Below are positions 1 through 64,000 of a stretch of 64,000 nucleotides of DNA, in pieces; within the stretch, counting starts at the first letter, position 1; every line of letters starts with the position of its first letter. The notes under the pieces are model-generated. The model was not told where the DNA came from, did no database searches, and saw nothing but the letters and a program-made list of their open reading frames with translations. Both the position numbers and the translations under genes were made by a program. This DNA is from an uncultured delta proteobacterium (GTDB taxonomy: Bacteria > Desulfobacterota > Binatia > UBA9968), in the NCBI GenBank assembly GCA_963816145.1, contig CAWFJP010000017.1, positions 96,001-160,000 of the forward strand. The letters are read 5' to 3'.

Positions 1-28
1 AACCACCGGCCGGAGAGGTAAATACATT

Positions 29-1135
29 ATGACGCTCATCATCAATAACCAAGAAGTGGAACAGCTCCTCACCATGGAGGACACCCTTGCGGCGCTCGAA
101 CAATCTTATTTGCAGCTCGCCGCCCAGGAGGCGGTCTGCCGGCCGCGCATCGACATCCGTATTCCGACCAGCGATCCGGCGCGGAACTACCAGTGGGGCA
201 CCATGGAGGGAGGATCGACCGCCGGCTACTTCGCCATCCGCATGAAGTCCGACATCATTTATGAAAAAGACTACAATGGTATCGTCACGCAGGAAAAATA
301 CTGCATGCGGCCCGGCCTTTACTGCGGCCTGATCCTGCTGACCTCGGTAGAGAACGCCGAGCCGCTGGCGTTCATCAACGACGGCTACCTGCAGCACATG
401 CGGGTCGGCGCCGACGGCGGCATCGGCGTGAAGTACCTGGCGAACCAAGACGCGGAGGTGGTCGGCATGCTCGGCGCCGGCGGCATGGCGCGCACGCATA
501 TGGAAGCGTTCACGCGCGTGCGCAAAATCGACAAGCTGCAGGTGTTCAGCCCGACGCGCGCAAGCCGCGAGCGCTTCGGCCGCGAGATGGCGGAGAAATA
601 CAATATCGAGGTAAAAGTCTGCAGCCGTCCCGAAGAGGTCTACAAAGGCGCGCATATCCTGGCCGCCCTCACCGATTCCGCGGTCGAAGTGACCGACGGC
701 TCACTGCTCGAAAAAGGCACCCATATCGTCGTGGTCGGCGGCACCGGCAAACCGGACGCCGAAAGCCTGAAGCGGGTCGACGTCTACCTGCGCTTCGGCG
801 ACACGCCGGCGCCCACCGGCCATCCCGAGCTCGCCACCGACGCCGAGCATGTCGGCTACGAGGCGCGCCCACAGCAACCGAAGTATGGCGACGGCCGCCG
901 CGACCGGCGCAAGCACGGCAACACCCTGCCGGATCGCCGCGTCACGCTTGCTGACCTGGTTAACGGCAAGGTGAAAGGGCGTAGCTCGCCGGATCAGATT
1001 ACTTACTCCGAGCGCGGCAATCTGCAGGGCGCCCAGTTCCACGCGGTGGCGGGCAAGGTCTACGAGCTCGCCAAGCAAGCCGGCGTCGGCCGCGAGATTC
1101 CCACCGAATGGTTTCTGCAGGACATTCGCGATTGA
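29..1135 (+). CDS. Ornithine cyclodeaminase/mu-crystallin family protein
   Basis: 368-aa ORF with upstream GGAGAGG RBS; family-like segments MRVGADGGIG, GMLGAGGMA (Rossmann-like) and C-terminal GNLQGAQF. Confidence 0.85.
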   Translation: MTLIINNQEVEQLLTMEDTLAALEQSYLQLAAQEAVCRPRIDIRIPTSDPARNYQWGTMEGGSTAGYFAIRMKSDIIYEKDYNGIVTQEKYCMRPGLYCGLILLTSVENAEPLAFINDGYLQHMRVGADGGIGVKYLANQDAEVVGMLGAGGMARTHMEAFTRVRKIDKLQVFSPTRASRERFGREMAEKYNIEVKVCSRPEEVYKGAHILAALTDSAVEVTDGSLLEKGTHIVVVGGTGKPDAESLKRVDVYLRFGDTPAPTGHPELATDAEHVGYEARPQQPKYGDGRRDRRKHGNTLPDRRVTLADLVNGKVKGRSSPDQITYSERGNLQGAQFHAVAGKVYELAKQAGVGREIPTEWFLQDIRD

Positions 1136-1160
1136 GCGGCTTTGTCTCAAAAATAACGCC

Positions 1161-1248
1161 CGTTCCAAAGGTTCCAGTCGTTCCACCCGGGAGTAAACGC
1201 GTTTAAAACGTTCAACCGCTTTGCTCCGTTCAAATCGTTCAAAACGTT
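1161..1248. repeat. Short-period (about 9-nt) GTTCCA/GTTCAA intergenic repeat tract
   Basis: cgttccaaag gttccagtcg ttcca...cgttcaa...cgttcaaatcgttcaaaacgtt; same unit as the 61765-61863 element. Confidence 0.7.
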
Positions 1249-1278
1249 AGAAGACGAAGAGAACTGCGAGCCGCGTTC

Positions 1279-1341
1279 GGGTCACAGACTTCGACAACTC
1301 GACCTGGCTTTTCGCTGCGAAGAAGTTGCAGGGGTCGCGTT
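1279..1341 (+). repeat. Degenerate copies of the GGGGTC...GACCTGGCC repeat family (family A)
   Basis: GGGTC...GACCTGGC (1279-1308) and GTTGCAGGGGTCGCGTT (1325-1341; 15/17 match to the start of the 15514 copy). Confidence 0.5.
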
Positions 1342-1580
1342 AATCTTGCCGGATTCAGATTCGCGGCACCAAAAGAACGTCTCGGGCGGTGGCCGCTTCA
1401 TTAACGAAAGCAACACAAACACTGGGAAATTCACCACAGAAAATCGTCAGCTAGCGGGAGCTCGGCCTAGTCGAGGTGCAAAGTTTTTCGAGCAAGGAAA
1501 TACCGCTCGCCGATCTTTGGCTTGCCATCACGCCGGTGTTTTCCGAGTTGCGCTGTCAGAGCCTTGCCCGCTCAAGGTCT

Positions 1581-1691
1581 TTATGCCAGAAACCAACCCA
1601 TGCCGTAGATCAATAACGGCAGCAGCGCGATGAAGACGATCACTGCGACGCCAATTGCGGCGATCCTAGCAAGTCGCGGCAAGCCTTGCAT
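1581..1691 (-). CDS. Small membrane protein (36 aa), not in the ORF track
   Basis: Hand translation MQGLPRLARIAAIGVAVIVFIALLPLLIYGMGWFLA*; GGAGG 8 nt upstream of ATG; one long hydrophobic helix. Confidence 0.55.
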   Translation of the reverse strand: MQGLPRLARIAAIGVAVIVFIALLPLLIYGMGWFLA

Positions 1692-1943
1692 TTAGCCCAC
1701 CTCCCACCTGGCTTCGATGGATAGATCAGCTGATCGAGCGCCCGGTCGACTGGGTTATTTTTGGACTTGAACAGCTTTCGCGCAGCCTCAACATAATCGA
1801 ATTTCCGTACGACCAACTTACGGCGCCGCAAAAGCCGGTGGCGACAAAAAATCTATTTTAGGTTCTTAACAAAATGCATCGGCCGAGCCGTCGTAACGGA
1901 GTGCGCGCAGCGCATTTGTCGCCTAACAATTCTCGGGTTCGAT

Positions 1944-2300
1944 ATGCAGAAATCGCAAGAAGCATGCCACTATAAAAATCCATCAATTCTCCGATCTCCA
2001 TCCACCGGGATGTTGCCAACGAATGACGACTTTATGAAAGTCGTCAGCAATGGCATCCGCTGGACCGGGATAGTGGGACGCGGTGGCCTAACCGAATCCG
2101 AGCGCCGCGCCGTGGTTCAATTTCTCAGAACTTCTTCGCCGCGCTTCGCCAACGATATTTTACAATCGCCCATTATCGTTTCGCCCGAACCGGCGCGCAG
2201 TCGAGGACTGGTCGCCTAAGGACGCCGGTTATACCGAGATTCGGACTGCCCTAAGTGTCATGGCGAGCGCGGCGATGGTAAAGGCATTCCGCGCGAGATG
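1944..2300 (+). pseudogene. c-type cytochrome relic
   Basis: ORF 1944-2219 (LPTNDDFMKVVSNGIRWT...ERRAVVQFLRTSSPRF) continues in frame past TAA as GRRLYRDSDCPKCHGERGDGKG; CxxCH at 2247-2261. Confidence 0.7.
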
Positions 2301-2504
2301 CTCGGCGAAGAACAACCAACCGAGGTTAACAACTGTTACTCGCAGCAAAATCCTTTTTTTACGATTGCGGAATCCAGAAATGAATCAGGCTTGGCAAAAC
2401 AAGTCGCCGTTCGCACTGTGGCAGAAAGGAAACTAGGCGAGGCAGGATGTCACAGTTGCTCGCTCGAGTCGCGCATTATTGCAAAAAAACTGCTCATCAC
2501 TTTT

Positions 2505-2520
2505 TGGCACGACCTATGCT
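2505..2520 (+). promoter_or_regulatory. sigma54 (-24/-12) promoter
   Basis: TGGCACGACCTATGCT with exact GG-N10-GC spacing. Confidence 0.55.
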
Positions 2521-2722
2521 CACTTTCTCGGTTGGAATGACCCATTTTAGCGGGATTTGCAAAATGCGCCGTTTCCACTAGACGCTTGATCCGATACGGC
2601 CCGCGACGGTAAAGTCGGTGCCGGAGAACTGTTGCTAATGGCCTAATTCATAACCACCGTATTTGTAGAAGTGAATCGTCGTACAGTTCGTCGTTAATTA
2701 GGCTCTAAAAGAGTTTCTCTGG

Positions 2723-3556
2723 ATGAATGCCATGACAAACGATTTAGAAGAGGGAGTTTCACTATTCTATAATAAAGTGGCGTGGAAAACAGAAGGAGGA
2801 ATCACTGAAGCCGCCAGAAGATGGGAGGATCTAAGAGAGCATGCCAGGGCGTATGTAAGCCAATCTCGATTAAGAGTTTTACGTCACATACCCGAAAGCG
2901 GCGTAAATATACTCGATATGGGATCTGGACCCATACAGTTTAATGAGTATTTGGAGTATTCGAGGAATTTTGAGAAGAGGTATTGTGTTGATTTATCTTT
3001 GGGAGCTTTAGAAGATGCCAGGCGGAAGATCGGCGATCACGGTGTGTTTTTGCACGGCAGTTTTTTCGATATTCCTCTGGAAGACAACTTCTTTGATTGC
3101 ACAGTGAGCCTCCTTACTATCTTTAATATCGATAAGAACAAACAGGAGGAGGCGGTGCGAAAATTGCTCAGAGTAACCAAGCCAGGAAAACCAGTGATTA
3201 TTGTATATAGAAATCCAAATACAATTATTTCCTTCCTAAGATTGCCTATTCGCGTGCTCCGAAAAGCACAAACTGCCTTTACGAAGTGGAATAGAATGCC
3301 AAGGCGGGAAGACGGCTCGACCTTATATTATTACGTACACGCTATTGAATGGTGGAATAGGTTTAGTGATATTGCGACCGTAAAGATGTTGCCATGGCGT
3401 TCCTTTGATTCAAATCTTCAGAAAGCATTAATACCAAACAACAAACTTGGCAGTAAGATGTTTGATTTATTGTTTGCACTCGAAGGACGCTTTCCTGTGT
3501 TTTTTGTGAAACATTTTGAATATTGCATGATCATACTTACCAAAAGAGTAAGCTAA
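2723..3556 (+). CDS. Class I SAM-dependent methyltransferase
   Basis: Motif I ILDMGSG, CVDLS, IPLEDNFFD, LLRVTKPGK; visibly AT-richer than the backbone. Confidence 0.85.
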   Translation: MNAMTNDLEEGVSLFYNKVAWKTEGGITEAARRWEDLREHARAYVSQSRLRVLRHIPESGVNILDMGSGPIQFNEYLEYSRNFEKRYCVDLSLGALEDARRKIGDHGVFLHGSFFDIPLEDNFFDCTVSLLTIFNIDKNKQEEAVRKLLRVTKPGKPVIIVYRNPNTIISFLRLPIRVLRKAQTAFTKWNRMPRREDGSTLYYYVHAIEWWNRFSDIATVKMLPWRSFDSNLQKALIPNNKLGSKMFDLLFALEGRFPVFFVKHFEYCMIILTKRVS

Positions 3557-3682
3557 GACGCCGTACGTGCGCGCTGTGCAGCGACCGTCTATAGCGGCAT
3601 ATAAGCTTCGTCGTTTGCTGATGCTCCGTTGGCATTCATTCCCTGTACAACGTCCCTTCTATTTAGGTAAGATTGTGTCCCA

Positions 3683-5647
3683 ATGGCCGTAAGCTTAAAC
3701 GAACATATACGGGCCAAGTGCTTTCATCCGAATGGCGCGTTTGTTGAGTTCGAGAAGGACGAAGTCGAAACATCGATTCCCGAGCGGTTCGAGAATATTG
3801 TAAGGCGACATCCAGATCGGTTGGCGGTTAGGACAAAAGAACATGCAAGAACTTATGACGAACTGAACAAAGAGGCTAATCGGGTCGCTCGAGCCATTTT
3901 GGAGCAGCGGGATGAGGAAGCGCAGCCTGTCGGCCTTTTGCTCGATCATGACGCGCCGGTCATCGCGGCGTTGCTGGGGGCATTGAAAGCCGGTAAGTTT
4001 TACGTGCCGTTGGACCCTTCAAGTCCCCAAAGCAGGCTTGGATATATGCTGAAAGATTCAGATGCGCGTCTGCTTGTCACCAACGGGCGAAATCTTTCGT
4101 TGGCCCGCCAACTGGCTCAGAATAGCTTTCAAATTATCAACATCGATGAGCTTGACTCTAGTCTTTCAAGCGGCAATCTGGGCCTGTCGATTTCATCGAA
4201 GAGAATTGCCTGCATTCTCTACACGTCAGGTTCGACCGGACAACCCAAGGGAGTCCTCCAGAATCATCAAAATGTGTTGCACTTCACTATGACCTACACG
4301 AACGACCTGCATATCTGCACAGACGATCGACTGGCACTTCTACATTACACTAGCGTTTCTGCTTCCATGAGAAATTTATTTGGCGCCTTGCTCAATGGTG
4401 CCGCTATCTTTCCCCTGGACTTTCGGATGATGGGGATGAGTCATCTTATCGCCTGGCTGATAGAGCAAGAAATTACCATCTATCATTCTACCCCAACAAT
4501 GTTTCGCCATTTTGTGGAGTCTGTGGCGGGGATGGATCAGTTTCCTAAACTTCGTTTGATCATTTTATCGGGCGAAGCAGCCACTAAAAGTGACGCGATG
4601 GGTTATCAAGCAAATTTCTCCCCCCACTGTGTCTTCGTGAATATGTGGGGCGCGACTGAGACCGGCTTTGTCAGCCAGTACTTCATTGACAAAGAATCCG
4701 TGATATCGAGTCATACGGTGCCCATTGGCTACGCGATCCAGGATAAGCAAATTCTTTTGCTCGACGAGAGTGGCACCGCAATTGGTTTCAACGAGATTGG
4801 CGAAATCGCCATCAGGAGCCGCTACCTATCCCCTGGATATTGGAGAAGACCTGCTGCGGACCGAGCGGCATTCTTGTCCAATCCATGTGAAGCGGTTGAC
4901 CGGATCTATCGAACAGGGGACCTGGGCCGCATGTTACAAGATGGCTGTGTACTATATCGTGAGCGTAAAGATTTTCAGGTAAAAATCCGTGGTAACCGAG
5001 TAGACCTTGCTGAGGCCGAAGCGGCGCTGCTCGAGCATCCTCTTATTAAAGAAGGTGTCATTGTGGCAAGGGAGGACCCACTCGGAAATAGTCGTTTGGT
5101 GGCCTACGTGACCTCCAACAGAAATTCTGCACCTAACGTTAGCGAGCTGCGAGACTTCTTAAAGGAAAAGCTTCCCGACTACATGATCCCTTCAGCGTTT
5201 GTCTTGCTCGATGCTCTACCTCATACTCCTAATGCTAAGATCGATCGCAACGCCCTTCCCGCGCCGGGGCAAACCAGACCCAAGCTCCAAGTTGCTTTTT
5301 TGCCACCCGCCACTCCCACGGAGCAAACTCTGGTTCAGGTCTGGGCAGATGTTCTCAAGCTCGATCAGGTAGGTGTCGACGACAATTTTTTCGACCTCGG
5401 CGGCAATTCTCTTTTAGCGTCGCAGGTCATCTCGAGGGTAATCAAGACGTTCACCATAGAGCTCCCTATGGCTTTACTGTTTGATTCGCCCACTGTAGCG
5501 AAGATGGCCGTTGTGATCGACGATCATCAGGGGAAATTTCTAGGTGAAAAGGAGTTAGCGAACATCCTGGATGAATTGGAATCGCTGCCGGATGAAAAGG
5601 CGAACAGCTTACTGCGAAGATTGAAACCAAAAAATGAATTATCCTGA
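3683..5647 (+). CDS. Stand-alone NRPS-like adenylation-PCP didomain
   Basis: A3 YTSGSTGQPKG, A7 YRTGDL, A8 RKDFQVKIRGNR, A10 PHTPNAKIDR, PCP DNFFDLGGNSL; no C or TE domain. Confidence 0.9.
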   Translation: MAVSLNEHIRAKCFHPNGAFVEFEKDEVETSIPERFENIVRRHPDRLAVRTKEHARTYDELNKEANRVARAILEQRDEEAQPVGLLLDHDAPVIAALLGALKAGKFYVPLDPSSPQSRLGYMLKDSDARLLVTNGRNLSLARQLAQNSFQIINIDELDSSLSSGNLGLSISSKRIACILYTSGSTGQPKGVLQNHQNVLHFTMTYTNDLHICTDDRLALLHYTSVSASMRNLFGALLNGAAIFPLDFRMMGMSHLIAWLIEQEITIYHSTPTMFRHFVESVAGMDQFPKLRLIILSGEAATKSDAMGYQANFSPHCVFVNMWGATETGFVSQYFIDKESVISSHTVPIGYAIQDKQILLLDESGTAIGFNEIGEIAIRSRYLSPGYWRRPAADRAAFLSNPCEAVDRIYRTGDLGRMLQDGCVLYRERKDFQVKIRGNRVDLAEAEAALLEHPLIKEGVIVAREDPLGNSRLVAYVTSNRNSAPNVSELRDFLKEKLPDYMIPSAFVLLDALPHTPNAKIDRNALPAPGQTRPKLQVAFLPPATPTEQTLVQVWADVLKLDQVGVDDNFFDLGGNSLLASQVISRVIKTFTIELPMALLFDSPTVAKMAVVIDDHQGKFLGEKELANILDELESLPDEKANSLLRRLKPKNELS

Positions 5648-5761
5648 GTGTCGCTTAGTCTATGGAAGTCATCAATAATTTCAAACAAACCAAACCTGCA
5701 CGTGATAGTAGGCTGTGAGGCGATAGCGTTTTGCACAAGCGTTTAGGTGCGGCGTTATTCT

Positions 5762-6099
5762 CTAACATTTTTCCGTAAAAACCTCCGCCGCGTTCGTTGG
5801 CGAGTCGCACCAAGCTTTCGCAAACTGCCGGGGTCGAAATCGTTCAACAACCTCCGTTAGTTCCTCCGCTTCCACTTTCCCCCAAAGACCATCGCTACAC
5901 AGCAGCATCTGATCGCCGCTTTGTAGCTGACTCGATGTGATAACGACGTCGGTCTCGGGTTGTACTCCTAGGGCCTGGAGGATGACGTTCCTAGGCGGAT
6001 GAGTTTTCGCCTCATGGAAACTTAACTGGCCCATGGCGACCATTTGGGCAACCAAGCTCTGATCCTTAGTCAATTGAGTAAGGTTACCATCGGGATCGG
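5762..6099 (-). pseudogene. PP2C/Stp1 Ser/Thr phosphatase fragment
   Basis: LTQLTKDQSLV, RNVILQALG, LLCSDGLWG; N-half absent; frameshifted C-terminal VCESLVRLANERGG ends before the usual DN motif. Confidence 0.8.
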
Positions 6100-6136
6100 G
6101 TTGATGGGGTCGCGTCTTACAGTGCAATGCATTATG
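6100..6136 (+). repeat. Family A repeat, copy 1 (3'-truncated)
   Basis: GTTGATGGGGTCGCGTCTTACAGTGCAATGCATTATG. Confidence 0.8.
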
Positions 6137-6143
6137 GGGAAGA

Positions 6144-6171
6144 AAATGTACTGGGAGTCTTTTTTCGCCTC
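6144..6171 (+). repeat. Family B repeat, copy 1
   Basis: AAATGTACTGGGAGTCTTTTTTCGCCTC; near-identical to 6978-7006. Confidence 0.65.
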
Positions 6172-6268
6172 CTGCGATTGATTGCTCACCGGTGCGGGGC
6201 TATAGCTCCCATCAGAGAAGAAGGATGGTTAATTTGCCGATCCATAAGCGGTCCGGGATAGATCCATC

Positions 6269-6925
6269 ATGAGAGAGACGAAAGGTCACAGGGTACTTAT
6301 CCTGTTAGCGGCGGGGTTGCTATTCGCGGCAAGCGGGTGCGCCGTCAAAAGAATCGTCAGCCAGTGGAGCAATCCCGACTACGCGAACGCAGCGCGGGTT
6401 TTTAAAAAGATCATGGTGGTCGGAGCCATTGAACAAGAAGCCATCCGGCGCAACCTTGAAGATCGGTTTGTCGCCGCGCTGCGCGCGGCCGGCGTCGATG
6501 CATTGCCAAGTTACCGGCTCGTCGCAGACCCTGGAAAAGATATCGAGGGGAGTGTCAAAGCGGCCGTGCAAAGCGCCGGCGCCGACGGCGTGCTCGTCAC
6601 TCGGTTAATACGAGTTGAGCAGCGCACCGATGCGAGCCCAGGCGATTTCCCGCCCAACTTCGGATTTGGCTATTATAATTGGTACTATCCGGGATGGTAC
6701 GGCGCCGGCTTCTACACGCCGCCAAGCTACTATCAGTATCCGGTATATTACTCCGAGACCACGCTGTCTGACGCAACCAGGAATGAGATTGTCTGGACCG
6801 GCACGGTCCGCACCATCGACCCGGAGAACGCCAATGAGGCGATTGCAGAGTACGTCGCCACGGTTGTCACCGCGCTGAAGGACAATCAATTGCTACCCGG
6901 GACATCGCCGCGAGGCGGCTTGTAG
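6269..6925 (+). CDS. Putative lipoprotein (DUF4136-like)
   Basis: Signal peptide with ASG-C lipobox; Gly/Tyr-rich loop; C-terminal IVWTG motif. Confidence 0.7.
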   Translation: MRETKGHRVLILLAAGLLFAASGCAVKRIVSQWSNPDYANAARVFKKIMVVGAIEQEAIRRNLEDRFVAALRAAGVDALPSYRLVADPGKDIEGSVKAAVQSAGADGVLVTRLIRVEQRTDASPGDFPPNFGFGYYNWYYPGWYGAGFYTPPSYYQYPVYYSETTLSDATRNEIVWTGTVRTIDPENANEAIAEYVATVVTALKDNQLLPGTSPRGGL

Positions 6926-6977
6926 GTACTTCATCCTATGCAGGCAGTCGTGGAATAACTTCCTGCTGACGGAGAGT

Positions 6978-7006
6978 AAATGCACGGGGGAGTCTTTTCT
7001 CGCCTC
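6978..7006 (+). repeat. Family B repeat, copy 2
   Basis: AAATGCACGGGGGAGTCTTTTCTCGCCTC. Confidence 0.65.
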
Positions 7007-7076
7007 TGAGTTACACTCTCTTTATCCAAGCAAAATTTATCGGAGGGACGATGCTCTGCCAATCCTTTAGTTCAGC

Positions 7077-7130
7077 GTTGATGGGGTCTCGTCTTCCACT
7101 GCAATAAATGTATGAGCGCAATTCCCGGCC
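7077..7130 (+). repeat. Family A repeat, copy 2 (54 bp)
   Basis: GTTGATGGGGTCTCGTCTTCCACTGCAATAAATGTATGAGCGCAATTCCCGGCC; 44/54 ungapped identity to 15514-15567. Confidence 0.85.
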
Positions 7131-7196
7131 TGGACTCGGCGTCCGCACTCGGACTCGCAACTCTTGTTACGCATAAGATTGCGCATACGACGGCCT

Positions 7197-8489
7197 TTAG
7201 GCCTGCTTATGCCGTATGCCGGCAAGATCCTCCGCGCGCAGCCGGTAGCGTATGACGTTGCCCTCATGCAGACCGTGAAACTCCTGGCCAACGTAGCTGA
7301 CGACCCGCTTACGGTCCGCATCCGGGATGCCTGCCTCGACGGCCATGGCCATGACGTTTTCAGGACGGAAATCTTTCCAGTCAAGCACCCAGCTGCGCAC
7401 AGCCTCGCGGACGAAATCGCGATAGACCAATGCCGCCTTTTCCGGTGTATCGACTTCGGCCCGGAACACTTTGTAGTTCTGCGCCGAAGCCAGATATGCG
7501 TCGATGTAAACCCCTCGTAACAGGGAAACGTTGTTCAACTCGTAAACGCCAATAAGACCGTCGATATACTCGCCGTCGTTCATGGTGAGAAACGAGAGCG
7601 GCGCGAGGTCGGCTTTCAACAACGGAACATTGGACACAATGCGCGAAGTTCGCTTGTTCACATCCTCGAACGCCTGCAAATAGGGGATGTGAACCAGCAG
7701 GAAGAAGGACTGCTCGAACGGGTCCGTGATTGCCGTGGCTTTTTGAACAAGGATGTCAAACTCCTCCTCGATCGCGAACCGGTCGTCAAGCGGGCTGTAG
7801 CTTGAATGGGAAATGCCGACGGTCATGCGGCGCAGCCGTCCCGCCATGGCCGGGTCGGCAAGAAGGCCGTCGGCGAGCAGTGCGTGAATATTGCATAGAT
7901 CGCTGCGGCCGATCGTTATCTGGGCGAGATTGTCGACGACATATTGGATGGCTTCCTTGTGATTGAGGATCATGACCGCTTCCTTGCGGTCCTTGCCGGA
8001 GGCTTCTTCCCCGAAGCGGATCATCCGCTCGGTTTGAAGAATATTGTAGGTGTTCCCTTCCATGCGCGATGAGGCCCAGGAAAGGTCCACGAGAAGCTTT
8101 TAAAGTATACGACGCGCATATGTGCCGGCAGGAACCGGCAGCGGCTGTTGCCGTCCGGCCTCGTGCAACCGCTGCTGGTCATTCCCGCTGAGATAGAACG
8201 TCTTGTTCGGGAGATCGCGATCGACAAATTCCTTCGAGTAGGTCACCAGCCTTCGGCGGTTATAGGGCGTTTGCACATGAGCGCGCACGACGGCCGGACC
8301 TGCTAGGCTGTAGCCGGTGGCGCGGGCTTTGCCCGAAACCTCAAGCTTGCCTTCATCGATAAGTTTCTTAAGGGCGCGCCAGATCGTTGGCGGGCTTACG
8401 TCGGGAGCGACGTGCTGCCGGATATCATCGCGGCCCGCGCCGGGATGCGCTGCAATGTAGTCCAGTAAAGCTTGGTTATTGAGTGCCAT
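7197..8489 (-). pseudogene. HTH-Fic family protein interrupted by an in-frame TAA
   Basis: ORFs 8100-8489 and 7197-8090 share a frame (...YARRIL*KLLVDLSWASSRMEGNTY); wHTH-like N-terminus; Fic-variant motif HIPYLQAFEDVNKRTSR. Confidence 0.85.
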
Positions 8490-8694
8490 GAAACGATCCG
8501 TTGAAACTATGAAACGATTATGTCTTTAAAATATAAGAAATTTTCTCATATTCAATATATCGTTTCATACATTGTGAAACGATATACAAAACTGCCTTGC
8601 AACCAAACAGGTCCAGGCGTGAAACGATTAAATCCCCGCCAATAAAGGAAAATCCGTTATCTTTAGCGAATCGTTGCAGATACTCTGAAACGAT
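8489..8694. promoter_or_regulatory. Array of TGAAACGAT operator-like sites upstream of the HTH-Fic gene
   Basis: Forward copies at 8489, 8502 (1 mismatch), 8510, 8575, 8620, 8686; reverse copies at 8559 and 8670 (1 mismatch); two inverted pairs, both with a 7-nt spacer. Confidence 0.7.
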
Positions 8695-8786
8695 TTTTCA
8701 GAATGAGATATCACGTGGACATCACCAAAAATCAGGACAACTCTGGCTGAGTAATTCAGTCAAGCTGGGAAAGCAGGACAAACCTT

Positions 8787-10022
8787 CTACCTCGCCTCGA
8801 ATGTCGGCAGCCAGCCGCCGGGAGGATTGAGATCGATGAGATCGCGCTGCTTCGATGCGCGGCCCGAGATCAGGTAGCGCTCGCCGCGATAGGACCAGAC
8901 TCGAAGATCGGTCCAGAGTGGCGCTTCGCTATCATTACCTGCTGAGACCAGAACAGGTTTCGGCACCGTTTTCTGGGCAACATAGGAGGGCTTCTTGCGC
9001 AGCAGTTGGCGTAAACGGCCTTTGCCGACTTGGGAGCTAGCGAGCACGCCGTGGCCAGCGAAGCCCTGCGCGGGTTTGAAGAAAAAAGCCGCTTTGCTGG
9101 CGACAATCGCGTCGAGATTCTCCGCTTTCAGAAGATATGTCTCCGGCACATGGGCGCTAAGCACGGCTCGTTCATCGGGAGTAATCCCGATCTCCCGGTC
9201 CCAATGCGGTAGGGAAAGAAACTCAAGCAAGCGCTTGTCGCTCCGCGTCGCGTAGCTAAACGGATTGGGCGCGACGTAGACTTTGCCGCTTAGATATGCG
9301 GCGCGCAGCGGCGCAAAGATTTCGCCATCCCAGAAAAAGTCAGTGGCGCGGTTAATGACAAAAACCACCGGCGCGTCGCCCAAGAGAAGCGCCTTTCCAT
9401 CCCAGCGCAACTCGTCAGGCGCCGCAATTTCCGCGCGCCGGCCGCGTTTGCGCAACAGCTCGCGGAGCAGCAATAATTCCTGATAGAATTTTCCCCCGGC
9501 GAGCGCCGCCGAGGTCTCGACAATCAAGAACAGGCCCTGCGGTTTTGCGCCGGAAAACTCTCCGCTCTCACGGTCGATAAATCCAGCCACGCGGTTTGCA
9601 ATTGCGTCAACCGTCGGCGGCGGCAAGACGGTTGAGGCATTCGTGAGATCGGACAATTCGTAGAAAAACCGGTTGATCAGAGCGGCGTAGAGAAACCCTG
9701 AACCGTTGTCATTGCACTCGATAAGCTGCCAGCCTTGTTCCGGCGAGAGGTGGAAATCCCAAGCGGTAAAAAAGCAGATCTCCCGACGTTGCGCGCGGGC
9801 GATCTCGGGCGCCTTCGCGGTGACCCGCCATAGCCAGGCGGCACTGGTTGTTATGCGGTCGAACAGTCGAATGAACTCATCGATTTGAACCAGTGTTGTG
9901 TGCGGAATCAGTTGGGCGAAGGGAACCACGGAAAACTCTTGCGGCACCTCGGGCATTCCGGACGCCGAAAGCGCACTGAAAAATTCAGCTTTTGGAAAAC
10001 TCGTCCGCTGAATTGTCGGCAT
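8787..10022 (-). CDS. Hypothetical protein, probable circularly permuted ATP-grasp/glutathionylspermidine-synthase-like ligase
   Basis: WDFHL...LIECNDNGSG (ExN), FFFKPAQGFAGHG, YVAQ, DLRVW motifs in permuted ATP-grasp order. Confidence 0.6.
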   Translation of the reverse strand: MPTIQRTSFPKAEFFSALSASGMPEVPQEFSVVPFAQLIPHTTLVQIDEFIRLFDRITTSAAWLWRVTAKAPEIARAQRREICFFTAWDFHLSPEQGWQLIECNDNGSGFLYAALINRFFYELSDLTNASTVLPPPTVDAIANRVAGFIDRESGEFSGAKPQGLFLIVETSAALAGGKFYQELLLLRELLRKRGRRAEIAAPDELRWDGKALLLGDAPVVFVINRATDFFWDGEIFAPLRAAYLSGKVYVAPNPFSYATRSDKRLLEFLSLPHWDREIGITPDERAVLSAHVPETYLLKAENLDAIVASKAAFFFKPAQGFAGHGVLASSQVGKGRLRQLLRKKPSYVAQKTVPKPVLVSAGNDSEAPLWTDLRVWSYRGERYLISGRASKQRDLIDLNPPGGWLPTFEAR

Positions 10023-10140
10023 ATGGGCTAGTTTGAGGTCTTAAATCGTCACAGCTCTCGGTAAGGATACCTTCGTGACCATCTCTTGCCATCAACAACG
10101 CTCGCGCAATCGTGCGCACGAGAGGCGGAGAATTTCCCGA

Positions 10141-10192
10141 GGTGCAGACTCAAACGATCAATCGTCGAGTCCCCGGTCGAATGATCTGACCC
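10141..10192. repeat. Degenerate GGGTCAGAC...TCTGACCC palindromic repeat related to family A
   Basis: GGTGCAGACTCAAACGATCAATCGTCGAGT...GATCTGACCC; related halves at ~10219 (TGCAAGCCAGACCC) and ~12305 (AGGGTCAGAC). Confidence 0.45.
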
Positions 10193-10267
10193 TAACAAAC
10201 TCCGTGGATTTCATCCCGTGCAAGCCAGACCCGCCGTTACCCTGTCCTTACCGGAAAACAGTTATGT

Positions 10268-12250
10268 TCATTTGCTCGGAATTTTCGCTACTACTTCGCC
10301 ACTCAGCCGCTTGGTCTCCTCCTCCGTAAGCGATTCCAATTCAGTCAAGATTTCGTTCATCTTTGTCCCGTCGAGAGTTTGTCCCCAAGAGTCGGTAATC
10401 ACCACCGCCATTTCTGCAACCGTCGGAGTTCGAAATAAAGATCGAACAGACATTTCTAACTCAAATTCCTTGATGACCTGAGAGACAATTTGAATGGCCA
10501 GAAGAGAATGTCCCCCCAATTCGAAAAAGTTGTCGTGGATACCTACGTGCGCGAGGCCGATAGCATCAGCCCAAATTCTTGCCAGGGTCTCCTCGACGGG
10601 GGTGCGAGGAGCTACATAATCGACTCGCAATTCCGAGCACCGCTGCTCGGGCTCGGGCAGGGCACGACGATCTACCTTGCCGTTGGAAGTCAGCGGCATC
10701 GCGTCGAGCACGACAAACGCTGAAGGAATCATGTGCTCCGGCAATTTCTCGGCCAACGCGCGCCGTAGTGAACTTATACTAGGCGCCGGCTTACCGGCGG
10801 GTACGAGGTAGGCAATAAGGCGGATATCGATTCCCTGGCGTTGTGTCACCACAACAGCCTCTCTGATCCCGTCAACCGCCCGCAACGCGGTCTCCACCTC
10901 GCCGATTTCCAACCGGTTGCCGCGAATTTTTACTTGAAAATCTTTTCGTCCGGCGTGGTAAAGCAAGCCGTCGGGAAGCATGATTCCGCGATCTCCAGAG
11001 AGAAATGTGCGTTCCTCTCCGCCATCGGTGCGAAATTTATCCCGCGTGAGATCCGGCTGGCGCCAGTATCCCGGAGAGATATAACGGCTTCTGATGGCAA
11101 TTTCTCCTGTTTGACCAAAGCCAAGCGGCTGCCCGTTATCATCGAGGACAAGAATCTCGGTGCCGTCGCAAGGGTAGCCAAGCGGAATAATCTCATCGGT
11201 GATTTTTGTTTGCTTGTCGATATAGTAGCAAGCGACACTCCCGGTCTCGGTCGAGGCAAACCAGTTGACGAAAATGCACTCTGGAGAAAAATACTTTTTA
11301 TAAAGCTCCACGTCGGTTTGACGGACCGGTTCATTGCCCACCCTGACAACCCGTAGTGCCGGGAACTGTTCGTTCCCATTGAGAGCCGTTGCAAAACTGC
11401 AAAAGACGCTGGCGCCCGAGATAAATAGGGTAATGCCCTCTGTGATAAGCCAGTTGGCCAGATCCGCAAGCCCATCCTCGGGAATATTCCAAGGGTAAAG
11501 AGCCGCGCCCGCCGCCAACGCACTTATGACGATTTTCATTCCCTGACCGCCGGTGCAGGTACCGAGAAGTGTCAATCGGTCATCCGGCTGGATGCGAAGA
11601 TTATTGACATAAGCCATTACGCTATGAAGCGCGTTTCGGTGGGTCTGAGCAACTCCCTTCGGCTGTCCGGTTGAGCCGGAGGTGTATAGGATAAAAGCGA
11701 TTGTTTCCGGTGCTACGGTGAGTTCGATATTGTCATCGGCCAAACTCGCGTCCAGTTCGTCGATGTTAATTACCCGCGCCGTTCTATCGGCTAACTGATT
11801 GGCTTCGGAAACATAGTTGCTATTCGTTACGATTAACCCGCTTCCCGAGTCGGCAAAGATATTGCGGCTCCTTGCTGGTGGGCTCGTGGAATCGAGGGGC
11901 ACACAGCACTTACCGGCTTTCATGACTCCGATGATCGAAGCGATCATATCGGCATCATGTCCGAGCAGTAGAGCGATGGGCTCCGCTTCATTGCCACGCT
12001 GCGATAGCAGCGCACGCGCGATACGATTGGCGATCGTATTAAGATCACCGTAGCTGAGTCGTCGGCCCTTAACGCGGACGGCAACCCGATCATGGTCATG
12101 TGCAACCTGTCGCTCGAAATGAGCTGGGATCGACTGCTCGATTTCACTTTTTGTGAATTCAATAAACTTGCCGGCGGGATGAAAACATTTCGCTCGAATG
12201 GCTTCCTGCTCCGGCGGCAGCTTATATTTATTGGGGATTAAATCGGTCAT
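10268..12250 (-). CDS. Stand-alone NRPS-like adenylation-PCP didomain (paralog of 3683-5647)
   Basis: YTSGSTGQPKG, GRKDFQVKIRGNRLEIGEVE, PLTSNGKVDR, PCP DNFFELGGHSL. Confidence 0.9.
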   Translation of the reverse strand: MTDLIPNKYKLPPEQEAIRAKCFHPAGKFIEFTKSEIEQSIPAHFERQVAHDHDRVAVRVKGRRLSYGDLNTIANRIARALLSQRGNEAEPIALLLGHDADMIASIIGVMKAGKCCVPLDSTSPPARSRNIFADSGSGLIVTNSNYVSEANQLADRTARVINIDELDASLADDNIELTVAPETIAFILYTSGSTGQPKGVAQTHRNALHSVMAYVNNLRIQPDDRLTLLGTCTGGQGMKIVISALAAGAALYPWNIPEDGLADLANWLITEGITLFISGASVFCSFATALNGNEQFPALRVVRVGNEPVRQTDVELYKKYFSPECIFVNWFASTETGSVACYYIDKQTKITDEIIPLGYPCDGTEILVLDDNGQPLGFGQTGEIAIRSRYISPGYWRQPDLTRDKFRTDGGEERTFLSGDRGIMLPDGLLYHAGRKDFQVKIRGNRLEIGEVETALRAVDGIREAVVVTQRQGIDIRLIAYLVPAGKPAPSISSLRRALAEKLPEHMIPSAFVVLDAMPLTSNGKVDRRALPEPEQRCSELRVDYVAPRTPVEETLARIWADAIGLAHVGIHDNFFELGGHSLLAIQIVSQVIKEFELEMSVRSLFRTPTVAEMAVVITDSWGQTLDGTKMNEILTELESLTEEETKRLSGEVVAKIPSK

Positions 12251-12349
12251 TTGATTTGTTTGCGCATCTCAGCAAACGGCTGGCGCAATTGTGAGGCAAT
12301 TCTGAGGGTCAGACATCTATGACTCGAAAATCAGATCACGCTTCCAAGC

Positions 12350-12515
12350 TCACATCTCGTAAAAGCGCACTGTGGTATGAACGAGCAGATTTCGCTTGCT
12401 CTCCTAACTGATATCGTTCCGTTTAAGGAAAATGTCGACCGCGCCGTAGAGGAGGTCCCCGTCCGGGAAAGTCGAACGATAAACCCAACACTGGTCGTTT
12501 CTATTGCCAAAATGG
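12350..12515 (-). pseudogene. 3'-end relic of an amidohydrolase paralogous to 21510-22643
   Basis: Translates DQCWVYRSTFPDGDLLYGAVDIFLKRNDIS*ESKRNLLVHTTVRFYEM*, matching DQCWVYGSDIPHGDRLYGAVDVFLKRDDISEESKRKLLVDNTARFYGL*. Confidence 0.85.
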
Positions 12516-12537
12516 TTATTGCCTGCTGCCATTCGCA

Positions 12538-13569
12538 CTACTTTGCCTCGAGTATCTGTTTCACTCGACTCACCACCGCGGGCTCGATTTCATACAAGCC
12601 GTTCACCATCTTTTCGATGCCGGGTCCATCGATCGGGTCGATTTCGAGCTTGGCCTTTTCCGCCTCGGCCATAAACTGAGGATCCGCCAGAGTGCTGACG
12701 AAAGCTTTTTGCAGTGTTCGTAGGCGCTGTTCGGGCACTTGCGGCGGGAGCGAATAGAGTCTCTGCTTGCCGTAAAGCTCGGCGGCGATGCGCAGGAGTT
12801 TTTTCCCCTCGTCGGTCTTGGCGTAATCGATGGCGAGCGGGACACCCTTGAGCTCGGGATGAGGCTCGAGCATCGTCTGGAGCACGACATGGATCTGTTT
12901 GGCCTTGAGCGCGTTGGCCCAGGTCACCTTCGCCGATTGCCAGCCAAAGGCGCAGGTACCGTCGACTTCGCCGGTTTCCGCGGCAATCCTGATGTCGGCG
13001 GTGCCCTTGTAGCCCTCGATCAACTGCAGCGGGAAATCCGTCGCGGCGGCTAGCAACTTGGTATCGTCGGTGCCGCTGGTGCCGGGGCCGATCGCTCCGA
13101 GCTTGACCCGTGTTTTGGCCTTACGCCAATCCTCCGCAGTTCTGATCCCGCTGCGTTCGGTCGTGATGCACACTAGCGCATCCGCCGTCGGCATGCCGAG
13201 CCAGCCAAACTTGCGTCCCTCGAATAGCACCGCCGGGTTGCCCATCATGTGCTGCAAAATCAGCGGGCCGGACCAATGGCCGATCACCGTGCCATCGCGG
13301 GGAGCACTGTTATAGGTATAATTCGCCGCGATAAGCATCGCCGCTCCAGGCATGTTCTGAACGACAGTAGCCGGTTTGCCCGGAACGAATTGCGGGAAGT
13401 GGCGCGCGATCAGTCTGGTGTAGGTATCGTAGCCGCCGCCGGCGGTGCCGCCGACGACCCACTGGATGGTTTTGCCTTTGTAGAAGTCCTCGACCGTGGC
13501 CGCTCGCGCCGAGACCGACAATACCGAGATAATGATCGGCAGCAAAAATACGTCGAGCGCTTTAACCAT
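12538..13569 (-). CDS. Tripartite tricarboxylate transporter substrate-binding protein (Bug/TctC family), orphan
   Basis: Signal peptide; FYKGKTI, GGGYDTYTR, VQNMPGA, GYKGTADI motifs. Confidence 0.88.
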   Translation of the reverse strand: MVKALDVFLLPIIISVLSVSARAATVEDFYKGKTIQWVVGGTAGGGYDTYTRLIARHFPQFVPGKPATVVQNMPGAAMLIAANYTYNSAPRDGTVIGHWSGPLILQHMMGNPAVLFEGRKFGWLGMPTADALVCITTERSGIRTAEDWRKAKTRVKLGAIGPGTSGTDDTKLLAAATDFPLQLIEGYKGTADIRIAAETGEVDGTCAFGWQSAKVTWANALKAKQIHVVLQTMLEPHPELKGVPLAIDYAKTDEGKKLLRIAAELYGKQRLYSLPPQVPEQRLRTLQKAFVSTLADPQFMAEAEKAKLEIDPIDGPGIEKMVNGLYEIEPAVVSRVKQILEAK

Positions 13570-13679
13570 GCGCCACCTCCTTACGGATCGGCTATCGTCG
13601 CGGAACGTAGTTTGTTCGCTAGGCTCATGTCAAGGGTCCAGACGCTGCGTCGGGGACAACGACGCGAATTTGGATATTG

Positions 13680-13743
13680 CTCGCGCCCAGACCGCAAAGA
13701 TAACAATTTATTTATTTCCGTTCCTTTGCGTGCTTTGCGCGAG
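13680..13743. repeat. REP-like imperfect inverted repeat
   Basis: CTCGCGCCCAGACCGCAAAG ... CTTTGCGTGCTTTGCGCGAG around an AT-rich loop. Confidence 0.6.
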
Positions 13744-13951
13744 ATGGTCCGATTTTCGGTTGACGCGGTACCTTGCCGTGTTATGCCAGTTGCTAAGAAC
13801 AGTAAACAACCATATCTTCAGAAAAGAAATTACCGACACGTAGGCAGAGCGCGGTTCGACCTGATTCGTTTTGCAATTCCGTCCTTGTCTTCATTCGAGC
13901 CACGATGACTACCATTGAGAGGCTCCGCCGTACCTGCACCGGAAGCTAAGC

Positions 13952-15268
13952 ATGAACGATACTCTTGTCACTGAGAAATCAGTCAAAAAGCGGCAACCGT
14001 TTTTTTTCGGCTGGTACATGGTCGCCGCGAGTGTCGTTACCAACACGATCTTCTCCGCCGCCTATTTCCAGGGCTTCGGCGTTCTCATCATCCCGATAGA
14101 ACGGACCTTCGGCTGGGACCGCTGGGTCGTTTCAGCCGCTATGTCGTTGCGCCAGTTGGAATCCGGCATTATCAGTCCCGCTGTCGGATTTCTGTTGGAC
14201 CGCTTCAGCGCGCGTAGATTGATTTTCTGGAGCGCGGTAATCTCGGGCGTCGGCTTCATCGGCCTCGGCTTCACTACCGGCATCGTCACGTTTTTTCTCT
14301 GCTTCGTGATCATTTCCCTGGGCGCATCAGGGGTCAGCCACGCGGTTACCTGGCCGGTGATCATCTCCCGCTGGTTTCGCCGCAACCGCGGCCTGGCCAC
14401 GGGGCTGGCGGTAACCGGTCCCATCTTCGGCTCGCCCATCGTTATACTAAACACGCAGATCGAGGAGGCGTACGGCTGGCGCGTCGTCCTGTTCGGCTAC
14501 GGCGCCCTGGTCTTAGTCGGCGTCACGCTGCTCAGCATGCTGGTACGTGACCGGCCGGAGCCCTATGGTTTGCGGCCAGATGGCGACCCGCCCGAGGAGA
14601 GCGCTTCGACGAAACGTCCCACCAGCTCATCGCTGCGCGGCACAGACGGCGGGCTCACGCTCCGCGCGGTGTTCCGCACCAAGGAGTTCTGGCTATTCAC
14701 GAGCTACTTGTCGGGGACCTTCGCCGTAAACTCCGCCTTTCAAATCCACATGATTCCCTACTTCCAGCAAGACATCGGATTTACCGCGGCCTGGGCGGCC
14801 GTGGTCATGTCCATCGTCTTCATCATCAGCGGTATTGGCCGCATCGGCGGCGGCTATCTGCTCGACAGGATGGACTATCGCGCCGTCCTGGCGGCGGTCG
14901 CCGCGATGATGGGCATCGCCCTCTTGTACCTTCAGGTGGTGGCGGTCAAAACGGTCTGGGCCACATTGCCCTTCGCGCTGATGTTCGGCGTCAGCTTCGG
15001 CTGCCTGGTGCCCATGCGCGGTGCCGTCGGCAGCATTATGTTCGGTACCCGGGCGATTGGCAAAGTGTTGGGCATACTCCAGGGAGGGCCGATCGCGGCG
15101 GGAGTCATCGGCCCCTTCGTCATGGGTATAATCTTCGACCTGCACGGCAACTACTCCGCGGCGATCTGGGGACTCATCGTCACCAGCGCCCTCATGGTGC
15201 CGCTGTCCCTGGCCATGGCCTCGCCCACCGAGTTGGCCACGCGTATCGCACAGCAGCAGCGGATTTGA
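13952..15268 (+). CDS. MFS transporter (oxalate/formate or monocarboxylate-like)
   Basis: About 12 hydrophobic segments; FFGWYMV, GFLLDRFSAR (motif A), WFRRNRGLATG. Confidence 0.88.
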   Translation: MNDTLVTEKSVKKRQPFFFGWYMVAASVVTNTIFSAAYFQGFGVLIIPIERTFGWDRWVVSAAMSLRQLESGIISPAVGFLLDRFSARRLIFWSAVISGVGFIGLGFTTGIVTFFLCFVIISLGASGVSHAVTWPVIISRWFRRNRGLATGLAVTGPIFGSPIVILNTQIEEAYGWRVVLFGYGALVLVGVTLLSMLVRDRPEPYGLRPDGDPPEESASTKRPTSSSLRGTDGGLTLRAVFRTKEFWLFTSYLSGTFAVNSAFQIHMIPYFQQDIGFTAAWAAVVMSIVFIISGIGRIGGGYLLDRMDYRAVLAAVAAMMGIALLYLQVVAVKTVWATLPFALMFGVSFGCLVPMRGAVGSIMFGTRAIGKVLGILQGGPIAAGVIGPFVMGIIFDLHGNYSAAIWGLIVTSALMVPLSLAMASPTELATRIAQQQRI

Positions 15269-15269
15269 C

Positions 15270-15419
15270 CAGGCTGCAGAAAAAGACCTATATGCTTCGT
15301 TGCGCCTCAACCGCCTCGGTCGAATTCGTGGTCGCGTAGCGTGTTCGCGCTCGTGTGGGTTTCACGGTCACGTTCACGGTCCATGGGCGCCTCGCCTCTG
15401 GATCTTATTGAGCAGCCTG
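15270..15419. mobile_element. MITE-like element with terminal inverted repeats
   Basis: CAGGCTGCAGAAAAAGA ... TCTTATTGAGCAGCCTG; extra degenerate end TTTTCAGCAAACTG just downstream; no credible gene inside. Confidence 0.6.
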
Positions 15420-15513
15420 CAAGAGTTTTCAGCAAACTGCTAGGTGTTTCCCACCTGGAGAAAAGACATATGGTCATTAGCTGGACGGTCAAGTAGGCAT
15501 GGATCTTCGCGCT

Positions 15514-15567
15514 GTTGATGGGGTCGCGTTATGCATTGCAATAAATGTGTGATCGCAAGACCTGGCC
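15514..15567 (+). repeat. Family A repeat, copy 3 (54 bp)
   Basis: GTTGATGGGGTCGCGTTATGCATTGCAATAAATGTGTGATCGCAAGACCTGGCC. Confidence 0.85.
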
Positions 15568-15694
15568 AGAAATCTGTTTACGAAATTTGCTTTAATAAAA
15601 AATCCACTGGTCTGTATACTCACAAGTCAGACTAACTCGCACCATGCCACCTTGACAGTTGTCAAATTCGTCCAGATGCGCGAGATTATCAGCT

Positions 15695-16749
15695 ATGACA
15701 ACCATCAACCAAAATCGCACACGGACGAATGCCGCCCTTGATCCCTCATCTATCCTGCAAACCGCTTTCGGTTTTTGGCATTCCAAAGTCCTGCTCACGG
15801 CCGTCGAGTTCGGCGTGTTCACGAAACTCGCCGGTCGCCGTCTCACCGGCGCAGAGCTTGGCGCGGAATTGCAATTCCACCCGCGCGCGATCGCGGATTT
15901 TTTTGATGCTCTCGTCGCGATGAAGTTTCTCGGCCGCGAAGGTGACGGCTCGCAGGCGAGGTATTTCAACACGCCCGAAGGCTTATTGTTCCTCGACGAG
16001 GCCAGCCCGCGTTACATCGGGGGCTGGCTGGCGATGTGCAACGCGCGGCTCTTCAAATTCTGGAACGATCTCCCAGAGGCGTTGCGGACGGGCCGAGCGC
16101 AGAACGAGATCAAGCATGGCCAGAAGGGCATGTTTGAAGAACTCTACTCGGATCTACCCCGACTGGAGCAATTCATGGGCGCGATGACAGGCCTCTCGCG
16201 GATCAACTTCGAGGCGTTCGCGGACAAATTTGACTTCGCGAAGTTCCAAACCCTCTGCGACGTCGGCGGCGCCACCGGCCTGCTGAGCGTTGAAGTCGCA
16301 AAGAAACACTCGCACCTCAAATGCACCAGCTTCGACCTGCCAGTGGTCGAACCCATTGCGAAGAATCACATAGCCGCCGCCGGGTTGGAGAACCGCGTCG
16401 TCACGGCATCCGGTGATTTCTTCAAAGACCCACTGCCGAAGGCCGACGTCATCACGATGGGCATGATTCTGCACGACTGGAATCTGGAGAAAAAGATGCA
16501 TCTCATCCGCTCCGCGTACGATGCTTTGCCGCCCGGCGGCGCGCTGGTAGCCATTGAAGCGCTGATTGACGACGCCCGCCGCGAGAACGTCCAGGGGTTG
16601 TTGATGTCGCTCAACATGCTCATCGAATTCGGCGACGCCTTTGATTATTCCGGCGCGGACTTCCGCAAGTGGTGTGGGAGGTCGGTTTCAAACACTTCGA
16701 AGTCATCCATCTCGCCGGCCCATCGAGTGCCGCGGTAGCCTACAAGTAG
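15695..16749 (+). CDS. O-methyltransferase (dimerisation + Methyltransf_2 type), frameshifted near the C-terminus
   Basis: CDVGGATG, GDFF, ILHDW; after KWC (~16676) the expected tail EVGFKHFEVIHLAGPSSAAVAYK* lies in another frame ending at 16749. Confidence 0.85.
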
Positions 16750-16792
16750 CCGGAAACGATCCTATGTCGGAATAAAATCACGGCAAGGGAAT

Positions 16793-16859
16793 GTTGATGG
16801 GGTCGAGTTGATGGATCGCGCCTTGCACTGCAACAAATGTATGATCCTAAACCCCGGCC
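16793..16859 (+). repeat. Family A repeat, copy 4 (duplicated 5' end)
   Basis: GTTGATGGGGTCGA then GTTGATGGATCGCGCCTTGCACTGCAACAAATGTATGATCCTAAACCCCGGCC. Confidence 0.8.
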
Positions 16860-17019
16860 GCAAGTCCTGGATGAGATCTAACAAACTTTCGGCGACACTG
16901 ATCCTGCGAAACTTGAAGCGTCGTTCAGTTCAATCGGTGTCCGTCGTCAGTTCTGCAAGACGATCGAGATTTACTGCTGAAATGGCCGCCGTTCCCCCGG
17001 AGACCAAGCCGCTAGCGGG

Positions 17020-18010
17020 GCTGTGGGAAGTCCAACGGGAAGTGGTGTTAAAGGCAAGCCGCAAGGAAGAACCTAAGCAGGCCACCATCGACCAGGACGC
17101 CACGGTGATCGAGAGCCACAAAGAACAGAGCCGCATGACGTATTTGGGCGAGCGTGGGTATCAGCCGGTGATCAACTACTGGGTGGAGCAGGACTTGATT
17201 TTGGCCGACGAGTTTCGCGATGGCAATGTGCCGGCGGGGATGGATTGCCTGAGTTCGTTTATGCGCACCATCCGGGCACTGCCTGCGAGCATCGAGACGC
17301 TTTACTTTCGTTCCGACAGTGCGGCCTACCAGCACAAGCTGTTAGATGCGATGCGCGATGGGATAGAACTTTATGGCAAGCAAGTGCCAGTCTATTTTGC
17401 CATCAGCGCCGATGTCAGCGAGGCGCTTCGGGGAAAGATCGTCTCATTATCGGACTCCGCGTGGAAACCGTTGAGGAGACTGACCGAGAAGGGATGGATC
17501 GAAGGCAGAAAAGAGTGGGCCGAGGTCGAGTTTATCCCCTCGGATGCATCGGTGAAGAAGGCCATGAAGCCGGACCGCTATTTAGCGATCCGAGTCAGGC
17601 CCTGGCAGACCGAGCTATTTTCAGACGGCAACAGCTATCACTACTACGCGGTGGTCACCAACCGTTGGGAGATCGAGGGCGAGGAACTGTTGCGCTGGCA
17701 GCGCGAGCGCTGTGGGAGTGTGGAGAAGGTCCATGATGCATTGAAGAACGATCTGGCGGGAGGGGTAATGCCGTGCGGGAGGTATTACGCCAACGCGGCG
17801 TGGTGGCGACTCAACTGTCTTTGCTACAACGTGATCTCGATCATGAAGCGCAAGGGGCTGCCGCAAAGCTTTTGGCCGGTGCGGATGAAGGCTCTGAGGT
17901 TTCATTTGATCGGGGTAGCCGGCAAGGTGGTCTCGCACGCGCGCATGACGTTTCTGAAAATCACCGAAGGGCTGATTGGCTATCGGCAGGCGAGAAGCCA
18001 GTGGATTGAC
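17020..18010 (+). mobile_element. IS1380-family transposase remnant (N-terminus missing; ends approximate)
   Basis: TIDQDAT, GYQP, EFRDGNVPA, FRSDSA, RCGSVEKVHDALKND, ANAAW motifs; no terminal inverted repeats recognised. Confidence 0.8.
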
Positions 18011-18153
18011 CTTCTTGACAAGATCTTGGCAACTGGCGAATATTTCAATCGGTTGTTTTTTGTGGAATCGGAAAGAAAAAATTTGGAATTCGGCCGGTCA
18101 TTCGGCAAAAGACTTAAATGTAAGTCCTCATCTCCTCGTCTCGCGGGGGTCGC

Positions 18154-18636
18154 ATGTCAGAAAAATCAAAGCCAGTGGCCGTGACCGCAGCCGAGGCGCC
18201 GGCGCGAACTAAGCCATCTGTCTATCCTGAGCCTTTCGCGTCGCGCATGGTGGGCAGAGAGAAGCGCCCCCTCGGCGATCTCTTTGGCCTGACAAACTTT
18301 GGCGTCAACCTCACGCGCTTGGCTCCTAACGCAGCTTCGGCCCTTCGCCATGCTCACACCAAGCAAGACGAGTTTGTTTATATCCTCCAAGGCCGGCCAA
18401 CACTCCACACCGATGAAGGTCGAACCCGGCTCTCTCCTGGAATGTGCGCAGGTTTCAAGGCAGGCACAGGCAATGGTCACCGCTTGGTCAATGAAACCGC
18501 AGAAGAGGTTGTCTACCTCGAAGTCGGCGACCGAACGCCGGGGGACCAAGGAACCTATCCCGATGACGATCTCAAAGCCTTGCTCGTTGAGGGAAAGTGG
18601 AAGTTCGTCCACAGAGATGGCACGGCCTATGTGTGA
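18154..18636 (+). CDS. Cupin domain protein
   Basis: GLTNFGVN, RHAHTKQDEFVYIL, FKAGTGNGH, YPDDD. Confidence 0.88.
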   Translation: MSEKSKPVAVTAAEAPARTKPSVYPEPFASRMVGREKRPLGDLFGLTNFGVNLTRLAPNAASALRHAHTKQDEFVYILQGRPTLHTDEGRTRLSPGMCAGFKAGTGNGHRLVNETAEEVVYLEVGDRTPGDQGTYPDDDLKALLVEGKWKFVHRDGTAYV

Positions 18637-18660
18637 GGCAATTGCTCAACATCTACTGAA

Positions 18661-18747
18661 TTCTAATCCTGTGTTGGTGCGGCCGGACCGCCAGCACCGC
18701 GCTTTGGTAAAGGTTGTGCTGAACCGCCGCACAACGCCACGTTATGC
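18661..18747 (+). other. Integron attC site (R'' AAC mutated to AAT)
   Basis: R'' TTCTAAT, 5 nt, L'' GTTGGTGC ... L' GCACAAC, 5 nt, R' GTTATGC; L'' has one extra G relative to L'. Confidence 0.75.
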
Positions 18748-18768
18748 GTCACACGATGAGGCGACCTG

Positions 18769-19200
18769 ATGACGGTACCCGTGTGGATGCTGGTGGGATT
18801 CGCCGCTTGGACTATGCTGTTGTTGCTCGCCACGGTTGGGGTCTACCGTTGGAGTCGGATTCTGACGGGACGTGTGCCGATACGCAGCTTCCGCGCTGAT
18901 CAGGTTGAGGGAGCAGATTGGTATAAGCGCGCTATGCGGGCACACGCCAACTGCGTCGAAAACCTGCCGGTTTTTGGCGCCATTGTTTTCGGCCTGTACG
19001 TCGGCAACGTGACCAGCGCCTTTGTCGATGCGCTGGCAGTCGCGGTGCTAGTTGCCCGCATCATGCAATCGCTGGTGCACGTATGTTTCGTTCAGACCAA
19101 CTCCGTGACATCCGTACGCTTCGGGTTTTTTTTCGTGCAGATCGTCAGCTTTCTGTGGTTGACTGGGATCCTGCTGACCCAAATGAGTGGAAGCGCATAA
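18769..19200 (+). CDS. MAPEG family membrane protein (gene-cassette ORF)
   Basis: RAMRAHANCVENLPVF motif; four hydrophobic segments. Confidence 0.88.
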   Translation: MTVPVWMLVGFAAWTMLLLLATVGVYRWSRILTGRVPIRSFRADQVEGADWYKRAMRAHANCVENLPVFGAIVFGLYVGNVTSAFVDALAVAVLVARIMQSLVHVCFVQTNSVTSVRFGFFFVQIVSFLWLTGILLTQMSGSA

Positions 19201-19230
19201 CAACCGGTTCCAGCGGGCCGTGATGGATAT
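19195..19230 (+). other. Truncated attC (left half only)
   Basis: GCATAAC overlaps the MAPEG stop and is the exact complement of the upstream R' GTTATGC; followed by AACCG GTTCCAGCGG; no right half found. Confidence 0.65.
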
Positions 19231-20335
19231 GGATAAACTATTCGGCAACATTATTTTCCGCCAGCTGTTCGACGCGACGTCGTCGACCTATACCTACGTG
19301 GTGGGCGACCCGCAAAGTCTGCAGGCCGTAATCATCGACACAGTCTTCGAGCAGCACTTCCGCGATCGCGCGCTGCTGGAGGAACTCGGCTTGAAGCTGC
19401 TCGCAGTACTCGACACGCACTGTCACGCCGACCATGTGACCGGCGCGTGGTTGATGCAACAGGCGACCGGCTGCCGGATCGGCATTTCGAAGCGCTACGG
19501 GGCCGCCGTGCAGGGGGCGGACCTGCGATTCGATCATGGCGATCGGGTGGCCTTCGGGGAACGCTATTTGGAAGTGCGCGCGACGCCCGGCCACACCGAC
19601 GGCTGCGTCACCTACGTGACCGATGACCACCACATGGCGTTCACCGGCGACTGTCTGCTGATCCGCGGCGCTGGCCGCTGCGATTTCCAGCAGGGCAACG
19701 CCGGCACACTCTACCGCTCGATCACCGAGCAGATCTTCAGTCTGCCGGACGACTCGCTGATTTTTCCCGGCCACGACTACAGTGGCCGCACTATGTCTTC
19801 GGTGGGCGAGGAGCGAGCGCACAATCCGCGCATCGGCGGCGCTGCCGATGAGCGCGACTTTGTCGGCTTCATGGAAAACCTCAACCTGCCGCATCCCAAG
19901 CAGATTGACGTCGCCGTGCCGGCCAATCTGCGCTGCGGCAAGCCGGAGAATGAAACAGTGCCACGACCGGCCGACTGGGGGCCGGTGCGGCGGAGCTACG
20001 CGGGGCTGCTCGAGATCGACCCGGAGTGGGTCGCCGAGCATATCACGGAAGTCCATGTGCTCGACGTGCGCCAACCCGAAGAACTGGCGGACAAGCTGGG
20101 CCGCATCGCCACGGCTCAATGTGTCCCGTTAAACCAACTGAGAGACCGCCTGGCGGAAATTCCCAAGGACAGGCCGGTGATTCCGGTGTGCCACGCAGGG
20201 ATGCGTTCCGGCCAGGCCACGGTCATCCTTCGCGATGCCGGGTTTCCTCGGGTAGCCAACCTGCATGGCGGCATGCTTTTGTGGCAGCAGATGGGGCTGC
20301 CGGTAGTGCGTAGCACAGGTCCTTTATCTGAGTAG
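19223..20335 (+). CDS. Persulfide dioxygenase (ETHE1-like MBL fold)-rhodanese fusion
   Basis: IFRQLFD, THCHADH, TPGHTDG, IRGAGRCDFQ, FPGHDY; C-terminal rhodanese loop VCHAGMRS; start uncertain. Confidence 0.9.
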   Translation: MDMDKLFGNIIFRQLFDATSSTYTYVVGDPQSLQAVIIDTVFEQHFRDRALLEELGLKLLAVLDTHCHADHVTGAWLMQQATGCRIGISKRYGAAVQGADLRFDHGDRVAFGERYLEVRATPGHTDGCVTYVTDDHHMAFTGDCLLIRGAGRCDFQQGNAGTLYRSITEQIFSLPDDSLIFPGHDYSGRTMSSVGEERAHNPRIGGAADERDFVGFMENLNLPHPKQIDVAVPANLRCGKPENETVPRPADWGPVRRSYAGLLEIDPEWVAEHITEVHVLDVRQPEELADKLGRIATAQCVPLNQLRDRLAEIPKDRPVIPVCHAGMRSGQATVILRDAGFPRVANLHGGMLLWQQMGLPVVRSTGPLSE

Positions 20336-20337
20336 AG

Positions 20338-20398
20338 AAATCTATCGGAAGTCTTTTCTTTTTTTGCGCCGGAAGTAAAAAGAGTTCCCCGTTCTTTT
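20338..20398. repeat. Family B-like imperfect palindrome between convergent genes
   Basis: AAATCTATCGGAAGTCTTTTC...AAAAAGAGTTCCCCGTTCTTTT; could also act as a terminator. Confidence 0.45.
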
Positions 20399-21391
20399 CT
20401 AGCGGCGCAGGTTCGCCGATTTCAGCACTTGCGGATTTACGACGTCAATCGGAGTACCGGCAGCATAAGCGACGATCTGGTCGAAAATGTCCGAAAATTG
20501 GACCTCGTACTCTTCTCGTGTGACATAGCCGATATGCGGCGTGCACACCACGTTATCCATAGCGAACAGTGGATAACTAAGGTCGAGAACCGGCTCCTGT
20601 TCATAGACATCGATGGCGGCCAAAGCGGGCCGACCGGCTTTGAGAGCGGCAATCAACGCGCCGGGCTGGATCAGACCAGCGCGACTGGTATTGACCAACA
20701 AAGCGGTCGATTTCATGCAGGCAAGGTCCTGGTCCGTCACGATGCCGCGGGTTGCTTCGACCAGTCGCATGTGGAGCGAGAGCACGTCACACTCCGAAAA
20801 GAACTGCTCCTTGCTGCGCGCCGCCGCGTACCCGTCGCTGCGCGCCCGGTTGAGCGAAACCTCCCGCCCCCAAACCAGGATATTCATCCCGAAAGCTTTG
20901 CCGTAACCCGCGACGACGCTGCCGATCCTACCGTACCCGTAAATTCCGAGGGTTTTGTCGCGCAGCCCATTGCCGACGCCAATCTGCCACTTTCCCGCCT
21001 TGAGCGCCGACATCTGTTGCGGCACCTGGCGCATCGCCGCAAGTACCAACGCCCATGTAAGTTCCGCCGCGGCATAAGACGGCGTACCGGCGTGCTGACT
21101 CGACGAAACAACCACTCCCAATTGCGTGCAGGCATCGACATCGATGTGCGGGTAGACGCTGCGTTGGCTTATCAGCCGGAGTTTGTCCAGTCGTTGAAGC
21201 AGCTCCTGGCGGATCGCGGTGCGCTCACGTATCAGTACCAGCACCTCGGTGTCCTGCAATCGTTCGGCAAGCGCGTCTACTTCCTGGACGTGGTCATTCC
21301 AAATTCTGATCTCGTGACCCTCCAGCTTCTTGTAGCATTCGAGCGTGCGGAGAGTGTCGTGATAATCGTCAAGAATGGAAATCTTCATCAT
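20399..21391 (-). CDS. D-2-hydroxyacid dehydrogenase family protein
   Basis: [37 protein letters not shown]. Confidence 0.92.
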
Positions 21392-21509
21392 GCGCTCCAG
21401 AAGGGCCAATGGACGTTAGTTTTGGGGCAGCCAAATCGTAAGCCGGTAACGTCCGAGCGCATTGGACCCCCTAGACTAACCGCATCCCTACACCATCACC
21501 TTTACACTT

Positions 21510-22643
21510 TTAGAGTCCGTAAAAGCGCGCTGTGTTATCGACGAGCAGCTTTCGCTTGCTCTCCTCGCTGATATCGTCTCGTTTGAGGAAGACATCGACG
21601 GCGCCGTAGAGGCGGTCCCCGTGCGGGATATCGGAACCGTAAACCCAACACTGGTCGCCGAACTCTTCGATAGCGAACGGCAGTAGTTTCTCATCGACCT
21701 CGAAGCCGAAGTAAATCTGTCCGCGCTCGATATATTCTTTGGGCCAATGCTTGCCGGTGTAACCCCTGTGAAAATCAACTCCGGCGCGCGCGCCGGGGAA
21801 ACCGCTATATTCTTCGATTCGCTCGACCAAAGCGGGCACCCACGAGCAACCGGCTTCGAGAAACGCAATCCGCAAGTTCGGGTAGCGATCGGCGATCCCT
21901 TTGGAGATCACACGGTGAAATGCGAACTGCACGGTCAGCCAAAACGATATCGCCGTCTTATCATGGTGCGTGTCGTTGACCTGGCCGAGCGCGCGAAAAC
22001 TGTGGCCGGTATGGACCGCCACCGGAAGCCCGGTGTCGTTGGCCGCGGCCCAAATCGGCTCCATGGGCGGGTCGTCGATGCGCACGTCTCCGGTGACGCC
22101 GAGAAGCATCACACCTACAGCTCCCAGCTTCTTGCCGCGCTCGATTTCACGAACCGATGCCTGCGGATCGATGGGATCGATAACCGTGACCCACTTGAGG
22201 CGTTCGGGGCATTGGCTGGTCAGGTCGGCGACCCAGCTGTTGTAGGCGCACATCATCGCCACGGCCAATTCCCGATCGTAGGTGATCGGGTAGGAGAGAA
22301 ACATCGTCGGATAGATCACTTGAAGCGCGGTGTTCTCGCGGTCCAATTGTTCTAGGCGCGCTTTGACCGAGCGCATTTCCGCGCTTTCGACCGGGTCATG
22401 GGGACTGATTCCCGGCGTAACCTTCGCCGCGACGCCGTTCCTGCTGAGCGGAAAGCCGGCTTGCTGATAGGGCCCGCTGCGCACCGGAAAAGAGCGGGTA
22501 TCGATCATCCAATACAGCGGGCCGTCCGGTCCGGTCTCTAGAATCGTCGGTCTGCGATCCTTCAATCTAGGATCCCAGTATTTGTCCGAGAACGTAACTT
22601 CGGATTCCGATACATGCCCGTCCGCGTCCCACGCCTTAATCAT
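21510..22643 (-). CDS. Amidohydrolase family protein (Amidohydro_2)
   Basis: DADGH, AYNSW, VAVH, FLEAGCSW, GSDIPH. Confidence 0.88.
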   Translation of the reverse strand: MIKAWDADGHVSESEVTFSDKYWDPRLKDRRPTILETGPDGPLYWMIDTRSFPVRSGPYQQAGFPLSRNGVAAKVTPGISPHDPVESAEMRSVKARLEQLDRENTALQVIYPTMFLSYPITYDRELAVAMMCAYNSWVADLTSQCPERLKWVTVIDPIDPQASVREIERGKKLGAVGVMLLGVTGDVRIDDPPMEPIWAAANDTGLPVAVHTGHSFRALGQVNDTHHDKTAISFWLTVQFAFHRVISKGIADRYPNLRIAFLEAGCSWVPALVERIEEYSGFPGARAGVDFHRGYTGKHWPKEYIERGQIYFGFEVDEKLLPFAIEEFGDQCWVYGSDIPHGDRLYGAVDVFLKRDDISEESKRKLLVDNTARFYGL

Positions 22644-22737
22644 GTGCACCTCTTTGTCCAAACTGAACTTATGGTTCCGTCGGGGTCAAGCGCGCATGGG
22701 TGAATTGGAACCCATTTTCGACGACGGATACCTTTTC

Positions 22738-23646
22738 CTACGCTTTTACCTTCGGCAGCACTTTCTCGCCAAACAAATCCAATTGCCGCGGATTTGGATC
22801 GGCGACGCCGATGATCAGAGTGTCGAGGCCTTTGCTGAGGAAGTATTGGATCTTCTCGACGCATTGATCGGCGCTGCCGACGATGGAGACCGGCTCGACG
22901 GCGGTTCTGATACGGCCGTAGTAGCGCATAGTGTAGTCCTCGACGATTTTCACCGCTTTGGCTTTGTCGTCGTTGATCGCCATGAAGGCGAGACTCGCTT
23001 TGGAAATCTCGTTGGGATTTCTCCCGGCGGCGGCGGCGTAGCTGGCGATCTTGTCCCAGGTGACGTGAAAGTCGGCAATGGCAGCGCTGCCGGAGATAAA
23101 TCCGTTGGCCCAGGTGCCGGCGCGTTTTAGCGCGGCTTCGGCGCTGCCGCCGGTCCACAGCGGCGGATGGGGCTTTTGAATCGGACGCGGCCCGACGCTC
23201 AGGTTTTCAACGTTAAAAAATCTTCCTTTGTGCGTGACGTTGTCTTCGGTCCACAGCCGTTTCATCAATTGCACTTGCTCGACCGCTCGAGTGCCGCGAT
23301 GTTCGTAGGGAATCTCGACGGCTTTGTAGTCGCTGTCACGGCTGCCGAAGCCTAGGCCGATGGTGACGCGGCCGTTGGAAATAAAGTCCAACGTCGAAAT
23401 AATCTTAGCGAGGTGCGCCGGATGGCGCGTGTTGCCGAGTAAGACCGAGGTGCCGAGTCGAATCTTCTGCGTTGCACCGGCGGCGGCGGCAAGTATGGTC
23501 AGCGGTTCAAGATTGTCATAGGCGATGCGGTCGATGGTCCACATCGAGTCGCAGCCCATGGCTTCACACTTTTTGGCGAAGTTGACGACGTTTTCCGGTT
23601 TGGTGAGCGGTGCAGGATTGACCCAGGCGAGTCCGATTTTGGCCAT
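22738..23646 (-). CDS. LLM-class flavin-dependent oxidoreductase
   Basis: TQKIRLGTSV, TLDFISNGR, PRPIQKPHPP, LKRAGTWANG. Confidence 0.9.
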   Translation of the reverse strand: MAKIGLAWVNPAPLTKPENVVNFAKKCEAMGCDSMWTIDRIAYDNLEPLTILAAAAGATQKIRLGTSVLLGNTRHPAHLAKIISTLDFISNGRVTIGLGFGSRDSDYKAVEIPYEHRGTRAVEQVQLMKRLWTEDNVTHKGRFFNVENLSVGPRPIQKPHPPLWTGGSAEAALKRAGTWANGFISGSAAIADFHVTWDKIASYAAAAGRNPNEISKASLAFMAINDDKAKAVKIVEDYTMRYYGRIRTAVEPVSIVGSADQCVEKIQYFLSKGLDTLIIGVADPNPRQLDLFGEKVLPKVKA

Positions 23647-23785
23647 AGTGTTGTCCTTTCAGATTGACCGTCGAGTCAAAATAGACCAGTCGATCGACCC
23701 TTTTCAAGGATGATCGTCTGCGATATACGACACAGCATAGAAAATAGAAATCGAATCCCGACGCAAACCTAGGAGGAACGAAGTT

Positions 23786-24217
23786 ATGGATGCTTTTACT
23801 TATAAGCTCAAGACGCCAAAGATCACCGGCGGGAGAAGCCACATTCCGCTCGCCGACACGGAATTAATGTCGGTCGGCATTAACTATTATGCCGTTGGCC
23901 GTCAAAACAAACTTCATGCCCATTTTGGCGAGGATCATACCTTCGTCGTATTGGACGGCCAGGCAACCTTCTACAACAAAGACCATCAGCCGACCGTGCT
24001 TAACAAAGGCGAGGCGATCATGTTGCCAGTGGGTTGCCTTTACTACTTTGGAAATTCCGGTGACAAGCCGTTGGCGCTGTTGCGGGTGAGTGCGCTCAAG
24101 GGCAAGCCAGAATTCACCCGTGTAGACGCTGAAGGTAACAAGAGAACTGAAGTGGAAGACAAGTACATCACGGTGGACGGCGAGCCGATCCCTGGGCAGT
24201 TCTGGGAACTGACGTGA
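23786..24217 (+). CDS. Cupin domain protein
   Basis: LHAHFGEDH cupin motif; AGGAGG RBS. Confidence 0.8.
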   Translation: MDAFTYKLKTPKITGGRSHIPLADTELMSVGINYYAVGRQNKLHAHFGEDHTFVVLDGQATFYNKDHQPTVLNKGEAIMLPVGCLYYFGNSGDKPLALLRVSALKGKPEFTRVDAEGNKRTEVEDKYITVDGEPIPGQFWELT

Positions 24218-24265
24218 TGGCTGTTAGAATCATCGGTTAACGGACAAGCGAAGGAGACTATCGAT

Positions 24266-24700
24266 ATGCAGGCGTCGACATTTAAGCTGAAAACCAATCT
24301 TCTCACCGGCGGCCGCAGCCACACGCCGCTTGCGAAATCCGGCGGCCTGACCATGGGACTTAACTTTTACTCACCGGGTCGAAAGAATAAGCTCCACACC
24401 CATCCCGGTGAGGATCACGCTTTTGTCGTCATCGAGGGGCAGGCGACGTTTTACGACAAGGACAATAAACCCACGGTGCTCAACAAGGGCGAAGGCATCA
24501 TGCTGCCCGACGGCTACTACTATTACTTCGAGAGCACCGGCACGGTACCGCTGGCGATCCTGCGCTCGAGCGCGGCGCGCAAAGACCGACCGGCGGTACT
24601 GCGCGTCGACGTCAAAGGCGACAAGCGCATGGAGGAGGAAGAAGGTTTCGCTGTAGCCGACGGCGAAGCGATCGAGGGGCAGTATTGGGAAATGAAATAG
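24266..24700 (+). CDS. Cupin domain protein (tandem paralog)
   Basis: LHTHPGEDH; collinear similarity to 23786-24217; AAGGAG RBS. Confidence 0.8.
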   Translation: MQASTFKLKTNLLTGGRSHTPLAKSGGLTMGLNFYSPGRKNKLHTHPGEDHAFVVIEGQATFYDKDNKPTVLNKGEGIMLPDGYYYYFESTGTVPLAILRSSAARKDRPAVLRVDVKGDKRMEEEEGFAVADGEAIEGQYWEMK

Positions 24701-24827
24701 ACGATTAGTTGCCCTGCGCACCGAAGCTGATCGAATTACATAGAAAAGATTACTTGCCGCACGAGCCGTCGCGCCGGAAGTCGACAACTGATACAACATC
24801 AATATTCACTGGAGTTTTAGGTGAGAG

Positions 24828-25976
24828 ATGAAAATTACCGACGTAAAAACCATTCGGCTGCGCGCGGCAATACCGACCGCAGGACAGGTGTTCAGCCGCT
24901 CCGGCGTGAGAAACACACGGTCGACGACGTTGATCAAAGTAGAAACCGATGACGCCATTTACGGTCTCGGCTCAGCTTCCGGCAATGGTGAACTGATTGA
25001 ATTCATTGTTGCACGCGTGCTGAAGCCGATGCTGGTCGGCATGGATCCGACCGAGATCGACGAGATTTGGGACACCGCATATGTCCGCGGCGGTCATAAA
25101 GAGTTCGGCACCCGCGGCATCGGCGTCGTGGCGCTGAGCGGTGTTGATGTCGCGCTGTGGGATATTCTCGGAAAGGTGCGCGGCGTACCGCTTTATCAAC
25201 TGCTAGGCGGCAAAGTGCGCGACAAAGTGCCGGTGTACGCCACCGCACTTTACCCGGAAGAACCGTCGAAGGTTGCCCGCAGGGCGCGCGACTTTGCCGA
25301 TCAAGGATTTCACGGCGTTAAAATCAAAGTAGGCTTCGATCTCGATCAAGATATCCGTATCGTCCGTGCGGTGCGCCAAGAACTTGGCAAAGATTTCATT
25401 GTCATGACCGATGCCAATCAAGGCTACAGCATCGATGTCGGTATTAAAGCAGCGCAAGCGTTCGCCGATGCCGGAGCATTTTGGTTGGAGGAACCGCTCT
25501 TTGTCGAAGATATTGCCGGACACTCGATTCTGCGCGAACGCGGCAATACGCCCATCGCCGTCGGCGAGAATCTGCATATGACTTATGCCTTTGAGAATTT
25601 TATCCTGCGCGGTGCGGTGGATTTCATCCAACCGGATGTCGCGCGAGCCGGCGGCATCACCGAAATTTGCAAAATCACTGCGCTAGCGGCAAAGCACCAC
25701 GTGCCGGTGTCGTTTCACACCTGGGGCGATGCCGTGGCGCTGGCGGCGAGCGTGCATCTTTCCGCGGCGTTGCAGGACTGCATCGTCATGGAGCTCGACT
25801 ATACTTACAATCCGCTGCGCGATGAGCTGCTCAAGGAGCCGGTGAAATTCGACAAGGGCTTTCTCATCCCGCCCGACAAGCCGGGCTTGGGCATCGACCT
25901 CGATCCGACGGCGGTGCAAAAATTTGCCTTTGCCGGTGGTGAGGATCTGACCATCCGGCAAAAGACGTTGCACTGA
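24828..25976 (+). CDS. Mandelate racemase-subgroup enolase superfamily enzyme
   Basis: DVALWDILGK, KIK, DAN, EEP, GEN, QPD and catalytic-region His. Confidence 0.9.
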   Translation: MKITDVKTIRLRAAIPTAGQVFSRSGVRNTRSTTLIKVETDDAIYGLGSASGNGELIEFIVARVLKPMLVGMDPTEIDEIWDTAYVRGGHKEFGTRGIGVVALSGVDVALWDILGKVRGVPLYQLLGGKVRDKVPVYATALYPEEPSKVARRARDFADQGFHGVKIKVGFDLDQDIRIVRAVRQELGKDFIVMTDANQGYSIDVGIKAAQAFADAGAFWLEEPLFVEDIAGHSILRERGNTPIAVGENLHMTYAFENFILRGAVDFIQPDVARAGGITEICKITALAAKHHVPVSFHTWGDAVALAASVHLSAALQDCIVMELDYTYNPLRDELLKEPVKFDKGFLIPPDKPGLGIDLDPTAVQKFAFAGGEDLTIRQKTLH

Positions 25977-26196
25977 TAAGCGGTGGCGCCTGCAATTCTG
26001 ACAGCGGCGTAGCTTTTTCGCCGCACACTTCTGTTCTGTAGTTGAAACCTCCTCCCGGATGCAGGCTGCGTGAAACGCAGTCTGCTGGTTATATTGGTAT
26101 TTTTTCGCATTATCACGCCCAATTCTGTCGACGCTTCGGTGGCATGCGACTTGCCCTCTTCAAGGCGATGTTTATCTGTAGCCCGAGGAGGGAAAC

Positions 26197-27846
26197 ATGA
26201 TCGCAACAGCTCGCCGGCAGTTGTCACTTTGCGGCCGTCCGGTTATCGCAACTCTGATTCTCATCGTATTTCTTCTTGGTAACCTGTCCCCGGCTCTGGC
26301 GATGAACGCTACGCGCGGCGGTTCGCTGCCCCAGCCGCTGCCGTTGTTTCCAGCCGACAACTGGTGGAATCTCGATATCAGCAGTTGGCCGGTGGATTCT
26401 AACTCGGCAAATTACATTTCATTCATCAATAATGGGGGAACGCGCAAGCTGCATCCAGACTTCGGTGGCGATTGCGGAACGAATTGCATCTATGGCATGC
26501 CCTACGCAGTGGTGACCAATGTTACCAGCACGGATCTGAAGCCGGTGCAATTTCAATATTGGGATGAGAGCGATGGCGTGAATCTTTCCACCGGAGCGAG
26601 CATACCGTTTTATCCGATTCCACCAGAAGCGGCGACGCAAGATCGATGGATTGAGGGTGGCGCGCCGGGAAACGTCGATCTACGCAGCAGTGAGGATCGG
26701 CATCTGCTGATCGTCGACAAAGATCGCAATCACCTCTACGAGTTGTACAATCTCTTCTACAACACGACCCAGTCACAATGGTACGCCGGCTCCGGGGCGT
26801 TTTTCGATATGAATACCAACAACCGAAGGCCCGATGGTTGGACCTCGGCGGATGCTGCAGGTTTGGCGATTCTCCCTGGACTGGTCCGTTACGACGAAGC
26901 CTACGATCCGACGATAACCGAGATTAAGCATGCTCTGCGGGTCACCGTGCGGGCGACCAATGGTTACGTCTATCCGGCATCCCATCGCGCCGGCTCCACT
27001 GCCGGTGCGTTGCCCATGGGCGCTCGCTTGCGGTTGAAGAACACCGTCGATGTCGCGCAGCGCACCAACGATCCTAACGTGCAGAGAATCTTTCGCGCCA
27101 TGCAGCGTTACGGTTTGATCGTCGCGGACAACGGTTCGGACATGTATATCACAGGAACCTACGATACTCGCTGGAGCAATGACATTCTGAACCCGGCATT
27201 CGCTAACCTGACCGCTAGCGATTTCGAAGTCATCCAACTCGGTTTCAATCCGGCGCTCACAGTTGGCGCTCTTTCTACAGTAACGGTCACGCCTTCGTCT
27301 GTGACTGGCGGAGCCTCGATGACAGGAACGGTTACGCTAACCGGTGCGGCGGCGGCGGGCGGTATCGCCGTAAACCTAGCTAGCAGCATCGCAGCTGCCC
27401 AAGTACCGGCATCGATTACGATTCCAGCAAGTGCGAGCTCGGCGAATTTTACGGTAACAACTTCGTCGGTCAGCACCCTTACCGCGGGAAATATTTCCGC
27501 AAGCTACAACTCCGTGACAAAGTCGGCAGCGATAAGTGTACTACCGCCGGCATCGGCGAGTCTGGCTTCCTTAGCGCTCAATCCGACCACAGTCACCGGC
27601 GGCGCCTCTTCGACCGGGACAGTAACGCTCACTGCACCGGCGCCTTCCGGGGGCGTCGTTGTAAACTTATCGAGCAGCAATCCGAACCGTGCACCGGTGC
27701 CGCCCAATGTGACGATTCCTTATGGTAGCTCAACCGCTAATTTTACGATCACGACAACCAAAGGGAGCCGGAAAATTACCGCAAAAATCACGGCAAAGCA
27801 GGGTGGCGTTATCAAGACCGCAACTCTGACGATTAACCGCCGCTAA
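26197..27846 (+). CDS. Secreted protein with two C-terminal Ig-like beta repeats
   Basis: Signal peptide; FPADNWWN, DRH, SADAAGL, ADNGS; repeats VTGGASxTGTVTLT...VPxxxTIP...ANFTxTT. Confidence 0.75.
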   Translation: MIATARRQLSLCGRPVIATLILIVFLLGNLSPALAMNATRGGSLPQPLPLFPADNWWNLDISSWPVDSNSANYISFINNGGTRKLHPDFGGDCGTNCIYGMPYAVVTNVTSTDLKPVQFQYWDESDGVNLSTGASIPFYPIPPEAATQDRWIEGGAPGNVDLRSSEDRHLLIVDKDRNHLYELYNLFYNTTQSQWYAGSGAFFDMNTNNRRPDGWTSADAAGLAILPGLVRYDEAYDPTITEIKHALRVTVRATNGYVYPASHRAGSTAGALPMGARLRLKNTVDVAQRTNDPNVQRIFRAMQRYGLIVADNGSDMYITGTYDTRWSNDILNPAFANLTASDFEVIQLGFNPALTVGALSTVTVTPSSVTGGASMTGTVTLTGAAAAGGIAVNLASSIAAAQVPASITIPASASSANFTVTTSSVSTLTAGNISASYNSVTKSAAISVLPPASASLASLALNPTTVTGGASSTGTVTLTAPAPSGGVVVNLSSSNPNRAPVPPNVTIPYGSSTANFTITTTKGSRKITAKITAKQGGVIKTATLTINRR

Positions 27847-27925
27847 CCAAGACGACTCTCGCGCCGTCTCACCTGTCTCTGTTCAGTAAACTGTGACGAC
27901 AGCGGACACCGCGCTGACGACGTTA

Positions 27926-28038
27926 TGTCGCAAGTGTCATTCTGAGGCGAAGCCGAAGAATCTCCTCGTCGTGGCTGAAAACACCAGATCCCTCGCTGCG
28001 CTCGGGATGACAATGTGGAGCATTTGCCCGTTGCGACA
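27926..28038. repeat. REP-like palindromic element
   Basis: TGTCATTCTGAG...CGAAGAATCT...AGATCCCTCG...CTCGGGATGACA (27935-28012) nested in TGTCGCAA...TTGCGACA. Confidence 0.75.
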
Positions 28039-28502
28039 AGCTCCCTCAGCGACCAAGAGCACCCTAAGATTTTCGTTGTCGCGGTGATTCCAACTTCGAC
28101 CTGTTGAAATTCGTGTGTTAACTTCTGCACGCCGATTACAGCGAACCCGCGGCGATCGCGTTTCATTCTGGAGAAAAGCAGATGGCACAGTTGTCGGTGA
28201 TGATCGCATTTATAGCGTTGCCATTAACGGTTTACGGTTAGAGCAAGCCAACGTGTTTCTTCTTCATATCTCAATCAAGCTTAGGATGACGTTGATTTTA
28301 TCTCCAGGAAGACTTGGATTTAGCGCGCAAGCATAACCTAAATACACTAGGGCTTGATGATCCCGTTAAATTCGCGCGGTAATTCAAGCCGGACTGGGCG
28401 AAGATATATGTATTTCGTGAGTATCGGAAAGAACTCCTAAGAAATTCGTCGCTTCACTCTCGGTTGTCTTGCCTCGGAGAGCTGTTAAGATTATCCGGCT
28501 CC

Positions 28503-29876
28503 ATGTACCAGGAAGACACCATAGCCGCGATCGCCACGCCGCCAGGTGAGGGTGGTCTTGCCGTTGTCCGAGTCAGCGGCCCCGATGCGGAAAAAATCGC
28601 CCTAAGAATTTTTACCCGGCCGCAAAGCCGCAATGGGACACTCCGTTCGCACACCCTCTACCACGGGCGGATCACCGATCCCAAAGACGCGCAGCCGATC
28701 GATGAAGTGCTGCTGGCGATCATGCGCAAGCCGCGCAGCTACACTGGCGAGGATATTGTCGAAGTACACTGTCATGGCGGCAATTTCCTGGTCAGACAAA
28801 TCCTTGCGCTAATCCTTACTCAAGGTGCCCGGCAAGCGGAGCCGGGCGAATTCACCAAGCGGGCTTTTCTCAATGGCCGTGTCGACCTCGCCCAGGCGGA
28901 AGCGGTGCTCGACCTCATTCGCGCCAGGACTGCGAAGGGCGCGCAGCTCGCTCTAAATCAGGCCGGGGGCGAGTTATCTAAGTATGTTGGCGAGCTCCGC
29001 GAGGAGCTGCTCGATATCCTAGTGCAGGTCGAGGCGGCGATCGATTTCCCGGAGGAAGAAATCGAGCTGTTGCAACGCCACCATCTGATTCAAACAGTCA
29101 GCGTCTTGGTTAAGAAAATAAGCGATATTTCAAATAGTTATGAATGGGGCAGATTGTTTCGCGAAGGTGCTAAAGTATGCATTTGCGGCCGTCCCAATGT
29201 CGGCAAGTCGAGTTTGTTGAACGCATTGCTTGGCAGCGACAGAGTTATCGTCACGCCAATTCCCGGCACCACCAGGGATGTGATCGAAGAGTCGCTGACG
29301 TTGAACGGTCTGCCAATTGTAATCTGGGATACCGCTGGGATAAGAGAATCGCAAGACCAAGTCGAGCAGTTGGGCATAGAGCTTTCGCGTCAACATTTGG
29401 AAAAAGCGGACGCTTTGATCGTCGTGATCGACGGGTCTGTAGAATTGACTCCAGAGGATCGGGCGCTATTGAATATCGCCATATCCAAAAAAACTGTTAT
29501 TGCGGTAAATAAAATTGATTTGCCATTGGTTGTCGACCTACAATCGCTCGCCCTGGACCAAGAGGCTCGAATCTTAACGACCTCGGCGCGGTCCGGAATT
29601 GGGATCGATTCGCTTAAAAAAACCTTGCGTGAACTCATCCTCGGTTGCATGCTCGAGCCATCGATAACGATAACTAACTTACGCCATCGTAGCGAGCTTG
29701 TGCGGAGCGCCAACGGGCTGACACGAGCCGTTGAAACCCTAAGCCAAGGACTGCCGCCTGAGTTGGCGGCGATTGATCTGAACGACGCCCGCGAAGCCCT
29801 TGAAGAAATTATTGGCGTAGTTAGCAACGATCATATTTTAGAACGGATTTTTATGCAATTTTGTATTGGTAAATAA
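28503..29876 (+). CDS. mnmE: tRNA modification GTPase MnmE
   Basis: DTIAAIATP, PGEFTKRAFLNG, GRPNVGKSS, GTTRD, DTAG, C-terminal FCIGK. Confidence 0.97.
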   Translation: MYQEDTIAAIATPPGEGGLAVVRVSGPDAEKIALRIFTRPQSRNGTLRSHTLYHGRITDPKDAQPIDEVLLAIMRKPRSYTGEDIVEVHCHGGNFLVRQILALILTQGARQAEPGEFTKRAFLNGRVDLAQAEAVLDLIRARTAKGAQLALNQAGGELSKYVGELREELLDILVQVEAAIDFPEEEIELLQRHHLIQTVSVLVKKISDISNSYEWGRLFREGAKVCICGRPNVGKSSLLNALLGSDRVIVTPIPGTTRDVIEESLTLNGLPIVIWDTAGIRESQDQVEQLGIELSRQHLEKADALIVVIDGSVELTPEDRALLNIAISKKTVIAVNKIDLPLVVDLQSLALDQEARILTTSARSGIGIDSLKKTLRELILGCMLEPSITITNLRHRSELVRSANGLTRAVETLSQGLPPELAAIDLNDAREALEEIIGVVSNDHILERIFMQFCIGK

Positions 29877-29923
29877 AGGGCTAATTATTTTTATTACTGA
29901 TAAAATTATGGTTAATTCGATTC

Positions 29924-29939
29924 TGTTTCACGTGAAACC
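29924..29939. promoter_or_regulatory. parS site
   Basis: TGTTTCACGTGAAACC, 15/16 to TGTTTCACGTGAAACA; abuts the mnmG ATG. Confidence 0.9.
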
Positions 29940-31814
29940 ATGAATTATAATTTAACATTCGAGGTAATTGTTGTAGGTGCCGGACATGCGGGAATTGAGG
30001 CTTGCTTGGCAGCAGCTCGGATGGGCTGCAACACCCTAATGATGACCCTCAATCTCGATCACATCGGCCAAATGTCATGTAACCCGGCAATTGGCGGAAT
30101 TGGCAAAGGTCACCTGGTTAAGGAAATCGACGCGCTAGGTGGCGAGATGGCAAGAGCGATTGATGAGACTGGTATCCAGTTCCGCATTCTCAACACCAAG
30201 AAGGGACCGGCGGTGCGCGCATCGAGGGCTCAAGCTGACAAGGCGCTCTATCGAATGCGCATGAAGAGAGTGCTTGAGAACTGCCCGGGACTGACGCTTA
30301 GACAAGCGAGCGTCGAGGCGCTGATTGTCGAGAATGGCGAGATCAAAGGAGTCGAGACCCAAATTGGCGAACGGTTTTATGGCCGGAAGGTGATTCTGAC
30401 AACCGGCACATTTCTCAAAGGGCTAATCCACATTGGCGATCGGAATTATTCGGCAGGGCGCGCTGGCGATTTTGCCGTCCATGGGCTAAGCGAGTCTTTG
30501 ACCAACCTTGGATTCAAGGTTGGCCGGCTAAAGACGGGCACCTGTCCACGTCTTGATAGCAGAACCATCGATTATTCCGAGCTAGCGGTTCAAGACGGCG
30601 ATCAACCGCCCCAACCATTCTCATTTTCGAGCGTTGGCGTAGTTCAACGCCAGGTTCCTTGCCACATCACTTACACCAACCCGCGCACCCATGAGATCAT
30701 CCGCAGCGCAATGCACCGCTCGCCGATGTATTCGGGCGTAATCAAGAGCCGCGGTCCGCGGTATTGCCCCTCTATTGAAGATAAGATCCATCGCTTCGCA
30801 GACAAGGATAGGCACCAAATTTTTCTCGAACCGGAAGGTTTGGACACGGTGGAGGTCTATCCAAACGGTCTTTCTACGAGCTTGCCCTTGGACGTCCAAG
30901 TCGAAATGGTCCATTCAATCAAAGGCCTTGAGCAGGCAGAAATCATGCGTCACGGCTATGCCATAGAGTATGATTACTTTGAACCCACACAACTTTATCC
31001 CAGTTTGGAAACTAAACTAGTTAAGGGGCTCTACCATGCCGGTCAGATCAATGGCACGACTGGCTACGAAGAAGCCGCTGCTCAGGGGATTATGGCTGGG
31101 ATCAACGCCGTACTAAGTCTGCGTGGCGAGGAACCTTTAGTCTTCTCGCGCGACCAAGCTTACATTGGAGTCCTAATCGACGACCTGGTCACGAAGGGCA
31201 CCGACAGCGAGCCTTATCGAATGTTTACTTCGCGCGCAGAGTATCGGCTATTATTGCGTGAGGACAACGCCGACTTACGGCTTAGCGAAGCCGGCCATAA
31301 GATCGGATTGACGAGGGAATCCGAATACCACCGGTTCCTAGAGAAAAAATCAGCCATCAATGATTTAGTTGGTTACCTGGAGGGTAGTCAATTAATTCCA
31401 GATAGCCAAACCAACTCACGACTTGAGGCTATTGGCAAAATGCCGCTAAAAAATTCCACTAAATTGAGTCAATTATTACGTAGACCAGAAATTTCCCTTT
31501 CAGATATACGAGTTATATTTCCTGAGATTGTAAAGTATTCACGCGACGTAGACTCACAGGTGGAAGTGCAAATCAAATATCAGGGTTATGTTAACCGCCA
31601 GAATGATATCGTCGAAAGATTTCAGAAAATGGAATATGTTAGGCTTCCGGATGACATCGACTATACACAGATCAGCGGCATATCCCGGGAAGTCTGTGAG
31701 AAGTTGATTCGAATCAAACCTCGCTCACTTGGCCAAGCTTCAAGAATTTCCGGCATTACGCCGGCCGCGCTTACATTGCTGTCGTTTTATCTAAAAAAGC
31801 AAAGGAGCGCATAA
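29940..31814 (+). CDS. mnmG: tRNA uridine-5-carboxymethylaminomethyl synthesis enzyme MnmG (GidA)
   Basis: GAGHAG, MSCNPAIGG, GPRYCPSIEDK, AGQINGTTGYEEAAAQG, YRMFTSRAEYRL. Confidence 0.98.
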   Translation: MNYNLTFEVIVVGAGHAGIEACLAAARMGCNTLMMTLNLDHIGQMSCNPAIGGIGKGHLVKEIDALGGEMARAIDETGIQFRILNTKKGPAVRASRAQADKALYRMRMKRVLENCPGLTLRQASVEALIVENGEIKGVETQIGERFYGRKVILTTGTFLKGLIHIGDRNYSAGRAGDFAVHGLSESLTNLGFKVGRLKTGTCPRLDSRTIDYSELAVQDGDQPPQPFSFSSVGVVQRQVPCHITYTNPRTHEIIRSAMHRSPMYSGVIKSRGPRYCPSIEDKIHRFADKDRHQIFLEPEGLDTVEVYPNGLSTSLPLDVQVEMVHSIKGLEQAEIMRHGYAIEYDYFEPTQLYPSLETKLVKGLYHAGQINGTTGYEEAAAQGIMAGINAVLSLRGEEPLVFSRDQAYIGVLIDDLVTKGTDSEPYRMFTSRAEYRLLLREDNADLRLSEAGHKIGLTRESEYHRFLEKKSAINDLVGYLEGSQLIPDSQTNSRLEAIGKMPLKNSTKLSQLLRRPEISLSDIRVIFPEIVKYSRDVDSQVEVQIKYQGYVNRQNDIVERFQKMEYVRLPDDIDYTQISGISREVCEKLIRIKPRSLGQASRISGITPAALTLLSFYLKKQRSA

Positions 31815-31945
31815 ATCCATGCGTCAATTTACCCTACTGAAATCGTACTGGCCGGAATTCTTTCAACTCCAGTCAATTGAGATCGGTTAGAAGCGCCATC
31901 TCAAAATTCGACCGTTTGTTCGCCAAGCCCCATATCAGGTGACTT

Positions 31946-31961
31946 TGTTTCACGTGAAACG
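31946..31961. promoter_or_regulatory. parS site
   Basis: TGTTTCACGTGAAACG, 15/16 match, upstream of parA. Confidence 0.9.
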
Positions 31962-32024
31962 GGAAATAATTCTTTTAATTGCAAAATCTTTGTGATATTA
32001 GTTATTGTAATTCCAAATCGTATA

Positions 32025-32037
32025 TAAGTTATTGATA
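32025..32037 (-). promoter_or_regulatory. IHF-consensus site upstream of parA
   Basis: Reverse strand TATCAATAACTTA = WATCAANNNNTTR in an AT-rich spacer. Confidence 0.5.
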
Positions 32038-32051
32038 TTTAAGAGAATTTT

Positions 32052-32846
32052 GTGAGCAAGATAATAGCCATAGCAAACCAGAAGGGCGGCGTAGGCAAGA
32101 CTACGACGACGATAAATTTGGCAGCTTGCTTGGCGCTCGCATCAAAACGCACGTTATTGGTCGACATCGACCCACAGGGAAATAGCACTACAGGGCTTGG
32201 GATCGACCGAGGACAAGTAACCGCTAGCTTGTATCATGTCTTGGATGGAACGCGATTCGTCGGTGAGGTGCTTTGTCAGACCGAGATTCCGGAACTACTG
32301 CTCATTCCCGCAACAAAGGATCTGGTCGGGGCCGAGGTTGAGCTTGTCAGCGTTGAACGCCGCGAGTATCGCCTCAAAGATGCGCTCGCCTCGGTGGTCG
32401 CCCATTACGATTACGTATTGCTCGATTGCCCACCATCCCTTGGTTTACTCACCCTCAATGCATTGACGGCAGCAGACTCACTGCTGATTCCGATTCAGAG
32501 CGAGTATTACGCGCTCGAAGGTTTGAGCGCGATCCTGGAAACCATGAACCTGGTTCAAAAAGCTTTGAATCCGGCGCTGCACTTGGAGGGAATCGTCATC
32601 ACCATGTTCGATAGCCGAAACCGGCTATCACATCAGGTTCTGGAAGAAATTCGCTCCCACTTTCCCGACAAACTGTTTAGCACCATCGTCCGTCGCAATG
32701 TTAGGCTTAGCGAAAGCCCCAGCTACGGGAAACCGATCTGCATATACGATCCGACCTCGACTGGAGCACTGGACTACCAAGATTTAGCAAAGGAGTTGAT
32801 CAATCGTGGAGAACACGATGCCAATGCAGAAAAAGGGCTTGGGTAG
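32052..32846 (+). CDS. parA: Chromosome partitioning ATPase ParA/Soj
   Basis: NQKGGVGKTT, DIDPQGN, DCPPSLG, EYYALEG, LSESPSYG. Confidence 0.96.
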   Translation: MSKIIAIANQKGGVGKTTTTINLAACLALASKRTLLVDIDPQGNSTTGLGIDRGQVTASLYHVLDGTRFVGEVLCQTEIPELLLIPATKDLVGAEVELVSVERREYRLKDALASVVAHYDYVLLDCPPSLGLLTLNALTAADSLLIPIQSEYYALEGLSAILETMNLVQKALNPALHLEGIVITMFDSRNRLSHQVLEEIRSHFPDKLFSTIVRRNVRLSESPSYGKPICIYDPTSTGALDYQDLAKELINRGEHDANAEKGLG

Positions 32847-33702
32847 AGGACTCAGCGCGCTTATTCCCGCTGTAGCGGAAGCCAAAAGCGAACCGTTACA
32901 AGAGAATTCGCCCAAACAAGTTGCCGTTGACCGGATTACCGCCAGTCCGTTTCAGCCAAGACGCAGTTTCGACGACGCCAAGATCGACGAACTGGCGTCG
33001 TCGATTCGCAATCAAGGCATAATCCAACCGCTGATAGTTCGTCCCAAGAATGACGGTTTCGAGCTAATTGCCGGAGAACGGCGTTGGCGTGCCGCTATGC
33101 GCGCTGGCTTCAGCCAAGTGCCCGTCGTGGTCCGCGATGCGAGCGACCACGAGGCGATGCAAATCGCTCTGGTGGAAAATCTCCAGCGCGAAGATCTCAA
33201 CTCAATCGAGGAGGCGAACGGCTATCGCCGCTTACAGGAGGAATTCCATTGGAGTCAGGAAGAGATGGCCGAAAAGGTCGGCAAGAGCCGTCCGGCTATC
33301 GCCAACTCGCTGCGCCTCCTCACCTTGCCAAGCGAAGTCCAGCAAGAAGTAGCCGCGGGTAATTTGCCGGCCGGACAAGCGCGCGCCTTGCTCGGCTTGC
33401 ACACGGAACCTTTGATCATTTCAGCATGTCGAGAAGTCATTGCCAAAGGCTTGTCGACACGTGAAACGGAAAAAATGGTGCGCACGCTTTTGGTCGGACG
33501 TAGACGTCGAAGACAGGCGCCACTGCTCGATCCTGACCTCAAATCGGTTGTCGAAGAATTACAACGTACTTTGGGAACCCGCGTGCGCCTTCTGCCCAAA
33601 GCACGAACCGCCAAAGGCAAGCTTGAGATCGAGTATTATTCCGCAGCGGATCTCGAACGCATCGTCGAAACCATCACTAAAAAATGGATCGTCTCAGCAT
33701 AG
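32818..33702 (+). CDS. parB: Chromosome partitioning protein ParB/Spo0J
   Basis: GLGRGL, QPR, IAGERRWRA, ENLQREDL, HTH GKSRPAIANSLRLL. Confidence 0.96.
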   Translation: MPMQKKGLGRGLSALIPAVAEAKSEPLQENSPKQVAVDRITASPFQPRRSFDDAKIDELASSIRNQGIIQPLIVRPKNDGFELIAGERRWRAAMRAGFSQVPVVVRDASDHEAMQIALVENLQREDLNSIEEANGYRRLQEEFHWSQEEMAEKVGKSRPAIANSLRLLTLPSEVQQEVAAGNLPAGQARALLGLHTEPLIISACREVIAKGLSTRETEKMVRTLLVGRRRRRQAPLLDPDLKSVVEELQRTLGTRVRLLPKARTAKGKLEIEYYSAADLERIVETITKKWIVSA

Positions 33703-33776
33703 TTCCAAACTCGCCATGCTCCAATTGCGAATGATGAAACTTGACGATTCGCTGAACCACGTCAAATGACCAACCG

Positions 33777-35834
33777 TTAACTTTCGATCAGCGGCCTTAA
33801 TTCATCCCAGCTCGTCGCTGGCGCTGAGCAAGTATAATTTTGGCAAACATACACGGTGGGATTGCCGCCGACTTGTGACTTACCGCGCAACAACGGTGAT
33901 CGGTTCTCCAACGGTTCACTTGGGGAGGCGAGCTGAATGGTCATATTCGGTTGGTAGACGGAATGAATTTTCATCAGCAATTCGTCGACTCTAGGTTCAC
34001 CGCGTTCACCGACAACCACGACTTCTTTCGCTTTCTCCAGATAAAAATCCAGCGCGCAGAGCAAATGCGCAAAACCGAACGGCTGACTCTCCATCGCGTC
34101 ATAGTATGAGCGCAATACTCTCTCCGCGTGCTGATTATATCGATCATCACCGGTCATATGGTACAAACGCAGCAAAAGCTGCGTCGCCATGGCGTTACCC
34201 GAAGGAATCGAGGCATCGAAGATCGGTTTGGCCCGGCTGATCAATTTCTCGTGTGAAACACCGGTGGAGAAAAATCCACCACCTTTTTCGTCCCAAAAAT
34301 CCCGCAGCATAATCCCGCCAAGCGCAATGGCGCGTTCCAGCGCGGAAGCATCGAAAAGCGCTTCGTACATATCGAGCAAACCGATGGCCGTGAACGCATA
34401 ATCGTCAAGAAAACCCAGCAGCTTCGCTTGGCCGTCTTTGTAGCTGTGCAAGAGAAGTCCATCGCGAAAACATTTTGCAAAGATGAAATCGATGGTACGC
34501 TTTGCCGCATCTATAAATAACGGCTGGGGCGAAATCTTGATCGCCTCGGCCAAGCCGGAAAGCATCAGGCCGTTCCATGCAGTGATGATTTTCTCATCGC
34601 GAAACGGCTTGATGCGTTTTTCTCTCTCGCCGAACAGTTTTTGCTTTGCCTTAGCGATGATCCGTTCGATTTCACTCGACTTCTTGCGGAAGTACTTACT
34701 CGCCTGATCGAGTGTCAGGATCGGATGCAAAATATTCTTGTCTTCGAAGTTGCCGGCCTCGCTCACGTCGTAAATCCGGCAGAAGATCGCGCCGTCGTCC
34801 TCACCAAGGATTCCCATCACCTCACCTTCGGTCCAAACAAAGAACTTTCCTTCTTCGCCTTCGCTATCAGCGTCTTGGGTGGAGTAAAACCCGCCTTCTG
34901 GCTGAAGCATCTCGCGCAGTAAATAAGTTAAACTTTCATCGACTACCGATTTGAACAACGGCTCCCCAGTAATCTTGTAGGCGTGAGCGTAGATGCGCAC
35001 AAGCTGCGCGTTGTCGTAGAGCATTTTTTCAAAATGCGGCACCAGCCATTTGGCATCTACGGAGTAGCGATGGAAGCCGCCGCCAAGATGATCATAGATC
35101 CCACCGCAAGCCATCTTAGTCAGCGTATGCGTTACCATTTCCAAATATCGCGCACTCTTAGAGCGATGGTAGTGACGCAAAAACAATTCGTAGACTCCGG
35201 CATTGGGAAACTTTGGTGCCTGGCCCAGACCGCCATTATCCACATCATAAGCCTGGGCAACTTTCGCCGCGCCTTCGGCAATGATCGTCTTCGAAAACAC
35301 CTGACCGGTTTCCGCAGATTCCGACATGCGCTGCAGGGCATTGAGAATCTGCGTCACGCTCTTCTCAACGTCCGCCGGACGCTCGCGATACGCCTGATTC
35401 ACTCCCTTGAGAATGCGCGGGAAACCCGGCATGCCACCGCGGTCCTCCGGTGGAAAATAAGTACCACCGTAAAATGGCTTTCTGTCCGGCGTGAGAAACA
35501 CGGTCATCGGCCAGCCGCCGCGCCCGGTGAGCATTTGCACTGCGCTCATATAGATCTCATCGAGGTCCGGGCGCTCTTCGCGGTCAACTTTGATATTGAC
35601 GAATAACTCGTTCATCAAGCGCGCAATCGCTTCGTTCTCAAATGACTCGCGCTCCATGACATGACACCAGTGGCAGGCCGAATAGCCGATACTCAGAAGG
35701 ATCGGTTTGTCTTCCGCCTTAGCTTTCTCGAATGCGTCCTCGCCCCAGGCATACCAGTCGACCGGATTATGCGCGTGTTGCAGCAAATAGGGACTAGTCT
35801 CGTGAATCAACCGATTGGTATGTTTGTGTTCCAT
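33777..35834 (-). CDS. Thioredoxin-domain protein, YyaL/DUF255 (SPATA20-like) family
   Basis: [40 protein letters not shown]. Confidence 0.93.
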
Positions 35835-35846
35835 CGAATAAAGCGT

Positions 35847-36050
35847 TCAGCGCACTTTCAGATCGAAAGCCACCGGGCCCTTATCGCCTTTGCGCGATTG
35901 AAACTGCACGGTATCACCCTCATTCAAGTCTTCAATCTGCCCGCGCGGCGCCAAACTTCCGCGGTGAAAAAACACATCCTCGCTGCCGTCATCCGGTTTA
36001 ATGAAACCAAAACCCTTTTGTCGCATGATCTTTTTGATCGTACCGGTCAT
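35847..36050 (-). CDS. Cold-shock domain protein
   Basis: KGFGFI (RNP1), VFFH (RNP2), KGPVA; AGGAGAG RBS. Confidence 0.92.
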   Translation of the reverse strand: MTGTIKKIMRQKGFGFIKPDDGSEDVFFHRGSLAPRGQIEDLNEGDTVQFQSRKGDKGPVAFDLKVR

Positions 36051-36153
36051 CGTCGGAACTCTCCTCTCTTGATTTGCCATCCAGCGCGCAAACTTGACAA
36101 GACCAACCACTCTCCATAGCCTACGTGATAAAATTCATATAACCAAAACAACC

Positions 36154-37239
36154 TTGAGTTCAATTCTCTATTACATAACCGGCCACGGCTTCGGCCATGC
36201 GGTGCGCGCGCAACAAGTGGTGCGCTCTCTGACGGCAATCCGGCCTAGCCTGCGCATTTACATCCGAACCACTGCGCCGGAATGGATTTTTCATAACTCA
36301 TCGAGGGCGGTCCGCTATTCTCATCAAGCGATCGATGCCGGCCTCGTCCAAGCCGATAGCCTGCACATGGACCTGGCCGAAACCCTCGCCGCCTGCCGTG
36401 CAATCTACGCCAGCCCGCAGCAGCTCATCGATCAGGAGCTGGCATACCTTAAGGCCAAAGAGATCGATCTCGTTATCGGCGACACACCGCCGTTGGCTTT
36501 TGAGATCGCCGCCCAAGCCGCTGTTCCCTCAGTGGCCATAGCCAACTTCACTTGGGATGTGATCTATCGCGCCTATTTAGCAACACATCCGGAGTTCGCG
36601 CCTTTACTCGATAGCATGACTCAATGCTACGGCAAAGCTACCGTCGCACTCACCCTGCCATATCCTTGCGACACCGCCATGTTTCCGCGCCAACAGCCGA
36701 TCCCCTGGATCACGCGAACCTCGGCTTTAACCAAGGAACAGGCGCGCAAAGCTTTCGCTTTACCGCCGAAGGCAACCATCGTCCTGATGAGCTTCGGTGG
36801 CTTGGGTCTCGAACGTTTGCCGTGGGAGCAACTCGCGCAGCAGCAGGACTATCTATATGTCACCACCAGTATAGCACGCGAACAAGAGGGTAATCTCCTT
36901 ACCTTGCCTGCAAGCCATACGCACTACGTAGACCTGTTGCGTGCGGTCGACGCCATCGTCACCAAGCCCGGCTATGGCATTGTCGCCGATGTCCTGGCGC
37001 ATCGAGTCCCGATCCTGTACACCGACCGCGGCGACTTTGCCGAATATCCGCGACTGGTGGCGGCCTTAAGCGACAGCGCCACGGCGGAATTTATTCCGCG
37101 GGCCGAACTTCTAGCGGGCAATCTACTGCCGTATCTCCGACGTCTGCTGTCCAAACCTCCGAACTGGCCCATCGTGGATTTGCACGGAGCCCAGGTCGCA
37201 GCCGAAACGATTCTCGCGATCCTAGATACACCGCGATGA
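36154..37239 (+). CDS. GT-B glycosyltransferase-like protein (resembles the N-terminal domain of L-arabinokinase)
   Basis: YYITGHGFGHAVR, NFTWD, SFGG, VTKPGYG, FAEY. Confidence 0.7.
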   Translation: MSSILYYITGHGFGHAVRAQQVVRSLTAIRPSLRIYIRTTAPEWIFHNSSRAVRYSHQAIDAGLVQADSLHMDLAETLAACRAIYASPQQLIDQELAYLKAKEIDLVIGDTPPLAFEIAAQAAVPSVAIANFTWDVIYRAYLATHPEFAPLLDSMTQCYGKATVALTLPYPCDTAMFPRQQPIPWITRTSALTKEQARKAFALPPKATIVLMSFGGLGLERLPWEQLAQQQDYLYVTTSIAREQEGNLLTLPASHTHYVDLLRAVDAIVTKPGYGIVADVLAHRVPILYTDRGDFAEYPRLVAALSDSATAEFIPRAELLAGNLLPYLRRLLSKPPNWPIVDLHGAQVAAETILAILDTPR

Positions 37240-37298
37240 CTTGCCGGACTTATGAGTTGACAGGCCAGCGTGATTCATCCAGACTCGAAAGTGACCCT

Positions 37299-38237
37299 AT
37301 GCCAATTGAAAAAGTGATTCTCGCCAAACCACGCGGCTTTTGTGCCGGCGTCGAAATGGCGATCGAGACCGTCGAGCGCGCCCTCAAGAAGCACGGTGCG
37401 CCGCTCTATGTGTTTCATGAGATCGTCCATAACCAATATGTCGTGAACGACTTCAAGCAAAAAGGCGTCGTGTTTGTAAACTCGATAGCCGAAGTGCCGC
37501 CACAATCCAATGTCATTTTCAGCGCCCACGGAGTGTCACCGGCAATCTGGCAGCAAGCCAAAGAAAAACACCTGCGATGGGCGATCGACGCCACCTGTCC
37601 GCTAGTCGACAAAGTCCACCGTGAAGTGCGCAAGTATGTCGCCCAAGGTTACTGGATAATCTTGGTTGGCCACCGTAATCACGATGAGATCGCCGGCACC
37701 AGCGGCGAGGCGCCAGAGCGTACATTGATAGTCGAGAACGTCAGCGAAGCCAGTGCAGTCATGCCGCCGACTACCGAGCAACTCGTCGTCCTCACCCAGA
37801 CGACCCTCAGCGTCGATGACACCCGAGAAGTCATCGAAGTACTCAAGCAACGGTTTCCTAAAATGATCACGCCAGCGAAAGAAGACATCTGTTATGCCAC
37901 GCAAAACCGTCAAGATGCGGTCAAGGAATTAACCAAGAAAGTGGACTTAGTCCTGGTCATCGGTTCGAAAAACAGTGAAAACTCCAATCAACTGGTAAAA
38001 GTCGCCCGTATTTTGGGTAAACCAGCATATCTAATCGACGATCACCGCGACATCGACGCGGAATGGCTGAAAGATGTTGCCACCGTTGGCATCACCTCCG
38101 GCGCCTCGGTGCCGGAACAGTTAGTTCAGGAATCCGTAGAGTTCTTTCAGCACCAAGGCGCGGCGGTGGAGCAAATAGGCTTAGTCGACGAGAACATCCA
38201 CTTCGCCCTACCCGGCGAAGTTACCGCCTTACAGTGA
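37299..38237 (+). CDS. ispH: 4-hydroxy-3-methylbut-2-enyl diphosphate reductase
   Basis: PRGFCAGV, IVHN, SAHG, DATCPLV, QTTLS, ICYATQNRQ. Confidence 0.97.
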   Translation: MPIEKVILAKPRGFCAGVEMAIETVERALKKHGAPLYVFHEIVHNQYVVNDFKQKGVVFVNSIAEVPPQSNVIFSAHGVSPAIWQQAKEKHLRWAIDATCPLVDKVHREVRKYVAQGYWIILVGHRNHDEIAGTSGEAPERTLIVENVSEASAVMPPTTEQLVVLTQTTLSVDDTREVIEVLKQRFPKMITPAKEDICYATQNRQDAVKELTKKVDLVLVIGSKNSENSNQLVKVARILGKPAYLIDDHRDIDAEWLKDVATVGITSGASVPEQLVQESVEFFQHQGAAVEQIGLVDENIHFALPGEVTALQ

Positions 38238-38280
38238 CCGAATAGCGACTATCGATTGCTGGCGAAACTCAGGAGGCCCT

Positions 38281-38673
38281 ATGGCGCGCATCGTCCACAT
38301 CGCAGTCAAGGTAGACGATCTTGAAAAGGCGACGGAATTTTACGAAAACACTTTTGGCTTTGTCGAAGTACAAACCGGCCAAGTCCGCGACCATACTTCG
38401 CGCCACTTAAGCGACGGCACCATCGACCTGGCGTTGATCAAATATGATAGCGAAGATTCGGCGGAATCCCGCGCCGCAGGCCTGGGACCCTGTATCCACC
38501 ACTTCGGCATCGAAGTCGACGACCTGAAAGTGTCGGCGGCGGAGCTAGCAAAATACGGCTGTGAAATTATCAGCGCCCCCGGCGTCATCCCGATTAAATT
38601 TCGCGCCCCCGGAGGCACCGTCGCCGAAATATCGCCTAAGGCGCGTTACAAGCAGGCAAAAAGCAACTCATAG
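38281..38673 (+). CDS. VOC/glyoxalase family protein
   Basis: HIAVKVDD, HHFGIEVDD, terminal E metal ligand. Confidence 0.85.
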   Translation: MARIVHIAVKVDDLEKATEFYENTFGFVEVQTGQVRDHTSRHLSDGTIDLALIKYDSEDSAESRAAGLGPCIHHFGIEVDDLKVSAAELAKYGCEIISAPGVIPIKFRAPGGTVAEISPKARYKQAKSNS

Positions 38674-38691
38674 AGAGAAGGAGCATCAACG

Positions 38692-39162
38692 ATGACGCTT
38701 CATTGCAAGGCCGAAGATATTCCCAATCGCCAAGTCGTCCGCAGCGGTGAACAAGGGGTCGGATCGATGATCATCAAGCGCGCCTACGGTACCGAGTGTA
38801 GCCTGATGCACGCGGTGCGCGCGCCCGGCTATCATACCACACCCCATGCCCACGCCGCCGAACAGCTCAATCATGTCCTCCAAGGCGAGATTTGGTTCTT
38901 CGTCGAAAACCAAGGGTTTCTCTGCAAGACCGGCGACTTCCAGCGGGTGCCGTCGAACAAGATTCACTGGGCATGGAACCGCTCCAGTGCCGACGCTATT
39001 GTCGTCGAAGCGCACTCACCGGCGCTAGTCGCTGGGCCACAGAGCGAAGGCTCGATAGCTTTGTTTGGCGACGATGAGACAGCCGAGGCGAAAAATCCCT
39101 GCCAAAATAATTTCGTTTCCTTTGACTGGCAAAGCGTCGAACGAAAGATTTTTGGCAGCTGA
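38692..39162 (+). CDS. Cupin domain protein
   Basis: PHAHAAEQ...GD...H motif. Confidence 0.82.
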   Translation: MTLHCKAEDIPNRQVVRSGEQGVGSMIIKRAYGTECSLMHAVRAPGYHTTPHAHAAEQLNHVLQGEIWFFVENQGFLCKTGDFQRVPSNKIHWAWNRSSADAIVVEAHSPALVAGPQSEGSIALFGDDETAEAKNPCQNNFVSFDWQSVERKIFGS

Positions 39163-39296
39163 CGAGGTCCCGCTTAGATACCGACCCTCCGGCGCCGTTT
39201 CCGAGCCTCATTTGCACTTTAGCTCTCGCCCATTTCGCTCCTCTTGTGAAAAGCTCACGTCGGGCGTAATAACGGCAATCACATCCGGCGCATTCT

Positions 39297-39758
39297 ATGG
39301 GCAGAGATAAAAGCAATCTCATCGCGGCTGCGTGCCTTGCGGCGTTCGGCATCTACGTTGTCTACGGCGGATCAAAGTTGTCCTACGTATCCGACGTGGG
39401 TCCCGGGCCGGGCTTTTTTCCTTTCTGGATCGGTATCGGCTTTTTGCTATTAGGCACTTATCAGATGGTTCTGAGCTATTCGTCGGCGCGGCGCCACTCC
39501 GGTCATATTGCTCCGCTTTGGTCGGGCTCTGGCAGAGCTCTTGGTGCATGGCTCGGATTAGCGGTTGTGATCGCGCTGTTTCGTTGGATCGGTTTTGTCC
39601 TCGGTTTTGTCTCGCTAACGATTTTTCTGATCGTCGTATTGGATCACCGTCCCGTAAAACTCGCCTGTGCTATCGGCGCCGGCCTTGCCCTGACATTTTA
39701 TCTTCTATTCGAGATTGCGCTCGGTGTTTCCCTTCCGGCGGGGCCTTGGGGATTTTGA
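39297..39758 (+). CDS. tctB: Tripartite tricarboxylate transporter small membrane subunit
   Basis: GPGPGFFP, terminal LPAGP; four TM segments; precedes tctA. Confidence 0.85.
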   Translation: MGRDKSNLIAAACLAAFGIYVVYGGSKLSYVSDVGPGPGFFPFWIGIGFLLLGTYQMVLSYSSARRHSGHIAPLWSGSGRALGAWLGLAVVIALFRWIGFVLGFVSLTIFLIVVLDHRPVKLACAIGAGLALTFYLLFEIALGVSLPAGPWGF

Positions 39759-39781
39759 GTTAAGCTGAGGACGTTAATCTC

Positions 39782-41293
39782 ATGGACGCTCTGAACAATA
39801 TTCTGCTTGGATTCTCCGTCGCCCTGGCGCCAATAAATTTATTCTGGTGTTTCATCGGTGTGGTACTCGGCACCGTCGTCGGGGTGCTCCCTGGCCTCGG
39901 GCCGGCGGCCACCATCGCCATGCTGCTACCGCTCACACTCAAATTGGATCACACCACCGCAATCATCGCGCTGGCGGGCATTTTCTACGGAGCTCGCTAC
40001 GGCGGTTCGACGACGTCCATACTTCTCAATATGCCTGGGGAATCGTCGTCGGTTGCGACTTGTCTCGACGGTTACCAAATGGCGCGCAACGGTCGAGCCG
40101 GTGCCGCGTTGGGTATTTCCGCCATAGCTTCTTTTGTTGCCGGGACCGTTGGCGTGTTGGGACTGATGCTGATCTCCCCACCCTTGGCACGCTTCGCGTT
40201 GCGTTTCGCGCCGCCGGAATATTTCGCTCTGATGACCTTAGGTTTGGCGATGGTTGTGTTTCTCGCCGGCGACTCGATGGTTAAAGCGCTACTCGCGTTG
40301 TTCGTCGGTCTTTGGATCGCAACCATTGGCACTGATCTTTTCACTGCGGAGTCACGCTTCACTTTCGGACAGACTAAGCTGCTCGGCGGGGTTGATTTTA
40401 TCGCCGCAACGGTCGGCATTTTCGCGGTCGCCGAAGTGTTGATCAACTTGGAATCGCGCGGTGGCGGTGAGATCTTGAAAATACCCAAGGGCATCAAAAA
40501 TCTCCTACCGACGCTGCAAGATCTCAAAGACTGCCGTTTCGCATTTCTCAACGGCTCGGTGATCGGTTTCTTTGTCGGCGCCCTACCTGGCGCGGGAGCG
40601 ACGGTTGCGTCTTTTCTATCCTACGGGCTTGAAAAGGCGGTGTCGCGCCATCCGGAAAAGTTTGGCACGGGCGTCATTGAAGGCGTAGCGGCACCAGAGG
40701 GCGCGAACAATGCCGACGCCGGCGGCGCGCTGGTGCCTTTGCTGACTCTTGGCATTCCTGGCGGTAATACCACGGCGATTCTTCTCGGCGGCCTCATACT
40801 CTGGGGCTATAAACCCGGACCCCTCTTGATCCAAGAACACCCGGAGCTTTTTTGGGGACTGGTCGCGAGTATGTATGTAGGCAATTTTTTGTTGCTAGTT
40901 TTAAACCTGCCATTAGTCCCCTTGTTCGCGCAGATTTTGCGTTTGCCCAATTACATTCTCTATCCGTTCATTCTTGGCATCTCCGTTGTCGGAGTCTATA
41001 GCGTGAACAATAGCCTTTTCGATGTTTGGATGATGGCGCTATTTGGCCTGCTCGGCTATCTGATGCGCAAGCTCGATTTTCCCGCCGCGGCACTGATCTT
41101 AGGATTAGTTCTCGGCGATGTGCTCGAGCGGGCATTGCGCCAGTCCTTAATGATGTCACAGGGAAGTCTCTCGATTTTGGTCACCCGGCCGATCTCGGCA
41201 ACCTTGCTGTTCATCGCATTGGTGTTATTGTCTCTTCCCGCGATTCGCCGAGTGCGCGCCTGGCGGCTTGAGGCGGTGGAACAAGAGGTTTAG
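39782..41293 (+). CDS. tctA: Tripartite tricarboxylate transporter large membrane subunit
   Basis: GVLPGLG, YGGS, DGYQMA, AAPEGANN, LTLGIPG. Confidence 0.95.
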   Translation: MDALNNILLGFSVALAPINLFWCFIGVVLGTVVGVLPGLGPAATIAMLLPLTLKLDHTTAIIALAGIFYGARYGGSTTSILLNMPGESSSVATCLDGYQMARNGRAGAALGISAIASFVAGTVGVLGLMLISPPLARFALRFAPPEYFALMTLGLAMVVFLAGDSMVKALLALFVGLWIATIGTDLFTAESRFTFGQTKLLGGVDFIAATVGIFAVAEVLINLESRGGGEILKIPKGIKNLLPTLQDLKDCRFAFLNGSVIGFFVGALPGAGATVASFLSYGLEKAVSRHPEKFGTGVIEGVAAPEGANNADAGGALVPLLTLGIPGGNTTAILLGGLILWGYKPGPLLIQEHPELFWGLVASMYVGNFLLLVLNLPLVPLFAQILRLPNYILYPFILGISVVGVYSVNNSLFDVWMMALFGLLGYLMRKLDFPAAALILGLVLGDVLERALRQSLMMSQGSLSILVTRPISATLLFIALVLLSLPAIRRVRAWRLEAVEQEV

Positions 41294-41337
41294 AAATTAA
41301 ATATAGGGTTAGACATTTTGCAAAAGGAGCATTGAAA

Positions 41338-42321
41338 ATGAAACGAGCTAGCTATTCATTACTAATCTTCGTGGTTGCAATTGCCGAGCTCTCGTCGAGT
41401 CGAGCCTGGAGCCAGGAATTCAAACCGACTAAGCAGATCGAAACCGTGGTCCATACGGGCCCTGGCGGCGGTTCTGATCTGTTCGCCCGCGCCATCGCCG
41501 AAATGCTGCAAAAAGAAAAACTGATCACGCAGCGCATGCAGGTGGTCAACAAATCCGGCGGCGGCCCGGCCGTCGCCATGGCTTACCTCGCCGAGAAAAA
41601 GGGCGAGAGCCACACCGTCGGCTTTTACACCGGCGTTTGGGTGACCAATCCTTTGACCACGGTCGAAGCGACCGTCACCATGAACGATCTAACACCGATC
41701 ACCCGTCTGGTTCTGGAGCCTGCGGTGATCGCTGTCAAAGCCGACTCGCCCTACAAGACTATGAAAGATTTCGTCGAGGCGGCAAAAAAAAGTCCCAAAC
41801 AATTGGCTCAGTCCGGCGGCTCGATCACCTCGCGCGATAATCTCATGCGCCTGTTGTTGCAAAAGGCCACCGGTGCGCAGTGGAATTTTATTTCCTTCCC
41901 CAGCGGTGGTGAGCGGCTGTCCAATCTGCTCGGCGGACATGTCCAGATGATGGTGATCGAACCCCAGGAAGCCGGCGAGCAAATTCGCGCCGGCAACCTG
42001 CGCGTGGTCGCCACCCTCACTGAAAAACGCTTAGCGTCGATGCCCAATGTGCCGACCATCAAAGAGCAAGGCATCGACGTGCCGTTGATTCCTCAGGCCC
42101 GAGGCTTGGTGGCGCCGCCGGCCGCGCCCAAGGAAGTCGTGCAGTATTGGGAGAGCGTTTTCGACGCCTTCGTGAAAACCCCGACTTGGAAACAGTACGT
42201 CGAACAGAATCAATTCGAAGATGGCTATCTCAAGGGCCCGGCGCTCAACAAATTTATCGACGCTCTGAAAGATCAAATGCGCGAAGTGCTCAAAGAAGCC
42301 GGCGCCAAAGTGGTTCGCTAG
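41338..42321 (+). CDS. tctC: Tripartite tricarboxylate transporter substrate-binding protein
   Basis: GPGGGSD, VNKSGG, LLGGHV, PNVPT. Confidence 0.9.
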   Translation: MKRASYSLLIFVVAIAELSSSRAWSQEFKPTKQIETVVHTGPGGGSDLFARAIAEMLQKEKLITQRMQVVNKSGGGPAVAMAYLAEKKGESHTVGFYTGVWVTNPLTTVEATVTMNDLTPITRLVLEPAVIAVKADSPYKTMKDFVEAAKKSPKQLAQSGGSITSRDNLMRLLLQKATGAQWNFISFPSGGERLSNLLGGHVQMMVIEPQEAGEQIRAGNLRVVATLTEKRLASMPNVPTIKEQGIDVPLIPQARGLVAPPAAPKEVVQYWESVFDAFVKTPTWKQYVEQNQFEDGYLKGPALNKFIDALKDQMREVLKEAGAKVVR

Positions 42322-42330
42322 GACACCGCA

Positions 42331-43698
42331 ATGAACGCAACCCAAACCCTAGCGCGCTATGCGCGTAAATTGCGCTACCGCGACATTCCTAGCGAAGTGA
42401 TCGAGCGCGCCAAGGCGTGCGTCCTCGACACCCTGGCCGTGTCGCTCTACGGCTCGACCAAGCCGTGGAGCAAGACCGTCAGCGAATTTGTCCGCAGCGC
42501 CGGCTCGAAAGGTAACGCCACTGTCCTCGGCGGCAAGCAAAAAGCGTCACCGGAACGCGCTGCGCTTGCCAATGGCACCATGGCTCATGCCTTCGAGCTC
42601 GACAACGTCCGTCAACCTGGCGCTGGCGTTCATCCCGGCGCCACGGCATTCCTGCCAGCCTTCGCTGTGGCGGAAAATGAAAATGCCGATGGTAAAGCCC
42701 TCCTCACCGCTTTCGTTGCCGGTTGCGAAGTCATGTCGCGCATCGGCGTCGCAGCGGGCAATTCGCTGGAGCGGCGCGGTTTCCATGCGCCCGGATTGAC
42801 CGGGACTTTCGGCGCCGCAATCGCCGCCGGCCGATTGTTAAAGCTGACTGAAAAACAGTTGGTCAACGCCTTGGGTATTGCCGGCTCCTATTCCGGCGGC
42901 TTGATCGAGTTCTCGCGCTGTCAGGAAGGCGCAATGATCAAGCGGCTTCATCTCGGCAAAGCAGCCGAGGGCGGCGTCACTGCAGCACAGTTGGCCGGCC
43001 GCGGCTTCGCCGGTCCGGAAAGCGTGCTCGAAGGCAAATTCGGTTTTTGCCAAAGTTTTTCCGATTCGCCCAAGCTCGACTATCTCACCCACCGCCTGGG
43101 AGAAGTATGGGAGACCATGAACATCTGTATCAAGCGCTGCGCCTGCCATATCAACGCCCACGCACCCATTGAAGCGCTGCAAAATCTTCGCGACGAACTT
43201 GGCGTCCGACCCGAGGACATTCGCTCCATCACCATCGGCGGCATAGAAAAATTGGTCACCCATCACGCCATTTACCAACCCACCGATCTGATGATGGCAC
43301 AGTACAGCATTCCCTTCTGCGTCGCCCTGAGCGTCTATTTCGATCCCACCGATCCGGCGAACTTCGACGCGCGCAGACTCAACGACAAAAGAATCGCCGC
43401 CCTGATGCGCAAGATTCACCTCGAAGTCGATCATGAGATCGAAGAGAAAGGCTGGGACCGTGCCGCGCGTGTAAGCGTCGATCTCGCCAATAAACGGAGT
43501 GAGTCGAAACTGGTTATCCATTTCAAAGGCACGCCGCATAATCCCCTCTCTGTCGACCAAGTAGAGGCCAAAGCGCGCAAGCTCACGCGCGGCATCCTCA
43601 CCGAGCGACAGTTGAATCGGCTTGTAAATTCGCTGAGCCAGTTGGAAAAAGTCGCTGACATTTCACAAATCGGCGACATGTTACGCCGCTCGTCATGA
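42331..43698 (+). CDS. MmgE/PrpD family protein
   Basis: ANGTMAHAFELD, HPG, GFH, EGKFG, QYSIPF, KGTP. Confidence 0.92.
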   Translation: MNATQTLARYARKLRYRDIPSEVIERAKACVLDTLAVSLYGSTKPWSKTVSEFVRSAGSKGNATVLGGKQKASPERAALANGTMAHAFELDNVRQPGAGVHPGATAFLPAFAVAENENADGKALLTAFVAGCEVMSRIGVAAGNSLERRGFHAPGLTGTFGAAIAAGRLLKLTEKQLVNALGIAGSYSGGLIEFSRCQEGAMIKRLHLGKAAEGGVTAAQLAGRGFAGPESVLEGKFGFCQSFSDSPKLDYLTHRLGEVWETMNICIKRCACHINAHAPIEALQNLRDELGVRPEDIRSITIGGIEKLVTHHAIYQPTDLMMAQYSIPFCVALSVYFDPTDPANFDARRLNDKRIAALMRKIHLEVDHEIEEKGWDRAARVSVDLANKRSESKLVIHFKGTPHNPLSVDQVEAKARKLTRGILTERQLNRLVNSLSQLEKVADISQIGDMLRRSS

Positions 43699-44813
43699 AG
43701 ATCTCTACCATCGACACCTATGCGCTGATTCTGCCGGTCAAAGAACTCTACGGCGGTGCCGCCGGCTACCTTGAAGACTGCCGGACACTCATTATCAGAG
43801 TCGAGACCGACAACGGCATTGAGGGCTGGGGTGAAGCCACTCAAGGCCGCCCCGGCAACACCTATGAAACATTGGAAACCATGCAGATCATGGTGCGCCG
43901 CTATTTCGCACCGGCACTGATCGGCATGGACCTCGAAGAAACCGGTGCGGTGATCAATAAACTACAAGGCGTGCGTTATGGTCATCCGATCACCAAAGCC
44001 GGAGTGGAAATCGCGCTCTACGACGCCCTGGCGAAATTCTACAAGTTGCCGCTTTATCGCCTGCTTGGCGGACCCTACCGCCGCCGGATTGAACTGGTCG
44101 GCGGCCTCGGCATGGATTTGAGCGCCGATACCATCGGCGCGAAAGCTCAGGAGTTAAAACAAGACGGTTATCGCCAGTTCAAACTCAAGATTGGTCATAA
44201 AGAACTGCAAAAAGACATCGACCGCGTGCGCGCCGTCCGTGAGGCGGTGGGCGACGAGGCGACGATTCGCGTCGACGGTAATGCGACTTATTCATTCGCC
44301 GAGGCCCGCGAGTTGTTGAATGCCTTGAGCCGTTTCCATCTGTCCGACGCTGAACAGCCATTGGCGCGCGGGGATCTTAAGAGTCTAGCCGAACTGCGCC
44401 AAACGGTCGGTGTGCCCATCGCTGCCCAGGAAAGCGTTAGCTCCCCCGAAGATGCATTGGCCGTGCTCGATGCCGGAGCCGCCGATCTATTGAAGATTAA
44501 ACTCACCCATATCGGCGGCTTTCAACGGGCGTTGCAAGTTGCCGCCGTAGTCGGTGCCAAAGCTCTACCGGTGGTCATCGGCCAAGGTAGCGCCTGCACG
44601 CCGATACTTTCGGCTGCTGAGATGCACCTGCATACAGCTATGAAAAACGCCCAACCGGGCGGCGAAATGACTGGCTTCCTGCGTCTCGGCGAGCAAGCCA
44701 TTTTTGGTTACATCGAGGTCAAGCGAGCGACCGTGACACTCACCAACACAGCCGGTCTCGGCATCACGGTTAATCGCGAAAAGCTAGTCCAGCTGGCGAC
44801 CGACGACTTTTAG
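43695..44813 (+). CDS. Muconate-cycloisomerase-subgroup enolase superfamily enzyme
   Basis: GWGE, FKLKIG, RVDGN, EQP, QES, KIK. Confidence 0.87.
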   Translation: MKISTIDTYALILPVKELYGGAAGYLEDCRTLIIRVETDNGIEGWGEATQGRPGNTYETLETMQIMVRRYFAPALIGMDLEETGAVINKLQGVRYGHPITKAGVEIALYDALAKFYKLPLYRLLGGPYRRRIELVGGLGMDLSADTIGAKAQELKQDGYRQFKLKIGHKELQKDIDRVRAVREAVGDEATIRVDGNATYSFAEARELLNALSRFHLSDAEQPLARGDLKSLAELRQTVGVPIAAQESVSSPEDALAVLDAGAADLLKIKLTHIGGFQRALQVAAVVGAKALPVVIGQGSACTPILSAAEMHLHTAMKNAQPGGEMTGFLRLGEQAIFGYIEVKRATVTLTNTAGLGITVNREKLVQLATDDF

Positions 44814-44854
44814 CTCTTTGATCGAATCATTTTTGCTGGATCATTCCAACATCA

Positions 44855-44890
44855 TGCATATATTTTAAGCATATGCTTGAAAAATAGGCA
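44855..44890. promoter_or_regulatory. Tandem NtrC-type enhancer sites
   Basis: TGCATATATTTTAAGCA (44855-44871) and TGCTTGAAAAATAGGCA (44874-44890), both TGC-N11-GCA. Confidence 0.7.
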
Positions 44891-44962
44891 GCACCCAATT
44901 CGCCCAGATCTCCATTATTTCATAAGTAATTAATAAATAGTGATTTTTATATCATGCTTTAA

Positions 44963-44978
44963 TGGCATAACGGTTGCT
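44963..44978 (+). promoter_or_regulatory. sigma54 promoter of amtB-glnA-PII
   Basis: TGGCATAACGGTTGCT, GG-N10-GC. Confidence 0.85.
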
Positions 44979-45051
44979 CAGAGAAGGCTCATACGAGTTT
45001 AGCCAACGTATAGCACTTAAAATTATTGCAACTAAACGGGGAGGTTCGGTT

Positions 45052-46425
45052 GTGAAGCAGCGAAACAAATTTCACTCATTGTGGTTTTTCCTACCAGTGC
45101 TGCTGGCATTGTGGTTCGGACCTTCGGCGCAAGCTCAAGAAACAACGTCCGCGCCTGCCTCGGCACTCAGTGCGCCTGCTCCAACAACACCACCAGCAGC
45201 GCCGAAGGTCGACAAAGGTGATAACGCCTGGATGCTGACATCCTCAGCTCTCGTTCTGATGATGACGATCCCCGGCCTGTTTCTTTTCTATGGCGGTCTT
45301 GTCCGCAGCAAAAATATTCTCGGGACGATCATGCATAGTTTTATCATGGTCGGCATCGTTACGGTGCAATGGGTGTTATGGGGTTATTCGGTCGCCTTCG
45401 GACCGGATGTAGGCGGTCTGTTCGGTTCGCTTGCGTGGGTCGGATTGAATGGTGTTGGGGTCGAGCCAAATGCAGATTATGCCGCCACCATCCCTCATAT
45501 GACATTTATGGTTTATCAGATGATGTTCGCCATCATTACCCCAGCGCTCATCACCGGCGCGTTCGCCGAGCGGGCAAAGTTCGGCACATTTCTGGTGTTC
45601 ATGATTCTATGGACGACCATTGTTTACGATCCCCTGGCGCATTGGGTTTGGGGGGTCAAAGGCTGGATGCGTGAAATGGGAGCGTTAGATTTCGCCGGCG
45701 GCACCGTCGTACATATCAGTTCGGGGGCGTCGGCCCTGGTGGCAGCGATCATGTTCGGCCGCCGCATCGGCTACGGCCAAGAGGCGATGCCGCCACATAA
45801 TTTGCCGTTCAGTGTCATCGGTGCCGGTCTGCTTTGGGTCGGCTGGTTTGGCTTCAATGCCGGTAGCGCTCTGGCAGCCGATGGCTTAGCCACTTCCGCT
45901 TTCGTTGCAACCCATGTAGCAACCGCTGCTGCGGCGCTCGCATGGTTGGCGATGGACTGGATGCGCGGTAAACCGACTATGCTCGGTGCCGCCAGCGGTG
46001 CGGTCGCGGGACTCGTTGCGATCACGCCGGGGGCAGGCTTCGTTAGTCCGATGTCAGCGCTGGTGATTGGCGTGGGCGGCGGCATCCTGTGCTCTATTGC
46101 TTGCAGCCTAAAACCAAAATTTGGTTACGACGATTCGCTCGATGTCGTCGGCGTCCATGGAGTCGGCGGCACCTGGGGTGCCTTGGCGACCGGACTTTTC
46201 GCTTCGAAAGCCGTCAACGCAGCAGGTAACAACGGTCTGTTCTTCGGCAACCCTGGGCAACTCTGGATCCAGTTCGTGACTGTCGTAGTAACGATTGTCT
46301 TCGCGATGGTCGCAACTGCGGTCATTCTGGCGATTTTAAAAGCAACTATGGGGCTCCGTGTGGCTGATGATGAAGAGCGCATGGGCTTGGATTTGACCCA
46401 GCATAACGAGCGCGCCTACGAATGA
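45052..46425 (+). CDS. amtB: Ammonium transporter
   Basis: FYGGLVRSKN, FAIIT, DFAGGTVVH, WFGFNAGS, DDSLDVVGVHG; GTG start after GGGAGG. Confidence 0.96.
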   Translation: MKQRNKFHSLWFFLPVLLALWFGPSAQAQETTSAPASALSAPAPTTPPAAPKVDKGDNAWMLTSSALVLMMTIPGLFLFYGGLVRSKNILGTIMHSFIMVGIVTVQWVLWGYSVAFGPDVGGLFGSLAWVGLNGVGVEPNADYAATIPHMTFMVYQMMFAIITPALITGAFAERAKFGTFLVFMILWTTIVYDPLAHWVWGVKGWMREMGALDFAGGTVVHISSGASALVAAIMFGRRIGYGQEAMPPHNLPFSVIGAGLLWVGWFGFNAGSALAADGLATSAFVATHVATAAAALAWLAMDWMRGKPTMLGAASGAVAGLVAITPGAGFVSPMSALVIGVGGGILCSIACSLKPKFGYDDSLDVVGVHGVGGTWGALATGLFASKAVNAAGNNGLFFGNPGQLWIQFVTVVVTIVFAMVATAVILAILKATMGLRVADDEERMGLDLTQHNERAYE

Positions 46426-46519
46426 TCCAGCGCAGATGGGACTGGTTCTCGCTGGAAGAATGTGATAACTGGTGTGCGTTTTCAAAACTATTAAACACTC
46501 AGATGAGAGGAGCATATAG

Positions 46520-47935
46520 ATGTCCGTAAAAGACGTCCTAGAGATGGCGAAGAAGAACAAGGTGGAGATCGTCGATTTCAAGTTTATCGACGTGCCCGGG
46601 CTGTGGCAGCATTTTTCGATCCCGGCCACCGATCTCGACGCCGATAAGTTTGAATCGGGTTTGGGTTTCGACGGATCGAGTATCCGTGGCTTCCAGTCGA
46701 TCAACGAATCCGACATGATCCTTTTGCCCGACCCTGACACCGCCATGATGGATCCGTTCACCGAACACCCCACTCTTAGCTTTGTCTGTAACGTGCTCGA
46801 TGCGATCACCCGCCAGCCCTACTCCCGGGACCCGCGCTATATTACGCAGAAAGCCGAGAAGTACCTAAAGTCCACCGGTCTGGCCGACATCAGCTATTGG
46901 GGGCCCGAGATCGAGTTTTTTATCTTTGATAGTATCCGCTTCGATCAGAACCATCACGAAGGTTATTATCATATCGACTCCAGTGAAGGGTTCTGGAACT
47001 CCGGCAACGGCGACGGTGCCAATCTGGGCAACAAGATCAGATACAAAGAAGGCTACTTCCCGGTCCCGCCGATGGACCAGTACCAAGACCTCAGGTCAGA
47101 AATGGTCATGAACCTGGAGAAATGCGGCATCAAGATCGAAGTGCATCATCACGAAGTCGCCACCGGCGGTCAGACCGAGATCGACATGCGCTTTGACACC
47201 ATGACCAAGATGGCCGACAAGGTGTTGCTCTATAAGTATGTCGTCAAGAACACCGCCCGCAAACGCGGCAAAGTAGTGACCTGCATGCCCAAACCGCTGT
47301 TCCAAGACAATGGCTCCGGCATGCACTGCCACCAGAGTCTGTGGAAAGCCGGCAAGAATATCTTTTACGACAAGAAGGGCTACGGGCTGATCAGCGATAC
47401 TGCGAGATACTACATCGGCGGGCTGATCAAACATGCCCATGCGCTGTGCGCCTTTATCGCGCCAACGACCAATTCCTATAGAAGACTTGTTCCCGGCTAC
47501 GAAGCGCCGATCAATTTAGTCTACTCGGCGAGAAACCGCAGCGCTTGCGTCAGAATCCCTATGTACTCGACCAGCGAGAAGGCCAAGCGGTTGGAGTTCA
47601 GAACCCCTGATCCGAGTGCCAATCCGTACTTTGCCTTTCCGGCGATGATGATGGCCGGGTTGGACGGCATCCGCAATAAGATCGAGCCGCCCAAACCGAT
47701 CGACAAGAACTTGTATGAGCTGGAGCCTGAGGAAGCGGCCAAGGTTAAATCGATGCCGGGATCGTTAGATCAGGCCCTCGATGCGTTGGAGAAGGATCAT
47801 GACTTCCTGCTCAAGGGCGATGTGTTTACCAAGGACGTGATCGAGACCTGGCTCGAGTACAAGCGCAAGCATGAGGTCGATGCCATCCGGCTCCGTCCTC
47901 ATCCTTGGGAGTTCGCTCTCTATTTCGATATCTAA
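46520..47935 (+). CDS. glnA: Glutamine synthetase type I
   Basis: [37 protein letters not shown], adenylylation-region NLY. Confidence 0.98.
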
Positions 47936-47943
47936 AAATATAA

Positions 47944-48348
<405 letters not shown>

Positions 48349-48384
48349 AATTTTTACCTGCCCGCAACAACCGCATCGACGAAA

Positions 48385-48425
48385 AAGCCCTGGGCCCGGG
48401 TATAATCCGGCCTAGGGCTTGTTGC
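48385..48425. terminator. Probable (bidirectional) intrinsic terminator
   Basis: AAGCCCTGGGCC...GGCCTAGGGCTT stem, preceded by an A-run and followed by GTTGCTT. Confidence 0.55.
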
Positions 48426-48864
48426 TTGTGCAATTGGCTATCCACATTAAAGAGTTCCGCCGGAGGGAACTGCGCCGAAACTCAATAGACACTAAACTGT
48501 TCTCGAATAGAGTGATATCGAAGCATTGGCGGCGGCGTCCGCCACAGCTATCGAGTCTAACCCACAAGCTCCAACAATCGCTCGACAGCATTCCGTCCGT
48601 GCGCTTGAACCTTGAAATCCCATTGGCACGACTATCATTGCGCTAATGGGAACTGAAAGAGGGGTTGGATTTGGTGCCATTTCATTGCTTCTTCAATACT
48701 ATTCACAGTTAATCAAGACAGCATCGGTCTGAAGCCCAATAACCGCGACATTACGGCTGCCGATTTTCGGCCGCATCTCCCCCGCTCAAAACGTCAAGGT
48801 CGGAACCTATATTGATACAATAACTGTGACTGAACTTATTGATCGATCCGTAGTGCGCGATCGG

Positions 48865-50454
48865 CTAGTTCTTTTCTTCCCCAGGTTGTTTTCCGGGCTC
48901 GAAGCCGCCGACCTCGTGGTAGACCACATCTTTCTTTTCCTCGAATGCCCTGACTTCGGGAACCGTCCCTGGTAAGCCAAGCTTCTTCCATTCGCCGGCG
49001 ACCTTGTCATACATCTCTTTGCGCAGCGCAGTGCGTTTGGAAAACACCGGTAAGTAGCGGTGTTCTTTGCAGGCGTTAATCAACGCCTTCGAGCCGTAGG
49101 GCCGTTTTTCCGGAGGATTCTGCGTCGGGTCGAGCCAAGTCGACCAGGTGTTTCGTAAGATATCGACATCGTCGATCGGATTGCAGCGGCTACTCATGGC
49201 CCAGATCACCTGATCCATATCGGTCGGATCGATATCTTCGTCAACGGCAATGATCCACTTGGTGTAATAAGCGCCGCCGGGAACCTGGGCCGCCAAGGCG
49301 AGAGCCTGCGCCGCATGACCGGCATAGCGTTGTTCAAGGGCTATGACGGTCATACCAAAACCACCGGCACCGGCAGGATGGGCGTAAACGCCTTGAATGC
49401 CGGGAATGCCCAACTTGTCTAGGTCATCCCAAATACGCGCCGAGCGGATGACCGAGAAGAATCCGCTCTGCTCGTTGGATGGATAGTCCGCCATCAAAGC
49501 GTTGGTAAGGATCGGGTTGTTGCGATAGTGCACAGCGGTGATTTCAACCAGGGGGCAGCCCGCTTCGGGCCGGCCGTAATAGCCGGGAAATTCACCAAAG
49601 GGACCTTCACTTCTAACAGAGTTCGGCTTGATGACACCTTCGATCATAAACTCGGCGTTGGCCGGCAATAGCAAATTGGTCGTCTTGCCCTTTACCACCG
49701 GGATCGGCTCACCCTTGATGCCGCCCAAATACTCATATTCGGAGACATTCTTAGGAAAAGTCTGCGAGCCCAACACCATAAACAATGGATCGATGCCCCA
49801 GGCGGCCGCGACTTCAACAGGTTTGCCCTGCTGCCACGACCGGGTGATGTGCAAGCGCGCGTCTTTTCCGGGGGACAGGTAGAGGCCGCATTCGTTTTTC
49901 CCTTGCAGCATCATGCGATAAGTACCGACGTTTAAGTATCCGCTGTCGGGATCGCGGGTAATCACGCAGTCTGCCGTACCGGCATAGCGACCACCGTCCA
50001 ATGGCCAATGGCGTGGAATTGGCAACTGAGTGAGATCGATCTTATCGCCGGTCAGAGTGTTCTGATACATCGCGGCTTCAGACGCGGAAACCTCCCGCGG
50101 CGCCATGCGGTTTTTGAGTTTGTCTTTGGTGCGGCGAATCAACTCCACCGTCGGGGTGTCAGGGGGTTCTTCCATAGTTAAGGCGATGCGTGGAATACTT
50201 GGGCCCAAGATATTCCATAATGATTGCGCCTTATATGGGCTTTTTTCATAGCCTTTGATGTTGTCGAACAGGATCGCTGGCGACGGCTTCTGTTTTGCCA
50301 CTAGATAACCGATGGCGCTCATCTCTTCTTCGCAGCTCACCGCATCCGTGACCCGGATCAAATCGCCCAAAGCTTCGACGCGATTTAACCAATCGCGCAG
50401 GTCTTGGATCGGTTTTTTGCTGCTCTCGGTTACTTTTTCTTCTCGTTTAGCCAT
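48865..50454 (-). CDS. UbiD family decarboxylase
   Basis: DGGRY, NVGTYR, EGPFGEFPGYY, VDEDID, VIWAM. Confidence 0.92.
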   Translation of the reverse strand: MAKREEKVTESSKKPIQDLRDWLNRVEALGDLIRVTDAVSCEEEMSAIGYLVAKQKPSPAILFDNIKGYEKSPYKAQSLWNILGPSIPRIALTMEEPPDTPTVELIRRTKDKLKNRMAPREVSASEAAMYQNTLTGDKIDLTQLPIPRHWPLDGGRYAGTADCVITRDPDSGYLNVGTYRMMLQGKNECGLYLSPGKDARLHITRSWQQGKPVEVAAAWGIDPLFMVLGSQTFPKNVSEYEYLGGIKGEPIPVVKGKTTNLLLPANAEFMIEGVIKPNSVRSEGPFGEFPGYYGRPEAGCPLVEITAVHYRNNPILTNALMADYPSNEQSGFFSVIRSARIWDDLDKLGIPGIQGVYAHPAGAGGFGMTVIALEQRYAGHAAQALALAAQVPGGAYYTKWIIAVDEDIDPTDMDQVIWAMSSRCNPIDDVDILRNTWSTWLDPTQNPPEKRPYGSKALINACKEHRYLPVFSKRTALRKEMYDKVAGEWKKLGLPGTVPEVRAFEEKKDVVYHEVGGFEPGKQPGEEKN

Positions 50455-50491
50455 CGGTTATCCTCCAAAGTTTTCACTGGCAAATTGAATT

Positions 50492-51238
50492 TTACAGACG
50501 GGCGCCTTTTGGAAGCTGTGCGCGAAAATAGGCGAAGGCGTCGTAGGATCGGAACATCATATTTTCTTTCATGTAATCGATCTCGGCCTGGGGCATGATC
50601 GCCGGTTTGCCAACGCAGCTGGCAATGAACTGCATGTAGGCGGTACGCTCCAGATAAATCGCGTGGACCGTAGCATATTCTAAGCTATCGCCGCACACAA
50701 TAATGCCATGGCCCTTGAGCAACATCGCCATGCGGTCTTGCAACGTCGCGCAGATCTCCCTACCGTCGCGCATAGTGTAAATCAAGCGCGGGCTCGGGAA
50801 AATCGGCGTTTCCGGGGCAAACACTGCGGCTTGGTTATAGATCGGCAGAATCGGTGTACCGGCCACCGAAAAAGCCGTCGCAATGGTCTGATGGGTATGG
50901 ACGACGGAATTGACCTCCGGCCGGGCGTTGTAGATCGCCGCGTGAATCATCGTTTCGCGCGGCGGATTCTTGATCTTGGTAACGGCGCGCTTATTGCCGG
51001 CCTTGGCGTAATTTGCCTCGCAAACTTCGAAGTACTGATCGATGTCGACCTCGATGATATGCTTGGGCGCCACTTCACCGAGCGGTGCCAACACCGGCTT
51101 GATAAAAAACTTTCTGGTACCGGGAATGCGCGCGCTGACATGACCGTGATAGTCGGCCAGGCCTTGATGGAACATGATGCGGTTGCCCAAGGCAACTTTC
51201 TTTTTTAACTCGTCTGTGTCCTTTTTGCTGATTTTCAC
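50492..51238 (-). CDS. Class II aldolase/adducin family protein
   Basis: GHVSAR, IHAAIY, VVHTH, LKGHG. Confidence 0.88.
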   Translation of the reverse strand: MKISKKDTDELKKKVALGNRIMFHQGLADYHGHVSARIPGTRKFFIKPVLAPLGEVAPKHIIEVDIDQYFEVCEANYAKAGNKRAVTKIKNPPRETMIHAAIYNARPEVNSVVHTHQTIATAFSVAGTPILPIYNQAAVFAPETPIFPSPRLIYTMRDGREICATLQDRMAMLLKGHGIIVCGDSLEYATVHAIYLERTAYMQFIASCVGKPAIMPQAEIDYMKENMMFRSYDAFAYFRAQLPKGARL

Positions 51239-51262
51239 CGGTCAATCCCCTTTCCATCGATG

Positions 51263-52207
51263 CTAGTTAATCTCTTGCTTCGCTTGCGCTCCATTGCCCG
51301 TGCCGGCCGCCCACCAGTGGATGTTCATCCAGTTCCACTGCTCGGGATAGCTGCGCACCGTACGTTCGAGCCAGCGGGTGATTCTGATAGTATTTTCACG
51401 AATCGCCTCGGCGTTGCGTTCGCCTCGCTCCAACTCCAACTCCGGTTCGATAACCAGCCGCAAACTATCGTCCGCCTGACGCACCAAACACGCGGGAACC
51501 ACCGCCGCACCGGTGCGCAATGCCAAACTGACTGGGCCACGGCGGGCAATTACCGTCTTACCAAACAGCGGCACTTCAATGCCAGAGCCCCGACGATATT
51601 CGTCGGCAATGATGACCGCGACCTGATTGCGTCGCAGTACCTCAGAAAGCTCCCGCAGTGCCGTATGGCGCGGCCGCGCGTGAATCGTCTTCTGCCGCGC
51701 CTCAAGGCGATATTCATCCATCAGCGCGGCAAAACGGCCGTCACGCGGTTGATTGACTAGAACGAAAACCGGCAAACCGTCGACCGCGATGCGGCAGCCG
51801 ACTAGAAAAAAATTGCCTAAGTGCGCGCTTAGCAGCAACACCCCTTTGCCTTTAGCGAGTGCTGCATCAAGATATTTGCGACCGACAATTGGAATTTCCG
51901 CCTTAATGCGGTCATCGGAAGATTCCACCGTGACACCGATCTCCACACAAGCGCGCAAAAAATTACGCAGCGATTGGCGCGCAACACTGTCGATCTCACT
52001 GGCACTCAGCCGATCGCCCAAGGCGAGGCGAATATTGGCAATTGAACGAGTTCGAAATCCGCGAAATAGGTAATACCCGATCTTGGCTAGCCCATCCGAT
52101 AGTCGAAAAATCGCTCCTGGACATACCCGGACTGCCACGCAACCAATCCTGAAACCGAACCAAGTACCGAAATAGGCAAGTTTTCCCGAGAGCCAAGCGA
52201 TCATCAA
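51263..52207 (-). CDS. Lipid A/lysophospholipid acyltransferase family protein (LpxL-like)
   Basis: GKGVLLLSAHLGN, VPLFG, PEQWNW. Confidence 0.82.
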   Translation of the reverse strand: MMIAWLSGKLAYFGTWFGFRIGCVAVRVCPGAIFRLSDGLAKIGYYLFRGFRTRSIANIRLALGDRLSASEIDSVARQSLRNFLRACVEIGVTVESSDDRIKAEIPIVGRKYLDAALAKGKGVLLLSAHLGNFFLVGCRIAVDGLPVFVLVNQPRDGRFAALMDEYRLEARQKTIHARPRHTALRELSEVLRRNQVAVIIADEYRRGSGIEVPLFGKTVIARRGPVSLALRTGAAVVPACLVRQADDSLRLVIEPELELERGERNAEAIRENTIRITRWLERTVRSYPEQWNWMNIHWWAAGTGNGAQAKQEIN

Positions 52208-52349
52208 TTATCGAGAGCTAACGATTCCGCACCGCTCTCCCGTGCCTTAAAGTACGCCAATCTACGCTACTTTCTTCACTGTCGCAACCGCCGAAACCAA
52301 CCTTCCCAGCGCTTTCAAACTTCGAACCTTTACAAGCAAATTAATTTAA

Positions 52350-52362
52350 TATCAACAACTTA
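52350..52362 (+). promoter_or_regulatory. IHF-consensus site in divergent intergenic region
   Basis: TATCAACAACTTA with upstream A/T tract. Confidence 0.5.
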
Positions 52363-52458
52363 GAGAGTATCGACAACGCTGTTCCGGAGTCAGGGTTATT
52401 CCTATTGGTGACTAGGTATGTTAATAAATTCCGACTGCTGTGAACCCGGAAAAGATTT

Positions 52459-52836
52459 ATGCGCATGATTTTACCTTCGCTAAAGGAACGGCGGGCGATC
52501 GACCGTTTGCTGGCGGCCTTTTTCAACGAATGCAAAGCTTCCGACTTTAAGAAAGCAATTAGTTTGCTGTGCCGGTTTTATCATCTGAAGCAGCCGAAAA
52601 TAGAATGGTTTGAGTATATCGACTGGGGCAAAACCGCGGGAAAGACTTACGAGACCGGTCAGATTTATTTAGTCCACCCGGAGAATTGGAAGAAAGGCCG
52701 CAAATACAACACCGCAAGGCGCTGGATCAATCTGGTCTACCATGAGATGGGTCACTATGTTTTCTGGGCCGACGCGGAAAATAAGGCCGATATGTTTGCC
52801 ACGCGCATGGTGCGCGGTCTGAACAGCCAAAAATAA
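52459..52836 (+). CDS. Small HExxH metallopeptidase-like protein
   Basis: YHEMGH followed by ENKADMFA (ImmA/IrrE-like ExxAxxFA). Confidence 0.65.
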   Translation: MRMILPSLKERRAIDRLLAAFFNECKASDFKKAISLLCRFYHLKQPKIEWFEYIDWGKTAGKTYETGQIYLVHPENWKKGRKYNTARRWINLVYHEMGHYVFWADAENKADMFATRMVRGLNSQK

Positions 52837-52894
52837 TGACCCAAATGGCGCCCGCACCGCAGCCGGGCAGGCGCCGTCGGACGTCTCCACTGCC

Positions 52895-55699
52895 ATGGAT
52901 TATAAAGACACCCTCAACTTACCGAAGACCGACTTTCCCATGCGCGGCAACCTGCCGCAAAACGAGCCGAAGCAGGTCGAAAAGTGGGACAAGGAACGAG
53001 CCTATTTCCAGATCCTTGAGGCGAATCAGGGCAAGCCCAGATTCATCTTGCATGACGGGCCACCTTACGCCAATGGCAACATCCACATCGGCCACGCGTT
53101 AAACAAAATCCTCAAAGACATCATCATCAAGTACAAAGCCATGACCGGCCACTCGGCGCCCTATGTGCCCGGCTGGGATTGCCATGGTCTGCCCATTGAG
53201 CTGCAAGTGGAAAAGAACGTCGGCCGGGCGAAAAAGCTGGCGATGAGCAAAGCAGAAATTCGCACGCTCTGTAAAGAATACGCGGAGAAATACATTTCGA
53301 TTCAACGCGAAGAGTTCAAACGCCTTGGAGTGCTCGGCGATTGGGAGAAACCTTACCGCACGTTGGAACCGCAATATGAAGCCCAGGAAGTGCGCGAATT
53401 GGGTAAATTCGTCGCCACCGGCGCGCTCTACCGCAAGAAGAAGCCGGTCTACTGGTGCGCCTCCTGTGTGACAGCGTTGGCGGAAGCTGAAGTCGAGTAC
53501 GAAGATCATACATCGACATCGGTGTACGTCAAGTTCGCCGTTAAGGATCCTAAAGGTTTGTTCGCTATCGATCCGGCACTCGGAACCTTTTTTGTAATTT
53601 GGACAACAACCCCGTGGACCTTACCGGCGAACCAGGCGATCGCGGTACATCCCAAGTTTACATACCGACGGGTTAAAACCGCGCAGGGTGAATTGATCAT
53701 AAACCAAGAATTGGTCGAGAGCGTGATGAAGGCTATCAGGTTGGAAGCCAAGGATTATGAAATTCTTCCCGGCGCCTGGACCGGCGCCGAACTCGAAGGC
53801 ATCGTTTGCCGTCATCCCTGGCTCGACCGTGAGTCGAAGATTGTGCTTGGCGACTACGTGACGCAGGATCAAGGCACCGGCGGCGTCCATATCGCCCCTG
53901 GTCATGGCCAGGAGGACTACGAAGTCGGCATGCGCTACGGCTTACCGGTCATGGCTCCGGTAGACCCAGAAGGAAGATTCACCGCGGAAGCCGGCGATTT
54001 ACAAGGCGAGTCGGTGTTCAAAGCTGACCCGCGCATTGTTCAAAAGTTAATCGAGCAAAACGCCCTGCTCAAAGAAGATAAACTGTCCCATAGCTATCCG
54101 CACTGTTGGCGCTGCAAAAAGCCGGTGATCTTTCGCGCCACCGAGCAGTGGTTTATCTCAATGGAGAAGAACGACCTGCGCAACCAGGCACTGCGCACGA
54201 TTGACGAGGTCAAATGGATTCCGCCCTGGGGTCGTGACCGCATTCGCGGCATGCTCGAAGCGCGTCCTGACTGGTGCATTTCGCGCCAGCGCTCCTGGGG
54301 CGTGCCCATTCCAGCGGTCTACTGCAAGCACTGCAATCAAGCAGTGTTGACACAGGCGATTTGCAATTATGTCGCGGCGATTTTCGAAAAGGAAGGCTCG
54401 GACGCTTGGTTCACCCGGCCGGTGAACGAACTCATGCCCGCCGATCTCAAGTGTCCCGATTGCGGTGGCCAGGACTTTTCCCGCGAAGAAGATATTCTCG
54501 ATGTCTGGTTCGATTCGGGGGTGAGCTATGCTGCGGTGGTCGAACTCGACCCGCGTCTCGGCGGCCGCGCCGATCTTTACCTCGAAGGCAGCGACCAACA
54601 TCGCGGCTGGTTTCACACCGCACTGCTGACGTCGCTGGCGACCCGCGATCGTGCGCCTTACCTCAGCGTGCTGACCCACGGCTTCACTTTGGACGGCAAA
54701 GGGCGAAAGATGTCCAAGTCGCTTGGCAATACCATCGCGCCGCAAGACATCGCGAAAAAATTCGGCGCCGAAATCCTGCGCCTATGGGTTTCCGCCGAAG
54801 ACTACCGCGAAGACGTGCGCATCTCGGATGAAATTTTGAATCGCCTGGTCGAAGCGTACCGGCGCGTGCGCAACACCGCACGCTTTCTGATCAGCAACCT
54901 TTATGATTTCGATCCATCGAAGGATCGCGTGCCGGCGGAAAAACTCGACGAGCTCGACCGCTGGATTCTCCAGCGCACGGAAAATGTACTCAGCCGCTGC
55001 CGCGATGCTTATGAGAAGTGCGAGTTCCATGTCGTCTATCACAGCATAAATAATTTCTGCGCGGTCGATCTGAGCGCGCAATATTTGGACATCGTCAAAG
55101 ACCGGCTTTACTGCGAAGGAACGAATTCGCGCGAACGGCGCGCGGCGCAGACGACTCTATCTAGAATTCTCGATGTGCTGGTGCATTTAACCGCGCCGAT
55201 CCTGTCGTTTACGGCCGAAGAAATCTGGAACTACCTACCGGGGAAAACCAATCGACCAAAGAGCGTTTTTCTTTCGACGATACCAGAGCCGGACACCAGG
55301 TCCGCCGATTCTTTACTCGCGGAGAAATGGGATCGGATTTTCGATGAGCGTAGCCTAGTCTTAAAGGCCCTGGAACAAGCACGGACAGCCGGGATAATCG
55401 GGCATTCCTTGGATGCAAAGGTCGTTCTTCATCATCGCCATCCACATCGATCCTCCCTTCACGAAATGATGACTGTTGATTCTCAACGGCTGGCTGATGT
55501 ACTGATTGTTTCCCAGGTTGCAGTTGACGCAGATCAAGGCCCTGATGATCTAAAAGAATTGCGATTTTCGGTCAGCAAAGCCGACGGCGCGAAATGCGAA
55601 CGCTGCTGGAAATACGATGTCAAAGTCGGCGCGGACCACAACCATCCGACCGTCTGCCCCCGCTGCGCTCGCGTGCTAAACGCTGGAGCAACAGTTTGA
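52895..55699 (+). CDS. ileS: Isoleucine--tRNA ligase (IleRS1 type)
   Basis: HIGH, WTTTPWT, KMSKS, C-terminal CERCW...CPRC zinc finger. Confidence 0.98.
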   Translation: MDYKDTLNLPKTDFPMRGNLPQNEPKQVEKWDKERAYFQILEANQGKPRFILHDGPPYANGNIHIGHALNKILKDIIIKYKAMTGHSAPYVPGWDCHGLPIELQVEKNVGRAKKLAMSKAEIRTLCKEYAEKYISIQREEFKRLGVLGDWEKPYRTLEPQYEAQEVRELGKFVATGALYRKKKPVYWCASCVTALAEAEVEYEDHTSTSVYVKFAVKDPKGLFAIDPALGTFFVIWTTTPWTLPANQAIAVHPKFTYRRVKTAQGELIINQELVESVMKAIRLEAKDYEILPGAWTGAELEGIVCRHPWLDRESKIVLGDYVTQDQGTGGVHIAPGHGQEDYEVGMRYGLPVMAPVDPEGRFTAEAGDLQGESVFKADPRIVQKLIEQNALLKEDKLSHSYPHCWRCKKPVIFRATEQWFISMEKNDLRNQALRTIDEVKWIPPWGRDRIRGMLEARPDWCISRQRSWGVPIPAVYCKHCNQAVLTQAICNYVAAIFEKEGSDAWFTRPVNELMPADLKCPDCGGQDFSREEDILDVWFDSGVSYAAVVELDPRLGGRADLYLEGSDQHRGWFHTALLTSLATRDRAPYLSVLTHGFTLDGKGRKMSKSLGNTIAPQDIAKKFGAEILRLWVSAEDYREDVRISDEILNRLVEAYRRVRNTARFLISNLYDFDPSKDRVPAEKLDELDRWILQRTENVLSRCRDAYEKCEFHVVYHSINNFCAVDLSAQYLDIVKDRLYCEGTNSRERRAAQTTLSRILDVLVHLTAPILSFTAEEIWNYLPGKTNRPKSVFLSTIPEPDTRSADSLLAEKWDRIFDERSLVLKALEQARTAGIIGHSLDAKVVLHHRHPHRSSLHEMMTVDSQRLADVLIVSQVAVDADQGPDDLKELRFSVSKADGAKCERCWKYDVKVGADHNHPTVCPRCARVLNAGATV

Positions 55700-56199
55700 G
55701 CGGAAAATGGAAAAGCGTTGGCGGGTGGCTGGCCGCGATTGTCGTTCTCGATCAGTTGACCAAACTCATCGTCCACCGGACCATGGCGCTCCATCAGTCC
55801 ATTTCCATCGTCGACGGGCTGTTTAATCTCACTTATGTGCGCAACACCGGCGCCGCGTTCGGAATTTTCGCCGGCAGCGCGGAAATCTTTCGCCGGCCTT
55901 TTTTGATCTTGGTATCGATCCTGGCCAGCGGCTTTATCATCACTTTACTCAGACGGCTGGCGGACGGGGAAAGGGGATTGATTGCGGCACTGACTTTTAT
56001 CCTCGGCGGCGCCATCGGCAATCTCATCGACCGGGTTTTCTACGGGGAAGTCATCGACTTTCTCGACGTCTACTGGCGCAACTACCACTGGCCGGCATTC
56101 AATATCGCCGACAGCTTCATCACCATCGGCGTCGCCATCGCGCTTTTCTGCCTCTACAAACACCAGGGCGCCGATCCCTTCGCCGGCACACAAACTTAG
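55696..56199 (+). CDS. lspA: Lipoprotein signal peptidase
   Basis: DQLTK, NTGAAF, GNLIDR, VIDF, FNIADS; TTG start overlaps the ileS stop. Confidence 0.95.
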   Translation: MSGKWKSVGGWLAAIVVLDQLTKLIVHRTMALHQSISIVDGLFNLTYVRNTGAAFGIFAGSAEIFRRPFLILVSILASGFIITLLRRLADGERGLIAALTFILGGAIGNLIDRVFYGEVIDFLDVYWRNYHWPAFNIADSFITIGVAIALFCLYKHQGADPFAGTQT

Positions 56200-56493
56200 C
56201 TTTTTAGAATAACTACCGTCGCACCCCAACTGCCCGCTTCGAGCGGTGCATCGTGAAACGATTCGACGTTGGCGTGATTCTCCAGTAACTTGCGAATGAT
56301 TATTGCGCTGGACACCTTTGCCTTTGCCGTGGATCAAACGCACTTCGTGAAAGCCGGCGTCTTTGCACTGGCGGAGATACTCATCGACGAGGCCGTGAAT
56401 TTCTTTGGCCTGAAATGGATGAAGATCGAGGTGATCCTCGATCGGAATTACGACCGGAACGGCAAATGGCGATTCATTCTCGCAGCTGGCCAT
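56196..56493 (-). pseudogene. Smr-domain protein with a one-base frameshift (real or sequencing error)
   Basis: LDLH, IHGKGKG; after QRN (~56301) the tail IIRKLLENHANVESFHDAPLEAGSWGATVVILKS* is in the next frame. Confidence 0.8.
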
Positions 56494-56589
56494 GTCGCCG
56501 TTATTTTCTTTACTGCGATCGCCCATACAAAAGAGGGCAAGAACAACGCTCTTGCCCTCGGTGGTCTTTTGGTTTTCCTCTGGTTGATT

Positions 56590-57606
56590 TCAGTCCCAGC
56601 GTTTATCGCCTTTTAACCGGCCGCCTACTTTGGTGAGAGCGGCTTCGATGATCGACAGATCCACAAGTTTCTCGTAGCTCGGTTTTTCCTGTGCTTTAAT
56701 GGTTCCAAGTTCCACTTGGCGGTTAATGGTCCACTCGACCATGTCCCTAGGCAGACCGTCATTAACCGGCCACGCTCCGACATTGGCGAGAATATCGTAG
56801 GTCTGCGACACGGCGTCGGCATCCTGCTGTGTGTATTTTACGCCGATCTCCACAACCTTAGCTTTGTTGTTGTAGATAAAACGATTGGCTTTAACCAGCG
56901 CCGTCATGATGTCAATGTAAAGCTGACGGTTTTCCTTGATCTCTTTCTCGGGCGCAATGTAGGCAGCGTAGAGCCATTTCGGCAGTGGCTCCCAGAGATT
57001 GACCAGAATATTCAAATCCGCCTTTTTCTTCTTGGCGACGATCGCTTGATCGACGTGTAGAATCGCCGTATCAATCTGGCCACTCAACAGTCCCGCCACG
57101 CGGCCTTTGGTGCTCACCGGCACGTATTCGACATCCTTCGGCGTCAGGCCGCAACTCGCCATCACGGCGCGGCTCATCACTTCATTGAACGCGCCTACTT
57201 CCTGGATGCCGATCTTTCGGCCTTTCAGATCTTTGCAAGTCTTAATGTCGCCCTGCACCAGCATCGATTGCGAAAGTTTGTGCGAATAGGTGCCAAGGAC
57301 TTTGGTGCCGGCTCCGCGCGCCGCGCCGATGATTGCCGGATCGGAACTGGTTCCGGTGATGTCGAGGCCGCCGGCGACACTGCCGCGCAATGTTTGAGTA
57401 CCGCCCTCGAAGGTGACCAGCTCGACATCGATGTTCACGTCATTAAAATAGCCCATCTCTTTGGCGATGTAAGGCGGCAGATGGACGACGTTGGGCGGAG
57501 TGACCGGCACGCCGAAGACGACTTTGCGCTTGGTTTGGGCGTCGGCCGTATATAATCCGAACGCCAGGCTGATCGCTGCAATGAGCAGCCAAATGGTTTT
57601 CTTCAT
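56590..57606 (-). CDS. NitT/TauT-type ABC transporter substrate-binding protein
   Basis: Signal peptide; GYF..V.IDV, DLKGRKIG, LLSGQID. Confidence 0.85.
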   Translation of the reverse strand: MKKTIWLLIAAISLAFGLYTADAQTKRKVVFGVPVTPPNVVHLPPYIAKEMGYFNDVNIDVELVTFEGGTQTLRGSVAGGLDITGTSSDPAIIGAARGAGTKVLGTYSHKLSQSMLVQGDIKTCKDLKGRKIGIQEVGAFNEVMSRAVMASCGLTPKDVEYVPVSTKGRVAGLLSGQIDTAILHVDQAIVAKKKKADLNILVNLWEPLPKWLYAAYIAPEKEIKENRQLYIDIMTALVKANRFIYNNKAKVVEIGVKYTQQDADAVSQTYDILANVGAWPVNDGLPRDMVEWTINRQVELGTIKAQEKPSYEKLVDLSIIEAALTKVGGRLKGDKRWD

Positions 57607-57626
57607 GATGCCCCCTTTTGTTAAGT

Positions 57627-58382
57627 TCAGTCTTTTTCAATTGCACTGCGCCACGGCGCGATACGTCCTTCGATCCATTTCGCCAACGACATGAGCCCCA
57701 CCCCTAATAACATAACCACGACGATGGGAACAAATAGCTTGTCGGTCTCAAGCGCATTGGCATAGCGGACGATCATGTAACCCAACCCCGTGACGGAAGT
57801 ATAGAACTCGGCGACGATCATTCCAACCAGACCTCGGCCGATGGCGAGTCGGATGCCGGCAACGATGAACGGGACCGCCGAAGGAATGATCAGATGGCGC
57901 CACAGCTGGCTTTCGTTCGAACAAAAGGAGCGCGCGACTTCTTGGAGATTGCGGTCGACGTTTTTTACTCCCTCGAAGGTGTTGAGCAGCACTGGAAATA
58001 CCATGAACGAGAAAACGATGACGACCTTGGCGGGAATTTTGAAACCGAACCATAAGACAATTAACGGCACCACCGCGACCATCGGGGTTGAATAAAGCGC
58101 GCTGACGTAAACATCCGCGGCCCATTCGACGATCGCGTACCGGCCCATGATCACACCGAGCAGCACGCCCACCACGATGGAAAGAATCGACGCGTACGTC
58201 AGCACCAAGAGGCTGCTGGTCATGTAACTCTGCAGCTCGCCGCTGGCGACCAAGGAGACGAAGGCCTGAGCAACCGCGGACGGATAGGTGAACAAGATCG
58301 GGTTAATTCGCCGGCCGAAGTATTCCCAAAGCGAGATGACGACGACGAACGAGATAAAGCGCACGACGAGTTTGCTGTTCAT
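57627..58382 (-). CDS. NitT/TauT-type ABC transporter permease
   Basis: EAA-like EVARSF, GIRLAIGR, VAEF, GLG. Confidence 0.88.
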   Translation of the reverse strand: MNSKLVVRFISFVVVISLWEYFGRRINPILFTYPSAVAQAFVSLVASGELQSYMTSSLLVLTYASILSIVVGVLLGVIMGRYAIVEWAADVYVSALYSTPMVAVVPLIVLWFGFKIPAKVVIVFSFMVFPVLLNTFEGVKNVDRNLQEVARSFCSNESQLWRHLIIPSAVPFIVAGIRLAIGRGLVGMIVAEFYTSVTGLGYMIVRYANALETDKLFVPIVVVMLLGVGLMSLAKWIEGRIAPWRSAIEKD

Positions 58383-59164
58383 GAAGCGGTACTCCCGACC
58401 GGAACGTGATCCAATTCGCGGGTGAGCATTTCCCAAAGCGAGCTGCGCAATTCGATATAGCGCGAATGGGCACGCACGGAAATAATCTTTCGCGGCCTGG
58501 GGATGTTGACCGATATAATTTCCCGAATACGGCCGGGGCGGCGTGACATCATGACGATGCGGTCGCCAAGCAAAATCGCTTCGTCGATGCTGTGGGTGAC
58601 GAAGATCATCGCCTTCTTTTCGCTTTCAAGAATCCGCAATAGTTCCTCTTGCATTAGCTCGCGGGTCTGCGCATCCAAAGCGCCGAAGGGCTCGTCCATG
58701 AGCAGCAGTGAAGGGTTGATCGCCAGCGCCCGCGCCAATCCCGCGCGTTGTTGCATGCCGCCGGAGAGTTGGTGCGGGTAGGATTTGGCGAATTCCTTAA
58801 GCCCCATGAGTTCGAGGTAGTGCCCAACGGCAGCATCAATCTCGACTTTGGACGATCCTCTCAGCTCCAGTCCGTAGGCGATGTTTTCATCGAGCCGTTT
58901 CCATGGAAATAGACCGAAGTGTTGAAACACCATCGCGACGTCGGGACGAGGTTGGGTGACTGCGCTACCATCCATCGTGATCTCGCCGCGGTCGCGGGAA
59001 ATCAGACAGTCGATGATGCGCAGCAGTGTCGTTTTGCCGCAACCGCTCGGGCCGAGAATGCACAGACTCTCATAGGGCTCGACTTCGAGGTTGATATCCT
59101 GGAGCGCCACCACATCGCCGCCGCTGTAAGTCTTGGTGAGGTTTCGAATGACGATCTTGGCCAT
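58379..59164 (-). CDS. NitT/TauT-type ABC transporter ATP-binding protein
   Basis: GPSGCGKT, LSGGMQQR, MDEPFGALD, VTH. Confidence 0.93.
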   Translation of the reverse strand: MAKIVIRNLTKTYSGGDVVALQDINLEVEPYESLCILGPSGCGKTTLLRIIDCLISRDRGEITMDGSAVTQPRPDVAMVFQHFGLFPWKRLDENIAYGLELRGSSKVEIDAAVGHYLELMGLKEFAKSYPHQLSGGMQQRAGLARALAINPSLLLMDEPFGALDAQTRELMQEELLRILESEKKAMIFVTHSIDEAILLGDRIVMMSRRPGRIREIISVNIPRPRKIISVRAHSRYIELRSSLWEMLTRELDHVPVGSTAS

Positions 59165-59171
59165 TTGAGAA

Positions 59172-60377
59172 TTATACGGCTGGCTGCTCTAAAAGTTGTT
59201 TAACCGCTCCCAGGAAGCGGGCGGCGATGGCGCCGTCGACGCCTCTGTGATCGGCAGACAGCGTCGCCGTCATCATCGATTTGATCTCGATCCCGTCGCC
59301 ATCCGTCACCACGCGCGGCGCAACTCGGCCAACTGCTAGGATTGCCGCCTGTGGTGGATTGATTATGGCGGTGAAGCTATCGACACCGAGCATGCCAAGA
59401 TTCGACACGGTAAAAGTTCCGCCTTCGTAGTCGAGCGGAAAGAGTTTTTTATTTTGCGCCTTGTCGGCGAGCGCTCGGCTTTGCTCGGCCAATTCCGCCA
59501 AGCTAAGACGATCGGCGTTGCGAATCACCGGCACGACGAGTCCTTCGTCGAGGGCCACCGCCACACCGATGTTGATATCTGCATGCTGCCGGATTCCGTG
59601 TTCAGTGAAGCTTGAGTTCATAGACGTGAATTCTTTGAGCGCATGTGCCGACGCATGGAGAATAAAATCATTGATCGACGGGATCGATTCGTCGCCGCGC
59701 TCTTTCCAATCACTTCTAAGCCTACTCACCGCGCTCATGTCGATTTCCATGCTGATGTAGAAATGCGGCGCGCTCTGTTTGCTCTGCGTCATGCGTTCGC
59801 CGACGATTCGGCGCATAGGGGTGAGCGGTATTAAACCATGTGCTGTTGAAGTTGCGGGCCGTGCAACGTTTCCATTGCCGGGGCGCTGCACGTCCACGGC
59901 GAGAATACTGCCTTCAGGGCCGCTGCCTCGCAGCGAGCTCAGCTCGATTCCCTGCTCTTTGGCGATTCGCTTGGCTTTTGGCGAGGCGAGAATTCTTCCA
60001 GCCCGTGGGGCCGGAGCAATGGTAGGCGGTGGTGAGCTTGTCGTCTTCGCGCGGCCCTCACCCCTACCCTCTCCCGGGGGGAGAGGGGGTAAGAGAGGCG
60101 CTGCCGCGGGTGCTTGTTTTTTTGTCGGCAGGGCATCGCCCTCCGCCAAGATCAGTGCGATGGTCTGACCCACCGGCACTTCATCGCCAGGTTTGGCGCT
60201 AATCATTGTCAAGATTCCTGAAGCCGCCGCTTCGATCTCGACGGTGGCTTTGTCGGTTTCGATTTCCATCAACGGCTCGCCTTTGGTCACCGTTTGACCG
60301 TCGGTCTTGAGCCACCTGAGAAGCGTTCCGGTTTGCTGCGCCACGCCGAGGGCGGGCATGATTACATTAGTCGCCAA
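59172..60377 (-). CDS. Dihydrolipoamide acyltransferase (E2)
   Basis: Lipoyl ETDKA, E3-binding ASPKAKRIA...GSGPEG, catalytic DHRGVDG. Confidence 0.93.
   Translation of the reverse strand: MATNVIMPALGVAQQTGTLLRWLKTDGQTVTKGEPLMEIETDKATVEIEAAASGILTMISAKPGDEVPVGQTIALILAEGDALPTKKQAPAAAPLLPPLPPGEGRGEGRAKTTSSPPPTIAPAPRAGRILASPKAKRIAKEQGIELSSLRGSGPEGSILAVDVQRPGNGNVARPATSTAHGLIPLTPMRRIVGERMTQSKQSAPHFYISMEIDMSAVSRLRSDWKERGDESIPSINDFILHASAHALKEFTSMNSSFTEHGIRQHADINIGVAVALDEGLVVPVIRNADRLSLAELAEQSRALADKAQNKKLFPLDYEGGTFTVSNLGMLGVDSFTAIINPPQAAILAVGRVAPRVVTDGDGIEIKSMMTATLSADHRGVDGAIAARFLGAVKQLLEQPAV
60055..60089. repeat. REP-like CCCTCACCC...CCCTCTCCC/GGGAGAGGG element inside the E2 linker
   Basis: CCCTCACCCCTACCCTCTCCCGGGGGGAGAGGGGG; read as PLPPGEGRGEG on the coding strand. 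Confidence 0.65.
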
Positions 60378-60422
60378 AACATCCTCGGGTTAAATCTAAG
60401 TGTGTAATCCGGTTGAGCATGA

Positions 60423-61739
60423 TCAGCTTTTGACTCGCTCCAACGCTCCAGGGTTATTCAGATTCGATTGGGTTTCGCGAACGGTCGGCAGTTCGCCGCC
60501 GGCGGTGAAATAGTGAGTGCCGGCCACCAAGAGCTTTTCCGATGGGAAGCGAGTGATCACTTCGCAGCCGTCTTTGGTAACGACGACTTCTTCTTCGAGA
60601 CGCGCCGCGGACCAGCCGTCGGAAGCGGGCCAGTATGTCTCCAGCGCGAAGACCATGCCTTCTTCGATCACTTCCGGATGGTCGAGAGAAACCAGACGGC
60701 TGAAGATCGGTTTTTCCCAAATCGACAAGCCAACGCCGTGGCCGTATTGCAACGCGAAGGCGGCTTCTTCATTGGCGAAACCGAACTCTTGCGCTTTGGG
60801 CCAGAGCTTAACAACGTCGGCTGTGGTGATGCCTGGCTTGACGATGCTGATCGCCGCGTCCATATAGTCGCGGCTCCGTTTATAGGCGTCGACCATCGCC
60901 GGTGAGGCGCTCCCGACTGCGAAGGTGCGATAGTAGCAGGTGCGATAACCGTTGAAGCTGTGCAGAATATCGAAGAACGCCGGGTCGCCTGGGCGCAGCA
61001 CACGGTCAGTATAAACATGCGGATGGGGGCTGCAGCGCTCGCCGGAAATCGCGTTGACGCCTTCGACATGTTCGGAGCCCAAATCGTAGAGCACTTTGCT
61101 AACCACGCCGACGCATTCGTTTTCTTTTACGCCCGGTTTCATGAATTGATACAGCTCTTCGTAAGCGGCGTCGACCATCATAGTCGCGGTGTTGAGCAGC
61201 GTGATTTCGTCTTGGGTTTTGATTTTGCGAACTTCGTGCATCAGCTGCTGGCCATCGACGACTTTAATGCCTTGGGATTGGAGCGCGAACAGCACCGGTA
61301 TCTCGATGACATCGACACCGACCGGTTCGTTCTGCAGCTTGCGCATTTCCAATTCGAGCTTGATTTTTTTCGCGACATCTTCGGCCAAGCCCGAGCTAGG
61401 ACTGGTCGCGCCGCGCAAAGTCGAAATGCCGGCGCGCGAACGCTCGCCCAACCAGGGGCAGTAAATTTGGTGATGCCGCGCCGCCGACCCGAAGTCCCAG
61501 AGGATCGGCTCGTCATCTTGCGGCAGCAGCGAGAATCGCACGAGCTTGTCCATCGCCCAGGTGCCAATATGGGTCGCGGTGATGTAGCGGATGTTGTTCA
61601 TGTCGAAGCAGAGCAGCGCGCCGATCTCCGATTTCTTGAGCGCGCTTTTCACTCGCGCGAGACGCTCTTGGCGCAGCCGCTCGATGTTGACCCGCTCTTC
61701 CCAATCGACGGCCATCAGGCCGAAAGTTTTAAGTCCCAT
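60423..61739 (-). CDS. M24 (Xaa-Pro peptidase/creatinase fold) family enzyme
   Basis: RKIKTQDEI, FFDI..GYRTC..RT, GHGVG, ALET, RLEE. Confidence 0.87.
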   Translation of the reverse strand: MGLKTFGLMAVDWEERVNIERLRQERLARVKSALKKSEIGALLCFDMNNIRYITATHIGTWAMDKLVRFSLLPQDDEPILWDFGSAARHHQIYCPWLGERSRAGISTLRGATSPSSGLAEDVAKKIKLELEMRKLQNEPVGVDVIEIPVLFALQSQGIKVVDGQQLMHEVRKIKTQDEITLLNTATMMVDAAYEELYQFMKPGVKENECVGVVSKVLYDLGSEHVEGVNAISGERCSPHPHVYTDRVLRPGDPAFFDILHSFNGYRTCYYRTFAVGSASPAMVDAYKRSRDYMDAAISIVKPGITTADVVKLWPKAQEFGFANEEAAFALQYGHGVGLSIWEKPIFSRLVSLDHPEVIEEGMVFALETYWPASDGWSAARLEEEVVVTKDGCEVITRFPSEKLLVAGTHYFTAGGELPTVRETQSNLNNPGALERVKS

Positions 61740-61764
61740 GACCAACCTCCTCGTTCAAAAACCC

Positions 61765-61863
61765 AAGCCGTTCCAGTTGTTCCAAATGTTCCAATCGTTC
61801 CAACCGATCGGTGTCTTCCAACGACTGGAACCACTGGAACGATTGGAACCTTTGGAACGGCTT
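61765..61863. repeat. Long hairpin built from 9-nt GTTCCA units
   Basis: AAGCCGTTCCA + three more GTTCCA units mirrored by four TGGAAC units + GGCTT. Confidence 0.8.
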
Positions 61864-61866
61864 CAC

Positions 61867-62883
61867 TCATTGTCTATTGCACAGCTGCCTCGCTAATTCC
61901 GCCACCGACTCCGGCGTCGGCACAGTTTGATCTTCGAGCACGGGCGAGAACGGTACCGGCACGTCCATCGCGCCCATGCGTTTAACCGGCGCGTCGAGAT
62001 AGTAAAAAGCACCGTCGGCGATCACCGAAGCGATCTCCGCGGTGACGCCATAGCGCTCGTAGCCCTCGTCAATGACTATGGCTCGGCTGGTTTTCTTTGC
62101 CGAGTCGATGATTGTTTGTTTGTCGAGCGGCGCGGTGGTTCGGACATCGACCACTTCGGCGCTGATGTCGTTACTTACGAGTATTTCGGCCGCTGCGAGG
62201 GCAACCTGCACCATGCTACTGGTAGCGACCAGAGTGATGGCGCTGCCGGCGCGCTTCACGTCGGCGACGCCCAGCGGAATCGTATACTCCTCGTCTGGCA
62301 CCAGACCTTTGAGCTGATACATCATCTTGTCTTCGAAAAAAGCCACCGGGTTATCGTCGCGGATCGCCGACTTAAGCAATCCTTTGGCGTCGTATGGCGT
62401 TGATGGCACCACGACTTTCAGTCCGGGAATATGGCTCAGCCATGCGTGCAAGCTCTGGCTATGCTGCGCCGCCGAACGCCGCGCCGCCCCGAGAGTCGTG
62501 CGCAGGACCATGGGAACTTTGAGTTTGCCACCGGACATGTAATGAATCTTCGCCGCTTGGTTGACCATCTGGTCCATCGTCAGCGTGATGAAGTCACCGA
62601 ACATAATGTCGACCACGGGCCGCATGCCAGTCATCGCCGCGCCAACGCCGATACCGGTGATGCCCGCTTCGGAAATCGGCGAGTCGATCACCCGCGTCGT
62701 GCCGAACTCCTTTACCAGCCCGGAAAGAACTTTAAACGGCGTGCCTGCCTCGGCGACATCTTCGCCGATGATAAACACGGTCGGATCGCGGCGCATCTCT
62801 TCGGCGAGCGCTTCGTTGATCGCTTGGCCGAAGGTGATTTCGCGCGCACCAATCGTGGTACTCGTAGTGTTAGACGTAGACAT
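61867..62883 (-). CDS. 2-oxoacid/acetoin dehydrogenase E1 beta subunit
   Basis: GEDV, DSPISE, QHSQ, PYDAKGLL, LDAP. Confidence 0.93.
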   Translation of the reverse strand: MSTSNTTSTTIGAREITFGQAINEALAEEMRRDPTVFIIGEDVAEAGTPFKVLSGLVKEFGTTRVIDSPISEAGITGIGVGAAMTGMRPVVDIMFGDFITLTMDQMVNQAAKIHYMSGGKLKVPMVLRTTLGAARRSAAQHSQSLHAWLSHIPGLKVVVPSTPYDAKGLLKSAIRDDNPVAFFEDKMMYQLKGLVPDEEYTIPLGVADVKRAGSAITLVATSSMVQVALAAAEILVSNDISAEVVDVRTTAPLDKQTIIDSAKKTSRAIVIDEGYERYGVTAEIASVIADGAFYYLDAPVKRMGAMDVPVPFSPVLEDQTVPTPESVAELARQLCNRQ

Positions 62884-63877
62884 GCTGATCCACTTCACTC
62901 GGTTCCGGGAATGGCGCATTGAGCGCGAAATTCACCGCGCCTTTGATTTCCGTGGCGACTTCGTTTTCGATGCGCTGGAATACCATGCCGTCCGCCAATT
63001 TACTCTTTTCGAGCCAAGCTGCGAGCAACTGCACCGGGTCGCGCGTCGATTTCCACTCGGCTTCTTCGGCTTTCGAGCGGTAGTAGGCACGGTCGATGTC
63101 GCCGACATGGTGGCCATGGAAGCGATAGGTGAGACATTCTAAAAAAGCCGGGCCGCCGCCGCGTCGTGCGCGCTCGACTAGTTTCTGCGCCGTGGCATGG
63201 AGCGCGCGCACGTCTTGGCCGTCCAACGACTCGACGTGAATACCGAAGGCTTTGGCTCGGCCGGTAACTTCGCCGGCAGTGGTTTCGCGATAGTGGGTGT
63301 ACTCGTTGTACTGATTGTTCTCGCAGACGTAGATGACCGGCAGTTTCCAAAGCGACGCCATGTTCATAGTTTCGTAAAGCAGCCCTTGACCGAGGGCGCC
63401 GTCGCCGAAAAAACAAGCTGCCACTTGATCGCTGCCGCGCATCCTGATCGACATCGCCGCACCAGTAGCGATGCCGGCGCTGCCGCCAACGATGGCGTTA
63501 GCGCCCAAATTGCCGGTGTCCTGGTCGGCAATATGCATGGAGCCGCCTTTGCCGCGGCAGTAGCCGGCTTCCTTACCGAGCAGCTCGGCGAACATTCGGT
63601 CGACGGATGCGCCCTTGGCAATACAATGGCCATGGCCGCGGTGTGTACTGGTGATGTAATCGTCTTGGCGCAACGCCTCACAGACACCGACCGCGACCGC
63701 TTCTTCGCCGATATAAAGATGCGCCAGTCCAGGCATTTTGGCGCCGAGATAAAGTTGATTGACCTCTTCTTCGAACAGCCGGATCTTCAGCATCTGCCGG
63801 TAGAAATGGAGCCAGCGCTCGTCGTGAGCGAGAACGCTCTTGGCCGCTTTCGTTTTGGTCTTCTTGGGTTGGGCCAT
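62870..63877 (-). CDS. 2-oxoacid/acetoin dehydrogenase E1 alpha subunit
   Basis: THRGHGH, GKGGSMH, TPP motif GDG...ENN, TYRFHGH. Confidence 0.93.
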   Translation of the reverse strand: MAQPKKTKTKAAKSVLAHDERWLHFYRQMLKIRLFEEEVNQLYLGAKMPGLAHLYIGEEAVAVGVCEALRQDDYITSTHRGHGHCIAKGASVDRMFAELLGKEAGYCRGKGGSMHIADQDTGNLGANAIVGGSAGIATGAAMSIRMRGSDQVAACFFGDGALGQGLLYETMNMASLWKLPVIYVCENNQYNEYTHYRETTAGEVTGRAKAFGIHVESLDGQDVRALHATAQKLVERARRGGGPAFLECLTYRFHGHHVGDIDRAYYRSKAEEAEWKSTRDPVQLLAAWLEKSKLADGMVFQRIENEVATEIKGAVNFALNAPFPEPSEVDQHVYV

Positions 63878-63932
63878 TAGAGTTTCACCGTGACAAACTG
63901 GGGTCATGGAGTGTCGGGTTTTCCTGAACCCA

Positions 63933-64000
63933 TCACTGCATCACTCCAGTTTTTACTCCTGCCATTCTAGCCAATACCTCGAAGACGATGGCGAAGTCTT
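63933..64000 (-). CDS. 3' end of a CDS, possibly 3-hydroxyisobutyrate dehydrogenase family (partial)
   Basis: Hand translation DFAIVFEVLARMAGVKTGVMQ*; only 21 residues visible. Confidence 0.4.
   Translation of the reverse strand, partial: DFAIVFEVLARMAGVKTGVMQ

Follow-up and report, generated by a model that had tools for sequence, protein, structure and literature searches.

Worn-out miniatures of a transposase-linked repeat as the best reading of a co-oriented hairpin repeat cluster in an uncultured Binatia genome

Repeat copies and the genes between them

The window, that is, the whole stretch of 64,000 nucleotides analysed here, begins at 96 kb of contig C17 and carries copies of a repeat of ~54 nt. 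The repeat consists of a left arm, GGGGTCGCGTCTTGCA, and a right arm, TGCAAGACCTGGCCCC, with a conserved spacer of ~18 nt between them and a TTRAT leader in front. The copies and their closest neighbours are the following.

6100..6132, plus strand: copy 1, leader GTTGAT and left arm, only the left ~32 nt of the repeat being kept
6269..6925: ORF of a DUF4136 lipoprotein
7077..7131, plus strand: copy 2, full length, right arm eroded to GCAATTCCCGGCC (E 2.7e-16)
12465..12520 (approximate limits), plus strand: heavily eroded relic on the 3′ side of a minus-strand gene of 343 aa
15514..15568, plus strand: copy 3, full length, the best copy of the window, with changes in the left arm (GTTATGC; E 9e-16)
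15659..16738: O-methyltransferase ORF
16793..16806, plus strand: partial tandem duplicate covering 13 nt from the 5′ end of the element (GTTGATGGGGTCG), immediately before copy 4
16807..16860, plus strand: copy 4, full length, right arm eroded (E 2.7e-14)
16997..18002: DDE_Tnp_1_4 fragment (IS1380-type)

The initial annotation had described four co-oriented copies, with copies 1 and 2 enclosing the lipoprotein gene and copies 3 and 4 the O-methyltransferase gene; all four were located, and each pair brackets its ORF and nothing else. With a 29-nt consensus and up to three mismatches, three copies are recovered in the window and none in 100 shuffles, and both consensus and profile scans agree that the backbone at 21-64 kb is free of copies. 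The IS1380 remnant noted after copy 4 is likewise real, with the limits given above. Copy 1 had been placed at the breakpoint of a truncated PP2C gene: homology with the related genome G004 does break exactly at its 5′ edge, but the ORF concerned (5762-6127) has no Pfam match at 1e-5. The right half of copy 1 is replaced by sequence running into the upstream region of the lipoprotein gene, and G004 (L051:11342-11306) has this truncated form too, with the same sequence following it.

Among the proposed degenerate relatives, those at 1279-1341 and 10141-10232 have scores inside the null distribution. The third does not lie at ~12305, where it had been put, but corresponds to the relic at ~12465-12520, whose local score of 14 lies above the 95th percentile of the null (11) and below its maximum (15). 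By alignment, this relic occupies a position orthologous to that of clearer copies in G004 and in the sister species G019.

The pairing of the arms depends on which copies are considered. Pairing is seen in the family consensus, and those copies in relatives that are close to the consensus fold at energies between -8 and -18 kcal/mol (five of six with z from -1.7 to -5.1). For the window copies, folding is not better than that of shuffles (z from -0.7 to +2.4; in DNA folds +2.4, +1.0 and +0.8 for copies 2, 3 and 4). Across all copies of this genome, z ranges from -1.3 to +2.4. The stem shows no covariation (paired cells 74.9%, in shuffles 74.1%); at its two G.T positions, some copies have Watson-Crick pairs instead. 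The window copies are decayed.

Distribution in the genome and the genus

An iterated nhmmer profile scan of the 7.8-Mb genome, with a cut-off of E<=0.01, detected 15 copies, 13 of which lie within 79 kb of contig C17 (34-113 kb); at E<0.3, 14 of 18 copies fall within the same limits. Thirteen of the 14 copies on C17 are on the plus strand (P=0.002 for orientation), and the binomial tail computed for 13 of 17 copies is 3e-23. Spacing between copies varies from 0.1 to 31 kb. The clustering and strand bias that were to be looked for are therefore present, and a family so clustered and co-oriented is not an ordinary genome-wide REP. Concentration of 13 of 15 copies in 1% of a genome is unusual for REP-like families. 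Strand-specific insertion cannot be linked to replication here because the GC skew of C17 is uninformative.

Of 24 other members of the genus, 10 contain a 20-nt core of the repeat (up to two mismatches allowed), at one to five or more copies per positive genome, as does 1 of 16 genomes outside the genus; a reversed-core control gave three matches in 41 genomes. Co-oriented clusters also exist in relatives, on G019:C7, where all seven matches at E<=1e-3 are on the plus strand, and on G004:C9. Some copies occupy orthologous positions in different species. The lineage bearing the repeat consists of uncultured genomes.

Relation to transposase-linked repeats

The arms GGGGTCGCGTCTTGCA and TGCAAGACCTGGCCCC match terminal inverted repeats that surround genes for a Y1 (IS200-like) transposase with a C-terminal HTH in the same genus. 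This sequence match suggests that the repeat is a hairpin substrate for a trans-encoded enzyme of the HUH/RAYT type, as had been supposed. The clearest case lies inside the syntenic repeat cluster of G019, where the ORF at G019:C7:137859-138683 matches Y1_Tnp (6e-11) and HTH_23. Its left flank, AGGGTCAGGTCTTGCATTGCCAC, is identical to the left arm at 19 of 23 positions and ends 22 nt 5′ of the ATG; its right flank, CGGATTGCAAGGTCTGGCCCG, 3′ of the stop codon, is identical to the right arm at 16 of 21. It is the only full-length unit whose arms remain similar to the repeat past the first 12-16 nt, with mismatches to the consensus at 4/23 and 5/21 positions. Among homologous loci, GGGTCAGGTCTT stands 44-54 nt upstream of the ATG in 13 of the 15 with upstream sequence (11 exactly), and the inverse motif stands downstream in 7 of 16. 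The repeats flanking these genes read GGGGTCAG or GGGTCAGG, both of which fit GGGGWSAS; the left arm of the mini-element, GGGGTCGC, agrees at seven of the eight positions.

A gene flanked by inverted repeats related to the dispersed one was thus found in a sister species and not in this genome, whose closest homologue of the G019 transposase is 42% identical and flanked by other repeats. At E<=1e-60 this genome gives no match to that transposase, although 12 of 31 genomes overall do. No unit with arms identical to the repeat was found, and none of nine exact-match loci on genome contigs has a Y1 gene within 1.6 kb. Copies away from any such gene number 15-18 here, each of them an inverted dimer.

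These features resemble TIRYT genes and their inverted repeats, which were catalogued in 2013 (Di Nocera et al. 2013, PMC3733652) and form subclass 2.1 in Quentin et al. 2018 (PMC6006769). In the passages of these two papers that treat TIRYT, the genes have Bac_DnaA_C, HTH_23 or HTH_28 tails, and the inverted repeats share GGGGWSAS and form moderately abundant families as singles, dimers and clusters. By full-text search, the term TIRYT was retrieved from two works only, and the passages concerned describe no experiments. Shared with the present family are the Y1 HUH gene with its C-terminal HTH (HTH_23 or Bac_DnaA_C), inverted repeats around that gene, which start GGGGTCAG and fit GGGGWSAS, the recurrence of these repeats away from the gene as a family of moderate abundance, in singles, dimers and clusters, and the lack of a GTAG tag. 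The present unit differs in being a fixed inverted dimer (left arm, conserved 18-nt spacer, right arm) with a TTRAT leader; its copies lie nearly all in one syntenic variable region in a single orientation, and this genome holds eroded copies only, the only full-length unit with resembling arms having been found in the sister species G019.

Comparison with other families places the repeat less well. REPINs, in which two inverted short repeats make up a non-autonomous hairpin, are described as probably mobilised in trans by a single-copy Y1 transposase flanked by the same repeats and as vertically inherited (Bertels & Rainey 2011, PMC3116915, PMC3337134), which is the likeness to the present case. 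Here, however, a GTAG tag is missing and copies begin (A/G)TTRAT-GGGGTC; ~18 copies stand against hundreds, and these are clustered rather than dispersed (at E<=0.01, a stretch of 79 kb contains 13 of the 15). The associated enzyme belongs to a longer, HTH-tailed clade and scores 65 bits against NCBIfam REP_Tyr_transpos, below the cut-off of 80. With the IS200/IS605 family (IS608, ISDra2) the present elements share Y1 HUH chemistry and hairpin ends, and replication-coupled, strand-specific insertion would explain the single orientation; the leader TTGAT is also identical to the target pentanucleotide of ISDra2. In that family a TnpA of only ~150 aa, accompanied by TnpB or not, lies between subterminal hairpins, and terminal inverted repeats are absent. 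The genes related to the present repeat encode proteins about twice as long (275-320 aa) with an HTH tail and true terminal inverted repeats, and the genome has no match to TnpB (PF07282), so membership in IS200/IS605 was rejected. Three further Y1 genes of ~165 aa elsewhere in the genome have no repeat-profile match in their loci at E<=5. As for a classical MITE mobilised by a DDE enzyme, inverted arms are present, and no empty site was found in which a target-site duplication could be read: for two near-perfect copies, none of 30 other genomes has both flanks joined in a clean empty site.

Origin of the repeat cluster and its significance

The ~54-nt repeat probably derives from a TIRtron as a non-autonomous miniature, which a TIRYT enzyme would have spread in an ancestor and which would now be reduced to inert fossils in this genome. 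The parent TIRtron would be a unit of ~0.9 kb in which a Y1 HUH transposase with a C-terminal HTH (TIRYT, a relative of RAYT) lies between terminal inverted repeats beginning GGGGTCAG. The mini-element would retain the left repeat (GGGGTCGCGTCTTGCA..) and the right repeat (..TGCAAGACCTGGCCCC) joined through the ~18-nt spacer, and therefore a single strand can form a 16-bp hairpin; as such it may be compared with a REPIN, a doublet of REPs. Action of TIRYT on single-stranded DNA at the replication fork would have given the ancestral copies one orientation, and short-range hopping around a master gene, if such 'local hopping' is assumed, would have produced the cluster. A few copies may have been carried passively with duplicated genes. 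The copies in this genome would be inert, offering at most short homologies where rearrangements end. A point against this reading is that near-identical copies in differing contexts could be due to selection instead of recent movement.

Two other readings deserve consideration, each of low probability. It is unlikely that the repeat serves the host, either as an RNA hairpin (a 3′-end stabiliser or terminator, like some REPs) or as a site for a DNA-binding protein kept by selection. At least one gene 3′ end adjoins a copy in 10 of 11 occupied spacers, some copies are retained at orthologous positions across species, and the G.T positions of the stem turn Watson-Crick in places; yet covariation and folding of the window copies do not exceed those of shuffles, decay is visible even at orthologous sites, and orientation is fixed relative to the chromosome rather than to neighbouring genes. 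Nor is there an Rfam match for the repeat, a T-run or terminator-like call at any copy, or a promoter-like call inside one.

The initial annotation had favoured a cassette system other than an integron, by which the island would be built gene by gene, and this proposal is not borne out. It would have two co-oriented mini-elements act as left and right ends, the enclosed gene being moved by a Y1 enzyme in trans or by another recombinase. The clustering and co-orientation accord with it, as do three genes bracketed by two copies (a 426-aa ORF at C17:93674-94954, the lipoprotein and the O-methyltransferase), but single-gene bracketing is close to chance at the local density (P~0.2; 1.65 adjacent occupied spacers would be expected and three were observed). 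The syntenic site of G019, G004 and G018 lacks the O-methyltransferase segment (window 15435-18013), and in place of the block formed by repeat, 426-aa gene and repeat, G019 and G004 have 226 or 247 nt of unrelated filler; however, no repeat is present at those syntenic sites of relatives from which the bracketed genes are missing. G004 has copy 1 together with the lipoprotein gene in a different context, with homology beginning exactly at the 5′ edge of the element, but the G019 lipoprotein gene has no copy 1. Many synteny blocks start or stop within 60-300 nt of a copy, but they end where genes end in any case, and the G019/G004 junction 5′ of the beta-lactamase-fold gene lies outside any repeat.

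Contigs from four metagenomes span copy 1, the gene and copy 2, as well as both edges of the O-methyltransferase gene, and contain no copy-to-copy joint such as that predicted between copies 1 and 2, a weak test because contigs lose rare variants. Irregular spacing, erosion of the copies, the lack of a close homologue of the G019 transposase in this genome and the assignment of the arms as terminal inverted repeats belonging to an already known kind of transposase unit all weigh against mobilisation of cassettes, which we consider improbable. A more specific version is equally a long shot: paired, co-oriented mini-elements, each a dimer of terminal inverted repeats, might serve as the ends of composite units, TIRYT moving any gene that happens to stand between one left arm and the right arm that follows (the arm-gene-arm design of the TIRtron put to new use, with the lipoprotein or O-methyltransferase gene, for example, as cargo), so that the 80-kb variable region would have been built and reshuffled gene by gene. 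If true, it would represent an HUH-driven, single-strand counterpart of integron cassettes.

That the copies are divergent attC sites, forming a CALIN cluster served by the two integron integrases that the genome encodes (above the TIGR02249 cut-off), has next to no probability: they are hairpin-capable, clustered, co-oriented and intergenic as attC sites are, but both integrase genes lie on contig C15, where canonical attC-like sites (GCCTAAC...GTTAGGC, 79-98 nt) adjoin one of them at C15:175-183 kb, and the R″/R′ boxes (RYYYAAC / GTTRRRY) are missing, no 5′ AAC box being paired with a 3′ GTT box, GTTGATG standing at the 5′ end only and conservation being absent upstream of GTTGAT, for which reason attC identity was rejected. 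There is neither an array beside intI nor a dense array of ~0.5-1.5-kb cassettes, spacing being 0.1-31 kb against ~1 kb, and a simple attC scan of C17 gave only seven scattered matches, which form no cluster at 34-113 kb, where the repeats lie.

The hairpin repeat is thus real and best read as worn-out miniatures of an already described kind rather than as a new cassette-building system; what looks like cassette architecture in the window is an ordinary side effect of a repeat family in decay. The genus offers a natural series, from intact arm-gene-arm units through near-perfect hairpin miniatures to eroded fossils at orthologous sites, with all stages in one syntenic, heavily rearranged region and in a single orientation. 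It could therefore be used as a comparative system for asking whether TIRYT enzymes mobilise their repeats through single-stranded DNA, and whether such repeats mark or promote rearrangement.

Copies and their distribution

The repeat consists of a left arm, a spacer of ~18 nt and a right arm, spanning ~54 nt in total. The four co-oriented copies reported in the initial annotation are present in the window, all on the + strand, the last with a partial duplicate of its 5′ end.

Repeat copies in the window
6100, +: copy 1, of which only the first ~32 nt are retained
7077, +: copy 2
15514, +: copy 3
16793: partial 5′-end duplicate of 13 nt, directly before copy 4
16807, +: copy 4

A 29-nt consensus allowing ≤3 mismatches matches three of the four copies and nothing in 100 shuffles. 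An eroded relic lies at ~12465-12520, where two sister genomes have clearer copies at the orthologous position; the degenerate relatives proposed at 1279-1341 and 10141-10232 score inside the null. A profile of the four copies was then run against the genome under study (7.82 Mb in 31 contigs, the window being C17:96001-160000) with nhmmer, iterated once at maximum sensitivity.

Profile matches in the genome
E≤0.01: 15 matches, 13 of them on C17:34,379-112,860
E<0.3: 18 matches, 14 of them on C17:34,379-112,860

Matches outside this cluster lie on C18, C27 and C31. Both the clustering and the strand bias that the initial annotation had proposed to look for are found: the binomial tail for 13 of 17 copies falling in 79.5 kb is 3e-23, and on C17 the + strand carries 13 of 14 copies (P=0.002). 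All copies are intergenic, with neighbouring genes in either direction. Being clustered, intergenic and almost entirely on one strand, the family is therefore not a REP dispersed over the whole genome, nor does it form a regular array. GC skew was uninformative for tying copy orientation to replication, and a 12-nt degenerate arm pattern gave no discrimination genome-wide (129 matches versus 121 for the reversed control).

Relation of the arms to Y1 transposase genes

The 20-nt core of the repeat (≤2 mismatches) is present in 10 of 24 further congeneric genomes; a second family has it in 1 of 5 genomes and a third in 0 of 11. Its reversed control gives three matches in 41 genomes. An exact 20-mer scan of genome contigs returned nine loci, five with the full element and four with the left arm only or likely due to chance; no Y1 gene lies within 1.6 kb of any of them. 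The best copies, at loci L041, L035, L032, L034, L088 and L093, give the master sequence (A/G)TTRAT-GGGGTCGCGTCTTGCA-TTGCGACAAATGTGTGAT-TGCAAGACCTGGCCCC. Two copies in the related genome G017, compared over the 55 positions between the start of the TTAAT leader and the end of the right arm, differ at 3, and their flanks are unrelated. Empty sites were sought for two near-perfect copies (L035, L041), with single flanks as the only result and hence no footprint. Another relative, G019, carries a co-oriented cluster at C7:135-195 kb (7/7 matches at E≤1e-3 on the + strand), and C9 of G004 has a pair of + copies at 279-282 kb and a pair of − copies at 955-959 kb. Some copies are orthologous: window copy 1 corresponds to G004:C9:959306-959342, and the copy at C17:95047 to copies in G009 and G019.

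That the arms can pair, as initially claimed, holds for the relatives' near-consensus copies: these adopt the predicted hairpin of 16 bp, with energies of −8 to −18 kcal/mol and, in five of six, z −1.7 to −5.1. As single-stranded DNA the window's copies fold no better than shuffles, the four window folds having z +0.4 to +2.4. Across seven copies of the genome under study, one folded on both strands, z spans −1.3 to +2.4. Over 14 copies of this genome, 74.9% of cells in the proposed stem are paired, as against ≤50% in slid controls; no covariation is detected in these 14, column shuffles being 74.1% paired and 161 of 500 reaching the observed value. Since the relatives' copies fold and those of the present genome do no better than shuffles, the latter are eroded versions of a hairpin element.

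Evidence on what this element derives from comes from the G019 cluster, within which the ORF C7:137859-138683 encodes Y1_Tnp and HTH_23 domains. The sequence AGGGTCAGGTCTTGCATTGCCAC, 19/23 identical to the left arm of the repeat, ends 22 nt before its ATG, and beyond its stop comes CGGATTGCAAGGTCTGGCCCG, which matches the right arm at 16/21 positions. Among homologue loci of this transposase in the genus (two G005 loci left out of the counts), GGGTCAGGTCTT (≤2 mismatches, 11 exact) stands 44-54 nt 5′ of the ATG in 13 of 15, and the inverse AAGACCTGACCC (≤3 mismatches) occurs downstream in 7 of 16. These arm matches on the flanks of Y1 genes identify the 54-nt repeat, by sequence likeness, as a putative pair of terminal inverted repeats of a Y1 + HTH unit, joined by a short spacer.

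A close homologue of the G019 transposase is missing from the genome under study, where the best match reaches 42% identity. This genome has three genes of ~320 aa whose products join Y1_Tnp to a DnaA_C-like HTH. Inverted repeats of 22 nt with GGGTC flank two of these genes, and a weaker 24-nt pair flanks the third; two of these flanking repeat types are also present as 10-15 extra copies. They are the GGGTCAGGCCTGAGTATTGACT family (15 copies, ≤4 mismatches) and the GGATTAGGGTCAAATCTTTACT family (10 copies), which flank such genes at C29:1488-2493 and C3:258766-259825 and also occur solo, for example at C4:445-583 kb and at C17:69352 and 87025. With these two families flanking Y1 genes, several lineages of TIRtrons (a transposase gene between terminal inverted repeats) are therefore present in this genome. 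A 300-nt direct duplication on C17 (80807-81106 and 82605-82904; L012:2807-3106 and 4605-4904), 99% identical and 1.8 kb apart, encloses small ORFs including a PIN-domain gene, and each of its copies bears a GTGTCAGGCTTTGGTTATTTG motif resembling the G017 TIRtron's inverted repeats.

Gene bracketing and other candidate functions

As initially described, only a DUF4136 lipoprotein ORF lies between copies 1 and 2 and only an O-methyltransferase ORF between copies 3 and 4. Synteny with G019:C7 and G004:C9 is retained in the C17 region in reordered blocks, several ending 60-300 nt from a copy, and homology with G004 starts exactly at copy 1. The O-methyltransferase segment is absent from the syntenic site in G019, G004 and G018, and G019 and G004 have an unrelated filler of 226 or 247 nt in place of a block made of a 426-aa gene between two repeats. 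Such features would suit a cassette system moving bracketed genes, a reading that we nevertheless consider improbable. Three adjacent occupied spacers are observed where 1.65 would be expected (P~0.2), sites without the bracketed genes also lack the repeat, and copy 1 is absent at the G019 lipoprotein gene. Insertion of the lipoprotein gene into a split repeat was rejected, as the G019/G004 junction upstream of the beta-lactamase-fold gene falls outside the repeat, 37 nt beyond it. Apart from a DDE fragment, no recombinase was found in C17:20-125 kb. In four soil or wetland metagenomes, each from a different study, contigs bridge 5968-8033, 5961-8533, 5528-7752, 14951-15874 and 16556-16996 joined to 18003-18587, and no joint fuses copies 1 and 2 or copies 3 and 4, a weak point given that contigs drop rare variants and excision products. 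The proposal that the island was built gene by gene through cassettes is accordingly not upheld.

The DDE_Tnp_1_4 (IS1380-type) match sits in a discrete 1006-bp segment, 16997-18002. In contigs of three of the four metagenomes 16996 is joined directly to 18003, and in those three runs the summed depth over the segment is 107-258 versus ~10 for its flanks. This marks the segment as a mobile, multi-copy insertion of this strain and the ORF 16808-18184 as a chimera.

Other repeated sequences occur in the same region. The short direct repeat AATGyACkGGG(G)AGTCTTTTyTCGCCTCy lies at 6145-6172 and 6978-7007, on either side of the lipoprotein gene, between it and the adjoining copies 1 and 2 respectively; its upstream occurrence is conserved in G004. 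Between the MFS gene and copy 3, the spacer (15264-15440) forms a repeat of ~170 nt in its own right, and 75-89% copies of it occur on C13 of the genome under study and at several positions in G018 and G019. The G019 site matching the O-methyltransferase insertion (C7:200057-200290; L083:2057-2290) holds a ~160-220-nt sequence with at least 20 copies of ~78-84% over contigs of the genome under study, another abundant small repeat of these genomes. Two stand-alone adenylation-carrier paralogues (AMP-binding + PP-binding; 3683-5647, +, and 10268-12250, −), inverted and ~71-76% complementary over matched stretches, bracket an 11-kb insert specific to this genome that contains copies 1 and 2.

The repeat is not an integron attC site, as GTTGAT is found at its 5′ end only, with no AAC partner and an unconserved upstream sequence. 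The two integron integrases above the TIGR02249 cut-off are both on C15 (in the stretches 175478-185001 and 202187-203131), outside the window; canonical attC-like sites (GCCTAAC...GTTAGGC) of 79-98 nt lie at C15:175-183 kb on the 3′ side of the first, suggesting the less common layout with intI and cassettes in one direction. A simple attC-like scan of C17 gave only seven scattered matches, none clustered in the 34-113 kb repeat region. No Rfam match was obtained for 1-22000 (E≤1), and over 5900-17100 there was no terminator-like call at any copy and no sigma-70 promoter-like call inside any copy, counts equalling those of shuffles; the nearest call, 15592-15620, is ~25 nt past copy 3. Readings made by eye were dropped: sigma-54 (GG-N10-GC in the left arm) with most right-hand neighbour genes on the other strand, and Xer/dif-like and CRP/FNR-like sites with their inner palindromes absent.

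Proposed origin of the family

RAYT-like genes with long terminal inverted repeats on both sides have been named TIRtrons and their enzymes TIRYTs; Di Nocera et al. 2013 (PMC3733652) report GGGGWSAS as common to many TIRtron repeats, which form moderately abundant families as singles, dimers or clusters. Most TIRYTs belong to subclass 2.1, with Bac_DnaA_C, HTH_23 or HTH_28 tails, according to Quentin et al. 2018 (PMC6006769). The present family fits this published description; the NCBIfam REP_Tyr_transpos model gives 65 bits, under its cut-off of 80.

It is likely that an ancestral TIRYT multiplied the inverted-repeat dimers. Judging from the analogous IS200/IS605 and REP/RAYT systems, the enzyme probably acted on single-stranded DNA, which would explain the single orientation, and probably mostly at short range around a master unit, which would explain the cluster around the G019 transposase gene. 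A few copies may have spread passively through gene duplication: the C17:95047 copy and the ~12.5 kb relic each follow a paralogue of a 343-aa protein gene (12541-13569, −; paralogues at C17:92155-93293 and about 95137-95867), two paralogues thus having a repeat copy at their 3′ side. The 343-aa protein has no Pfam or NCBIfam match, and its gene family is large, each of five sister genomes having dozens of ~65-85% DNA matches to the 13.18-13.5 kb part. The copies of the genome under study, in which the G019 enzyme has no close homologue, are decaying. The repeats thus join those already described for TIRYTs and TIRtrons as a further family.
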